Source: Camelus ferus
Lineage: Eukaryota
Direction: 5' to 3'
DNA: 64,000 nucleotides
NCBI RefSeq assembly: GCF_009834535.1
Contig: NC_045706.1
Span: 38,874,001-38,938,000 of the forward strand
The notes under the pieces: model-generated
Seen by the model: the letters and a program-made list of their open reading frames with translations, nothing else
Told to the model about the DNA's origin: nothing
The model's database searches: none
Translations under genes and position numbers: made by a program
Part shown: positions 1 through 64,000 of the stretch, piece after piece
Position numbering within the stretch: the stretch's first letter is position 1
How the letters are laid out: every line of letters starts with the position of its first letter

Positions 1-294
1 GTGAATTCTGAAATTACACACAAGTTAAAAAAGAAACCTAGAATTACATTCTTTTTGGAAAATTATGGCCTACATATGTTGTTATATGTAAATAATAGAA
101 TCAGAATGGAAACATATTAAAATCAAAGAGATAGCTGTAAATTAAATCAATCTGTTATTTTGAAGGACATTTATAGTGGATTCGTATCTTTATAAATGGA
201 TATTTATCATAATACATTTTGTAATATAACCTACTTTTAAAATATTTGTGAATATTTTTAATTTCACACATCAAAGTATATGGTTTTTTTGTAG

Positions 295-580
295 TATATG
301 TGTATCTGTGGTATAACTGACATATAACATATTATTAGTTTCAGGGGTACAACATGACGACTCAATATTTGTATATACTGTGAAATGATCAGCACAATAA
401 GTCTACTTAATATCTGTCACCATACAGTTAGAAAAATTGTGTGTATATGGTGAGGTCTTTTATGATCTACTCTGTTAGCAACTTTCAAATATGAAATACA
501 GTATTATTAACTAGAGTCACCATGCTTATATTATAGTTCCATGATTTATTTATTTTATAACTAGAAGTTTGTATCTTTAA
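295..580 (-). mobile_element. L1 (L1MA-like) 3' end fragment
   Basis: TAACTGACATATAACATATTATTAGTTTCAGGGGTACAACATGA...CAACTTTCAAATATGAAATACAGTATTATTAACTAGAGTCACCATGCT is a typical antisense L1 3'UTR. Confidence 0.75.
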
Positions 581-1799
581 GCAACTGTATTTTTCATTCC
601 ACATATAAGCAAAATGTGACCTTTTAATGAATCTAGTCCACTTTGTCTACCAATATTTCCAGATAGAAATTTATTATTTAGTTCCACCCATTTACTCTTT
701 CTTGATACTTTCTCCTCTGCTCCAAGAAAATACTCTTATCTCAAATGATTTGCTAAGGGTCTTTTCACTCTCTGACCTATTTTACTGATGGATACGGTTT
801 GAATCACAATAGCTAATGTAAATTACTTTGATTTAATGAAATGTAACATTTGATTATCTAAAATTTAAGTAATATAAAAAAACTATTGCAAGAATAAGAA
901 AATATTTGAAAAAAAACCTCTACTAAAAGTATAAGTTTGTAGAGAAAGTTAACTGGTGTTCTATGCTACATCACTTTAAACTACATGCACAATTTTCACT
1001 TAACATTTGGTACATATATTAATAAAGGCAAAAATCTCGAAAAGGCTTTTTGAAAAAAATATTTCTTTTGGAAAGAGAATAAATATTAGTTTTTAATAAT
1101 GTACTTACCACTTAATTAAATGGCATTCAAAGAAAAGATCAAAGTACTATTTTGTTTTTCCCCTCAGCATTTACACACACTCACAAATACCTTTAAAATG
1201 AGATGCATATAGATTGCCTGTGCTTGGGTACTCAAATGCTACAAATTATGGCTTGTAAGGTTTTTATCTGAAATATTTTCAGAAACTTCAAATAATAATA
1301 TTATTGTTATCTAATAGCATATTATTTACCAATTGTATTATCAATTTAAATTAAAGTGAAAATAAAATGAATTACAGAATTAGAAGAAAACACATTTAAC
1401 GGGAGATATATGATTGGTGTGTCTATACCCTCTGGATGAACAGTGATAAACTGCACCCTTTTGGTTTGCAAACAGTTAAGGATAAATAATGTATGTCCTA
1501 TTACTCTAACAAATAAAAAAATCAAAAGACATAAAACTAAGAATTTTTATAATGACTGCAGAGTGAAAACTTCACGTATGTTATATACAGTTGTACAATA
1601 GAGGAAAATAGACAATAAATAATTGATATAAAATTAATCAAATGTACAGATGCTTAATGTTTTATTTTCTGTAATTTTAAACAGCATCTAATTTCAAAAT
1701 AAAAACTTTACATTAAAATTTTTTGCATGTAGCTAGGAAATAAGAAGTGCTAGAAAGATGTTCAGTTTCTAGATGGTGGAGACAGATTCAAATAAACGT

Positions 1800-1940
1800 G
1801 TTTATTTCCTCTTTTCTTCCTTTTCTCCTCCTCTTTCCCTCCTTGGTTCAACCTTCCTTTCCTCCCCATCTCTCTTACTACTTTCTTTCTCCTCCCCCTC
1901 CTTCTCTCTCTCTTTGTCTCTATTTCTCTTTCTCTCATTC
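1800..1940. repeat. CT-rich polypyrimidine low-complexity tract
   Basis: Almost purely C/T for about 140 bp; source of the spurious ORFs 1747, 1773 and 1802. Confidence 0.85.
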
Positions 1941-3544
1941 ATGACATACTCTTTAACTGTAAAGAGAAGATTTTTATATTCCATTTGCTTCTCCCTTGGT
2001 AAATCAGAAGTAGTAATTAACAGCTTTCTGAGATATTATTCCCATCTGGGAAAAAATACCCTTTCTTCCCCAACTCTATCTGTGCCATTTTTTGTTCCAT
2101 TTAACCTTGTCCTTTAATCATGTTTAAAACTAAAGATAATATTTTGACCAAAAAAAAAAAATTTGTCTTACAGATAATTATGGGCTTTTCCACTCCTACT
2201 CTTCAAATATTACCAAAAATGCTCCCTAGTGTCCCCTCCCAAACAAAAATTCCTTGTTAAATTTTAGGAAAAGAATAACAAAATACTTCCTTTGAGATGA
2301 GGTATTAATTTAAGGTGAAGCCTTAGTATTTAACAGGTTGAAATTATGTTAGAATGTAAGAAGAATGTTTATGAACTGACCCAGAAAACAGTGATTCACA
2401 AATGAGCCCAATAAATGAGGTATATAAATCAAATAAAGATTAAAGTACATTGACAAAAGTATTAACATTTTTCAGACATGGTGAACTATATCATACAGAG
2501 TACACTCATTGCTCAGCAGATATATATCACCATATTAACTCATTTAAATTATGGAGAACATTTCATTTTACAACCCAGGGAGGAGTTGACCTTCTTGGCA
2601 GGATCAATCCCATGACTCCATAGTAGCTGGTTAAGATTAGCATTAAAATTTAACCTTTTAGATCTACTATTAAAAGTAAATCACAGTCCTTAAATTTGGT
2701 AACATATAAAGTTTCACTATGGGAAATCATTTTCAGCATTTTATTGGAAAATTCATTTCAGAAAACTGACTGAAGGGCAGAGAAATCAGATCCCCTTTTA
2801 AGATTACGCTTTAGTCTTTATTTGCCTGAAATCTTCAAAAGCCGCATCGTATACACAAAACATGAACTAATCTTTATAAAGCAGCCTATCTATTAGACAT
2901 ATACAATGGGCTCTCAGCAAGAATTCTGGAAAAGAAGCTCAAGTACAGTTAATGACAGAATTTTAAGTTAAATACTGATCAAGATACTAATGAAGAATAA
3001 AACTTAGGGAAATGTGTCTGTTATTATCACAACAGTACAAGCTTTATTCACCCCTGGTGGGAATGCAGGGTTCATTTCAGTTTCTGACCTTAATTCTCTC
3101 ACTAAAAATGACAGATACAAATATAAACTATGGTGGGTAAAAATAGCCCATATTGCTTAAACATATCTCAGTGTATTATAGTTCATATTAATTTAAGTGA
3201 CTGATAAAATTAATGACATTTGAAAGTATTAAAATGGAGCAGTCTCAAGTGTACCTCTTAATTGATTGAAAATAAATGTAAATAAATTGAAAAATACTAA
3301 AAACAAGTATTCAACATTTTTCATGTGAAAAAATGATTTATCTGTACTAAATGAAAGTCTTAAAGTCCTCGTTATAGACATGGTATAACACATCAACAGG
3401 TACATACTATAAGATATAACAGCAATTCTCAGATCAGGTGACAGAGGCTATAATGTATTAGCTATCAAGTAAAATCATTTTATGAATAATTTCTGATAAG
3501 AGGAGAACTTATTAAGCAATAGAAAACTCAACCCCCTCTGTAAT

Positions 3545-3880
3545 AGTTAGGAATCTATGTTGAAAGACACAGAAAGAAACAATTCAAATTGGTTTGCACA
3601 AAGTTACGGCTTCATACAACTAAAGGTTCCAGATACAACTTATCAGATATTTATTTATCCAGTATTTCAAGCTGTGAATAGGGCAAAGTAACTCTTCTTT
3701 TCTCAAATCTGCTTCTTTAGTTTTAACATCCAAAAGGACTTAGAACATTCCTTGAGCTATTTTTACATTCTATTCTAGATTTAAGTCCCAAGAATTGAGA
3801 CCAATTGGCTCTGACTGACCCAAAAGGCATCATGTTCTCATTCTTGAATTAAGGCCAAGGGATGATAGGCACATACTGTA
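3545..3880 (-). mobile_element. MaLR MLT1-type LTR fragment (old)
   Basis: GTTAGGAATCT...ACAGAAAGAAACAATTCAAATTGGTTTGCACAAA resembles the antisense 3' end of MLT1J-L; degenerate. Confidence 0.4.
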
Positions 3881-5957
3881 TTATACTTATTGGTTAAACT
3901 ACTCAGAACCCACATAGAACACCAGGAACGTACCAAATTACAAGCTGGCAAGGCTGAGTTCACTTTGAGCAGAGTGGGAGAGAAGAGGGACAGAAGAGGG
4001 TTGCCGGAGAGGCTGTAGTTACCTACTAAAACCTGCCAACCCACAGGTGTTTAGAACAATGAGAAAATTATTTCAATAACCAAAAATTTTTAGTTACTGG
4101 AATTTCACATGATTTAAAGACAATTTTGCACAAAATAAATGGCCCACGAAAACAAAATTTCTGAACGCTCTGGAAAGTTAACATACTATTAACCTTACCT
4201 CTGATTTTTAAATTGTTTGCTTTTTGACAACAGCAAACTCAAGATAAACAGTAGGTGAAAATTTAATCTTTTAAATTTCAAGATATAGATACAGAGAGTT
4301 GCTCCCAAAGAAACACATTGCTCCTTATTTTATAGTTACAGTCTATTTGGACAGAAAACATGCCACAGGGAAATGACTCAATTAAATGCACATAACAAAG
4401 CTATAATTTGACATGATATCACAACTGGAGGGAAAAAATTATATAGTCTGTTAACCAGCTTACATAACCACCCAAGACTGAAAAGACAGTGTAAAACTTA
4501 AAAACGAGAAGGTCATGACACTTCACTTAAATGGGGAACACTTGATGGTAGAAAAATATCTTTTAAAAAATGTTAACTATCACTAATAGTTGCTCAGGAA
4601 AAAAAAAAATACAAGCAGTGGATGCAATGTTATTAACGCTTCACACAGCAGGAAAGAAAAGCCAAGTGCTCTCCGTTATAATTTGAAGCTGCTGAATATT
4701 AAAATAAGAAAATCAAATGCAATGCATGTTTGGATAGTAACTGAGGCTCTTCAGAATCATAATTTTACATTTGCGGACAGTTTATCTCTTCATCTTTCTG
4801 AAGTAGATAAATTGAGTATCACAGTTAATAGCAGGATAGTGCTTTTGAACAAAGCCAAGTGTCTGTCTATTCAGCAAAGATATGCGTGCCGTTTTGCCTT
4901 CTATAAGATCCAACCGTATCTTTTTTAAGTGGAAAAATTCAGAAGAAACACATGTCAAATTTACTAGTGAGTTTTCTCTCGCAGTTACCTTATATGGGGG
5001 AGAGTACAGCAAACCTAGAAGACGTGAGTTTTGATTTTACTGCAAATTTACATTTATATACATAAGAATGGTAGCATTTTCCTTCAAGTAGCAAACACAT
5101 ACAATTGACTATTGTCCTCAAAAATTTTAAGCACTAAGTATTCTCACAATTCAAAAGATATGAGTGTGGAGAATTGAGAGCTGGATATTCTGTTAAATGA
5201 CTTTAAACAATAAACTTGTTTCTTGTCCATATTACTGTTATGACTAATAAATGTTAGTGATCTAAAAATACAAAACGATGTGAATAATAGTCATTAGTGC
5301 TTTCTACTTCGGTAAGTTAGGTAGCAGTTAATAAGCAGCCAAAATATACTGTTAGGCATTCAACAAGAATGTTTTAAAATTTTTGTTTGTTTGTTTTAAA
5401 TTTATTCTGGGAGAGCCATTAGGGTCTGAAGCTGCATCTCATAATCAAATACATTAGTATTTCTACAGTGAAACATGAAAATCTCCAGTCAGTGGGTACA
5501 TAGAGTCAACACGAGCTTCACAAAAAGTCAGGATTGGTTTTGTCACCTGATGAGTTTTAACAAATAAATTGTTTAGAATTTTTTTTTTATTTTAAAATCA
5601 TAAATAAGGGACTATACCTATAATTCTGCAGTTCATGCTTAGTTGGTGATAACTGATAAAGGTAAGAAGTGAGAATTGCAATGGTAGGTTGGAGAATACA
5701 GCAGAGGTTAGGGATCATAAAGCTCAGACCTGTTAGAGCTAAGGCTTGAAAATGCATGAGATTAACACTCGGGTCCACTTCCCTGCTTGATGACACCGGT
5801 CACATACATAGGACCACCTGAAAGCCGAAAGATCTTTAGGGACTACTGGAAACAATTCCAATCAGCAATGAAGGCAGCACTTAAATGGGAAAAAAATAAT
5901 CACAATACTTTAACTTAAACTAAAAAGCTATGTCATAAAAAGTACAGAGCCCTCATG

Positions 5958-5961
<4 letters not shown>

Positions 5962-6009
<48 letters not shown>
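5962..6009. repeat. (TG)n microsatellite, about 24 units
   Basis: Direct reading. Confidence 0.97.
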
Positions 6010-6010
<1 letters not shown>

Positions 6011-9000
6011 TATGTGTGTATTATTCCATATGCATACATATATACATGTACACAAAACCTATGTAAGTCCCATGAATTGTTCCGGGTTAGAGTTATACAC
6101 TTTTCTCCCACCACCATGATTTTTTTTAAATTTCAATGGATATATTTAACCTCATGCTGAGAGAAGCACATAGTGTTAGTGAAAATACAAGTTATTTTTA
6201 AAAATACAAAATAGGATTAAAATCCAAAACAATAAATTGTGTTTTTTTAATATTTTCCTTTGAAAGGATAATAATTATCTTTCAGTAAGTCTAACTGATC
6301 TACTTTATCTGATTGCCCACATATATGGCTCATGTATCTGAAATGTTTCTATCAATAAAAACAAAATTACTCCAGATATACAGACTGAGACTGAAGACCT
6401 AAACACAGAGACTAGCCTAACACCGTCCAAATTGTATCCTGCGTGTTAGTGTCCCATCAGATTGGAGGCAGAACGCTGAAATCCAGTCTGCTCTTTCTTT
6501 CATCAGCTGTACATGTAGGCAGGGGCCTCAACAGTAGGGTGTAAGAGTTTGCCTCTACATTGTTCTCTGCACAGTGACTACATTTTTGCCATCATTACTG
6601 GCATGAGGGAGACTAAACTTTCTTCTCAGGGAAGGGCCTTTTATGGATTCTCTAAGGTACCTCTGTGCCAGTGCCCAGTGGTCGCCTTGTGCTAAACCAC
6701 CCTTTACTTGATTACCATCTTAATAGGTTTAACTATATAAAGAACCACTCCTTTCTCATTAATCTTCCACATGACTGGTTTCTGTAGTGAAAACTGCAAG
6801 GGCGTTGCTTCTTGAGGTTCAAGAACATAAACATCTCTGGTTCTGCCACTTTATAGCCTAAGTGTTGCCTCAGGCAAGATGTGCCCGCATTGAAGATAAG
6901 GAGTCAGTTTCTGCTCCAACAAGCCATTTAAAGAACTGCTGTGACTATGGACTTAAGCCAGAAATTGTCACATCCTCATGGAAACACATTTAAACATTTA
7001 CAAACTGAGTTAAGCTCAGAAAATGACTGAATCTATAACTCAATTTGTATACACAGAGTGAGAAATTACAATGTAAAAGCTCATTATATGGGTCATTACT
7101 ATGTAAATTTTCCTTTAATACATCCTAATTTCTGACTTGAGTTTGAAATACATTACTTCTATATACATTCAGAAAAAATTGAGACCAGTAGGAGTTAAAC
7201 TGAAGTGTTGATATGAAAAAAAATTATAGCATTTAAGTACATAAAAAGATATAAATTTCATTTTCCAGGGTGTTAGAAGTCACTTTAAAATTAAAATAGC
7301 ATGCCTATGAGAAATAAAAAACCTTCTGGTTTTTCTTTGAGTTAGTAAGAGTTACTTTTAATAACTATGAAAACTATTCAAACTTCAGTGTTTCAAGTTA
7401 TCCAGAAATCCTCTGGGGTGAGACAGATATTGACAGATAAATGGATATATATATAGGTAGATACATACAGGTATTTTTCATATCAGAGTGAAAGCAAGTA
7501 TAGTATTAATCAAGAGAAATCAACTTTAAAAACACGCATTTGTGAAGTTCCATGTGCATTTCTATGTACATGTAAGGGTCTACATTTATATAAATGTGTA
7601 TGTATGCACATGAATAGAGCATCATGAGGAAAATAAAGAACAAAATGTATAAGGAGACTAATGGTACTTTGGAGATAAGTTTTAAAAAGAACTAATAAAA
7701 ACAGGCTCACACCAAAAGGAGTTGACTTTTAATTCAAAAGAATTAAAATACTGTGTACCTTTTTTTTTTTTTTTTTTTGCAAAATTTGGATTGAAGATGC
7801 TTAAAATGCTTACTATTTTGTTCAAAGTACAGCAGGTAGTATTAACGTTATCAGTTAGGGAGGGGAGCAGCAATCACAAAGAGAAAGTCCAGAATACACA
7901 CTACTTCCCCCTTCCAGAAAGTAAGCAGCACTCGGGAATCCCTCAGAAATTGCTGTATACCACTAAGAGGAAGGTACTCAGTGGATAATTAGAGTCATAA
8001 AATGAAATACAGAAAGGAGGGATTTTTCATCCCATATAAGCACAGAAGTTGAAGCATGTACATTAAGAACTTCTAAGACATCACTGACACCTTCCTACTT
8101 CCTGTGAATTCTCCTCCTGTAAATACAAATAAATCAGGCTGGGCTATTGGTAATAGCGCTTTTCCTCCCCTTGGACCCAACAGTAGCACTGAAGAAGTGG
8201 TTCTCAGATCGGACAATGAAGGACTTCACTTCCTAGACATGCTTAGGAGTTGAACGGAGCCTGCAGTGACAGTGACAGCCTGCTGCGGTAACACTTCCAT
8301 TCTTATTTCTCACAGCCACCAAAGGGGGGTAAGACTTCTCCAGGTAGTCCAGAGTGGAGAGAAGGAATGTCAACATACAGAAGTCAACAGATACAGAAGT
8401 ATAGATACTGTATTATTTCAGAGGGTTTTAGGAAGCTTACAGTGACACAAACCAGTCTGTAAATGATAAATAGAATAATAAGTCAGACATTACAAAATGC
8501 ATGCCTAGATGTTAACAATGGTTATTTCAGTGGAGCATGTCTATAGGTATTATAGCCGCTACTTACATTTTATTTATGTTTTTCTGTCTTTCAGAATGTA
8601 ATTTTTATTACTTTTCATGTTCTACATTTAACTCTTTTGAGTTATTAAGAAACGTGCTAATCTGACAGAAAAATTAGGAAGAAGATGGAGAAGGATGAAG
8701 AAAATTAAATGAACACTGAAGTTCTTACATGCCATTCGAAGAAAGTGACCACAGATTAGGCTCTGAGCTTTTGAGCGACCAGTGGGGAAAATATGTCATA
8801 ATTTTAGTTAAATATGTTCAAGAAAATCATTAATCAGAAAAACAAAACCAATTTAGGACTCATGAGGCAAAGAAAAATAATTCTCAAAGAGGTCCTTGAA
8901 GGTTGTGTTGTAATGAACATTTTTAACAACCTCCCTTTGGAATAAACAGTGACACAATTATTGGCACTTTTTCCTTAAAGAATTTCTCCACAGGTAGCCA

Positions 9001-9737
9001 TTCCACAGATGGTGGCAATTCCCACGAGTTCCCCAAGGGCATGGGTCGATGCCACAGTGCACCTAGTATGTCTACAGAAATGAAGAGGCAAAATTCCTTA
9101 AATACTGTTTTGTAAAACTGAGTTTTGATATGTGCTTGTTAACAAAGATCAGATATTACTGATTCTTCACAAGGATCTAAATATAAGTATTTTTAACTAA
9201 GCTCCCATCCAAATGATTCAGCAATTAACCAAGACAAAGTTAGGACTGACTCACCAAAAGGTGTCCAGAGATGACTCCTGCATAGATATCAAAAACATAC
9301 AAATCCAGAAAATCCATGAAAAGAGTAAATAAAACAAAGGGTCTATTTCATGAATATAAAAATAGATGATCAGGGATCCACATTTTAATCCACACAGCCA
9401 AATAATCTGTATCTTGGATATATATTTAAGAACAATTATACTTTAGATCAGTTTTGAGTATTTAATTGCCCAATAAAGTATCCAATGAATATCTAACTTT
9501 AAGAATTTCCATGCCTCCTGAAATTTTTGAAATAAATTAAGAAAATCATACCTCTAGGAAAATTAATGACATTCACTGCTGCATAGATAATATATCTATT
9601 ATTAAGTAAGCTAGTTAAACATTGGAAGATATTGTATCTACTAACTGATGACTGTGATCTTTGGAATACCTGAAGCCACCATGTCCAGTTTTCCATTAAA
9701 GCTGCTTTCTATTTGGTTAACCTATATACAAAATCAC

Positions 9738-9739
<2 letters not shown>

Positions 9740-9766
<27 letters not shown>
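9740..9766. repeat. (ATTT)n microsatellite
   Basis: Direct reading. Confidence 0.9.
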
Positions 9767-9769
<3 letters not shown>

Positions 9770-9964
9770 TACTTACCATTTTGACCCCTGCAAGTGGCAA
9801 TTTTATGTGGCTCAACTTAATAGTTCATGATAATAAAATTATTTCCTATGCTCCTGGGAGAATACCTGTCTTTATTCTTTATATCAGGAGTTAGAATAGG
9901 ACATGAAATACACCTATGTACACACTTAAGAGTGATTCTCTTACTACAGACGTAGAGTGCATTT

Positions 9965-10432
9965 TGTTTATTGCCACTTTGGCAGCTCTCCTCTTTTCAA
10001 GAGTTCCCATCTCTGTGATCTGGTCATGCTGATAGTTGCCTTATTCCAGAGGTGGACTTTATAACCTCAGCCAAGTCAGTAAGCACTAGCCACCATGATT
10101 GGCTGGCTCAGAGGTGGGCCTGTGACAAAGATGGGCTAAATAGAGGAGGATGAGTGACTTTTGGGGGAATTCTATGGATATGAATTTGGAGGCACGTAGG
10201 ACACCGAGAAAAGACAGGTTAGACTGAGATCCTGAGGGAAGCCTGTCTTCAAATGAAGTTATCACCAATGAAATCAAAGCTAACAGTTGTAAAATCACTA
10301 AGTCCTTGGATCAATCCTTTCCTGAAGCCTAAGGAGGAATTCTAGACTTTCAGATTCATAATAAACTTTTTTTGTTTATGCTGATTTGAGTTATAGTTTC
10401 TGTTACCTTCACTATAAAGGATCTTAACACAG
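9965..10432 (+). mobile_element. MaLR MLT1-type solo LTR
   Basis: CCATGATTGGCTGGCTCAGAGGTGGGCCTGTGAC...CTTGGATCAATCCTTTCCTGAAGCC...AATAAACTTTTTTTGTTTATGCTGATTTGAGTT...TTCTGTTAC matches the MLT1 layout. Confidence 0.65.
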
Positions 10433-11284
10433 GTGTGACAGTGCTCATGACTATAGACAGGTGTGTGTATTGAAAATCATTAAACCATTACACATAAATA
10501 TACAAAGTTGGTAAGTTTATTATACCCTATCACTTCAAAAGCATTTATATTTAAAATCATATATAAAATGTATATACAAATGTCTTATTGTCTTTTCTTC
10601 TAGAGTGGACACTCAATCATCTTTAAAAACTTTTTATACAACTAGTGATGCGCACTAGGCTTGGACTTCTTATCTGTTATGGGAATACTAATTCTCTGGG
10701 ATTTTACTGATGTGACAGATGGAAACAAATATAAGACAGGGGTACGATGGGGAGAAGAGGAAATATCACTGACATCACACATTTCAAAGATTCACCACTC
10801 TTCAGTTACCTCCTCATTCTTACTGACACAAACATCATTCCAGCCGTTAATTATATTCCAAGACAGAAGTGCCTCTACCACCAGTTTCTCTAATCTTGAT
10901 ACATGAACCTCAATGTCCAGACAAACAGAGTAACAGCTGATTATATCTGACAGGCTTTCAGAGGGACTGGGGTTAGAGGTAAAAGCATCTGAAGTGAGAA
11001 ACAGATGTGATCATTAAAGAAGGGGCGCCTAACAGCGTGATTCAATTTGGTCTAAGTTTAAAAAAAACAAACTGAGTGACAGAAGCTATCAGAGAGGCAC
11101 TGGATATACCTCTATGATGGCATTTATAATCTCAAGGTTTTGAGGGGGAGAAAGGAAAAAAGGGAGAAAGAGAGATCAAGAGAGACAGAGAAAGAGAAAG
11201 AGAGGCATTAGAGTATTTTGCTGTTGATAAAACAATTTTTAAAAATATCATCTCATTTGGGTTTTGCAACAAACCTACACAGTG

Positions 11285-11450
11285 TGAAGGGAAATTATTA
11301 TCATCCTCATTTTAGAAATAATGAAAGGGAGGCTGATGTTCTCTGTGGCTAAATGACTTTAGTACAGCCATATAGCTAGCAAAGGGTGGACTTGTGATTA
11401 TATTTCAGATCTTCTGACTGCAAATCTTCAGAAGTTGTATATACTACTTC
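11285..11450 (-). mobile_element. MIR SINE
   Basis: ATTATCATCCTCATTTTAGAAATAATGAAAGGGAGGCT...ACAGCCATATAGCTAGC is the antisense MIR core. Confidence 0.6.
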
Positions 11451-11789
11451 CACATTATAATTCACCATTTATAAATCACAAATAAGTATTAAGTCAAAAA
11501 AGATGCTAATATCATTTCAAATGGAAAAGCTTTGCATATGTGGCCACATATTAGTCTAATTGGTTCCGGTTGTTAGCACTTGTCTCTGACATATTTTTGT
11601 TTATCTTATTTCAAAAGACTGTTTTTCCTTTCTCTCTCAATATATTTATCAGATTATATTTATTAATCTTAAAAATAAATATAAGGTATAGCTTGGCTAA
11701 AATCATCCTCTGAAAATTCTTACAAAATACTTAAAAATTTCTATAGCTGTCTGTGTGCATCTTAAAAGCTACTCTGAATCCTCTGATAC

Positions 11790-12060
11790 CTATTCACTTC
11801 CTACATGGAATGGAAGAAAGTCAGTGTTCTTTCCATTTCCCCTGCAGCAAGGAGTGGCCACCTGATCCACTTCTGGGCCACAAAATATAAGTGGAAAAAT
11901 GCAGTTGGTACTTCTGGAAAGTTTGGCTTTCCCCTAGTAAAGAGAATCACCACATTTGATGCAGCATTTCCCTTCTTCTGGCTTTATGTTTGGGCACAAT
12001 GGCTGTGAAGGCAGTAGTAATAAATCCTTAATATCTAGATAATACTTTCTTGGTCCCTGA
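11790..12060 (+). mobile_element. MaLR MLT1-type LTR fragment
   Basis: TTTCCCCTGCAGCAAGGAGTGGCCACCTGATCCACTTCTGGGCCA...ATAAGTGGAAA...GGTACTTCTGGAAAG. Confidence 0.55.
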
Positions 12061-12299
12061 AACTCTCAAAACCGTTTAAAACATGTTAAGTATGCTTTAT
12101 GTCACAACTTACCAACAGACAATATAAACAGCCTCACTAGACAACACACACATGCATCATTTTTGCCCAGAAGCAAATGGGTACCCCTTCGTCAAAGAAT
12201 CAATTTGTCTCTATCATGCTAATATTCTTCAGGGGCTTGGAATTTCAGTTGGATTAAGCACCTTGTTGATGAAGACCTACTTTTCAGTCTTATATTATA

Positions 12300-12720
12300 T
12301 GATCCTGTCAGATCTTCTGCAAAAGTGACTTCTTGTCCCCACTGCCACCACCTTTCCCTTATTCATGCCCTTCCATCTAACAACAATGCTTTCTCATCAT
12401 CCTCTCTTCCATAACGCTGCCTGTTGAAGCCTAGGTATAGTCTTTCAAGCTTATCTGAAACAGTAACTCTTGTACGAAGCCTTGCCTGATACCTGTAACC
12501 AAATAAATTTTTTTCCTTTAATCTCCCTGGAAAATAATTTACTGCTTATATGACATCAATATCATGTACTTTATTAATTTTTTTATGTGTACTAGTCCCA
12601 TTCCCTGCCCACTGCCAGATTATCACCATCACTCCCGTTAGACCACAAAGCTCATGGAGGGCAAGAAGAGTATATGATTCATTTTCCTTGGCTTCACAAC
12701 ACCTAGCACAGATCCTGACA
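12300..12720 (+). mobile_element. L2 LINE 3' fragment
   Basis: CT-rich body ending TTAGACCACAAAGCTCATGGAGGGCAAG...CACCTAGCACAG...CCTGACA. Confidence 0.55.
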
Positions 12721-12924
12721 TTGGTGTGATAGCCACGGGCACCAGGATTGATGGAGTTGATTTCTCTGTGGGAAGTGATTGCTTTCTTTACTGCAACGTA
12801 TTTGTCAAAATAATAAAGAGGATGGGTTATCTCCCTGAAGCTTAAATTTTACAGAGCCTTGTCTTTTTAAATAAAGAAGGATCTTAAGAACAGAGATTTC
12901 CAAAAGCACCTCTGCATGTTATTA

Positions 12925-13148
12925 GCAGAACTGGCAAACTACTGTATACAGGCCAAATCCAGCCCACTGGCTCTTTCGGCATAGTTGTACTGGAACACAG
13001 CCAGGCTGATTTGTTCACATAGGATCTAAGGCCACTTTTGTACAACACAGACAGAGTTGGGTAGTTACCACAGAGACCAAATATAAAGAGCCCACAAAGC
13101 CACAAAGATTTCTATCTGGCACCTTACAGAAAAAGTTTACTACATCTC
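12925..13148 (+). mobile_element. MER58A-like hAT-Charlie DNA transposon (MITE)
   Basis: GGCAAACTAC...GGCCAAATCCAGCCCAC...TGGAACACAGCCA...CAGAGTTGGGTAGTT..CACAGAGACC...TATCTGGCACCTTACAGAAAAAGTTT is collinear with the recalled MER58A consensus. Confidence 0.85.
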
Positions 13149-16100
13149 GTTATTAAAAAGGTCCAAAGCAGCAATAATTTAATGGTCAAATCAGTGAGAG
13201 AAACAATGCAACAGTTTTCATAAGGCAGAACTACTCTGAGATGCCATGTCTCTGACTTTCCAAAATATTTTTGATCATAGGGAGTTTTTTTAATGGATTG
13301 CATTTCAGGATCAGGGATCTGAACATCACCAGTTTGGCCAATGCTTCTTTCGAGCAGTACAAGAAAAAAAAAAAAAAAAAAAAACTGAACTGCAGTTCTT
13401 CATTTAAAGTATTGCCCTCATCTGATAATATTTAACTCTGTGAATTCACTTATTTTTATAGTGATTTTCTCTGATACAATTAAGCCACTTAGCAAACTTC
13501 CTCAGCGCATGATAAAAGGACCTCTTAAGCTTCCTTCAGGTAAAAGTGAGAACATACTTGCACTATAAACAAGAAGACAGTAATTATCTGAGTGATGTGG
13601 ATAATTAACATCAAAACAACCACAAATGTCCTTGAGGGGAGAATCTATGATCTCAGATTTAAAATTATTTAATCTAATATAAATGAAATCAGTAAATACC
13701 AGGTTTAGGTACATTAACATGATTGATCACAGTTATTAACCTTGTTAGGTACAGAAACTGCTTTATATATTTTCTTATTAGTTCTTACATTACTGCTTTC
13801 TTCAATCTCAATACCTTCTGTAGAAAACAAAATCTGCCTCATTCATACTTCATTAAACTATGTTTCCTCAACTTGAGTAAAAGATGATGTAAAAAAATGT
13901 TAACTCAAAATGTATTATCTTCCCAAAGGCTTAGAGATGTGTACAATTTTAGTTATTCCATTCATTTAATCTAATAGTTGATACAAAAAATATTATAATT
14001 AAGTTGACAAATGTATACTCCAATAGACTATTTAGGATTATCTCACAAAGGTAAATTCAATATGTATAGATTAACATGTAATTCATCTGCTCTAACCCCA
14101 GACAGATGCCTTCTTACTACCAAAGGAGAGACAGCGTGCTGCAGTAGAAACTATTCCTTCTGTCCTTTCAACTTAAGCTTTTTTAAGTGAGCAAAGTCTC
14201 CCAACAAGGAAAGCCTAAGGACTTAAGCACTCAACACTAAAGTACTCAAGGAACTTCATCTCACAGTCTGGCAGTGCTATTACTTGACTTTACCTACTCC
14301 TAATGAAGTTTCTTCATTGATGGTTTCTAAAATATTCTCTAGTCAATGTTTTGTTTCCTTATCCTATTAGTACAATTGATATTACCTAGAAATGTGTCTC
14401 TTTGAATAATTTACCTGTTAAATGTATTTATTTAATATGATACTTAGTTACAAAAATGAGTCAAAATAGTTAATTAGATATGCAAAATTCTTTGAGATTA
14501 GAAAAAAGTAATAATATCTAAGCATAGGGAAGGTAACATCACATTGAGGAAGTTGAAATACATATTGAGGAAGTTCCTGCAAAATTACTAACGTCCTTTC
14601 CAAGTAGATTATGTTCTTGGAACTTTGTTACTTAACAGTACTAACAATGTACCAATTACACAAGGAGAGAAGCAGATATTCTTTATACTTAGGTCAGGAC
14701 ACATACACAAAAAAATAATTTCCCTAAAATCTCAAAAGGGGAAACTAAATACATTCTTTATTTTTTAAAGTTATTCTTTTTACCCTCATACAATAGGCCA
14801 CAATGGCCTGATCTTTATTAGCAATATTTGAACACACTCCCACCATACAAGCAAAGTGGGGAGGATCAGATGAAAAGTATTTATTCTCACACCTGAAGGA
14901 ATTTATTATGCTGAAAGGTAGAGAACCAAGAGCTGCTGAATATGAGCGTTTCTGCTGGAACCTTTGGTACTGTGCTAGGATTACCTATTTGTCTGTCTAT
15001 CTATATTTACACACATACACAAATAGGTAAACTGGTATGTTAACAAACATGCTAATAGTAATTCTGCAGTAATAAGCTATTAACACATTTTCTTTGAATA
15101 GTCTGAGAGAAAATTCACTGGAATTTATCTTGAACTATAAATAGCAAGAAACTTTAGGACATGGATTTAGTCTCTTTTCACTTAGTATTTTCATGCTTTC
15201 ATGTACTCATCAACAAAATGAAACCATGATTTTTTTTTTAATTTACATGTTCCTTTGTATGAAAAATGTATTATCTGGAATATATTGTTCCATGTATGCA
15301 TATATGAGGAATAAAGCTGTTGTTGGAAATATAAGGCCTCATGTAAATTTAAATATACTTAAACAGACATATCTTATGTTACAAAAAACATCTATAGCAG
15401 AACTTTTAAAATTTGAGTACATTTTTAAAAACTGAACTCATAATTACTAACAAAAGTATTTCAACTCTATTTTCAAAACTCTATAAATGCCCCCACAAAA
15501 TTGCTTTTTAGTCATATTTATAGTTATATAATAAAAATATCATTGTAAATATAGTTATTTTTAATATTTTAAAATATTGAGGTAGCAAGTATTTATGGAG
15601 TGCCTACCATGCCACGGCAGTAAGACAGATGCTATAAAATACAACAGTGGACAAAAGAGACAGGTTCTTTATCTTTCTCGAGCCTACATTCTGCTCAGAG
15701 TGAGAAGAATTCAACAATAAGCAAGCATGTGTATACACACTATATTTTTTCATAAATTGAAAATTACAATTATATATTTCTTCGTTAAAAGTATTTGCTT
15801 TTCTGAAATATCATGTTCTACTTTTAACTGAGCTCTTTAAATGCCAATTTCACCCACTGCTATCTCGATTTGGAAGAAATTATCTATTTCTGTGCCTATT
15901 TCTGTAAGTTTCCACTCTGGTTTCACTTCCATGGATTTAAAGTATTATCAGATCACAAAATATATTTCTGCTTGCTTTCACTGAAGCTATTATTAGCCAA
16001 ATTTTATCTTAATTCCTATTTTTTTTTCTCCAAAGTTCCAAAAGCCATTTTTTTTTCTGCAATCAAAGCACAAGCCTCACTTCAGAAATACATAAAAGAA

Positions 16101-19100
16101 AATTGATTTTCATGTTGGAAATGTCAAACTTCTTCCTATAATAGTCAGCTATGGTTTTCTGAGACAACAAAGTTCAAAAAGAGCCATCGACCTGATGGCT
16201 GTTTGACACATGATGATGGATTCAACATGTCTACTATTTTACTGCCAGAATGTCCTCCAAGAGAATGAGACAATCAATGAGGAATAATAAATCTAAACTG
16301 GGGAGAAGGTTCACTTGTTTTAAATGTATTAAAAGAGAAAATACTGGTATTTCACTTCTCTGGAAAAAGACTTTCATAAACTCTGTCATTAACTCTTTTT
16401 TTCTCTTTCTGGCCTAGACGAATCAGTCATACATATACCTGCTTAAAGAAATCGAGCAATGCCTGAAAGTTAAACTCCATGTGCAGTTACTGAACTTAAT
16501 GTAAGATACAGATCCTATGTATCGTTCTTCTCCAAAGGAGAGAAAAAAATAACACATAAAGGATGTAATTTTAAGAAAAACATAAACATCACTCACCCTT
16601 GCGTCTTGTCCCTCTGTCAACCAATGGTTCTGGCAACTTCAACTGTTTCTAGTGAATGACATCTTCATTTTCCTATAGGATAGAGTTATTGATCAATGCC
16701 ACATCAAAAGCAAAGGCTTTATTCAGGTGCAGAACATAGAAGCAATTTATTTTCTTACAGACTATAGTTATGCTTGCAATGAATTAATGCAAATTCTAGA
16801 AAGTAAATCTTGCAATCATAATTGTAAGTTTTCAAAGCAGCATGCTTCTGATTGAAAATTTAACTCGCAGAATGCATACCACCATACATGCTCCAGATTA
16901 TGTTCTTTATTTAGAAAACAAAATTTCACTTCCACCGGCACATTTTTATGCCTTTTGATCAGAGTCCTAACAAGGAAGTACAGTATAAATTCTTCAATGA
17001 CATTTTTAAAATGGTAAATAGATTCAAGACAATTAAGGACAACTATATAGATTTAAGGTCACTTTTGGGTCTGTGGCAATTTTAGCTTTCAGAAAGTTAT
17101 AACTATACCATTATCTTCTTAGGTTCACAAATTTTGCACCTAAGTGTATCAAAGGAGAAATGGATAATTTTATGATAATGTAATGAAAAATCTTAAGACA
17201 TTTTAGATATTGCTATTATTCTTACTAGATTTTAATTTTCCTCAAAGTTGAAAACTTTGTCTTAATTATTCATAGCTCTTTTAGTTCCTTAGTTAATACT
17301 GCATTGAGTGTGTACAAGTCAAGAAATACATACAGAAATAGATGGAAATACCTACAATTTGTTTCAAACACTTAAACATATTCCCTTGAAACTACAGAAT
17401 ATCTGACGTTGACGGATGCACTTAATTTATGGAAAACAAAGATAATGGTTTGTTTCTCAAAACCAAACTTTGCTTGTGAACTACTGACTAACTGGAGAGA
17501 AATACACAGAAAATTCTATTTCAAAATTATACATCTAAAACAATTATATCAAATAGCACAAAGTAAATAACATCATGAGAAAGAAGATAATTATTCACAA
17601 AAATCTAGAACACACAACTGAATTTTTGAAAATAGTGTTTGCATAAATATATTAAGATCTATATAAAAATAAAAAATGAGAAATGCATAAAAGTCAATTT
17701 TTATACCTCTTTAGGGATTAGGAAATATCTAACTTCAAGGAAAAAATGAATAAGACAGTTCTAATTTTTTTTAATTAAGCAGCATATTCATCTATTTTTT
17801 TCACAATAAAATGTAACTTTAACATCAATATAAAAAAAAAAAAACAGTTGAATCTTTTCAGTCAAATTATGGATGGGGTTTGAAGGGATCTCCAAAATTT
17901 ATACTCTACCTGTCAAGCCCACTCTGGCTCCTTGGTAGCACCTGGGACATTTTTGTACAACCTTATAGCCCCATAGAACACATTCTGAAAACTCTTGATA
18001 TAAATAATTTCTTATCATACTTTAATAACAGCTATAAAAAAAAGGATATGGCATTGCAATTGATTTAATCAACAATGACCATAATAAGAGGACAATTATT
18101 ATGGGCACTTACTGAACATACACAGACTCTGAGTGTCACTCCAAAGACCAGAAATGGCTAGATTTTCTCTAGAGGTTCTCTATATTTCTGAATAGTGTTG
18201 AACCTTCAGTTAATTCCATGCTACATAAACCATGTTGCACTGTACTTCAGGTCTATTTGGTAAGACACTGTGTGGTTGTTCACCATGATCTCTGAGTAAT
18301 GATTATATGTTATAAAATATAAAAGAAACTGCAGAAGATTTGTAAATTAATATTTAAGGTATTTAATACCTCCAGATTGAGGGGGTGGAAGACAAAGGAA
18401 ATAGAAGCCTCTATAACTTCAGCAAATGTAAATTATATGTAAAAATGTAATTTTATGTGATTGTTCATATATATTTCCATTATAGTTCCAAGGCCAAAAT
18501 AATTACTTAAATTTCTACTTTTTTAGCACTGATTTAATCAGTCCTAGATTTGGGAAGTTATAAATCAGAGCTTATATCTAGAGTATAGGATTTCAAATAA
18601 ATAGTTATACATTTACAAAAACTGAGAGGTAGGGTAAAGGTGACATCTTTGGTTAATACCAAGTCCTGAGGTATTCCATTTATTATCAATTTTAAAGTTT
18701 TTTAATCCATTTTTCTAGATTGATACTTCAACAGTAACTCCTCTAGAGTTACCCAAGCTTTTCTAACTGTTCTGGACTTCCCTGGTATTAACATAAGCAG
18801 AGATTCTATTTATTTACAGCACACAGCTCCACACAGCACTTTGGAAACGTGCTAGCTGATGAGCTTAAACTAGTGCTAGAATCATTGGCTACGAAAATTA
18901 TTGTTTTCATTGAAAAATCTTATTCTTGATTGACCTCTATGATGTAGTAATACAGTATTTAATCAATGAGATAGATTGGTTAACTGCATTTCATCTCTTT
19001 AACAGTGTCATTAAATGTACAACCACAGAAAGATTTACGATATGATCTAATTGAGCAACCACTCCACCTGGACAACACTTGAATAATGAAGCAGTTTGAG

Positions 19101-19859
19101 ATTTATTAAGGTAAAAGACTTAATGTTTCAAGAACTGGAATTTCAGTCTCTGAAAACATCATTCTCAAAAGGGTAATACTTTCCATTTTGAATCTAACGT
19201 AAACACTAAGGAAATGTAAACTGATAAAAATACGAAGTTACACGATGTTTTGCTGTACAAGAGTGGGTAGATGTATGTAACAGACTGTCAGTTACCAGAG
19301 GTAATTATTTTTAAAAAGCCACTTGCCTAGGTGTGAAATAAAAATAGTAGAAAGAATTAATGTAATTAACTAAATACTAAAAATGGTAAAGGACAAGAAA
19401 AAAATATGATTTAAATAAATCTTAGATTTACTTTACTATTTAATGTTATCAACTATTAATAGACATGAAATTGTATAAAAGTCAAATCAATGGTTGTTTA
19501 ATTAAAGTTATGCGGGAGGGGAAAAGATAGGAAGAAAGGCAGGAAGGGAGGGAGGGAGGGATGTTAACAGGCACTGAGGAAAAGAGTGGAAGGCAATTTG
19601 GTACACCATGACAAAGATCTTTATATCTAGCATGAATGTTTTTTTAGAAGCTGGAGGCTGTAAAGAAGATAAAACCACCACTATCATCACCTTTAATGAA
19701 AGATTAAAAAAAAAAAAAAAAGACAGCAGGGCATCCTAAGAAATAAAATCATGAAATTCCCAGCAACAGGCCTCTTGCAAGGTGTTCAGGGATAAAGCGT
19801 AGCTAATTTTTTTCTCTTAGCATGCTTTACGGTTTGAATTTTAAGACACTGCTCCTCTG

Positions 19860-20230
19860 CCCTTTCCTCTACATTTCTGTCTGCCTTTTTGCTGGTTTCT
19901 TCTCACTTCTCTATCTCTAAATGATGGAAATCCCAGGTCTCTGACCTTACATCTCTTATCCTATTTACACACAGTGATTTCCTGTGTGTTTTTTATCTAG
20001 TCTTATGGAATTAAATATCACCAAATTGGCGTCTTCAGGCTACAGCCCTCCACGCTCTTGCTTTTGATTCTACCTGAATTAACATGGCCAATGCCAAGCT
20101 CCAGAGTCTCCCTTCTTCCTCCAATTCCCTTCTTCACTCCTTAAACAGCAGTTCCTTTCTTTCACTAGGTTAAGACAGGACAATGATGCATTCTCTACAC
20201 TATGAGGGCTCCAAGTTACTACTTAATATT
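19860..20230 (+). mobile_element. L2 LINE fragment
   Basis: CT-rich L2-like body (CCCAGGTCTCTGACCTTACATCTCTTATCCTATTTACAC...TTAAATATCACC). Confidence 0.5.
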
Positions 20231-22119
20231 TCTTCATCTAATATTTTTCATCCAACATTTCTGTGTTCAAAATGTGTTCTCAAATTCCTAATAACTCATA
20301 TGACACTGTTGTTTATTTCATTTTTTTTATAATTACCCTAACAACTTCATTCAGCTTCATAAAATCTCTGCATATTTTAAGCCATGATACAGTAAGGCAG
20401 AGTGATACAGTGGAGGGACCTAGAGTTAAGGGGGAGAAAAGGGGGGTTGTGGGGGAGGGTGTCAGCCCACTTTGCTATTTGGCATTTGAGGAAGTTCTTT
20501 GCCAAACCATACTTTATTAATTTATAAACTCAGTATGTTGGACCTGATGATTCATAACATGTGGTACAGATCTGTGATTCAAGACCACGCAATTTTAAAC
20601 CAGAAGTAGACATTGGCTTCAAATCAAGAATTAACAGCAGTCATTTGGCAATAGATTTTTATGTGAATAAGGATTTGATTACAGATCTGGAAAAGGATGG
20701 TGTGTTCAGGATGTGGAATAGCTGAAGAGTGGTTATCTGTGTCACACAATTGTCACATCTGCAGTAGATTTAACCAGGAAGGAAAAGAAAAAGATAAAGA
20801 AACTTTTAGTAATAGAAAAGAACTTGAATCCAAGCAATAAAAGCCATTTAAATTTAAGAACTATTTTGCATATTACACTTCAAGTCTTTCAGAGAAGATA
20901 ACATAAATTCTTCCTGGTTGTTGTAGAATGGATTTCATGACCATTTGCTTAAAATCTAGAGATTCTAAAAAACCCCTGAAATATCGCACTTATTTTTCTT
21001 AAAAGCCCTTAGAAAATTTATTTTGAGTGACATACAAAATATAAAATAGGTACTGTTAGTCAGAAGAATAAATTTATATTTCAGGAAAATACCAGTGTAT
21101 GACAGAGCTCTTCAATTGAGGAAAAAAATACTTTTTTATGAAAAGATATTCTAAGTCACTATATTTATCAGGGTCATTTCTTAAACCTAAGTACTCATCT
21201 AATAAAATACTGTGATTCATTTTTTCTTTCAAGATAAGGACACAAACATGTTCAAGGGAAGGCATGATCTTTGATTTTTTCAAAATTGTTTTAAATTAGT
21301 AAAAGATGGGCATAAAATCCTGGAAACAGCTGCTAAGTGAATGGTTTTGTTTGTGACCAAAATAATTAATATATGACTTTGCAGAAAGCCTTGTGAGTAT
21401 TTTGCATAACAAGATGCTCAACGAATGGCCACTTCAGAGCATTTGGATATTATAAATCATTACAATACCAGTTTGAAATCTAATACTCAGCATGCTACAA
21501 TAACTCCATGAAATTATTTTTGGCATAGTTCAAGAGCATGCATCTCGTCATTACTTTTTCCTGCTGAGAGGGCTCACACAGAACACACCATTCTTTAAAT
21601 TACGTTTTAGGGAATATTTATGGTATCATTATAATGTAACAAAAAAGTCAAGACAAGAACGAGAGATGAGTTTATGTCTGTTAAAACAAAAGCAGGTTTA
21701 AATATACATTGTATTAAAAGACATATCTCTTTTAGATCGTCTTTGCTTGAATTGTTTTTTGCAAGATGGAGACAGCTTCACAAGTTCTAAAAGCCTTGTA
21801 AATACATAGCTCTACAAAAAGGATTTATCTTACGCAAACTTAAGCAACAGTCAGCTTGATCACTGCAGAGACCAGTGGTTGCTTAGTTCACTTGGATTCC
21901 AGTTCATTCTTTCTCAAACAGTTATGTAACTACATTTGACCAATGCTGGAGAAATGTTTGAATTCCTGTAGGTAACTGATTATGCTTTATAACTGGCAAT
22001 AAAGAAAATCCACTGTATTATTCCTAGCTACCTTTTTAATATTCTTCTTTACCTCCAGGGGCCACTGAATTTCTGTATTTAAACTGGCAAAGCCCCAGTA
22101 AGATCTTAGTGAATGACTA

Positions 22120-22676
22120 TGTTATGGAGGTCAAGTTACAAAATAGAAATCGGATTTGCTTCTGGGTTACAAAGATTATATGAATATGTATATGTCTTTG
22201 TGCCTGTAACGGGATGTGGATAAAAGAGACTGTACATGCAAATACCTTTCCTAAAGGAGGGTAATAGCTCACATGCCATCCATCGCTCTGCAGCCTTCCT
22301 AGATTTAGCTAGTATTGGGAAAGCATAGGTAAATTCATAGCTGAAATTGTTAAATTAATTTAACAAGGAGGCCATTGGGCTGAGACTGATAGGCTTAGAT
22401 TTGGGTTTGCTTACCTAGGAGACCTCAGTGTTAGAGCCTGTCAACGACACAAAGTTACAGAATCCAAACGTTATGGAGAATCAATCCCAAACAGCCTTAG
22501 CTGATCAATAATGTTCTTACTTCACTTACGCCTTTTCTCTATAAAGCTCTCTCCTCAAGCTCCTGTTAGTAAAGTGTTCCTAATCATTTCCAGTTTGGTG
22601 TTGCCCCGTGTGAATTAATCAATGAGCAAATAAACTTTGAAGGTTTTTAATATGCCTCAGTTTATCCTTTTTAAAA
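22120..22676 (+). mobile_element. ERV1-class solo LTR
   Basis: Starts TGTTA; TATA-like TATAAA; AATAAA near 22628; ends TTTAATATGCCTCAGTTTATCCTTTTTAAAA, an ERV1-type terminus; flanks ACTA/ACTC are a near-TSD. Confidence 0.6.
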
Positions 22677-22856
22677 ACTCACGTGACACTTTTTAATGTG
22701 TATTTTTTAAATACGTAAGTAGTTGAAGGTTTTAATATGCTTTGTCTTCCTAAAATTGTCTTCTTTACTTTGTTTCCATCACCTTTATGACTTTCTATAT
22801 AATAACTATGTTTGTTATTTTTTGTACACTTATTTTCTCAGTTAGTAGTATGACTT

Positions 22857-23246
22857 TCAAGGGGGTAGAATAGGCCACCTCAAAATACGCCACTTTGGCA
22901 TAAGGATTAATTTGAGCTAAAGGCCCTAAGAAAAATTGCAAAAAGCAGAAGAACACTCTAAATTTTATCCTTTACTTAAAAGCAGGAGATGAACCTCCCA
23001 TTTGAAAGATGTCCTCTCTGTTCCAGAAGGAAAGTAACATTCTTATTATCAACAAGAGAGAGAAGTTGAGACCAGGAGGATTCCTGTATAGTAGATCTGT
23101 TAAAATAATTCTTATTTTCCTTTAGTCTCTCCACATAGTTATTTTCATACTTGCTTCTCTTTGTTCAACCTATTATAAAAGCAGGCAGGTTTTGCTCAGG
23201 TGAAAACCCCTAAGAAGGCAGATGCAAAACATTTGCCTCCCCTATA
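22857..23246 (+). mobile_element. MER34-like ERV1 LTR
   Basis: AGAATAGGCCACCTCAAAATACGCCACTTTGGCATAAGGATTAATTTGAGCTAAAGGC is the characteristic MER34-family 5' end; ends TTTGCCTCCCCTATA. Confidence 0.75.
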
Positions 23247-23749
23247 CTTTCATCTTACAGCATTTGACATAAATGTTAAATGATTACACACTGAAAATAC
23301 CTGCATTTATTTTTCTTCCTTTAAACTTCAAGTTTATTCTTTAGTAACATGAAGTTCATTTTTATTTACTTTTGTATTAGAATATTTACACCAATTTTTT
23401 AAATCTATCTGAATTGATCTTGATGTAAGGTATTGATGGGTCCAAAATATGAATTATTGCATTCAAAATTTTCTTATTTCACACTTTGCACTATAGTTTG
23501 CCAACTCCTCATGGAAACCACAACATCTAATTTTACAGACAAATATGTTGATCTTTGTTACAGAAGTAGAACTGAATTCTCACATCTGTACTAATGGAAT
23601 ATTACTGTGTAACTACTCCAGACTACCATGACATGAAATCTATTTTACAACTGATACTTGCTTATTTTTAATTTTACATGGTACATTTTAGTTTGGAATT
23701 TAGATGTGAAAAATACTACCAAATTGAATTAAATACAGCCAGTCAAAAT

Positions 23750-25190
23750 CCTCCAAAAATCTAAAACTGAGGTAAGGTGTGTGGAAGATGGAAAGAACCA
23801 CAAGACACAAACCCCTGTTCTTGGAGCGTTCACCAGTCTAGGAGCTAAGTAGGCTCTTGTTCATGTACAACTATAATTTAAGTCAATACAATAAATCATC
23901 AGAACACTGTCAACAACTAAAGAGATTCAGGGAGCTAAATAATCAGGAAGACGTCATGAAATGGCTTCAAAGAACACTAAGAAGTTGGATAGGACAGATG
24001 GTAAGATTCATAAGAGAAGTACAAAGTAAAGAGAGGAAATCAGAATCAAATACCAAAGGTAGGAAAATATGAGACCTATTTGATAATTCTCAGATAATGT
24101 AGTTTCACTCCAGTTGTACAGGTTGTGGAAAGGTTGGGGGACAGATTATAAAAGGTCTACCTAAAATGCCTCAAGAGCCTGGATTCTATACCTTTGAGAT
24201 GGGAGATTTTAAGTTGACTGTTTCTAGTAAGAGATTGATCAGTATTGATCTGGAAAATTAAGCCATTGGCAGAAAGGCAAATTCATTATAAAAGGGGAGA
24301 AAAGCTAAGAGGTAGCTGCATTCATTCACTCATTGATTCACTTAGTTATCCATTCAGCAGGGATTTATTAAATACCCGCTGTGAACCAAGCACTGTTCTG
24401 AGTTTGCACTCACAGAAATTAACAGACTATGATAACATGGTAAGATTTCTCTGTCATAAATGGGATGTGAAGATGTTTTTCTACTACGACAATAACAAAA
24501 ATACAGAGAAAGCATAAAATAGATTGCAAATTTGGGTGCACATTTATAAAATTGGCTTCAGGGGAAAAACATAGTGAAAGTAAATCAAATGCCATGCTGC
24601 AAAAATATTTACAACTCACATTTCAGTCCCAGAGTTCATTTCCCTAAAATACCGAAAATCCCTGTGGATAAATAAGACTAATCACATCATAGACAAATGG
24701 GCAAGGTATTCAACTGTTTCCCACTCTGTCTCACAGTATTGATTTGATGTTCCTCTTACCCTTTTCAGGTACTTCAAAACATTTTTTTCTTAACTGTTTT
24801 AGGTAAACATTCATATGGCAATTATTCTAGTCCAGATTTCTGTTAGCCCATTGGGAACTTTTTGCTGCTTGGTTACCAATGGAATATTATTGTGCAACTA
24901 TTCTTGAGTGCTTACATTCTAGTGAAGGTAGACACTCATTCAGAAAAGAAAAAATAGAGCAAAAATGCTTCTAAATTTGAAGGAAATTGGCTTTTAAGAG
25001 ATTATATGAGGGTCTAAGAGACTCAGGCTCGGAATTGGGACTTACTTCAGACAGTATGGCAAGGCAGAGTGGTCTGGTAAAGCGATATTTAAACTGAGGC
25101 CTAAAATACGTGAAGACAGTAGACATCTGAGGGAAAGACCACTGCAGGCAACAAGAATAAGACAAGTTAAAGCCATGCTCGGTAAGAAAA
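23750..25190 (-). mobile_element. Fragmented L2 LINE cluster
   Basis: CATTCATTCACTCATTGATTC...TTATTAAATACCCGCTGTGAACCAAGCACTGTTCTG near 24320 and purine-rich antisense L2 pieces on both sides. Confidence 0.5.
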
Positions 25191-25232
25191 AAAAAACAGT
25201 CTGAAATTCTATGGTTTATGATTCATTGAGTT

Positions 25233-25400
25233 GTTTTTGTTTTGTTTTGTTTTAATTGAGTTACAGTCAGTTTACAATGTTGTATCAATTTCTGGTATAC
25301 AGCACAGTTTTTCAGTCATACATGAATATACATATATTCGTTTTCATATTCTTTTTCATCATGAGCTACGGTAAGATCTTGAATATATTTCCCTGTGCTA
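25233..25400 (-). mobile_element. Young lineage-specific (camelid-like) 5'-truncated L1 with TSD
   Basis: (TTTTG)n tail then AATTGAGTTACAGTCAGTTTACAATGTTGTATCAATTTCTGGTATACAGCA...GAATATATTTCCCTGTGCTA; flanked by CATTGAGTT (25224-25232) and CACTGAGTT (25401-25409), 8/9 identical. Confidence 0.8.
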
Positions 25401-26629
25401 CACTGAGTTTTGATAAGCACATTTAAATAATTGTTTGCCTTTGTTTTTAATTCTGAAAGTGTTTAATTCTGAAAGTTTAAAATCATTTTGAGATGTTTTC
25501 ATTAAACGTTTTGCATCAATTTCTCCATAGCTATAGTCTTCGAAACAGAAAATTCATGACAAGTTTTCTAAAGTGTATTTTCACAAAGAAAGAAAACAAA
25601 AATCATTATATATAACATAAAATGACATTTTTTTCTGTTCTAGTAATTAGTCTTTAAGTGGTATTTTATATTAATTTTTGTAGTATTTAAGATATTAATA
25701 GTTGACAATATTGAGTTAACTAGACTCTTCAGCTTATCATCATTAAACAAATGAGTTTTCCAAAGTAATTTACTGAGTTCCATTTAAACTGTGTGTTTAA
25801 TTTGCATGCTTTTATTAAGAAATACTAACTGATGATTCTTTTCTATTTCTGATAATACTGCATTGTGGGTCTCAGTTACACATTAGGACAAAATAGGCAC
25901 CTTAATCATAATTATATCAGACTGGGCATTTGTTTGCATATAACTTGTGGTTTATAGGAACTTAATCATTAACCTTTCTCATATGTTATATTTTAAGGAC
26001 TATTCTAAATTTACTGACAATAATCATCTGAGAGTACTAATATTTTTAAAATTTTAGAGCCATTTAAAGTAGAAGGCTAAAATTTGACAACCCTACATCA
26101 ATCCAAATGTTATTTTGTATTATAAGTGCATATACGGCAGTATAATTATTTTTATATTCTGTTTATGTTTAACTATTTAAGGATAGAGTGCATGAAATTT
26201 AGTTTTAAAATAGTTTTATGATTATTTGAAGCTCAATATTCCTTTGAAGTCTTTTTTTCTTATGAAAGAAAATAATTTTTATTTAATAGGTATTTAAATA
26301 GTCATCTATCATTTACAAATTTTAGGCGGTAAAAGGAAGATCATCTTTGGCATTATGAGGTTCAGTGCTTTTCCAGTATAGGGATACTTACTTCATGTGT
26401 AGTCTCCAAGAAAAGTTAGTAACCCTGCCATATGAGATATTTTATTTTTAGATATTTGGAAACAAAACAAAACTCTACACATAGAAGTGAATAAAAGTAA
26501 CTGCAAAAAATTAAATCTGACTTCAGAATGTTAACTTACCTGATGCCCTACCTCTCTGTGTATGACAGTAAGACAGACATATTTTCTTACCACCTAAACA
26601 CACACACACACGTTTGCACATGCACACAA

Positions 26630-26880
26630 CATATAGTGCTTAATAATACAGATTCTGGAATCAAACTACCTGGAATAAGTCTTGGCTCTGTCCCCGAATA
26701 GCTGTAAACTCAGACAGGTCATTTAACCTCTCTGTCTTCCCTGTCCTCAACCGTCAACAGATCTGTAAAGCACACCCCACGCTGCTGTAGAATTAAATGA
26801 ACTGGTGTACGTACATTACCTAGAACCGTGCCTCATAAATAATAATCTCTAAGAAAATGTTAAATAACATTACTACTACC
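26630..26880 (+). mobile_element. MIR SINE, unusually CpG-rich
   Basis: TAGTGCTTAATAATACAGATTCTGGAATCAAACTACCTGG...CTTGGCTCTG...TCATTTAACCTCTCTGT...AATTAAATGA...TAGAACCGTGCCT is collinear with MIR. Confidence 0.75.
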
Positions 26881-27089
26881 ATTTTAATACACAGCAGGAG
26901 AAAGTCTGCGGAGAGAAGACAGGACAAAACTGGGGTTCTGCTGGGAGGAAAAGACATGATTTAACTTTTGTTAGTAGAAATGAACTGAGTTCAGTCAAGT
27001 TAGGAATTCACCCCGCAAGACTGTGTGACAAAAAGCAGCCAGGATAGCGAGATAAAGACTAAAAGGCAAGTAACTTTTTGTGACTTTAA

Positions 27090-27400
27090 GGGCAAAGTGA
27101 GCAGGAGCAGAGCGGCGATGCGCCCCCCAGAGTCAGTGGCGCGGGACGGAGGTGCCCGGACGCGTGCACATCCCCGCGGAGCAGCGGCGGGTGTACCTGC
27201 CAGGCTTCCCCAAGCCGAAGAGAGAGCGGAAGACGGCAGCCCTGGAGGAGGTCACACAGCGGATGGAGGAGGAACAGAAGCTCCAGGAGGAGCGCCACCG
27301 GGAACACTGGAAGATGCCGGGGGAGAGGGAGGCGGCGCTGGAGGAGGCAGACAGCTGGGCTGGCTGGTGACGGCAAAGAGTCCGTGCAGGGTAACACCCA
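27090..27400. promoter_or_regulatory. CpG island over the 5' end of the NOL12 retrocopy
   Basis: Manual count of 24 CpG in 27101-27400 at roughly 70% GC, versus about 4 CpG in 25500-26500. Promoter activity is not shown. Confidence 0.72.
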
Positions 27401-27740
27401 ACTACACGGTCACTGCAATGACCATGGAGCCACCTCTTGGGGGTCCGGCTGCTCCGACTGCGCTGCATGGAACAAGGGGTCGGACACAGGTCTAAGGAAG
27501 CGGAGTCATTCACGGAGAAGCCAAACCGAGCCTCACCCAGGAAGTGCAGGGACCCCGGCTAGGCTACTCTTAAGGATGTCCTCTCACGCAACACTACGTG
27601 CGCATGCTCAGTCGCAAAGAGGTCAAGAGCAAACACCTGTCACGGCCCAGGACTCCACCGAGAAACCCAGAGTTGATACTCATACTTTCAAGACCCAGCG
27701 CTGCCAGCTAACAGGTAAAACCTGGCACAGCTGGGAATCA
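27118..27740 (+). pseudogene. NOL12: Processed pseudogene (retrocopy) of nucleolar protein 12; frameshifted, intronless, ancestral stop lost
   Basis: Translations match recalled NOL12 across its length in different frames. ATG 27118 gives MRPPESVARDG vs MGRNKKKKRDG (RDG at the same codons 9-11). EQRRVYLPGFPKPKRERKTAALEEVTQRMEEEQKLQEERHREHWKMPGEREAALEEAD vs [65 protein letters not shown] vs RLVTAK; PNYTVT vs PNHTVT; FTEKPNRASPRKCRDP vs STEKPTKALPRKSRDP; AQDS...KTQRCQLTGKTWHSWE vs AQDS...KAQRRRLTGKARHSGE*. No introns although the parent is multi-exon. TCA at 27738-27740 occupies the stop position. Confidence 0.93.
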
Positions 27741-29510
27741 GCCTGCCCAGCCCTGGGTGCTGGCACCTGTCCTGTCTCAGCGTGGCCGTTCCCGGAACCG
27801 CTCGCATGAAGGTGATGACTCCACAGCCAAAGGTTGGGATGCCAGGACCTCTTAAGAAGGAGCAGGCAGCTAAGAGCCGGCTTCTTGGGGAGCAACCTTC
27901 AGAGCCAAGTTTGGGGCCTCTTTCCAAGGGCAGGCTTTTGGGGTGGTAGGAATGGTCAGAGAGAGAGGGTCCATCCTCACTCCCTAACAGTTTTCCCTGT
28001 GGCAGTAGGAGAAGTAAGTTTAGATCTGGACTTGCTAACAAGAGTTGGAGACCAGTGTTACTACTGGTAGAATCCAGAGTTCACCTGCTTCCCTGAAAAT
28101 TGGACAGCTGGGGCAGGGCGGGAGAGCAGTACCCAGCTCTGCCCTTCACTGGCTGAGACTTTGGGCCTGTCCCTTCTTCTTGGCTTTGTGGGTCTCCTCA
28201 GCTGAAACTGAAGTTATAGAAGCAGATGAGTTCTAGAGAATTCCCCTTCTCCAAACTTGGCAGCTTCCCCAGGCTTCCAACAGATCCCAGACAGAGTCTA
28301 ACAAAGGAGTGATTAATCCTTTCTAAAGAAAATACATCTTGACCCACCTGTAAATGTTTTGTAAGGGTTGCCCTTTCTTCATGCTCCTTCCAGAGAGATA
28401 TTCAGGTGGGGCTTCAAAGATGATGAAAACTAGCCTTGTTTCGTCCTTGTCCTAGCTTGTGAGTGACTCACCTCATTCATACACCCCAGGGTTCTCCTGA
28501 TTGAGCAGGGCCATTGGCAAGATCGAGGTCCACCTGTGGCAGGTACCAGTGAGGACAACCAGAGCACCTCTTCTGGAGCATGGCCACTTACTGGCTCCTC
28601 TGATTCTGGGCTGTGCCCTGCTCAACTCTAAAAGTAGGGCTACAAAGGGACATAAGATGTACACTCATCCCTGGTGAAGCCTGTGGACTAGTGAGAGAGA
28701 TGGTCAAGGTGACAGGACACTGCTGTGATGGGAGTACAGCTGCAGATTCTACCAACCTTGGGCAAAACCCTTAGAGGGCACCTGGAGGAGAGGGAGAAGG
28801 AAGCTAGAGTCTGCAGGGCAGGCCTTCTGCTTCTTCTCCTCCACCCCCCTCTCCCCCATGGAGGGCCTGCCTGGAGCAGCCCCGCCCACCCCCCATTGCG
28901 CAGGCTCAGGAAAGGCTCCTCAGTTAGGCTGTGCCTGGGGGTGGACAGGTGCTCTCCCCTGTCATCATCCAAACCCACTATCTGATAATGTCTGATGGCT
29001 AATGCATGTCTGCAGGCCACATCTGGGTGTGGAACAGGAAGCTTAGGGCTTGTCACTGGGAGGCCCCTTGACCTGACTTTTCAGTTTCTTCTACCTGTTC
29101 TTCCTGCTGCCTCCACTGTCCTTCCCTTTGCTAGGGGTGAGGTGACTGCTCTACTTGGCTGCCTCCAGCCTGGGCAGAGGGTGGGGCCTATTACTGAGCT
29201 CTCCATGTGGTTCTGTTACTCAATCCCAGGCAGTGAGTGTGAGCTTTGTCCTCACAGGCCCCTGTGAGCATGAACAGAGTGGGCCCTGGGGATCAGTACG
29301 CGTGGCTGGGTTTGAATCCTGGCTCTGCCCCTTGGTCACTTTTTTGCTTCTTGTTGGGCTGACCTCTCTGGGTCTAGTTCTCCTTGTGTAAAATGAAGTA
29401 AGGCATCTACCTCTTAGGGCTGCCCTGAGGCTGAAATGAGACCATGTACATGAACCACTTCCCACAGCACCTGGCCTTCCCCAGTGCACGTGCCTTCAGT
29501 GCGTTGTACT
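27741..29510 (+). pseudogene. GC-rich block continuous with the NOL12 retrocopy, probably the retrotransposed NOL12 3'UTR
   Basis: Sequence stays visibly GC-rich from the ancestral stop to about 29510, then drops abruptly to the AT-rich background. Homology to the NOL12 3'UTR is inferred, not aligned. No clear poly(A) tail or target-site duplication seen. Confidence 0.6.
29290..29480 (+). mobile_element. MIR SINE inside the retrocopy 3' block
   Basis: GCTGGGTTTGAATCCTGGCTCTGCC...TGACCTCTCTGGGTCTAGTTCTCCTTGTGTAAAATG...CTACCTCTTAGGGCTG...AAATGAG...CAGCACCTGGC. Confidence 0.8.
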
Positions 29511-32500
29511 GTGCACTATACTATTGTAATTGCTTTTAGAGAACTCACTTTAAACTAAGTCAAAATCTTTTCAGTTATAGAATTAGTATTAAAACTCAAT
29601 TCTTCACATTTCTAATAGAACATTTTGCATTACACCATTTATTATGAATGTTTCATTTAAGAAATATTGTCAAATGTTTCAATGAGCAGTGATAAGACTA
29701 TGATTGAGATTATACAGTTATAAAAATATTCTAGTAGATATTTCCAAATCTTGATAGGCATTGCAAGTTATCACTAATGAAATCAGAAATCTGAGACAAG
29801 TCACAGAAATATCCCTGAAATATGTATACAATGTATTTCTTAAAACAAAGTACTATAAACACCTAATAAATTAACTAAAGAAAAGGAATTAAACTCAAAA
29901 ACTAAAACTCAAACCAAACCTTTACATTGCTCTCTTTCAGGAAAAATAAAAAGGTAACAGTAGAAAAACCTATATTTGTATTTTTCTTTAATTGGAAAAA
30001 TACAGCCTATGGTATCAATGGAATGGTTAAGACATTCTTTGCATCCAGTAAAGTATATTATCATTTTATCTGGTCCAGCCACACATTCTGCTTATCCTGG
30101 ACTGTCCTAGTTTACCCCTACTTTCCTTGAATCACTTTTGTTTAGCCTATGTCCCAGATTTTTCATTTTTTAACAAAATGTTACTATTTGTAGTTATATA
30201 AAAACATGTCAGGATTATTTTGGTTGATGCCCCACTTTGTTATTCCAACTGTGAAAACACAAATGTTTGAAGAACAATATTCTCACTTTAACATACGGTT
30301 AAATATGCTGTAAGGCACATGTCTTTTCCTGATCCTTTCCAGACAAGTTAACTCCAACCAATATTTCAGACAGCATGTACAGCCCTCCACTGGGAAAAAG
30401 AATACAGTGAGAAAAGTATTCAAAGCTATTATCCAAGGCCCCTGCCCCCAGCTAGGTCGAAGAGCCAGCTGTGGCATGGGCTTGGCCACGGTCTGTGAGA
30501 TGCATAACATCACAAGGCACAGCTGGCAGCTGGTGGGATCAGCATGAAGTTAGAGAATTACAGTTTTGGTGGATGTGAGATAAATATAGGGAACACAGAT
30601 GCCACGGTCCTGCCATCGAGCAAATGGAGAGTTAGCCTGAGGCTTATTACACAGGACTGGTCATTTATTGTTCTGTGTAAATCAAAATGAATGTTCATTT
30701 ACTTAGTATTCAGTGATTATTTAATTTTTAGCCATAAACCCTTTCTGCAGCAATAGCCCAACCCCCCCAAAGTACATATGTAATGAAAAAATAATAACTG
30801 AATTTCCATTTCTTACGAATGTTGGTGTCACTTGTACACAATGTTTGTCGACATTTACTGGATTTATCACTGGCCACAAGCAAAGCAGAAGAAAAAGATA
30901 AAATTGCTAAAGAAGCAGTAGCACCAGTTCCATGAGTAAAGAGCTATACTGCTACGACTATGCCCTAAAACAAAGGTTTAATACGTACAGTTGCCTAAGG
31001 TGTATTTACAGACAATTCATGAAGCATGATAATTGTATTCAGATCAAATGAGATACTGAACTACAAATTTCTGAGACAAATGTCTGAGCGGTGTGCAGCT
31101 CATCTTTTTGGCAGCTCTTCATTAATCGTATGTTAGAAATATTTGAGCCTTTGATTAACCACTTTGTAAAACAACTTAGGTGTCCTAAAATAATACTGTG
31201 TCTTTCTAGAAGCTAGCCCTCTAAACTGTGTTTGCATTTTGTTTAAAAAATATAACCTTGGAATCTTCATTAAAATCACCCAGTGAGTACAACAATAAAT
31301 AAATAAAATTTGGGAGCGTCTAGTGTATTATAATTATGAATAATAAAGACGACAGAGAGGAAAAGATATATAAATGTAGCCCTACAAAATTATGGGGGGG
31401 ATTGAACAAGTTAAAATAATGAAAAGTCAAAGAGTAAGATTTTACTTTGAAATTCTATAAATGCTCTTTAGATACCTTATAGAAAAAAAAAAAAACCTTT
31501 CAATGGTGCTTCCATTTTTAATTGCATAAAATATTTTCTGTACTTGAATAGAAAAACTTGACAAGTTTCTTATTTTTTTCCAGCATCTAAGTTTGGCAAA
31601 ACAGTCAAAAGACTCATATGCAGAGGTAATATATATCTAATACTATTATGTAAAATTATTTTCCAAAAGAAGTCACCTAAATAAAGGAAAAGGACAGTGC
31701 CTGGGAAATTCTTTGGACTGAAAGATGAACACATTTTAATATAAAAATTGTATTGAGATTTGCCTTCATTTAGTGGAATTTGTTTCAGGCTTACCTTGGA
31801 ATTTTTAAGGAAAGAATTTCTCAATTACAAATTAATAGTCTACAGGGAAGAGTCAAAGATAAGCAATTTTACATTTGTTAATCACAAACTAGAACTTAAG
31901 AAAAGATTGAAGCCTATTTTGGTAAATATATTAAAAATATATTAAAGATAAGACAATGCTGAAAAAATAATGTTCTTTATAAAAATACTGTAAATGTGAT
32001 TTTAGATAGAGATGTAAAGGATGGATTAAAGTATATGAAAATTCACCAGTAGTAATACTGTTATATTTTTATAGATAGATAAACTCAGATAAATAGATCT
32101 TTTTTCTGCTTTATATAGATGAATACATGTTTATTTTTTAGACAGTTTTACTGTCCAAAAATTCTAAAAGTTTATTTCATAAATCTAACACTATGATTAA
32201 AATAAGTATGATTAATAAATATAATCACGTTTACTATCTTTTACTCTCAGGAGTGTCCTAGTATGGACAATATATTATGGGTTCACTTTAAATTCATCAG
32301 TTGGCTGAACAGACAGCTAATATAACACCACCGAAAACATTCTGTCTCCACAGATGCCAGTACACATTTCCCTGAACTTATTTTGAAAAAAATTAAAGCC
32401 ACAGAAAAGTCATACCACATATGTCCATATATTTTCACTAAGAATTATCAATTTTTAATATTTTGCAGCCTATTTTCTCTTCTTTATATATGTACACATA

Positions 32501-32739
32501 TATACCTATATTCCTTTATTCCTGGATAATTTACAGTTAAGTTGCTAATAGCACAGCACTTCACCACTAAATTAGAGTCATTAGGAATTCTTTTGTGCCT
32601 CAGAATTTAGCTTGTGATCAAGTTAAGCAAGCCTACACTTTGGTACAGAGTCATTAAAATCATCTCAGCATTAAGGTTATAATTAATAAATTATAATCAC
32701 CTTCAGCATTACATTACTTAATAGGTGAATAAATTTATT

Positions 32740-33860
32740 TCCCCCTATTTGATAAATATTTACTGAGAACCTGTTATGCCAGTTTCTCTATTTAATAAGT
32801 GATGAACATAACAGTCAAGTCTATACACACAAAGGTCTTAAATTTACTGAGTTGTGACAAACAGGAAATAAATTAATAAGCATATAATATATCATTAAGA
32901 GCTTTGAAGAAAAATAAACCAGGGCAAGTTAATTATTAACAACTGGAGGTACTGTCTCAAATAAGAGTATGTAAGCTAGGCCATTCTTTGGAGTTACATT
33001 TGAACATAAACTTGAAAGAAGTGAAAGTGTCAGTCATATGAACATCTGGCAGTACAATGCCATAGTCCAAGGGAGCATCAAGTGCAAAGGCCTTATTGAA
33101 GCGTAAGTTTTATTTGATTGAGGACGAGTAAGAGGGTGATGTAGCCTGAAGAAAGAAAATGATGGAGAATTGCACAGGTGATGATGCCAGAGCAGCTGCC
33201 AGGTTGGAGGGGATCACACAAGGCCTTTTAATCATTGTTCAGACCTGGATCTCAGGGCGTGCAAACTACAGCTCTTGGGCCAAAGGCAGCCCGTGGATTG
33301 CTTTGGATGGCCTATGAAGCCAGTAATTTTTTTGTTGTTCTACGTTTTCAAATGTTTGTTAATAAAACATCAAAAGCAAAGGAAAAAAACATGTAGCAGA
33401 GACTATATGTGAACCAGGAAGCCTAAAATATTTACTTTCTGGCCCTTTCCAGAGGAAAAAAATGGCAACTCTGGATTGAAAGTCACTAGGATTTGAGAGT
33501 TGAAGAGTCACATACTCTTATTTACATTTTATGATGATTATTCTGAGGGTTGTGGTGAACATATTCTGCAGATGAGCAGGAGCAGAAGCAGGAAGATGTG
33601 TTAAGATGCTGTGGCAACAGTCCAGGCATCAGGTGGTGATGGCTAGTCTGGGGCGGTAGCCTTGGAGCAGCCAACAATTGGCTGGATTTGGGATATAGTT
33701 TGAAGGCAAATCCAGCAGAGTTTGCTGATGGTATGGTGTATGAGGAAAAGAGAACAGTCTAGGATAAGCCCTAAAACTGTAGACTGAATGTATTAATTTA
33801 TTACAATGTATTAATTTTCCTGAGAAGGGAGGACCCATAATGGACATTTTTTGACTGTGT
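32740..33860 (-). mobile_element. L2 LINE (interrupted by MER58)
   Basis: Begins GATAAATATTTACTGAGAACCTGTTATGCCAG (antisense L2 3' end); purine-rich L2 body continues to about 33850. Confidence 0.7.
33250..33475 (+). mobile_element. MER58B-like hAT-Charlie DNA transposon
   Basis: CAGGGCGTGCAAACTACAGCTCTTGGGCCAAA...GCAGAGACTATATGTG...AAGCCTAAAATATTTACTTTCTGGCCCTTTCCAGA. Confidence 0.75.
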
Positions 33861-34814
33861 TCAGATTTGCAAAATTTTTTTCTCCCTCTAGAATTAAACT
33901 CTTCTTGCAGATTCTATTATTTCCATATACTTTTTGTTAAAAACGGAGAAAGAAAGCTGCTATAGCAAATGAATGCAGAAAACATTAAGTTATAAAAAGT
34001 TATCATCTTTCTTAATTACTATTGTTTAATATATTTCCATTTTAATCATCAGTTTCTTTCTCTGATGCTGAATTTCACAATAACAGCTTAAGAGGGCAAG
34101 TGTGTTTTGTGAAAAACATCGAAAATAACAGTCATATTCACTTTAAATACATTTTGTCATCTTACTGCATCTCTACTGGAGTTAAAGAACTGTTTCTGCT
34201 CATGTATTCATGTAGTCTATAAACATTTTCCCATTCTGCAGAGCTAATCTGAACTAATCATTTCCCAGTTATATTAGCCACCATGAGACAATTTCCCAAA
34301 GCTTTATGGTATCTGCTTTTGAAAAAGTAAAAGTCCTTTAATGCTGATAGTTCCACTTTCTTAAAAAACTCAATAGCCTTTGCTATACTCTTTTCTTATA
34401 TTAAAAAAAAACCCTAATTTCTAATCATATCAATCTCTGTATCTCTCCTGTATTTTTTTCAGGAGAATTCGTTCAACCATTTGCTTCCTGAAGGACTTTT
34501 AAGTTGGCCAGTATCTTAGAAAAGAGTTACTGGGATATATGATGAAATATCATACTCAACAATTTTTTAAAAAGAAGAAAAAATCTTAAGAGAAAAGTAA
34601 CTATTCATATCAAAGAAATCTCTCATATTATTGCTCTAACTAGGTATTCTCCTGTCAAGAGATTATCATAGTGTGGCTATGACTCTGACAGCACTCATAT
34701 GGCAAACAGTCGGAGGGACGGCTACTGCTTCCAACATTAGCGGCCATTCCATCATGGCGGGTAGGTAGCTTACGTCCCCGTGGATCAACTGTATTCCTAT
34801 GCATTGATGACTGT

Positions 34815-35410
34815 AATAACCACTTGGTTCAAACATTTTGAAAAATAGGGCAGTATCTACTAAAACTCCAAAACTAAAGATAGGCCTATCCTACAATCCA
34901 ACAATCCAAATCAGCAGTATATAGATATGCAAAAGGAAAGTAAAAGAATGTTCATATCAGCTTTATTTGCCATAGGCCAAACTGGCAACTATCTGAATAG
35001 TCACCAGAAAGAACATGGAAAACAAACTATGGTCTATTCAAACATTAAAGAAGCGAAGGAACTTCTGATTTACCCAATATGGATGGATTACATGGCCTTT
35101 ATGTTGAGCAGAAGAAGCCAGATACAAGTTAGCATATTGTGCATGATTCTATTTGTATGGAATTCAAGAACAGAGAAAACTAATCTAAGCTGGTAATAGT
35201 CAAAATGGTGTTACGCATTATGATGGGATATTAGATCTGAGGTTATAAAGAAAACTCTTAGAGTCACAGAAGCGTCAGTATCTTGATTTGAATAGTACTT
35301 ATGGGATACAAGAGAATTTATCCAGGAATATGTATGTGGAAAATGCAGCAAATTGTTGAGAAAAGGCAATATTTCATTTTATGTAAGTTATGATTTAATA
35401 AAAAAATTAT
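34815..35410 (+). mobile_element. Old L1 (L1ME-like) 3' fragment
   Basis: GGCAGTATCTACTAAA...AAGAATGTTCATATCAGCTTTATTTGCCATAGGCCAAACTGG...AGAAGCCAGATACAA...TGCATGATTCTATTTGTATGGAATTCAAGAACAG. Confidence 0.75.
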
Positions 35411-36449
35411 GTACAGCAGTTTACACAGTACCTGGAATATAGTAAGTGCAAGAGATGATAGCTATGGACGAATATGTGTCACCTAAAACCTTCAGAAATG
35501 AATGTCTGGTTACATTTAGACAAAAGTTAATATCAAATAGTCAGAGGAAGATTAATTTTAATAATTTAATAACTGGCTAAATGTTCTATAAGCTATGTAT
35601 CATACATAGATGTTTAGGGTATCATCTGCACACCAATAAAATATTATGCCATTTAGTTTAGGTAGTAGGAAATTACTGTATATTTAGATAAGGTTCAGAA
35701 ATTTAAGAGAAAAATAATTTACCATCCATCAATGAGACTGATGAAATGCTTGATGAAACTTTAGTGCCGAAAGCATGAGATTTGATATGATAGACAGATT
35801 AGGCACTTCTCTAAATGGCTGACTCACAAAATCAATTCTCTCATTTTTTTTTGACACAAATAGAAATGAAGATCAGATGCAATCCATTGCATTTAATATA
35901 TCGTTTGATTAACCTGTTTTGATAGATGTCCTATAGCATCCCTCCTCCAGCAAAGAATATACAAGGTTTTTTTAAAATTAATATAGTTTCACATTTTGAG
36001 CCAGATTTACTATAATTAACAGGTGAACATAACAGAGATATTAATATATTTTTTCTTGTTTTGATCCAGTCTTGGATTAACCATCTCAAGAGATTAGAGA
36101 CTATAATTTTTCATTTGCTACTAAACATCTTTATTATAGTTTAAGACTAAATTTTTATTTTCGTGACATATGTGACATAAAAGTGCTAGGGAAAAGCACT
36201 TTTGCATATGCAATCTCACTTTTTACCCACTTTCCCATCAGTACTTTTCCAGGTATAGATATATATTTATATATAATTCACTTAGACATCACTTGTCTCC
36301 CTGAGTTAATTAGCTACTTCAGAATTTCTAGTGAACATAAGGTTCCAAATATCTTAACACATATTTTTCTTTTTACCCTTCTAGCATCCCCTTATCATTT
36401 TAGGTGACATGTGCACTTCATTATCTCAGGCATGTAGTATTAGGAAACT

Positions 36450-36680
36450 AAATGACTGGACTAAAGGAGTACGTACTTTGGTATCAGATATAGATTCAAA
36501 TCTCTGTTCTCCCATTTACTAGAGGTATGGCTTACTCACGTTATTTGATCACCTAAGGTTTAGTTTAATCCCTCTTAAAATGAGAATGATGCCATAATGG
36601 GATGTCTGCAACAATAAAGATGAGATCAAGTGGCTAATTACTGCCATGTAATCCCATAATAAGTGGTACCTACTTTTATG
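36450..36680 (+). mobile_element. MIR SINE
   Basis: AGATTCAAATCTCTGTTCTCCCATTTACTAG...TAAAATGAGAATGATG. Confidence 0.55.
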
Positions 36681-39029
36681 CAGGTTCATTTCTTACACTT
36701 CCTTCAGACCCTAGCAAATGTAAGAAAAGTACTCTCAAGCCAAAGGTAAACATCTGCACCTTTCATCACAACTTTCCTGAACAATTTTCATGGGACAGAT
36801 AACGCATTTTTTTTTCCTCTTGTTCTCAGCCTCTCACAGCCTGATGCTGTGTTTGAACAAGACAGAAATCCACTGCAAATCTCAAATGTTTGGAATACTG
36901 AGAAAAAGGACTTTATTTTAAATTATATTCTTCCTTCAAAGACGTTTTGTTATCCAACTGTCATGTACAAAGAAATCTTAATAGGATAAAAGGACTGTTT
37001 TTCTTTCCTTAATTGTGATGGCCCCTGGACATTCATTTCAGTATCTGAGAAAGAGATGAGAGAGAAATGTGGAGTAAATACCTTACTCCATTAACTAGTT
37101 CATGCCACTCAGCACACTTCGGTTTAAATACCAGTTCCTTCAGAGACAGGACTAGATTTTTCAAATCCCTCTTCTTTGCCTCTTCAATAACCAAAATCCC
37201 TGGGGAGTTATGTATAGTACCTTTCATCAGCGGGCCTGTGTTATGACACTATTTATAAGACAAAGAGATTGACATTTGGCAGGGAAAAAATGGACCTACA
37301 GTGGCCTAGACGACAAAATATATCGCATACTCACTCAGGCGCAAAGGAGTGATACTCTCTGAATGGATATTAAACGCCTGGGAAGCCAACTCAGAATCTT
37401 TCACAGTACTGTGTGTTATTTTTCTGGGTCAGTTCTTTCTTTAATGCCCTTCCCAACTTTGATAAAGTTTCCTCTCCAATGTTTCTAATATTGAAATGTG
37501 GGAGTTTCAAAGACGAACCCAAAGGAATCACACTATAGCATATAATTAATCTTGATATGGAGGATTTTCTGACCTGCATATTAAAGTATTTCTTGCTTTT
37601 TTTTTTTACTAGTCATTTTTCTTTGTAAAAAGCAAAGAAAATCAATTCTGCATTTCATAGTTGAGAGAACCTCTCTTTCCCCTCACCTCTATATACATAT
37701 ATATACATATATATATTTAAACACACAAATGTGTATCTGTTATATATGTATATGCACATATGTATATAATGTGTTTCATGTGCATAAACAAATATATATC
37801 ATTTTTATTGTACTGTGTGAATTAAAATACAGATAGGAAAGTAGACTTAAAATAGATTGATTTCATCATCAATACTCTTAAAATAACTACATTCTTCTGA
37901 TAACTGCAAGACATTTTTTAAAAAGAAAAGTAAATTTTGCTTCAGAATATTTCAGATAAATTCTTACAAATTTGATATTTTGTGTGAGGAAAATTGCCCT
38001 CAACCTGAGCATGCTGCCCTTTGCACAGAGTAGCATGTGTTCTATAGGACCTTCTTTCCCCCACAGGTCAGAGTTTCTAGAGTGCCTTGTATTAATATTG
38101 GAGGTATTCACTTAGAATAATCACTTATGTTAAAATTAAAGAAAGTTATGAAATATGATTCTCATTCATAAAAATATTTTTTACATTTCCTTAAAATAAA
38201 TGTACTCCATAATGTATTTATATAATGAAACTTACTGTATCCCCTATTCAGGTGAAGAGTTTCAGCTTTATTCATCATTTTTTCCACAAAAGGTAAAAAA
38301 AAAGAAATGTAAGAGACTTAATTTAAATTTAAATTAATTCAATAAATTAAGGTCCGATGTGCTGAGTTACGTGATTTATCTGTGAAGGATGATGTTTTTT
38401 CCACTTATATGCATTTCATAAATCTCTCATGCACTCAGTACTTGAGAGTTTTGTCCTGTATGCTCATGAAATAATCTTTAAATACCTGTTTGCACACATG
38501 GAAATTCAGACAGTATACTTTGATAGTTTTTCCTTTCAATCTATTGTATATGTCCTCAAGGCTAATACAAACATACTGAAAGTAGTGTTGCAACTTGATA
38601 CACTACTGGGTTTTCTAAATGATGATAAAACCATAATCAAATAATCCAGTGTTGAAAAATCAGTAACATTAATCCTAGCTACTGTGTGGTGCATATAATA
38701 TAGTGTGCCAGACCGTGTGCTACGAGAAACACACACACACACAACATAAACACACATGCACTCTTACTTATGCATTAGTACTATTATTCTCACTATTTTA
38801 CAGACAGAGAAAATGAAGTTTGGAAAAGTTAAGAATCTTGGCATCTTGGCTAAGATCTTTTATTTGTAGAGCAGTAATCTTAACTATGATGTTATACTGC
38901 CTGCTGTCATGATTCATTGCCCTCATTCTTTGTTCCTTAATAAATCATGACAATATCCCATTGCTTTTAATAACTGATCTTTTCTCTTCATCATTCTTTT
39001 CTCACAAACCACAAATATGTTAGATATGG

Positions 39030-39250
39030 TAATAAATAATATTTACATGACCCTTATTATGTACCAAACTATTGAAAATAATGCCATGGGGGATGAACTA
39101 TTATTATCAGTTTTTACAGACAGTGAAACTGAGGCATTGACAGAATAAAACTTTCCTTAAATTGCAAAGCTAGAAACTGCTGGAGCCATGATATATAAAC
39201 CCAGGAAGACTTGCTTCAAAAATCCCTGCTCTCGATCATCACTATGCTTG
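39030..39250 (-). mobile_element. MIR SINE
   Basis: TATTATTATCAGTTTTTACAGACAGTGAAACTGAGGCA...AAACCCAGGAAGACTTGCTTCAAAAATCCCTGCTCT. Confidence 0.7.
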
Positions 39251-41414
39251 CTTTCAAAGCAAAGATGTATATGACAGTCTTTGTTCTCAACTAGGTTATT
39301 ATTGTGATGGAGAAGTAAGACACATACACGTGAAAAATAACTATCAATACAAGCCAAACATGATGAGTGACAACATAATATATAGTACAGATGAGAAGTG
39401 CCACTGGGGTTTAGAAGTCGAAAAACCCATCTCCTTTTCTGTTTTTGCTTCCTCAGAGCCTTTGTCTCACCTCCTTTATATATCCACATCTAATTCAATT
39501 CAACGTAAGTTAAAAATGTTCCAGAATCTTGTGCTACCTGAACTAACACTTTCACTCTGCTCTGTCTTGAAGAAACCCCACACAAGTCACAGTGTAAGAG
39601 AAATTCATTTTTAGCTTATGTTATAAATGTAGAAAAGAGAAATGCATGCTTTGTGGATTTAAGCAAAACCTATACCTAACAGTAAGTAAATTATCACACA
39701 TAAAAACTACTAAATATAACATTTCTGTATCAGAAAAGGTATCCTAGAAATATTCACAACTTTCATAGAAGATGGTATTTGGTTTCTTCTTCATATTTTA
39801 TTATACAATAATAACCCTGAAAGAATACTTGACATTATGTTTCCTATCTCACTTTTCTTCATCAACCATGCCCTTTGCATAAACATGAATTAGTTTTTAA
39901 TTAAGAGTTACAGCATATCACTGAAACAAAAGAAAAATAATTCTTATTTATTTAGGTCCTTAAATTATCTACAGCCTTGGACATTAACGTCCAATCATAA
40001 GCAAAATTGGCTTTGATGACTGTATGTTTTGAATCTCATTCTCAAATTTGGTGGTGCCTTTCCTTTCTTAATTTTCCTCACCTCTAGTTTGTTTAATATT
40101 TGATATTCAGTACTTATATGACCGCCTATGCAGGTTTACCCCATTTTTCTTCATCCCAATGCTGTATCAACATTCAAGTTATCTGAGTTAAGTAACATAC
40201 TGTTACCTCAAAATTAACATGTTAAAAATGCAATGAATATTTTTTCTAAACTGACCTTTTCATGAGGCTTAAACCATTGTCCTATCTTTTAATGGATCCA
40301 TAACCTGAACTTACACCCTGTATCCTATCTTTAAAATGTCCTACTTTCCTTTCAAAATAACTCTCAGATTCTTTCTTTCTTCATGTTTAATGCCTTCAAG
40401 TTAGTTCATACCCTCAGAAATTCACTTCCACTGTAACAGCGCCCTGTCTGTAACTACAGATACAACATGTAACAATCATAATGACACAAAGTCAGTGTAT
40501 ACTCAGTCTCTAGTTATAAAACTCAAGGTAAAATGCAACTGAGTCTCATATTAAAAGTATTGAAATAAAAGTGCTCCATTAAAGGTAATCTCCCTATAAG
40601 GCATACACATTTACCAGTTTAGAAAAGGGTTTGTACATTAAAAATTGTTTGATTTGATTAGCCAGGTCTTACCAAAACACACCTTTATCAGCCCACAAGG
40701 TATGATGATGCTCTTGTAGAGATGATGAGAAACGGACAGGACTAGTGACCTTAACTTTTAAAAGAAGATTAACAAAAAATAGTGTGTCATGGTGATCTTT
40801 GAAAAGGAAACAAGAAAATTACCATCCTAGTCAAGTGATTCTGTAGTTCCGTTGTCTATATTTTTAACTGTAATCCTTTTGTCACCGGAGATTTTTTTAC
40901 ATACTTACTCTAGAATGCCCATCTTATCTTTTATGATGTAAGCCAATTCTTAAGCAAAAGGAATAAGTATTTATCAGAAACCAGATTAGAACAAAGTTAT
41001 TCAGCTTAAATTCTTTCCAGCTGTCTACCTTCTTCCTTTTAAAATTTTTCTTTAAAAAAAAATACTGAGATATCAGCACTATCAATTTATACCACTTTCT
41101 GATCAAGTAGTAAGATGAGAACATTTTTCTTAAAAATTAGGAGAAAAAATTAAAACTGTAAACCAACTTCTAACAACTCTGAAATTCTTATGTCTCTATT
41201 CTATAAACAGCATCATTCGCCCTAAATCATACTATTAAACACTTGCAGAAGGAAGAGAGAAAGGCCAGGAAATCTAGACTCAGATTAATTTTGCTATCAG
41301 TCGCTATGGAATTCTGTAAAACTCATGGTTCCAAAATAATTGCACTGCAAGTTTCAGATTGAGCTGAGTTTTTATAGAGGGACTTGGACTTCAGCACAGT
41401 TGTTTACATAAGTT

Positions 41415-41600
41415 TCTTTTTTTTTTTAAGTAAATGCTTTATCTTGAGATAACTTAGATTCACAGGCAGTTGTAAGAAATGATAGAGCGATCCAATGTAC
41501 ACTTTAGCCAGTTTCCCTAGTGATATTATCTTGTAGAACTATAGTGCCGTATCACACTAATATCACACTATCACAGTGGACATTGTCTAAGACACAGAAT
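41415..41600 (-). mobile_element. L1MB-like 3' end fragment
   Basis: T-run then TTGAGATAACTTAGATTCACAGGCAGTTGTAAGAAATGATAGAG...CCAGTTTCCCTAGTGATATTATCTTGTAGAACTATAGT. Confidence 0.7.
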
Positions 41601-42314
41601 ATTTCTTTTGAGTTTTTTAAACGTCATAGTATCAGTAAAACACGTTGTTTTGATTCTAGGTACCCAGACAAAATTATCATTAAAAGCCTTTCTCCATTGT
41701 TAGGGACTGCATCATAAAATGAGGGAGAAGAGGGGAATATTTTCCACTATCCACTTCTAAATTGAAGGGCCTAATTAGCTCAGGTTTATTCCTAGATTAC
41801 ATTATCTTCTTGAAATACTATGTTTTTCTTTGTAATTGGCATTCAAATGTGGTAGAATTATAAGGTACCCCTGTTAAGCATTTAACATTTATTTGAATAT
41901 ACCTATTGATTTCATAAGATACCAAACATATATGTTAAATGCTTCATAATTCTCTAAAATCGATGACTATTATATGGAGATTATGATAAATTTTAAAGAG
42001 TAACAAAGTCATTTTAGTGCACTTCTTTCTTTTGAGGCAGAATATAATAGACTGCAGTTCTTTGAGCATAAGTTGCTTAGATAACATCTTATTTTAAGAT
42101 AATGTCTTGTTTATCTGTTAATTGCCATAGTGGAGATACAAGTACCATATTTCATATATCACCTTGGATTGTTTTTAAAGACAAAGCCTTCCAAGGTAAC
42201 TTAATACACAGTACCTGCTAGAAATTATAACTAACATTTAAAATTCTTTGGACAAGTAAAAAATGGAAGGACTGACTGTCAATTCCAAGGTATATTTACA
42301 GTATTACTTTTTGA

Positions 42315-42455
42315 GTATTTCTTATTGTGGTAAAATATCTAACATAAAGTTTACTATTTTAGCCATTTTTATGTGTATAGTTCAATGACAGTGGTTACAT
42401 TCACATTGTCATGCAAACTTCACCACCATCCATCTCTAGAAATTTGTTTCCTTGT
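42315..42455 (-). mobile_element. L1MA/MB 3' end fragment
   Basis: TTGTGGTAAAATATCTAACATAAAGTTTACTATTTTAGCCATTTTTATGTGTATAGTTCAATG...CACCACCATCCATCTCTAGAA. Confidence 0.75.
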
Positions 42456-42459
42456 AAAT

Positions 42460-42730
42460 GAGTCCAAAGGTAGGGGAAAAAAAATCAAAATCCCAGCTCA
42501 AAAGTAGTCAGGCAGGAGAAATTCCCTCTTTCTCAGCCCTTTTGTTTTATTCAGGCCTTCAACTGATTGGATGAGGCCCACCACATTAGGAAGAGCAATA
42601 TGCTTTACTCTATCAACTTAAATTTTAAACTAATTCAAAAACTTCCTCAAAGAAATACCTAGAATAATGTTTTACCAAATACCTGGGCACCATGTGGCCT
42701 AGTCAAGTTGACATATATAATTAATTATCA
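42460..42730 (-). mobile_element. MLT2 (ERVL) LTR fragment
   Basis: TTCAGGCCTTCAACTGATTGGATGAGGCCCACCACATTAGG...AGAATAATGTTTTACCAAATACCTGGGCACCATGTGGCCTAGTCAAGTTGACATATATAATTAA is the reverse complement of the MLT2 5' end. Confidence 0.85.
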
Positions 42731-44929
42731 GACAACAGAATTGTGCAGTACCAAAAGATGAGTAGAGAGATCATATAAGGATGATTTGAATCATTAATTT
42801 TAGCCATATCCGAATCACCATACTGCTGTTTAAGTCATGTAAGCCAGCTTGAGTTATGTTTCTGTTACTTGCAATTGAAAAAAAACAAAAAACAAAAAAC
42901 AAACCTCAAGTAATGTAGCAGGAAATTTTGCTGATGATTTATAATTTTAAAAATGTTATAATCTTAAGTTGCATCATTATTCTTACTTCTTTTCCCAGAG
43001 ACTTTTCTTTCAGCCTAGAGAAGAATGTAGAGTTGAAGGTATTCCACGAACACTTAAAGGAGATTTGAAATCCATGGTGTATGTTTTGGTAGAAAAATAT
43101 CAAAAACTTTTTTCTGACATAGCTGTTTCCTAGTCTTAGTGCTGGTCCACAAACTATTGATGGTCACTGATGAAATTACATCAATAGGTGGAAATGGAGG
43201 GAAAATAAAGATTACCAAAAGAGTTACAAAGCTAAAACTATCAACTTGAAAGTTTTCTCTTTCCTTCTTAGATTATGATTTCCCACCTTTTTTGGTAGAA
43301 AAATACATTTTGCTTTTTATGCAATGGTAATTTTAATAGCTAGGTCTGCGTGCTTTTCAGTGTCCCTACGTGGCATAAGAAAAGGTTAGTTCCTCTGTGC
43401 TGCGCAGCCCCTTTCAATGCATTAAGGATTTTGTTACTCCCCCTCCCACACAACAGAAAATTCTGAGATCATTTGCTTTTAGTAATTTCCTTGAAAGGGT
43501 TCACGGTATCACAAGTGTCACTAGAAATTTCAACCAATAATGTAAAGTCAGTATAGCTAGTGCTGAGACCACAACTAAGCCAACTGCTGACTTGGGGATA
43601 GAAAGTTTGTGATGAAAACTACCAATGGACGTAGCTCCTAGAAACCATTATTGCCTGGGGCTGCTGACACTTTTGAAGTAGTTACTGGGAACTATTGGTA
43701 TCTGAACAAACTCAGAGAAATCATTAACCATCCCTGGAACAGAATGAGTAAAAAAGCAGCCATAGAGTTGTACTTTCGCTAGGATTTGTGGCTGCTCGAG
43801 TAGGGGCAGCCAATAAAAGACAGGCTTCTCCCCCTTCCATCACCCATGGCAGATAATGCTAATTTTTAAAACACTTCTTCCTGCTGAGTACAGATACAGT
43901 TTCACGATTTATCTCAATGAGAGTCACTAAAAATCAGTTGGGAATAACAATAAAGATGAACACTATTTTCTATTACAGCGAGTTGTGCCAGTAACTAACC
44001 TATTGCCTTTCTGCTTCAAACACGCTGTTTATACATTTCTTTGTTTGCTGTAGCTGGAACTCCACAAACTACATTTTTGCTCACTTACTGACTCCACAGG
44101 GAGATGGCAAGGCTGAAAGAGACAAAAGGGCACTCTCCTCATTTGCTTTCTATTGCTACCCTTGGCCCCCTATCCAGTGATGCTTCCAATAGCTCCCCAT
44201 TGGGTGAGATAGTTAGTGGTTTTGACCTTTTCAATATCTTGATCATTGAATAGACAGAGATACAACATTTCTTCAAAAAGACTAAATAGATTGGATATAT
44301 AAGAAACACTGAAAGAAATCTGATGTCCACTGAGGAGTGTAGCTTGACATAAAGATGAGATATACATCTAATAGACAAAAAAAAGATGAGTTCTTCTCAA
44401 CAGCAGCCAGTTGAGTTCTACCCAAAGCTTCTCATTTTTAAAATCCTCTGTTATTTGCTATGGTTCTAAAAGTGAGTCAGTTGATAAAATGCAATATATT
44501 TAAACATAAAAATGTATTTTTTTCCTTCCCTGAATCTCAGAAATAATTGGTAGTTTGGAAATCCTTTATCCTTTTAACACTTACAAATGCATTGCTGCAT
44601 CTTCAATTAGTACATTTTTTAACAAGACTACCAATGATATTCAGCCCATTTATACTTTCCCATTACAAAATCCTAGTAAATAAGGATGACCATGGAGAGC
44701 CATCAGTTCAAGGTCTGTAAGTTCCAGTTAATGGCTCCAGAATGTGTACATTTTCGAAAGGCTGAAGATATCCTCACTTCAGAGAGTAAGCTGAGTCAGA
44801 AAATGTACATCTTTTCATAGACTCCAAGATTTACTGCATAGGATGACCGTGTATCTTAAATAGTATGGTTAACAGAAAATGCTATTGAGCCCTCAGACTG
44901 CAGCAGTTGTGTTAAGCATGTTTAAGTTT

Positions 44930-45090
44930 TACAAGTCTATGAGATGTAGCTATTTTGATATCCAAATTTTACACAGTAAGGAAACTAAGGTTTAGAAAAA
45001 TTAAGCAATTGTTAAAGGTCACAGCTGAAGAATAAGCAAGTCCGTGAACTCAACTTTAAAACTGTCTGACTCTTATACTATTCTATTTGC
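44930..45090 (-). mobile_element. MIR SINE
   Basis: TATCCAAATTTTACACAGTAAGGAAACTAAGGTTTAGAAAAATTAAGCAATTGTTAAAGGTCACAGCT. Confidence 0.65.
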
Positions 45091-45639
45091 CTTTGCAAGT
45101 AAGTATTCTTGGATTAAATTCTTCCACTAGTTTTTGGAATTACAACGCAAACCGATTTCCTTTAGAAATTAGTTTTCTTTCTGTCTTGAAAACTTTCCCT
45201 GTCTTCTCTCTGGGTAGAGTAGTTGAAAGAACAGACTCCTGAGATATTCTCAGATCTTATTTCCCAGCAAGAAAACCATTCAGAACCAATGTTAAAGAGT
45301 GGAATTTCAAGAATCAATGAAAGGTATAAAGAGATGCTTAAAAAAAAGTTTCTTCATTTACGTCAAAATATTCACATACAGTTAAAAAAAAAAAAGTTAA
45401 TGATAATCCTGATTCACTCAGCATGAAATACTATTTTCAAAGCTTATTTAATAAATTGAAACAAATGTCTGAGAGAACATAAACCTAGAATACTCCAAAC
45501 TCTCAATTAAAGCAATTGTAAGATGCTTTTTTGGAAGTTGAGACCTGGTCCCCAGAAAGCAGAGATTTATAAGGAGCTGAGGCTCATTAGAAGCAGTTGT
45601 AGCCACATATGTAGGACATATGATTATCTGATTATGCAT

Positions 45640-46020
45640 TCTCATTGAGAAAATAACAGAAGGTTTTTATATTTTAAAAAAAGCAATTTGAAATTACAAC
45701 TAGTGATAAGTGCTACAGAGATAAGAAATAGTAATACAGATAAATTTATAAGAGTAAGTTTTGTTCTGTTCTGGAGGATCAGAGACTTCCTTAAAGAAGG
45801 GATGTTTGGACTGAGATAAACAAATAATGTAAGTCAAACAGAATTTTAAGATGGGTCAAGTGAGAAAAACGTTCAATAATGATGAAATTACGTAGACAAA
45901 GGCCTTGTTGCATTCAGTGAACAAAGACAAGTCAGTGGAAGCTGGAGGACTGTGGAAAGATGGTGAAAGGATTAAGAAACTTATAATTTAGAAGGTAAAT
46001 TAAGGCACTTATGCAATATT
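45640..46020 (-). mobile_element. L2 LINE fragment
   Basis: GATAAGTGCTACAGAG...ACTTCCTTAAAGAAGGGATGTTTGGACTGAGA...AGTGGAAGCTGGAGGAC. Confidence 0.5.
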
Positions 46021-48371
46021 TACTTACAGAAAATATTATATATTATATATATTATATAAATAAGAGCAGAGATGTATAAAATATATTATTTTTTAAGCAT
46101 GGAAATATTTGAGGATATTTTAATGAAACATGACTTAAAAATAGGCAAAAGAGCAAAACACAGACAGAAGGTCTGAATGACCATCACATAATTCTCAAAA
46201 ATGAGAGAATAATGGCCTGGCAGAAGCATGAGAGAAATTTGGGAGAAAAAGTAGAAGTAAATTTCATCTTTGGCTCTCATGATTCTCATAAGGACTGTAG
46301 ATTTCAGAGTCCCTACCACCTCCACCTCTGGAGGATTTTGGGTTAATGAGCAGACAACTTTCAGACTATATGGATGCTCTTAAGGAGACTCCTTATGACA
46401 TGAGTGGAGGAACCAGAGACCAGAGTCAGCATAGCTGAAGCCTAAGAAGTGGCAGGGTCGGGTCAAGATAATGAAGATGTGATGAAGACAGCTGCAATGA
46501 GAATGGCCTGAAAGGAAGGATGGGAAAGAACTTGCAGGAGAAAATGGAAGGCTCTTGTGAATAACAGGTTAAAAGTGAAGATAGATTGGTATTAAAGAGG
46601 ATGGCATATTTCAAGTGAGTGGAGTGGCCCCCCAAATACAGAGACGGAATTTAGAAAAAAGTCCATGAAGTGTAATTGGTTAGTCATTGAGTGGCAAAAC
46701 ATGATGCTTTTTCTCATAGGATATTCTGTTCCATCGAAATGTAATTATTTGCATATCCAATGATAAAACACACAAGAAGAACTTGTGAGGAGAACAATTC
46801 ATAAGGAAACTGAGTACTTGGATAAAGAAATTCATGTATGGCTATCAATTTAGTGTAAGTGTTTTTCTAACAGCTCAGTACTGATTACTTTTTTTCTTTT
46901 TCTTTCTAGCAAAGTACTGCTTTTGAATGAATGGCTTTTTAATACATATTCAAAGGATTACAAATATACCTAAGTACCATCGAATGAAGTTGGATTCCTC
47001 TCAAAGACCAAATACTAACATTTTAAACTTAAAAATGTAAACAAAAAGGTCAATGGATCAGGCAAACAGTAAACGTATCATACATAGTCAAAGTGGCTTC
47101 AGAGGAACAAAGGTTACTACAAGTTAACCAATAAGGAAAACCTACATAAGCTGTAAAGTTAGAAACAACAGTAATTCATTTATAGAAAGAGATGCCTATA
47201 ATCAGGAGTGATATTTTAAATACTAAACCCTGTGACCAAAGAAAATGCACGTACGTGTCACCCAGGAGTGATAGATTGAGAGCTAGTCAGGGATGTCCTT
47301 GCGGTGAGGAATTTAGATTCATTCTAAATTGTGGCATAACAATTGGATCGAAGTATGTGTATATGCATGTACACATACACACGGAGATAGATGGACAGAT
47401 GAACGAACGGGTGAGAGTAGTTGTTTTGTCTGTGTAATGCATGGTGGCCATGCATAATTTGTTCTCAAAACTTGCTGCTGTGAAGCAATAGCTGTCTAAA
47501 ACAGATATTGGCTCACGTCACTCATGGGTAAGAAGAATACCATGCAATATCCTTGAGAGGAGAAATTGCTGACAAAACTTGTGTGATGCCGAAATGAAGT
47601 ATCCAGGATTGTCACTGCTGAGCGTAACATAAGCAGTTTAAGGACTCTGGTTTTTTTTGTTTGTTTTTGCTATAGCTTAGAAACTAAAATGTATTTCAGG
47701 TTTAATAAGACTAAATAAAATTGAGATACATTTGAGGCCTGGCTTTGCACACAAAAATGGATACTAGGTTCATTCTGGCTCTTGCAGCCCAGATGAAGTG
47801 GGAGGTTCCTCCTGCAGGTAGACACCATAATGCTTTGCTTGCTTTTGATTCACGTTCCTCATTGTTGCAATATACTATTCATACATCAGTACCCAAAGCA
47901 GCAGCAGTCCAAGGATAAAAGCTACCCCATCTTCAGCTGACAAAGCCATTCGAACAGAGAACAGCAAATATCCTAACATAAAGTGAATTATGAATTCACA
48001 GTAATGAATCAAGAAATTCCTTCCATGCTGCATCTTTTGGAACAGGTGTTTAAAATAGGAGCATGTGGGATCCTAGGCATGGAGGATTTTGCTGGTATAA
48101 AAGGTAGTTTTCAAGCAAAGATCAAGAAACAGTTTCATTAACAAGTAGCCTATTATAAAAAGTAGCTTCTAGGCAAAAAAATTGAAGACATTTCAATCTA
48201 ACTGGACGACTTCATATAACTACTTGGGGGATTCCCCCTTGTATAGTTTACCAAAGGGGAGTGTTTTCCTTGATCAGATAAGAATTAGTCATTCCCTGAA
48301 TGCTGAGTAGAACATTCCATTAAAACAGTTGCTGTGGTGTACTTTTAGCTAAGAGTTTCAAATCACCAATT

Positions 48372-48990
48372 TGAGACAAGAAGGAAGAGGGTAAAGCACA
48401 GCCTTTCAAGGAATGACAGTAATTAACACAAAAATGGAGGAAGATTCAACTCCCAGTAGGCCTTGAGGCCCAAGACGGGGAAGATTCCACTTCTAGTAGA
48501 ACTTGAGCTTCATTATATGCTTAGTGTAATATATTTGCATGGTAAATGGCACTCCCACAGGCTCCATGACAGTTCCGAGACTAACCATCAAAGGTCAAAA
48601 AGTGAGCGGTGGCCCATTTCCTAGGAATCCCAACCCCCTTCCACAAAAGTAAATGGAATAACCCCCAACTTGTTAGCATATGAAGCTACTGAGCCATAAA
48701 AACTAGCAACACCGTGCCTCTGGCCACCACTTTCCCTTCTGAGACGGTCCACACTTTGTCTATCGAGTACGTCTACTTTTGGTAAGCACCCAACCCCCAC
48801 ACCTCATGGCCTTTCTCTTGTCTTTTGAAATAGCCTACACTCTGTCTATAGAGTATGTATCTCTCTGAATAAATCTCCCTTTACTCAACTGTGGCTCACT
48901 CTTCAATTTTTCCCTGCACGATGCCAAGGACCCACACTTGGCAGGGCATGTCCCAGGGACTCAACCAAGACCTGGGACACGGCCCTACTC
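48372..48990 (+). mobile_element. ERV1-class solo LTR (relatively young)
   Basis: Starts TGAGACAAGAAGGAAGAGGGTAAAGCACAGCCTTT; TATA-like CATAAAAA at 48695; AATAAA at 48868; ends ...ACCCTACA; more GC- and CpG-rich than its flanks. Confidence 0.75.
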
Positions 48991-48999
48991 TCACCCTAC

Positions 49000-50640
49000 A
49001 TTCATTTTCTTGTATCAGATTCAGTGTGGGTAATGTTCATAAAATATATATAAAAATTTTCAGATTTCCTATATAATCTGGAGTTCGTTTTTAATAACTT
49101 AAATTTTATATGAATTTGACCAATTTTTCAATGCCTGAATGTTTGAGATAAGTATCTTTTTTTATTTACAAATCTAAGTATGTGTTGGATCTGTATTAAG
49201 GCCCCCTTTCCATTCCTAATATTGTTTGTTTTTTATATTTCAGTCTCTTTTCTCCCTATTGCCAATTTTGCAAAAAGTTTAGTATTCTTCTTAGTCTTCA
49301 CAATATAAAAACTGTTAGCTTTGTTGAACTTCTTTACTGTATGTATTCTATTTTATTAACTTCTCTCTTGTTATCATTTCTTCCTTTTAATTTCTCCCAG
49401 CTTATTTTGTTGTTCTCTTCATATTTTTATTGACTGACAAGTCACTTGTTAATTTTCAGCATTTTTTCTTTTCAATATAAACATTAAATACTAAACTGAC
49501 TTTTAAATACCATGTTAGGTATATTGTATGAATTTCAACATGTGATGTTCTCATTATTTCAATTTTAATTATTATCTAATTTCTGTTATGGGCTCTGACT
49601 CAAAAATCTTTGTAAGTTTATTCCCAAAAACATAATTTTTTTAAGTTATTTTGTTATCGATCCTAGCTTAATAGCATTGCATTCAAAGAACATAATCTAT
49701 ATGATATAGATTTTCTGAAATTTGTTGGAACTAGTTGTATGGCTTTATATGTTGTAAATTTTTGTGTAAATGTACTTGACAAGCAAACATTTTTTAGTAG
49801 TTAGACCATTTTAAATAATATTGAATAGATAAACTTGTAAATTATTTTGTTCAAATCTAAATCTTTTATAATCTTATTGTTCGTTTGTTCTGTTTATTCT
49901 TTTTTGGTCATTTTAATCAACCAACTACTGAAAGAAGTATGACAAAAATTTCTGTAATCATTGTATGTTTATCTATTTCTCTTAGCAATTCTGTCAGTTT
50001 TAGATATATCAAAAATAATGTACTTAGGTACCTGTAGGTTAAGAATTTTTTTCCCCTTCTGGTGGGATTAACTTTTATCAGCATACTTGACCATTTTGTG
50101 TCTAGAATTCTTTTTCCTTCAATGTTATCTTGTATTTATATAGCAATACCATTTTTATTTTTATTTTTGTTTTTGTGGGCACACATTTGTCATTCTTTTA
50201 CTTTCAAATTTTATACATACTTATGTTTCAAGAATTTTTTTTTATAAATAGCAGAGCTGCATTTGTTTTAAATCCAGTCTGATAATTTTTGTCTTTTAAC
50301 TGATGAGTTCAATGAATATACAGTAATTATGATAATGTATGTATACATTTGTATTTATTGCTATTTTATTTAGTGCTTTTTAATTGTCCTTTTTTTCCCT
50401 GTGCTTGTTTCTTTCTCCTTCCTTGCCCTTTTGAACAGAGTTGTCATCCACCTCCCCTCTTTATGCCAAATTTCTTCGTCTCTGGCTTGGAAGCTGTTCA
50501 TTCTTTAACCACTCTGCTGTAAGGACTCAAATATCAGACTGCCTTCACAGATCAGCAGCAAACCACTCTAAACAAAACTTTCAGGCCTTTCACTCCTAAA
50601 TTCTGTAGTTTGTCACTGTTTGACCATGCACTGGTGTTGC
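49000..50640 (-). mobile_element. Old L1 (L1M) internal fragment
   Basis: T-rich antisense L1 text: CCCCCTTTCCATTCCTAATATTG..., TCATTCTTTTACTTTCAAAT, TTTAAATCCAGTCTGATAATTTTTGTCTTTTAACTG. Confidence 0.7.
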
Positions 50641-51664
50641 TTCTGGCTCCCCTCAAGTAAGCTTGTATTCGAGAAAGCTTTTTTAGGAGGTATTAAGGAT
50701 TTATTTTGTTCAATACACAAGTTTTGTTCTTGTTTCTCTGGGTAATAAACATATACATTGTGCATTCTTGTCTGGGATTTAGGCAGAGGTTGGAATTACA
50801 AACATACTAAAGCTAATTGGCCCCCGAAGTGCTCAAATTCATGTCTTAGGCTCATTAGCTCTGAGCATCTAAGCAGGATAAATACAACAACGAATCCATA
50901 ATAAAGCGGGAAAACAACATTACGTATTTGAAAATTTTAATTTGTTTACTTTGAAAATTAAAGAAAGGCAGAGATACAACTTCCTTGTTAGTACCAAATT
51001 ATTTATCCTTAACTAAGTTCAGATGATAATTTAGTGTTTACTTAGGCTGGTTGCAATTACCACTAGTGGGTGGACATGCAAATGTGCAGCAGGCAGTCTC
51101 TGCATGCAAGCATTACATGAATCTGGTAACCCTAGCAGTAACAACGTAAGAGAGAATTCTTAAATCATTTATTTTGAGTACACTGTTCACCCCTCCTTTT
51201 TAATTTAGTTTTGTACTAAGCAATTTGTACTTAATAGACACAACACAGGTTACATGGATAAAATTCAAGACAATGTTAGGTAGAGAAGAAACTTAAATTT
51301 AGAATCACTTATTTTTTGCCTCATCAATGTAAATTGAAAGATGTTGTAAGTCTGTTAACCAACTGATACTGACCAGCTCTTAGCTAGGACGTCCATGGTA
51401 AGATAATTGTCATTAGTACCTAACTCAGTTAGCAATTTTCTACACATCATGCTATGTGTGACCATCTGTTATCTTCTTCCTCAAGTTCCCTTCAGCTGTG
51501 ATTGCTAAAGTACTTCTCTTTTGTGTTATAGTTAAAGTTATTTTTCCTTGTCTCAGAGACATCCAGGATTTCTGAAGTAATTTTCTCATGTATTATAATA
51601 CAGCATAAAGCAGTAAAATGCAGTGCTTAGCATCAGTTTTACAGGAATAGGGAAAGGATTGAAT

Positions 51665-51885
51665 AGTGCTGTTAGGAGCACACATTCTGGCCGGAGCTAG
51701 CCTTAGTTCCAATTCCAGATCTGCTGCTTACTATTCATATTACCTATTAGAGGCAAATGAGTTAATTTTCCTGTGCTTACTTTTCCTTATATGTAAAATA
51801 GAGTAATATTTATCACCTAGGAAGAATTAATAAGGCAACACAGCATGAAGTGCTGTCCATATAATAGTGCTCAATAAAAGTTTAT
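51665..51885 (+). mobile_element. MIR SINE
   Basis: GTTAGGAGCACACATTCTGG...TTCCAATTCCAGATCTGCTGCTTACTA...TATGTAAAATAG...AGTGCTCAATAAA. Confidence 0.7.
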
Positions 51886-53689
51886 AATGCACATCTAACT
51901 TCCATTCTGGCCTTACACAATTCTTTGCTCTATCTGGAAATTCACATGCCTTAACACTGAACTGAATGCAGACATAAGACTCTCTGTTTACCATTTTTGT
52001 CCTTTCTAGAATTTACATAAAGAGGCTATTTCAGCAGGATAAATTCAGCAATAGTAGTTGTAGCTAAGCTTTGTCAACATGGAGAAAAAGCAAATGCCCT
52101 CTATGTCTTAAGGCTCTGAGGATATATTTCATTCCATCCTACCCTTACTGTATATAAAACTTCATATTCTGCATATATGTCCTTACCCCTATCATAGTAC
52201 AAGTCTGAGGGAAAATAACCTAGTATACTTATCTTCTTCAGATAGTGTTATGGAAGACTTAGGCACATAGGAAAAACAGAGGCTTAGGTAAAAATTTGCA
52301 CATCACTAAGACAACTTGGCTATTGTCATAAATTTGCATACACTTACAAAGTTTTATTTGGAAAGCTGACTTTCATAGAGAAATGCACATGAAGTTACCA
52401 ATTATTCTGTGAAATAAAGGTTTAACAACTGAAATTAGCAGTACCAATAGAACAGGGAAAGGAAGATTTTTTTTCCTAAGCATCAAGACAAGTATAAATT
52501 TTCAGATCCAAATTCTTTTTCTTTCTACATTCTCCTCATTTAAAGAGTGGACTCATGCATAAAGATAAATATTCAGCCTGACACACATCGGCAACTAAGA
52601 ATCAAACCTGGGTGAGAAATCTAACACCATAAATTGCTGCTAAGGCAATGCATTTGGTCAACTTCTGGAATTTGGGAAACAGTTTTCTAATGACTACCTT
52701 TTCTCTTAACCACTGACATATTGATATATAAAGAAAACATTTTTATTTTAAGTTAAAATGTTAAAAATATGTGTGCTTCATATGTAAACTAAAAAAGGGC
52801 AGTATATTGTATATATGCATTTACATGCCATGTAACATGTATGTGCAGTCAAACTGTAATAATTTTACCTAGATCTTAAAGAGTCCTCAAAAAAAAAAAA
52901 AAAAAGAGTGCCTTTTGACGTTGTAAAAACTCTCAACATCTTCTCTGTTGCTGTGTGCTTACTGTTTGGTCACATTCATAATACCCTAAACATGGTCACA
53001 TTTTTGTGTTCAGAGTTTGTTTTTATGTTCAAATCTCAATGCTTTAAATATGAAAGTTTTAATAATTCTTTACCAAGTGATGTACAAATAGAGGTAAGCC
53101 CAAGTATTTGACCTGCTCACAATTCATGCACTTTTTAAATAAATTCTGAAAAAGCTAGGATTGGTGGAAGGTATGTTGTATTTTGGATAATGTTGAATCA
53201 TAATCGGCAAATTTTATAAAGTATTACTAGCTAATAAGAAAAGCAATAAATGAGCATTTTTCCCAAGTAGAATGCCTAAGAATTCTGTTAAGTAAGACAC
53301 ACACATACAGACAAATACTAATCACGACTTCAAACACTGCTCTTGCCTTTCTTGTACACAAATACTTAACTAATCAAGTGAGATTTTTATATTTTAAACA
53401 AGGGTTAAAGGGTTATTAAAATGAAAAAGGAATATTCCTATTTTGGCATGAGATTCTCTCTAAACAGTTTTATTTTTAACATAAGGGGCTTTCTTTGACA
53501 TGTGTTACAAGTGCAAAATGTAGAGATTTTTGAAATGCTTTCTTCCATGATATGACTTCTTAAAATTTTCTAAGAAGGAACATTGCTCCTTCTTTAGGAA
53601 GAGCCCTCCTGACACTTTAGCTAGTTAGTTGCTCAGGACTCCAAGCTTTCTCCTTTGTATAGATTATTTCTAGTCTTTACAATCATTTT

Positions 53690-53830
53690 CTAAACAACTA
53701 AGGATGTTTCCATTTTGCAGACAAAATAATGAAGGCACAGAGAGATGATTTATTGCTGCTGGTCACATAGCTAGTAAGAGGATTTGTGCTTCTGGTACAA
53801 CCTTGATGAACTCTAGAGGCCATTCCTATC
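53690..53830 (-). mobile_element. MIR SINE
   Basis: TTCCATTTTGCAGAC...AGGCACAGAGAG...GGTCACATAGCTAGTAAG. Confidence 0.65.
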
Positions 53831-53999
53831 CTTTCTACCACATTTACCCCCAGTGCAATCAATGGAGTAAGTTATATATTAAATGCAATAGCAGGAAGTT
53901 AACAGAGTAGTAATAGAATGCAAATAAAATACATAGAGAATGGTGATATGAATGTGGAAGAGATGGAAATTAAGAGAACAGAGAAGCTAATGGTAGTGC

Positions 54000-54380
54000 A
54001 CATTGTTATTTTTTGTCGTTGACTATTTCTGGAACAGATCCTGATTTAGTTTGGAGAGCATTCCTCCCTGAATCTAGGTCTAAGTGGCTTTGTGCAAACT
54101 GGTTTCAGTGCAAGCAATATGTGTAGAGTTATGCCAATTGTCTATTTTATTCATTCTGACTTCATAATAGGAAGGCTGATCAAACAAGTTAAAATGAATC
54201 TGGGGAAATCAAGTTTTTGCCGAAATGTATATTTGCTTTTCCTGATGGATTTAGATTGTAAGGTGTAGAAAATTTGGGGCCCTTTGCTTAGCCTCTGAAA
54301 ATAGAACTAACTCAAAAGAGGGGGAACCAAGACATGTATCTTTGTGACCTCATTTGACCCCTACTTCTGCCTGCATGGAA
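54000..54380 (+). mobile_element. MaLR MLT1-type LTR fragment
   Basis: GGAACAGATCCTGATTTAGTTTGG...TTTCCTGATGGATTTAGATTGTAAGGTGTAGAAAATTTGGGGCC; degenerate. Confidence 0.45.
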
Positions 54381-55429
54381 ATCCTGATCTACCACTGGGC
54401 TTTTCAATTATGAAGATTCTCCACTTTGTGTGTAAGCCATTTTGGATCTTTCCTCTATAAATGACAGTTAGCCGAAGTCTCTATTTTGTTCATTACCTCC
54501 ATTTATATCAGAAATTGAGTATTATTCAGGAGAGTGAGACTCGAGCCAGCAACAGCCCCTCATTATCCAACATGTGACTTCGTTTCCATCATTTCTATGA
54601 TTGCTCCCCCATACTGGTAGAAGTACTGAAGGAGCTTAGATCAAAATCCATGCTGGGAGGAAGTCCCTTTGGACCAACCCCAATATGGTTTACATATCAA
54701 ATATATCCAACATTTCCCAAAAAAGTTCTCTCTCAATTAGCAGACCATGAAGAAGTAATATCACCTCTGTTTTTAGTATGTTTACATATCCTGGCTTACT
54801 CAGGCCAGTTTTAATGTACGCCTATTTTTCTAGCAAAATTACAGTGTCTTCTTTCCCTCTCAAAACTGTTCCTGGCTGCATGAGAAATTATAAAATCACA
54901 CTATTGCTAATATTTCTACTGTAGCATTACTATATTAATAATGACATTATATTAATATTCATGATAGCTACTTTTTGACTTAATGTCAGGTACATACATG
55001 TAAAGTTTACTATATTATTGCTTTTTCTTACATTCACTGCACATTGGTACTCTCAGAATATTTCTGGTGGAAAATTTTAGATTAATACATACTTTCCAAA
55101 TATCAGAATTTTATATGACAACATAAAATTTCATATATATTCAAATTTAATTCAGATATATTTTTATTTTCAAATCTAGTAAAGGTAAATCTCAGTATAA
55201 TGATTATTTAAAAACATATAGCAAAAATTTTAGAAAATTATACTAAGTTAATATTTCTTTTACAAGACTAACACTAATAACCAAAAGCCTCAGTTTCTAG
55301 CTATAAGAATGTCTTTCATGCATGTATATTGAGAAAAAACAAGGAACTAAAGAACTAACTATTTGTCATAATGACATTCCAAATGTCTCTCAGATTGTTG
55401 GACCCAGAAATTCTGATATCTGTCTCACA

Positions 55430-55467
55430 CCCTCACACACGCAAACACACACACACACACACACACG
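55430..55467. repeat. (CA)n microsatellite, imperfect
   Basis: Direct reading. Confidence 0.9.
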
Positions 55468-56683
55468 ATATTCCTAGAATTTTAGATCAAGGATTACAAG
55501 GAAGCTATCCTGATTGCTCACACAGGGTTCAATTTTTAAACTCTCCAGTACCTTCAGAGGATGACATGCTGTGATAGATCACATGGACACTGCCAGTTCA
55601 AACCCCTGCTACACTTTGTATCAGAAATAAAACCAGGGATTACCCTTGCGTTCTCTTTTCTTAGCTAATTAACATGGCAAGCCCTGTGCCTGTGTAATCT
55701 CTCAGTTTCAGCATCCTGAGCCCTTGTTTTCTATCTGTGAACAAGCATGTTGTTTTATATACTGTATCTTGAGCATTCTTGACAGATTGTTGACTATCAA
55801 TGGCAACTATTTACTGGCTGAAAATGAGAAGCAGTAATATTCACCTGGCTAGTTTTCTCTTAAAGCCACTCTCATGATGATGATGGTACCTAGTTATAGT
55901 TTGTATTTCAGTCACTCCTAATAATAAATTTGAAGAAATAAAAATTAATTTTGTCAAAGTTGAGAAATGATCATTAGTTGAATTTGTCAATGTCACTTGC
56001 AACCAAAAGAAGTATTTATTTTTAAAAAGAAAGTGTGAAGTAACCAATATTGATTTGTATATAATGAAAATATGTATGTGCGTATATATATTTTTTTCTC
56101 CTTGACACTGTTTGGTCCTCACATCAAGTGTATTTTTGTACATAAATACACTGGTTAGAAAACGTAGGTTGTCTATTCAAAGAATTCTAGCTCCGTGATA
56201 GATTATATTTATCCTAATCCATTGATACCTCTGTTAATTTGTCTTAAGAAAGAGAACTCAATTTTTTGGAATTAGCGGAGAACTGAATTCATGGCTTCTG
56301 ATTGTAAATATGCTAAGCATATTTTTAAAAAAACCTCGGTTTCACGTTAAAAAGAAAAAAATACTTACTGGTAATTTACAGCAATGATGCTAAACAAGGT
56401 ATGTGCAATAATACAGGCTCCCACACCACAGAGTTCTGCCAACAACCCCCACCCTCAATCTGTACCAAAAGAGGTAACAACAGTATTACATTTTCAATAT
56501 GTAAGTTATTTCAATGTGTAAGTCTTTCTCTCCCTTTTTGTTTTTAAAACAGTGTTTGATTTATGGGATTTATGTTTTTAGCATTAAATAGGGATCCAAC
56601 ATCATCCTCGTTCTTTTAAAAAACAGCCAGTTGTCCTGTGGCATCTACTGAATTATATAGATATTTTTCCTATGGATATGAAA

Positions 56684-56836
56684 NNNNNNNNNNNNNNNNN
56701 NNNNNNNNNNNNNNNNNNNNNNNNNNNNNNNNNNNNNNNNNNNNNNNNNNNNNNNNNNNNNNNNNNNNNNNNNNNNNNNNNNNNNNNNNNNNNNNNNNNN
56801 NNNNNNNNNNNNNNNNNNNNNNNNNNNNNNNNNNNN
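56684..56836. other. Assembly gap (153 N)
   Basis: Run of N. Confidence 0.99.
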
Positions 56837-56959
56837 ATTGTTGTTCAGTTAGGTATACATTTTTCTATCCCAGCTGGTGAACATTTTTCCTACAGTGTTT
56901 TTTTGTTGGTTTGCTTTTATGTATTCCTTACTGGGTTTTATTTTTCTAGGTAAAATTTG

Positions 56960-57420
56960 GAATTAATTTATCAACTTTAAAGAAACTGTATCTGGCATGT
57001 ACAAACTGTTCACAGAAGCAACTTCATTCGGAATAGCTAAAACTACCCAAAAGCCCATCAACAGGAAATACAGGCGTATGATGTGATACTTCTCAGCAAT
57101 GGAAAGAAACAAATTCCTAATACAGCACAAATGGATTTTTAAAAGTTTAGGGAAACAAACCAGACACAAGCATAGGCAGAGAGGCAGACACACACAAGTA
57201 TACATGTGCACACTGCATACTCTGTCTAATAACAGGGAAAATTAATCTATGGTGATTGAATTCAGAACTTTCAGAATGTGTTTTGTCTCTAGGGCTGGAG
57301 AGACATAAGCTGTAGGGTGATGGCAAATGTTTAACTTTTAAAATATGTATACATTTGTAAATTTGTTATAAATTTCACTGATATAAAAATGTGTAGCAAC
57401 ATTTACACATACTGAAAAAT
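56960..57420 (+). mobile_element. Old L1 3' fragment
   Basis: TGTTCACAGAAGCAACTTCATTCGGAATAGCTAAAA...CCCATCAACAGG...TACTTCTCAGCAATGGAAAGAAACAAATTCCT...TTAATCTATGGTGAT. Confidence 0.7.
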
Positions 57421-58949
57421 ACAGTGATCTTTACTGTAAATTATGCAGAGCCAAGCAAATGCTTTCGCTGTCTGCAGAACTCTTCCATCTATTGTAACCT
57501 ACAATTGCAATTCAACCATGATTGGACAAAAACAATTGCATCCCTCTCTGCTAACTTTCTCCAGTAAATGTTTTGTCATTAAATCCCATATGTGCTCTCC
57601 TACAAACTACTCCACCTTTGAGTAAAATACGTTCATTAAGCCAAAACCTGATTAGCTTCAGCCGTAACTTCAAGCTACCAAAATTATGTTATTGACTGTG
57701 GCATTGAGAGGAGAAGGAGAGTGCCATGTTGTATGTGCTTGCATCATAGATACAAAGACATCAATTGCCTCACCAACACAGGTAATGGTAAAATAGAGTA
57801 AAATAACTAGGAATTCTTTATGTATTGCTTGTATCCCCTATTAAAACACAAGCTCATGAGAAGATGCTTTTTTTTGTAACGTTGACTATATTACAACCTG
57901 CAGTTAGTGCTGAGCCCAGGAAAGGGTACATAGTAAAATAAGTACATAACAGATAAGTGAATGAACAGCATCTAATTTTCCTAACTGATAAAGGAATAAA
58001 AAACAGCCAGTGTCCTTAATTATTTCCTGGATTCATTACTCCTCTAACTTGTAACATCAAAGAATGTTTCTGTAACTTAAGCTCTTTAATTTACTCCCTC
58101 CCAGTCCTCCATTAATATTGTAGTAAAGGAATAAAATCAAAATCCCCTATAGAGCAAGGTAGAACCTGAACAGATAAGGGATGTCAAGTTAGTTTTGTTA
58201 TGATCAGAGGTAGATGGCCAAGTGGTAACACTGTAGCAGAACAAAAAAAAAAAAAAAAAAAAAATCTGGTTGTTGTGTGGGAAACCAAGAAAAAAAGATA
58301 AATACCAATTTGCACTGCAAAAATCCCTTAACAGCTTAATAACTGTAGATGCCAGATACCTTTGAAGGGTTCTGCGTTTGTATGTGTGTGTTTGTGTGTG
58401 TGTCTGGATGACAGAGAAGGAGGAAGGCATAAAACCAGGAGGTAATTAACTGTCAGTGTGTAGTAGAAGCAGCAGTTGGATTCCCTAGATTTCTTCTCTG
58501 ATCTCCTACTTAGGGAATTCTTACCACCAAACTAACCAGGAAAATGCAGGAAGTTTACTCTCTGCAATGGTTAGACAAAGTTTTGTGGGCTTTGGGAACA
58601 GCACAGAGTAAGAGTGAGGTACTCTATACACTGATAAAAAAGCCTAGGCTAAATGGTGAGAACTCTCAAGTCTCCTTCCACACTGGCTTCCAGAATGCTG
58701 AGTTGGAATTCTCTAAGACCAAAGATTAGAATTCTTTGGGGGGGGGAGTCTGACCAGCCTATGGAGATTTGTAAGTTCCCACAGTGAAACATGAGATTCT
58801 TCATCAAATCAAACTATGCTCACATCCATCAATTAATAAAGCTTGGACAAACATGGAGTTACTAATCAGTGTATTTTTAGTTTCTCATACTCAAATATGG
58901 AACTGGCAGCCAATAAACACTAGACAATGGAGGAAAACGTCTAGTATAT

Positions 58950-59522
58950 GAGGCTGACCAAATATATAGAAGTTTGATCTCAGAGGAAATGGTGATGAAG
59001 CAAGGACACCAAATTTTTTAAATCCCATAATTATATTTTCAGATGGATATTAACAGGATAATTAAACAAAACAAGATCCTTTAAGAAAAAGTTTATGTTC
59101 ATAGAACAAGGAAGAGCTCTTTATAATAAATAAAAATATTGATAATAATAATTAATAATAGTTGACAACAGACATAAAATGTCACTTGAAAATTTGTAAT
59201 ATAGATCTGGGCAAGGTTCCAGAAAGTAGAACAAAGAGACAGAGGTAAGTAAATAAAAGAGAAAGGTTAATACAGTAGAGGATCAGACAAGGAAGTCCAA
59301 CATCCAGCTAGTACAAGTGACATGAATAGTAAATGGAACAGGGAAGCAGTGGGGAGGAAATTAACAAAAAATACTAGGAAAGTTTTTAGTATCAAGAGAT
59401 CTGAATTTTCAGACTAAAAAAGTGACCAAAATAAGTGAAAAATAACAAGTAAACAAAGTAAAAATAATCAAACTGTGAAATTTCAAAACATAGAAAAGAT
59501 CCTAAAAATTCCAGAAAAGCAC

Positions 59523-59553
<31 letters not shown>

Positions 59554-60240
59554 GTCAGGGATTCACAATGGAGTCAGACTTTGCAGTAAAAACACTGGAA
59601 ACCAAAAGGAAATGGATAAATATGTTTAAAATTTTGGGACCACTAGGTTTACACACTGAGCCGAACTATGAATAAAGTCCATTTGAATACACTCAGAAAT
59701 ACACTCAGGAAGAATACTAATGTATTCTCGTTCAGGAAATGACTTGAGGATCTACTCTACCGAAATAAGAACATAAATTACGAGCAAGAAAGGGATATAG
59801 TTAAGTGATAATCCAGCATGAGAAAGGGGCATAAGGACTCTAAGATAGTGATGACAGAATTCCCAGGATAACTGCTTGGCTACAGGCTAAGAGGACAGTC
59901 AGCCAGAAGGATGGAAGGGGCTCGAAGGAATGCTTCCTCATATGAGTTACCACTGGAGAAATGCTCTAGAATTTTAATAAAAATGTGAGACTTAAGTCAT
60001 GAAAGGACAATTAAAAGCTAAGAAAATCCTAAAAGGAGGCCGTTTTTATTGGAGGACAAAACAAAGACCTGGAATCATAGGGCACCGCTTTGTTCAGCTA
60101 TCACCAACATGAAAGTAACTTGATCATGTAAGAACTGACAATAAGACGTATAATATTATATTCAGCGGATGGGAGAAAGCAATCAATGTATGCAAGAGAA
60201 GTGGTCAAAAAAGAGCAATCTCTACCTTATACATGTAGAC
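58950..60240 (+). mobile_element. Old L1 (L1ME-like) ORF1 remnant
   Basis: ORF 59475 KFQNIEKILK...GFTMESDFAVKTLETKRKWINMFKILG resembles the L1 ORF1p C-terminal motif (IRLTSDFSxxTLEARRQWxxxFKIL); A-rich, many stops. Confidence 0.75.
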
Positions 60241-61329
60241 GTAAAACATAGATAATTTTTATTTTACCTTTCTACAGATTTGACAGTCCCTTCTTCTCTG
60301 ACAACTTAACCCCAGGTATGCTAAATGTGCAGATTTATATAGTGAAAATCAAAGTCACAATTTATCTGAGGCAACACATCACAGACACACGTGCCGGGAC
60401 GGATGAAAATGCTGCTTAATGCACTCTATTCATTTCAGTTTTTCACAGCCCATTGAAATATGCATGGCTAATGGCGGACTCGGACTTTGAAGATACTGGG
60501 TGGGAGGAGCAACACATTGAGCATATCATGTGGAGTGCTGCACACATCATGCAACGTAATGTGGAATCAATACATCATTCATTAGGCATATCTGCCTGTT
60601 TTTCAAGCCTTATTAGCACTGTATTCAAAAAGTCCATATATCATGTTTTATTAAAAGAAAATAGAAACAGCTTTATAAGCATGTTATTTAGGAAGATAGC
60701 ATAAAAACAAAAGGAATATTTTGTACTGAGAATCAGACTAGGAGTTTTAGGGAATCCTGGTTTTTGTTTTTTGTTAATTGTAAACTTTTTAAAAATTATA
60801 ATGGCTGATTTTTAAAACTATGTACATGTATATCTTTGATTTTTAAAAAATAGCTTAAAACCACAACATTCCTCTCTTTACCATAGAGTAATTCTTTTGC
60901 AATTGAGTATTAAATGTGTCTTTGTGCAGTTATCTGCCTAGAAGTAAGCAAATATGTGTGTTTTGATTTAATTTGATATTTGTTCCATAAATTTTCACAC
61001 TGGTGAATTTGAGGGACACCGTCAAGGCAATTTACCCTCGCCATTACACTCTTGAAACATAGATGATATGCTAAGCACCTCTCATATTTGTTATTTTTAA
61101 AATTATCCTAAATAAAATCTTATACTTTGTCACTTTTATTATAGTACCTTAATCCTTTGTGATTAATGGCATCATTACAATTATATTTGTCTCAGTTTTA
61201 AATTTTACAAAATAATAGTACTTATCATTTACTTCTACCACAATACCTTCATATATTATTTCTTACACATTTTAATGATTATCAAATCTCAGGAGCATGA
61301 GATTCAAATTACACGATGATGTCCAAATT

Positions 61330-61755
61330 ACCTTATGATGAGTGGACGATATGGCAAAAGTGATGGGATGTCACTTCTGTTATTAAGTTACAAGAAATCT
61401 TCATAAAGAGCAAAGCCAGCTGCCATACTGTTAGATGTCCTACGGAAAGGCCCAAATATAAGGAACTGAGGGTTGCCTCTAATTAACAGCAAGAAAGTAA
61501 CTGAGGCACTCAAACCAACAGCCTTTGAGGAAGTGGATCCTGCCAACATCCATGTACATAAAGCTTAGAAGCTGATTCTCCCCCCAGGTAAGCCTTCAGA
61601 TTAGACCATATCCTCAAATGACATCTTAACTGAGGCCTTCTGAAATATCTTGAGGCAAAGACAGCCAAGTAAGCTGACATTAAATTGTGAGGTAAAAACT
61701 GTTGTTTTAAATATGTTTCAGTATAGTTTGTCACTTATCATTAGAAGCTACAACA
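61330..61755 (+). mobile_element. MaLR MLT1E/F-like LTR
   Basis: GGCAAAAGTGATGGGATGTCACTTC...AAGCCAGCTGCCAT...GGAAAGGCCCA...AAGGAACTGAGG...GGATCCTGCCAACA...AAGCCTTCAGAT. Confidence 0.85.
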
Positions 61756-62884
61756 GAGTTATCTGAAGAAAATATGTCCATGATTTTCTTTATATAAAGA
61801 AGGATATTATCATTATGTACATTTGTAAAGAAAGAATGACATCTATAAACCTCCCATATTAATTATACAAATGTGTTCAAATAATAAAGACATACTAAGT
61901 AGATATGGATTGCTACTATAAACTTGCTTTCTCAATAACTTAAAATTTTTCTTTAGATATAAAACATGAATTCAACAATTATCAATAGTTATGCTTTTAT
62001 TTCTAGTTTAGTTTAACCATGGGGAGCATTTTTGGATGGGTGTCTAGTTGCAAAGTTATTTCTACCTCATAATAACTAGATGTTTTTGCTGAATTGGCTA
62101 CTTCTCAGAGATAGTAACTTATAAAAATTGTATTTTTGACTCATAAAAAGCATAAAAATGAAGGAGAATGAGTAAATGCATGAGATTTTAGCCATATCAT
62201 CAATATTTTTTGTTTTACATAAACATATATCAATTATAGTAAGAAACATAAATGTTTTCATAAAATTTGCAGGTTCAGTTTCTTTGACCCAAGTATTTTA
62301 CTCTCTCAAAAATTGCTCCTCCCAATTCAACTACCATATTTCTGCTTCCCTTACCCACTCCTTGGGTATGCAAAGTATCAAAGCAGAGTCAACAGAGAAA
62401 CTGGATTTTAACAAGCTACTATATTCACATCATGCCTACATCCTGCAATTCACTGGATGTAAGGAATTGGAATGAGTATGAAAAAAGCATCAGAATTATT
62501 TCCCTTGTGTTCTCATAGGGAACGATATTAAGAAACAATGATAGCGCTTTGTTTCCCAACCAATAATATATAAGACACTGTATATGGTTATCCACAATGA
62601 GATCTCCCCAACAAAGATTTTGACAAAATGTCAATCAAAAGGATGAAAGAGTATGGAAGAAGCCACTATTAAAATTTAACTAAACACAGAAATTCAGTTT
62701 TAGTCATCCGAAATTTTCTGTAGGTTACATTAGTGGCTCTTTTATGGAAGAGACAGGCAGGTGGGGATGGCTTTATTAATACTTTTTATAGGCACGCCTT
62801 ATGCACACATTCCCACACACCGCACCTCCTCACACACACATCAAATCTGTAACAGGCTGAATGCAGGAGCTCTTACTAAGGGTT

Positions 62885-62911
62885 AGATATTAAACTGATC
62901 AAAAGGCCAAG
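62885..62911 (-). pseudogene. U2 snRNA 5' fragment with internal deletion
   Basis: AGATATTAAACTGAT (15/15) followed directly by CAAAAGGCCAAG (11/12) matches the reverse complement of recalled U2 segments ATCAGTTTAATATCT and CTCGGCCTTTTG. The roughly 28 intervening U2 bases are missing. The one mismatch is CG->CA. Confidence 0.55.
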
Positions 62912-64000
62912 GGAACTTGCTACTGGCTGAAATCTCTTTTTTGACACACAACAGAAATAACATTGTAGTATTCACTGCTTTCAAATACTTAAAACTTTTT
63001 TGTAATTTAGATTTAATATTTAAAAGAAAAATTTTGTAATTTAGATTTCATATTTTTGTATTTTAGATTTAAATTTAAAAGAAAAATTAAATCTTTAATG
63101 AATTAACAAGAAATTTTGAGTATAGATTTGCTGATACTTCTGTTGAGATTTCTGATAAAACATATTTTAAGAAAATAAAATCATACTAAAGTATTTGCTG
63201 ATTAAGATATTTTTCTTGTTAATTGTGAAGTCTGTATAATTTTACTTTATTATTAGCATAATACTATAATAAAAAGAAAATATAATAGAATAAAATATAA
63301 TAGAAAATATAATAGAATAAAACAATTATAATCAGCATATACTGTATATTATATTACATACCAAAGTTTTATGCATACTATTTGTATCATCATGAAAACT
63401 GTTCAAGGCATATATCATTGTTTTCCTAAAATAGTAGGGAATTGGAAATTCAGTATATTCTATAATTCTAATATTCTATAATGTTGCCAAAATTTACACA
63501 AGTATATGTAAACCCTGTAATGACATCGCTAGTAAGTATAAGCACAAGGTCTAGGAGCTCCTGCTTCCAGAAAGAACATTAAGATCATTATAAAGCAGAG
63601 AAATTTATGTTACCAGTTAGACTCAAACAAGTCCAAGACTGCCTTTTAGTTTCCCTTTGCTGTAATTTTTTTCAAGCTTCATAATAAATCACCAGGAGCA
63701 AATCAGTCCTTTGCTTTGCCAACTCAAGGCAAAATGGCGTTATCTTCTAAGCTACCTTTGCACTTTACGAAACAATGGTTTACCTCTTACTCACTTTTAT
63801 CTGGTTACATTTCCTAGAGCCCATAGATCTTTCACCTATGAGATGTAATTTAAAAAATATTAGTTAATAATATTGTATTACACTGTAAGAAGTGTTATCT
63901 TCCTTCTTAATAGGTTCATGGTCTTGATCACATTGGCCAGTTTTCATGTCCACAGTGAACAGTAGGAATCTCATTCTGTTCAGAGACCAGCAGCACCTGC

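What the first reader, a model, noticed from the sequence alone, without database searches (positions are those of the whole stretch)
27118..27740. NOL12 retrocopy evolves toward GC at its 5' end and decays normally at its 3' end: likely GC-biased gene conversion footprint
Seen: across about 62 aligned codons (roughly 27172-27352) most amino-acid changes from recalled NOL12 need A/T->G/C substitutions, many of them A->C transversions. These are E->A twice, K->Q, T->P, H->P, K->T twice, I->L, I->V, K->E, Q->R, Y->H, L->P and L->W: about 14 toward GC against about 2 toward AT (L->M, R->Q). The AAG lysine run after the ATG has also become GC-rich. The 3' end shows the usual decay (R->C CGC->TGC, R->W CGG->TGG, A->T, S->F). 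Established: neutral pseudogenes drift toward AT through CpG deamination, and hypomethylation alone preserves CpG but does not create A->C changes, whereas gBGC at recombination hotspots does. Inference: a strong, long-lived hotspot sits at the retrocopy 5' end and has built a CpG island in an AT-rich region.
Basis: partly seen in the sequence, partly recalled or inferred. Interest (0 to 1): 0.75.

Follow-up and report, generated by a model that had tools for sequence, protein, structure and literature searches.

The report
Old NOL12 retrocopy turned CpG island
An ancient, dead, intron-free copy of the nucleolar gene NOL12 in a camel genome gained G and C bases in its first 300 bases and now looks like an active CpG-island promoter. 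This is a clear example of a process already described at mammalian gene starts, not a new one.

Summary
Window 27100-29500 is a full-length, intronless NOL12 retrocopy: exons 1-6 plus about 1.8 kb of 3'UTR. It sits at the same syntenic position in narwhal, so it predates the camel-whale split.

I polarised changes against seven placental NOL12 genes, including vicuna, the closest available stand-in for the camel's own gene.
- 27353-27740: 20 against 46 (Fisher p=2e-4).
- 3'UTR: 14 against 36.

None of the 24 derived bases in exons 2-3 is in vicuna NOL12. Independent DNA runs confirm the bases.

- The skew is strand-symmetric and confined to about 300 bases. It is significant only on the branch shared with narwhal (9:4 against 8:36, p=0.001), so it is an ancient burst, not a demonstrably long-lived hotspot.
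- RNA-seq contigs cover 27125-29509, and 26820-27810 meets CpG-island criteria.
- The best fit is promoter-type (PRDM9-independent, TSS-linked) GC-biased gene conversion on an island seeded by the parent's CpG-rich exon 1.
- Whether the ATG at 27118 is the old start codon cannot be decided.

The scan met the same pattern before in this genome (MED25 and RPL18A retrocopies).

The parts
27100..27188 (+). Part of the retrocopy derived from the NOL12 5'UTR and exon 1. It is very GC- and CpG-rich and broken up by indels. Its 5' boundary is approximate.
   Evidence: Exon-wise MSA and pairwise alignments give three different alignments. Narwhal keeps about 46 nt clearly homologous to the NOL12 5'UTR. 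GC is 0.70 and CpG o/e 0.79 for 27101-27300.
27189..27352 (+). Exons 2-3 of NOL12, fused without an intron. This is the core of the W>S-biased tract.
   Evidence: blastn to L002-L005; MSA. W>S 15, S>W 6, GC* 0.79. Five new CpGs gained and 3 of 5 ancestral CpGs kept.
27353..27740 (+). Exons 4-6 (coding part) of NOL12, with frameshifts and stops. Decay is ordinary and AT-directed, but CpG is still partly retained.
   Evidence: (three frames needed). W>S 20, S>W 46. CpG o/e 0.56.
27741..29505 (+). Long NOL12 3'UTR carried by the source mRNA. CpG-depleted, with normal decay.
   Evidence: Colinear blastn matches to the DNA downstream of the NOL12 stop codon in goat, fur seal, gray whale and manatee, ending at window 29480-29504. 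W>S 14, S>W 36. CpG o/e 0.11.
26820..27810 (.). CpG island, the only one in the 64-kb window. It spans about 300 nt of upstream flank and the coding part of the retrocopy.
   Evidence: Windows of 500-700 nt starting between 26818 and 27157 meet GC>=0.55 and CpG o/e>=0.65. No other 200-nt window in the 64 kb meets GC>=0.5 and o/e>=0.6.
27125..29509 (.). Stretch covered by RNA-seq contigs (strand not known). It equals the retrocopy body.
   Evidence: read laying, table 8. X15 contigs lie on 27125-27813, 27792-27961, 27976-28158, 28140-28838 and 28934-29471. X16 contigs lie on 27191-28004 through 29023-29509. Both runs have zero depth on 25583-26358 and 29657-29850.
27070..27105 (.). Upstream block almost identical in camel and narwhal, with a TTTAAG motif about 35 nt before the first RNA contig edge. 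Possible core-promoter element (inference).
   Evidence: Alignment A1.

Best explanation
A full-length NOL12 mRNA with a long 3'UTR was retrotransposed into AT-rich DNA before camels and whales split. The gene tree places the event before the cetartiodactyl NOL12 genes diverged.

The copy died as a gene: it has frameshifts, stops and no conserved start. Its 5' end carried the CpG-dense 5'UTR and exon 1 of the parent's promoter island. I infer that this CpG-dense seed stayed unmethylated in the germline and became a promoter-like site that is now transcribed.

During an early episode, fixation was biased toward G and C in the 200-300 bases just downstream. The most likely cause is GC-biased gene conversion at a promoter-type, PRDM9-independent recombination site. 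This raised GC from about 0.58 to 0.70 and created new CpGs.

In the camel lineage the island has since been maintained, mainly by protection of CpGs (inferred from its high CpG o/e). In narwhal it is eroding.

Shown: retrocopy structure, orthology with narwhal, the polarised and localised W>S excess and its timing, CpG-island status, RNA coverage.

Inferred: hypomethylation, promoter activity and strand, recombination as the cause.
For: - Structure.
- Orthology: the narwhal locus L001 is syntenic over 16 kb, with 13-17% mismatch in the flanks.
- Age: the retro clade (support 100) falls outside the goat+whale+vicuna NOL12 clade (support 100).
- W>S excess: 28:9 against 34:70 at non-CpG sites, p=7e-6. 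Observed 28 against 10.7 expected from the rates in the rest of the copy, P=8e-6.
- Strand symmetry.
- Sharp switch near 27400: sliding windows.
- Timing: stem 9:4 against 8:36, p=0.001.
- Parent exon 1 has CpG o/e 1.57. Camel 5' part: GC 0.70, o/e 0.75. Narwhal: 0.64, 0.54.
- CpG-island criteria met.
- RNA contigs lie on 27125-29509 only, with silent flanks.
- Literature: PRDM9-independent hotspots at hypomethylated promoter-like CpG islands are widespread and conserved in placentals, and are proposed to explain the GC-richness of CpG islands (PMC11161765). Punctuated ancestral gBGC centred just downstream of TSSs (PMC13712754). About half of the novel retrocopy promoters in human lie in CpG islands (PMC4772013).
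Against: - No recombination, methylation, H3K4me3 or TSS data for camels could be consulted.
- On the stem, S>W is not reduced (4 of 72 sites against 36 of 508). Steady strong gBGC would predict a reduction, so an episode has to be assumed.
- Among W>S changes, transversions are slightly over-represented: 16 transversions to 12 transitions, against 12 to 22 in the rest of the copy.
- RNA evidence comes from contigs of one study. It gives no strand, and weak depth also appears at 26747-27134.
- Counts are small: 21 polarised W/S changes in exons 2-3.
Confidence: 0.55

Rival explanations
1. Selection for a new function drove the G/C gains, not biased conversion. The function could be binding sites of a new promoter or first exon of a non-coding RNA expressed in reproductive tissue, or GC-dependent RNA export or stability.
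For: - RNA contigs coincide with the retrocopy.
- A stretch of about 70 nt (27185-27255) differs at only 1 position between camel and narwhal, against 13-17% in the flanks. The 36 nt just upstream of the copy are 35/36 identical.
- W>S rises without a drop in S>W on the stem.
Against: - 50-nt windows with at most 1 difference also occur elsewhere in the copy (28700-28749), so the constraint signal is weak.
- The narwhal copy has 20- and 31-nt deletions in the same region.
- The gains are spread evenly over A>C, A>G, T>G and T>C, and are not concentrated in a motif.
- For human TSSs, selection was judged unlikely (PMC13712754).
Confidence: 0.2
2. A local mutational bias produced the excess of A/T-to-G/C changes, with no fixation bias. 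The source could be hypermutation linked to transcription starts, or error-prone repair at the 5' junction during or soon after retrotransposition.
For: - On the stem, W>S is 5.5 times up while S>W is unchanged. That is what a mutation-rate change predicts.
- There is an unusual share of A>C and T>G transversions.
- A hypermutation peak at TSSs of testis-expressed genes and lncRNAs has been reported (PMC13712754).
Against: - The changes are strand-symmetric, unlike transcription-coupled asymmetries.
- ADAR or APOBEC editing of the template would give only A>G, or only C>T and G>A.
- I know of no process that gives A>C and A>G in equal measure on both strands.
- The mutation spectrum at TSS peaks was not examined here.
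Confidence: 0.15
3. A classical PRDM9-directed recombination hotspot persisted for tens of millions of years at this spot and is still active.
For: Localised W>S clustering.
Against: - The excess is not significant on the camel-only or narwhal-only branches.
- PRDM9-directed hotspots turn over fast, whereas stable hotspots are the promoter-like ones (PMC11161765).
Confidence: 0.07

Closest known systems
TSS-linked / PRDM9-independent ('default') hotspot gBGC at hypomethylated CpG islands (PMC11161765; PMC13712754)
   Same: W>S-biased substitutions confined to a few hundred bases at or just downstream of a transcription start in a CpG island. The signal is ancient and episodic rather than ongoing.
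   Different: The island here sits on a dead retrocopy whose ancestral sequence is known from the parent gene. Each change can therefore be polarised and dated relative to the camel-whale split. Recombination and methylation were not measured.
Retrocopy promoters in orphan CpG islands (Carelli et al. 2016, PMC4772013)
   Same: An expressed retrocopy whose 5' end lies in a CpG island not tied to another gene.
   Different: The copy is not a protein-coding retrogene: its ORF is broken and not conserved in narwhal. Part of the island appears to be inherited from the parent's exon 1 and then extended. That paper left open whether such islands pre-exist or evolve with the retrocopy.
Earlier notes of this scan in the same camel genome: MED25 retrocopy CpG island (s1-149380) and RPL18A retrocopy (s1-149713)
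   Same: A dead retrocopy that keeps or gains CpGs and shows an A/T-to-G/C skew.
   Different: Different parent gene and locus. Here the skew is dated to before the camel-whale split through an orthologous narwhal copy.

Membership tests
Processed pseudogene (retrocopy) of NOL12 | All parental exons present in order, with introns precisely missing | tested here: met
   Exon junctions of goat, fur seal, whale and manatee NOL12 abut at window 27292/27291, 27341, about 27461 and about 27556. Exon 1 is recognisable only loosely.
Processed pseudogene (retrocopy) of NOL12 | Includes the 3'UTR and ends at the mRNA 3' end, with a poly(A) tail and target-site duplications | tested here: inconclusive
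   The 3'UTR is colinear up to 29480-29504. No poly(A) run is left, and the two flanks share only a 7-nt match. This is expected for a very old insertion.
Processed pseudogene (retrocopy) of NOL12 | Located away from the parent gene, and coding frame disabled | tested here: met
   The flanks are AT-rich and unrelated to the NOL12 loci. Three reading frames are needed and stops are present. Nop25 matches only residues 10-54 of the 72-aa ORF.
CpG island | Length >=500 nt, GC >=0.55, CpG o/e >=0.65 (Takai-Jones); or >=200 nt, GC >=0.5, o/e >=0.6 (Gardiner-Garden and Frommer) | tested here: met
   windows of 500-700 nt starting between 26818 and 27157 pass. The 200-nt windows reach o/e 0.94.
CpG island | Unmethylated in the germline | not testable with these tools
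   Only indirect evidence. Camel keeps 3 of 5 ancestral CpGs in exons 2-3 and 3 of 16 in exons 4-6, and the 3'UTR has CpG o/e 0.11.
gBGC tract | Clustered excess of W>S over S>W substitutions relative to neighbouring neutral sequence | tested here: met
   15:6 (exons 2-3) or 28:12 (with exon 1) against 34:82. p=4e-4 and 1e-5.
gBGC tract | Strand-symmetric, affecting all W>S types | tested here: met
   A>C 0.19 and T>G 0.20 per site; A>G 0.14 and T>C 0.15 per site.
gBGC tract | Simultaneous deficit of S>W fixations | tested here: inconclusive
   Whole history: non-CpG S>W 9 against 15.3 expected (P=0.06). On the stem alone there is no deficit: 4 of 72 against 36 of 508.
gBGC tract | Coincides with a recombination hotspot; W>S alleles skewed to high frequency | not testable with these tools
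   No LD map, DMC1 data or population frequencies were available.
Expressed retrocopy with its own promoter | Transcripts that start at the retrocopy's 5' end | tested here: inconclusive
   RNA-seq contigs of two runs from one study cover 27125-29509 and not the flanks. Contigs show neither strand nor true 5' ends, and weak depth is also seen at 26747-27134.

The most novel reading that the evidence does not exclude
The island was born on the retrocopy itself. A CpG-dense fragment of the parent's promoter island, carried in the mRNA's 5' end, nucleated an unmethylated, transcribed site. A short burst of GC-directed change more than about 60 million years ago then extended it by about 250 bases. 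The burst raised W>S about 5-fold and left S>W unchanged.

If this is general, old retrocopies with orthologues in several orders are time-stamped probes with a known starting sequence. They could be used to measure how CpG islands are born, and whether TSS-linked GC gain is conversion or mutation.
Probability: 0.3. Interest if true: 0.5.

Novelty: new member of a known kind. Interest (0 to 1): 0.33.

Why it matters
A retrocopy is a rare case where the starting sequence of a CpG island is known, because it is the parent mRNA. Here an orthologous copy in another order also dates the changes.

This locus shows GC gain confined to about 300 bases next to a probable transcription start. The gain happened mostly in an ancient episode. 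It was followed by maintenance in one lineage (camel) and erosion in another (narwhal).

That supports the published picture of episodic, promoter-linked GC-biased conversion. It does not change that picture. Its value is as a clean worked example, and as a hint that a genome-wide survey of old retrocopies could separate conversion from mutation bias.

Tried and rejected
1. Word search with the 72-aa ORF. It could not reach the 213-aa NOL12 proteins because of the length rule, and found only the narwhal prediction P0001. That prediction turned out to be the orthologous retrocopy.
I then used the big representative search only to obtain a full-length NOL12 for the next word search.
3. Three look-ups gave no DNA: sloth and tree shrew were not on record, and the wombat file was too large.
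4. Exon 1 alignment. MAFFT and pairwise alignments disagree. I therefore dropped my interim claim that ATG 27118 is certainly not the old start codon, and rest the test on exons 2-3.
5. Constraint on 27185-27255. This stretch is suggestive, but similar low-divergence windows occur elsewhere.
6. Camel-versus-narwhal G/C asymmetry along 16 kb of synteny. It is not specific to the locus: 37:17 here, against 51:26 and 50:32 in distant flanks.
7. Target-site duplication and poly(A) tail: not recoverable.
8. Rfam: nothing in 24000-32000.
9. A splice link between the retrocopy RNA and the RNA contigs at 30085-30761: no clean splice signals.
10. An ATG-initiated 126-aa ORF in another frame (from 27118). 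The ATG is absent in narwhal, so I rejected it as a conserved coding gene.

Exons were aligned one by one. Alignment columns were concatenated only inside a script, for the tree. No primate or human contig was fetched, and the N stretches were not touched.

Full report
**What is there**

Window 27100-29505 (+) is a processed copy of NOL12.
- The 72-aa ORF 27152-27367 matches Pfam Nop25. It is 58-65% identical to mammalian NOL12 proteins.
- I fetched NOL12 genomic loci of goat, fur seal, gray whale, manatee, pipistrelle, mole, vicuna and a marsupial and mapped their exons.
- blastn shows that exons 2 to 6 abut in the window without introns. The match then continues for about 1.8 kb along the DNA downstream of the NOL12 stop codon, ending at 29480-29504. 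The source was therefore a long-3'UTR mRNA.
- The coding frame is broken. Three frames are needed and stops are present.
- No poly(A) tail or target-site duplication is left.

**Species and age**

Earlier notes of this scan say the genome is a camel. I did not verify this independently.
- The only hit of the first word search, a 61-aa 'hypothetical protein' of narwhal, is a mis-annotated orthologous copy.
- Its locus L001 is syntenic with window 20299-36000, with 13-17% mismatches in the flanks. It carries the same derived bases.
- In a maximum-likelihood tree, the two retrocopies form a clade (support 100). That clade lies outside the goat+whale+vicuna NOL12 clade (support 100). Its stem is as long as either terminal branch.
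- The insertion therefore predates the camel-whale split, probably by a wide margin.

**The observation**

I aligned exon by exon and aligned the 3'UTR. The ancestral base was taken where at least 6 of 7 placental NOL12 genes agree.

| Region | W>S | S>W |
|---|---|---|
| Exons 2-3 alone, 27189-27352 | 15 | 6 |
| All downstream, 27353-29520 | 34 | 82 |
| 3'UTR, 27741-29520 | 14 | 36 |

- Exons 2-3 are aligned with a single 3-nt gap. Against all downstream sequence, p=4e-4. With unanimous ancestors it is 13:3 against 19:36, p=0.001.
- Without ancestral CpG sites the contrast is 28:9 against 34:70, p=7e-6.
- Using the rates of the rest of the copy as the neutral expectation, the 5' part should have 10.7 W>S changes. 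It has 28 (P=8e-6).
- Implied equilibrium GC is about 0.8 in the 5' part and about 0.45 downstream.
- The switch is sharp, near 27400 (sliding windows).
- GC of 27100-27352 is 0.70, against about 0.58 for vicuna exons 1-3. Exons 4-6 and the 3'UTR are GC-poorer than the parent.
- None of the 24 derived bases in exons 2-3 occurs in vicuna NOL12.
- Contigs of DNA runs from two other studies agree with the window apart from a few single-base variants.

The first, that the native NOL12 carries the same codons, was tested on vicuna NOL12, the closest available stand-in for the camel's own gene.

**What had to be corrected**

- Exon 1 (27100-27188) is so indel-ridden that MAFFT and pairwise alignments give three different solutions. 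Whether the ATG at 27118 is the old start codon, and what became of the lysine run, cannot be settled. Narwhal has no ATG at that place.
- The region was not AT-rich material turned into an island. The source mRNA was 58-66% GC, and its exon 1 has CpG o/e 1.57.

**Timing**

Changes shared by camel and narwhal (the stem) carry the signal.

| Branch | Exons 2-3 (W>S:S>W) | Rest of copy | p |
|---|---|---|---|
| Stem (shared) | 9:4 | 8:36 | 0.001 |
| Camel only | 3:1 | 22:33 | 0.30 |
| Narwhal only | 8:12 | 14:46 | 0.16 |

(All.)

- On the stem, the per-site W>S rate is 5.5 times that of the rest (9 of 52 against 8 of 255). S>W is unchanged (4 of 72 against 36 of 508).
- On the camel branch, W>S is the same as elsewhere and S>W is nominally low (1 of 55 against 33 of 414).
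- The footprint is therefore an old burst, followed in camels by retention of G/C and CpG.
- In narwhal the copy has lost CpGs (o/e 0.54 against 0.75) and has suffered 20- and 31-nt deletions.

**Nature of the bias**

- Per-site rates are equal on the two strands: A>C 12 of 63 and T>G 4 of 20; A>G 9 of 63 and T>C 3 of 20.
- This argues against transcription-coupled asymmetry and against RNA editing of the template. It fits a fixation bias or a symmetric mutational process.
- Transversions are somewhat over-represented among W>S changes: 16 transversions to 12 transitions, against 12 to 22 downstream.

**Context**

- Window 26820-27810 meets both common CpG-island definitions. It is the only such stretch in the 64 kb.
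- Five new CpGs arose in exons 2-3.
- RNA-seq contigs of two runs from one study, labelled reproductive system, match the window at 99% or more. They lie almost gaplessly on 27125-29509.
- Both runs have no depth on 25583-26358 or 29657-29850. The signal is therefore unlikely to be DNA carry-over.
- Contigs give no strand and no true ends. Weak depth also appears at 26747-27134, and further contigs lie at 30085-30761.
- Just upstream of the copy, 36 nt with a TTTAAG motif are 35/36 identical to narwhal. Positions 27185-27255 differ at one site. Similar quiet 50-nt windows occur elsewhere, so this is only suggestive of constraint.

**Explanation**

The best fit is as follows.
- The CpG-dense 5' end inherited from the parent's promoter island stayed unmethylated and became a promoter-like, transcribed site.
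- It then underwent an episode of GC-biased fixation in the 200-300 bases downstream.

This matches published work.
- PRDM9-independent hotspots at hypomethylated, promoter-like CpG islands are widespread and conserved in placentals. They have been proposed as the cause of the GC-richness of CpG islands (PMC11161765).
- In humans, the GC peak just downstream of TSSs is attributed to punctuated ancestral gBGC rather than selection (PMC13712754).
- About half of the novel retrocopy promoters in human lie in orphan CpG islands (PMC4772013).

Rivals that remain open:
- selection for a promoter or RNA function;
- a local W>S mutational bias. This one is favoured by the unchanged S>W rate on the stem.

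A persistent PRDM9-type hotspot is the least likely, because such hotspots turn over quickly and the terminal branches show no significant excess.

**Verdict**

This is a new example of a known process. The scan had already met the same pattern in this genome (MED25 and RPL18A retrocopies). Interest is modest.

Noticed in passing
window 30085-30761: RNA-seq contigs of both RNA runs also lie here. They are separated from the retrocopy's RNA contigs by an uncovered gap at 29510-30084. No clean splice signals are seen at the edges, so it is unclear whether this belongs to the same transcript.
   Followed up: partly
window 27070-27105 and 27185-27255: Two short blocks are almost identical between camel and narwhal (35/36, and about 70/71), while the flanks differ at 13-17%. 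This may reflect constraint from a core-promoter or first-exon element. Comparable quiet windows exist at 28700-28749.
   Followed up: partly
L001 10001-11244 (narwhal, GCA_005125345.1 RWIC01000010.1): The deposited 'hypothetical protein EI555_010194' (61 aa, spliced model) is a mis-annotation of the orthologous NOL12 retrocopy, not a real gene product.
   Followed up: yes
window 25195-25582: A very high-copy interspersed repeat. Summed word depth is above 3e5 in whole-genome runs, and many contig ends pile up here.
   Followed up: no
L001 11775-13271: Narwhal has about 1.5 kb inserted inside the retrocopy's 3'UTR, relative to camel window 28915-28993. It is probably a later transposable-element insertion.
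   Followed up: no
window 27600-27615: In the camel copy the NOL12 sequence CTGCACGCACACAG has become GTGCGCATGCTCAG. This creates a GCGCATGC core that resembles an NRF1 half-site. The resemblance is from memory only and was not tested.
   Followed up: no
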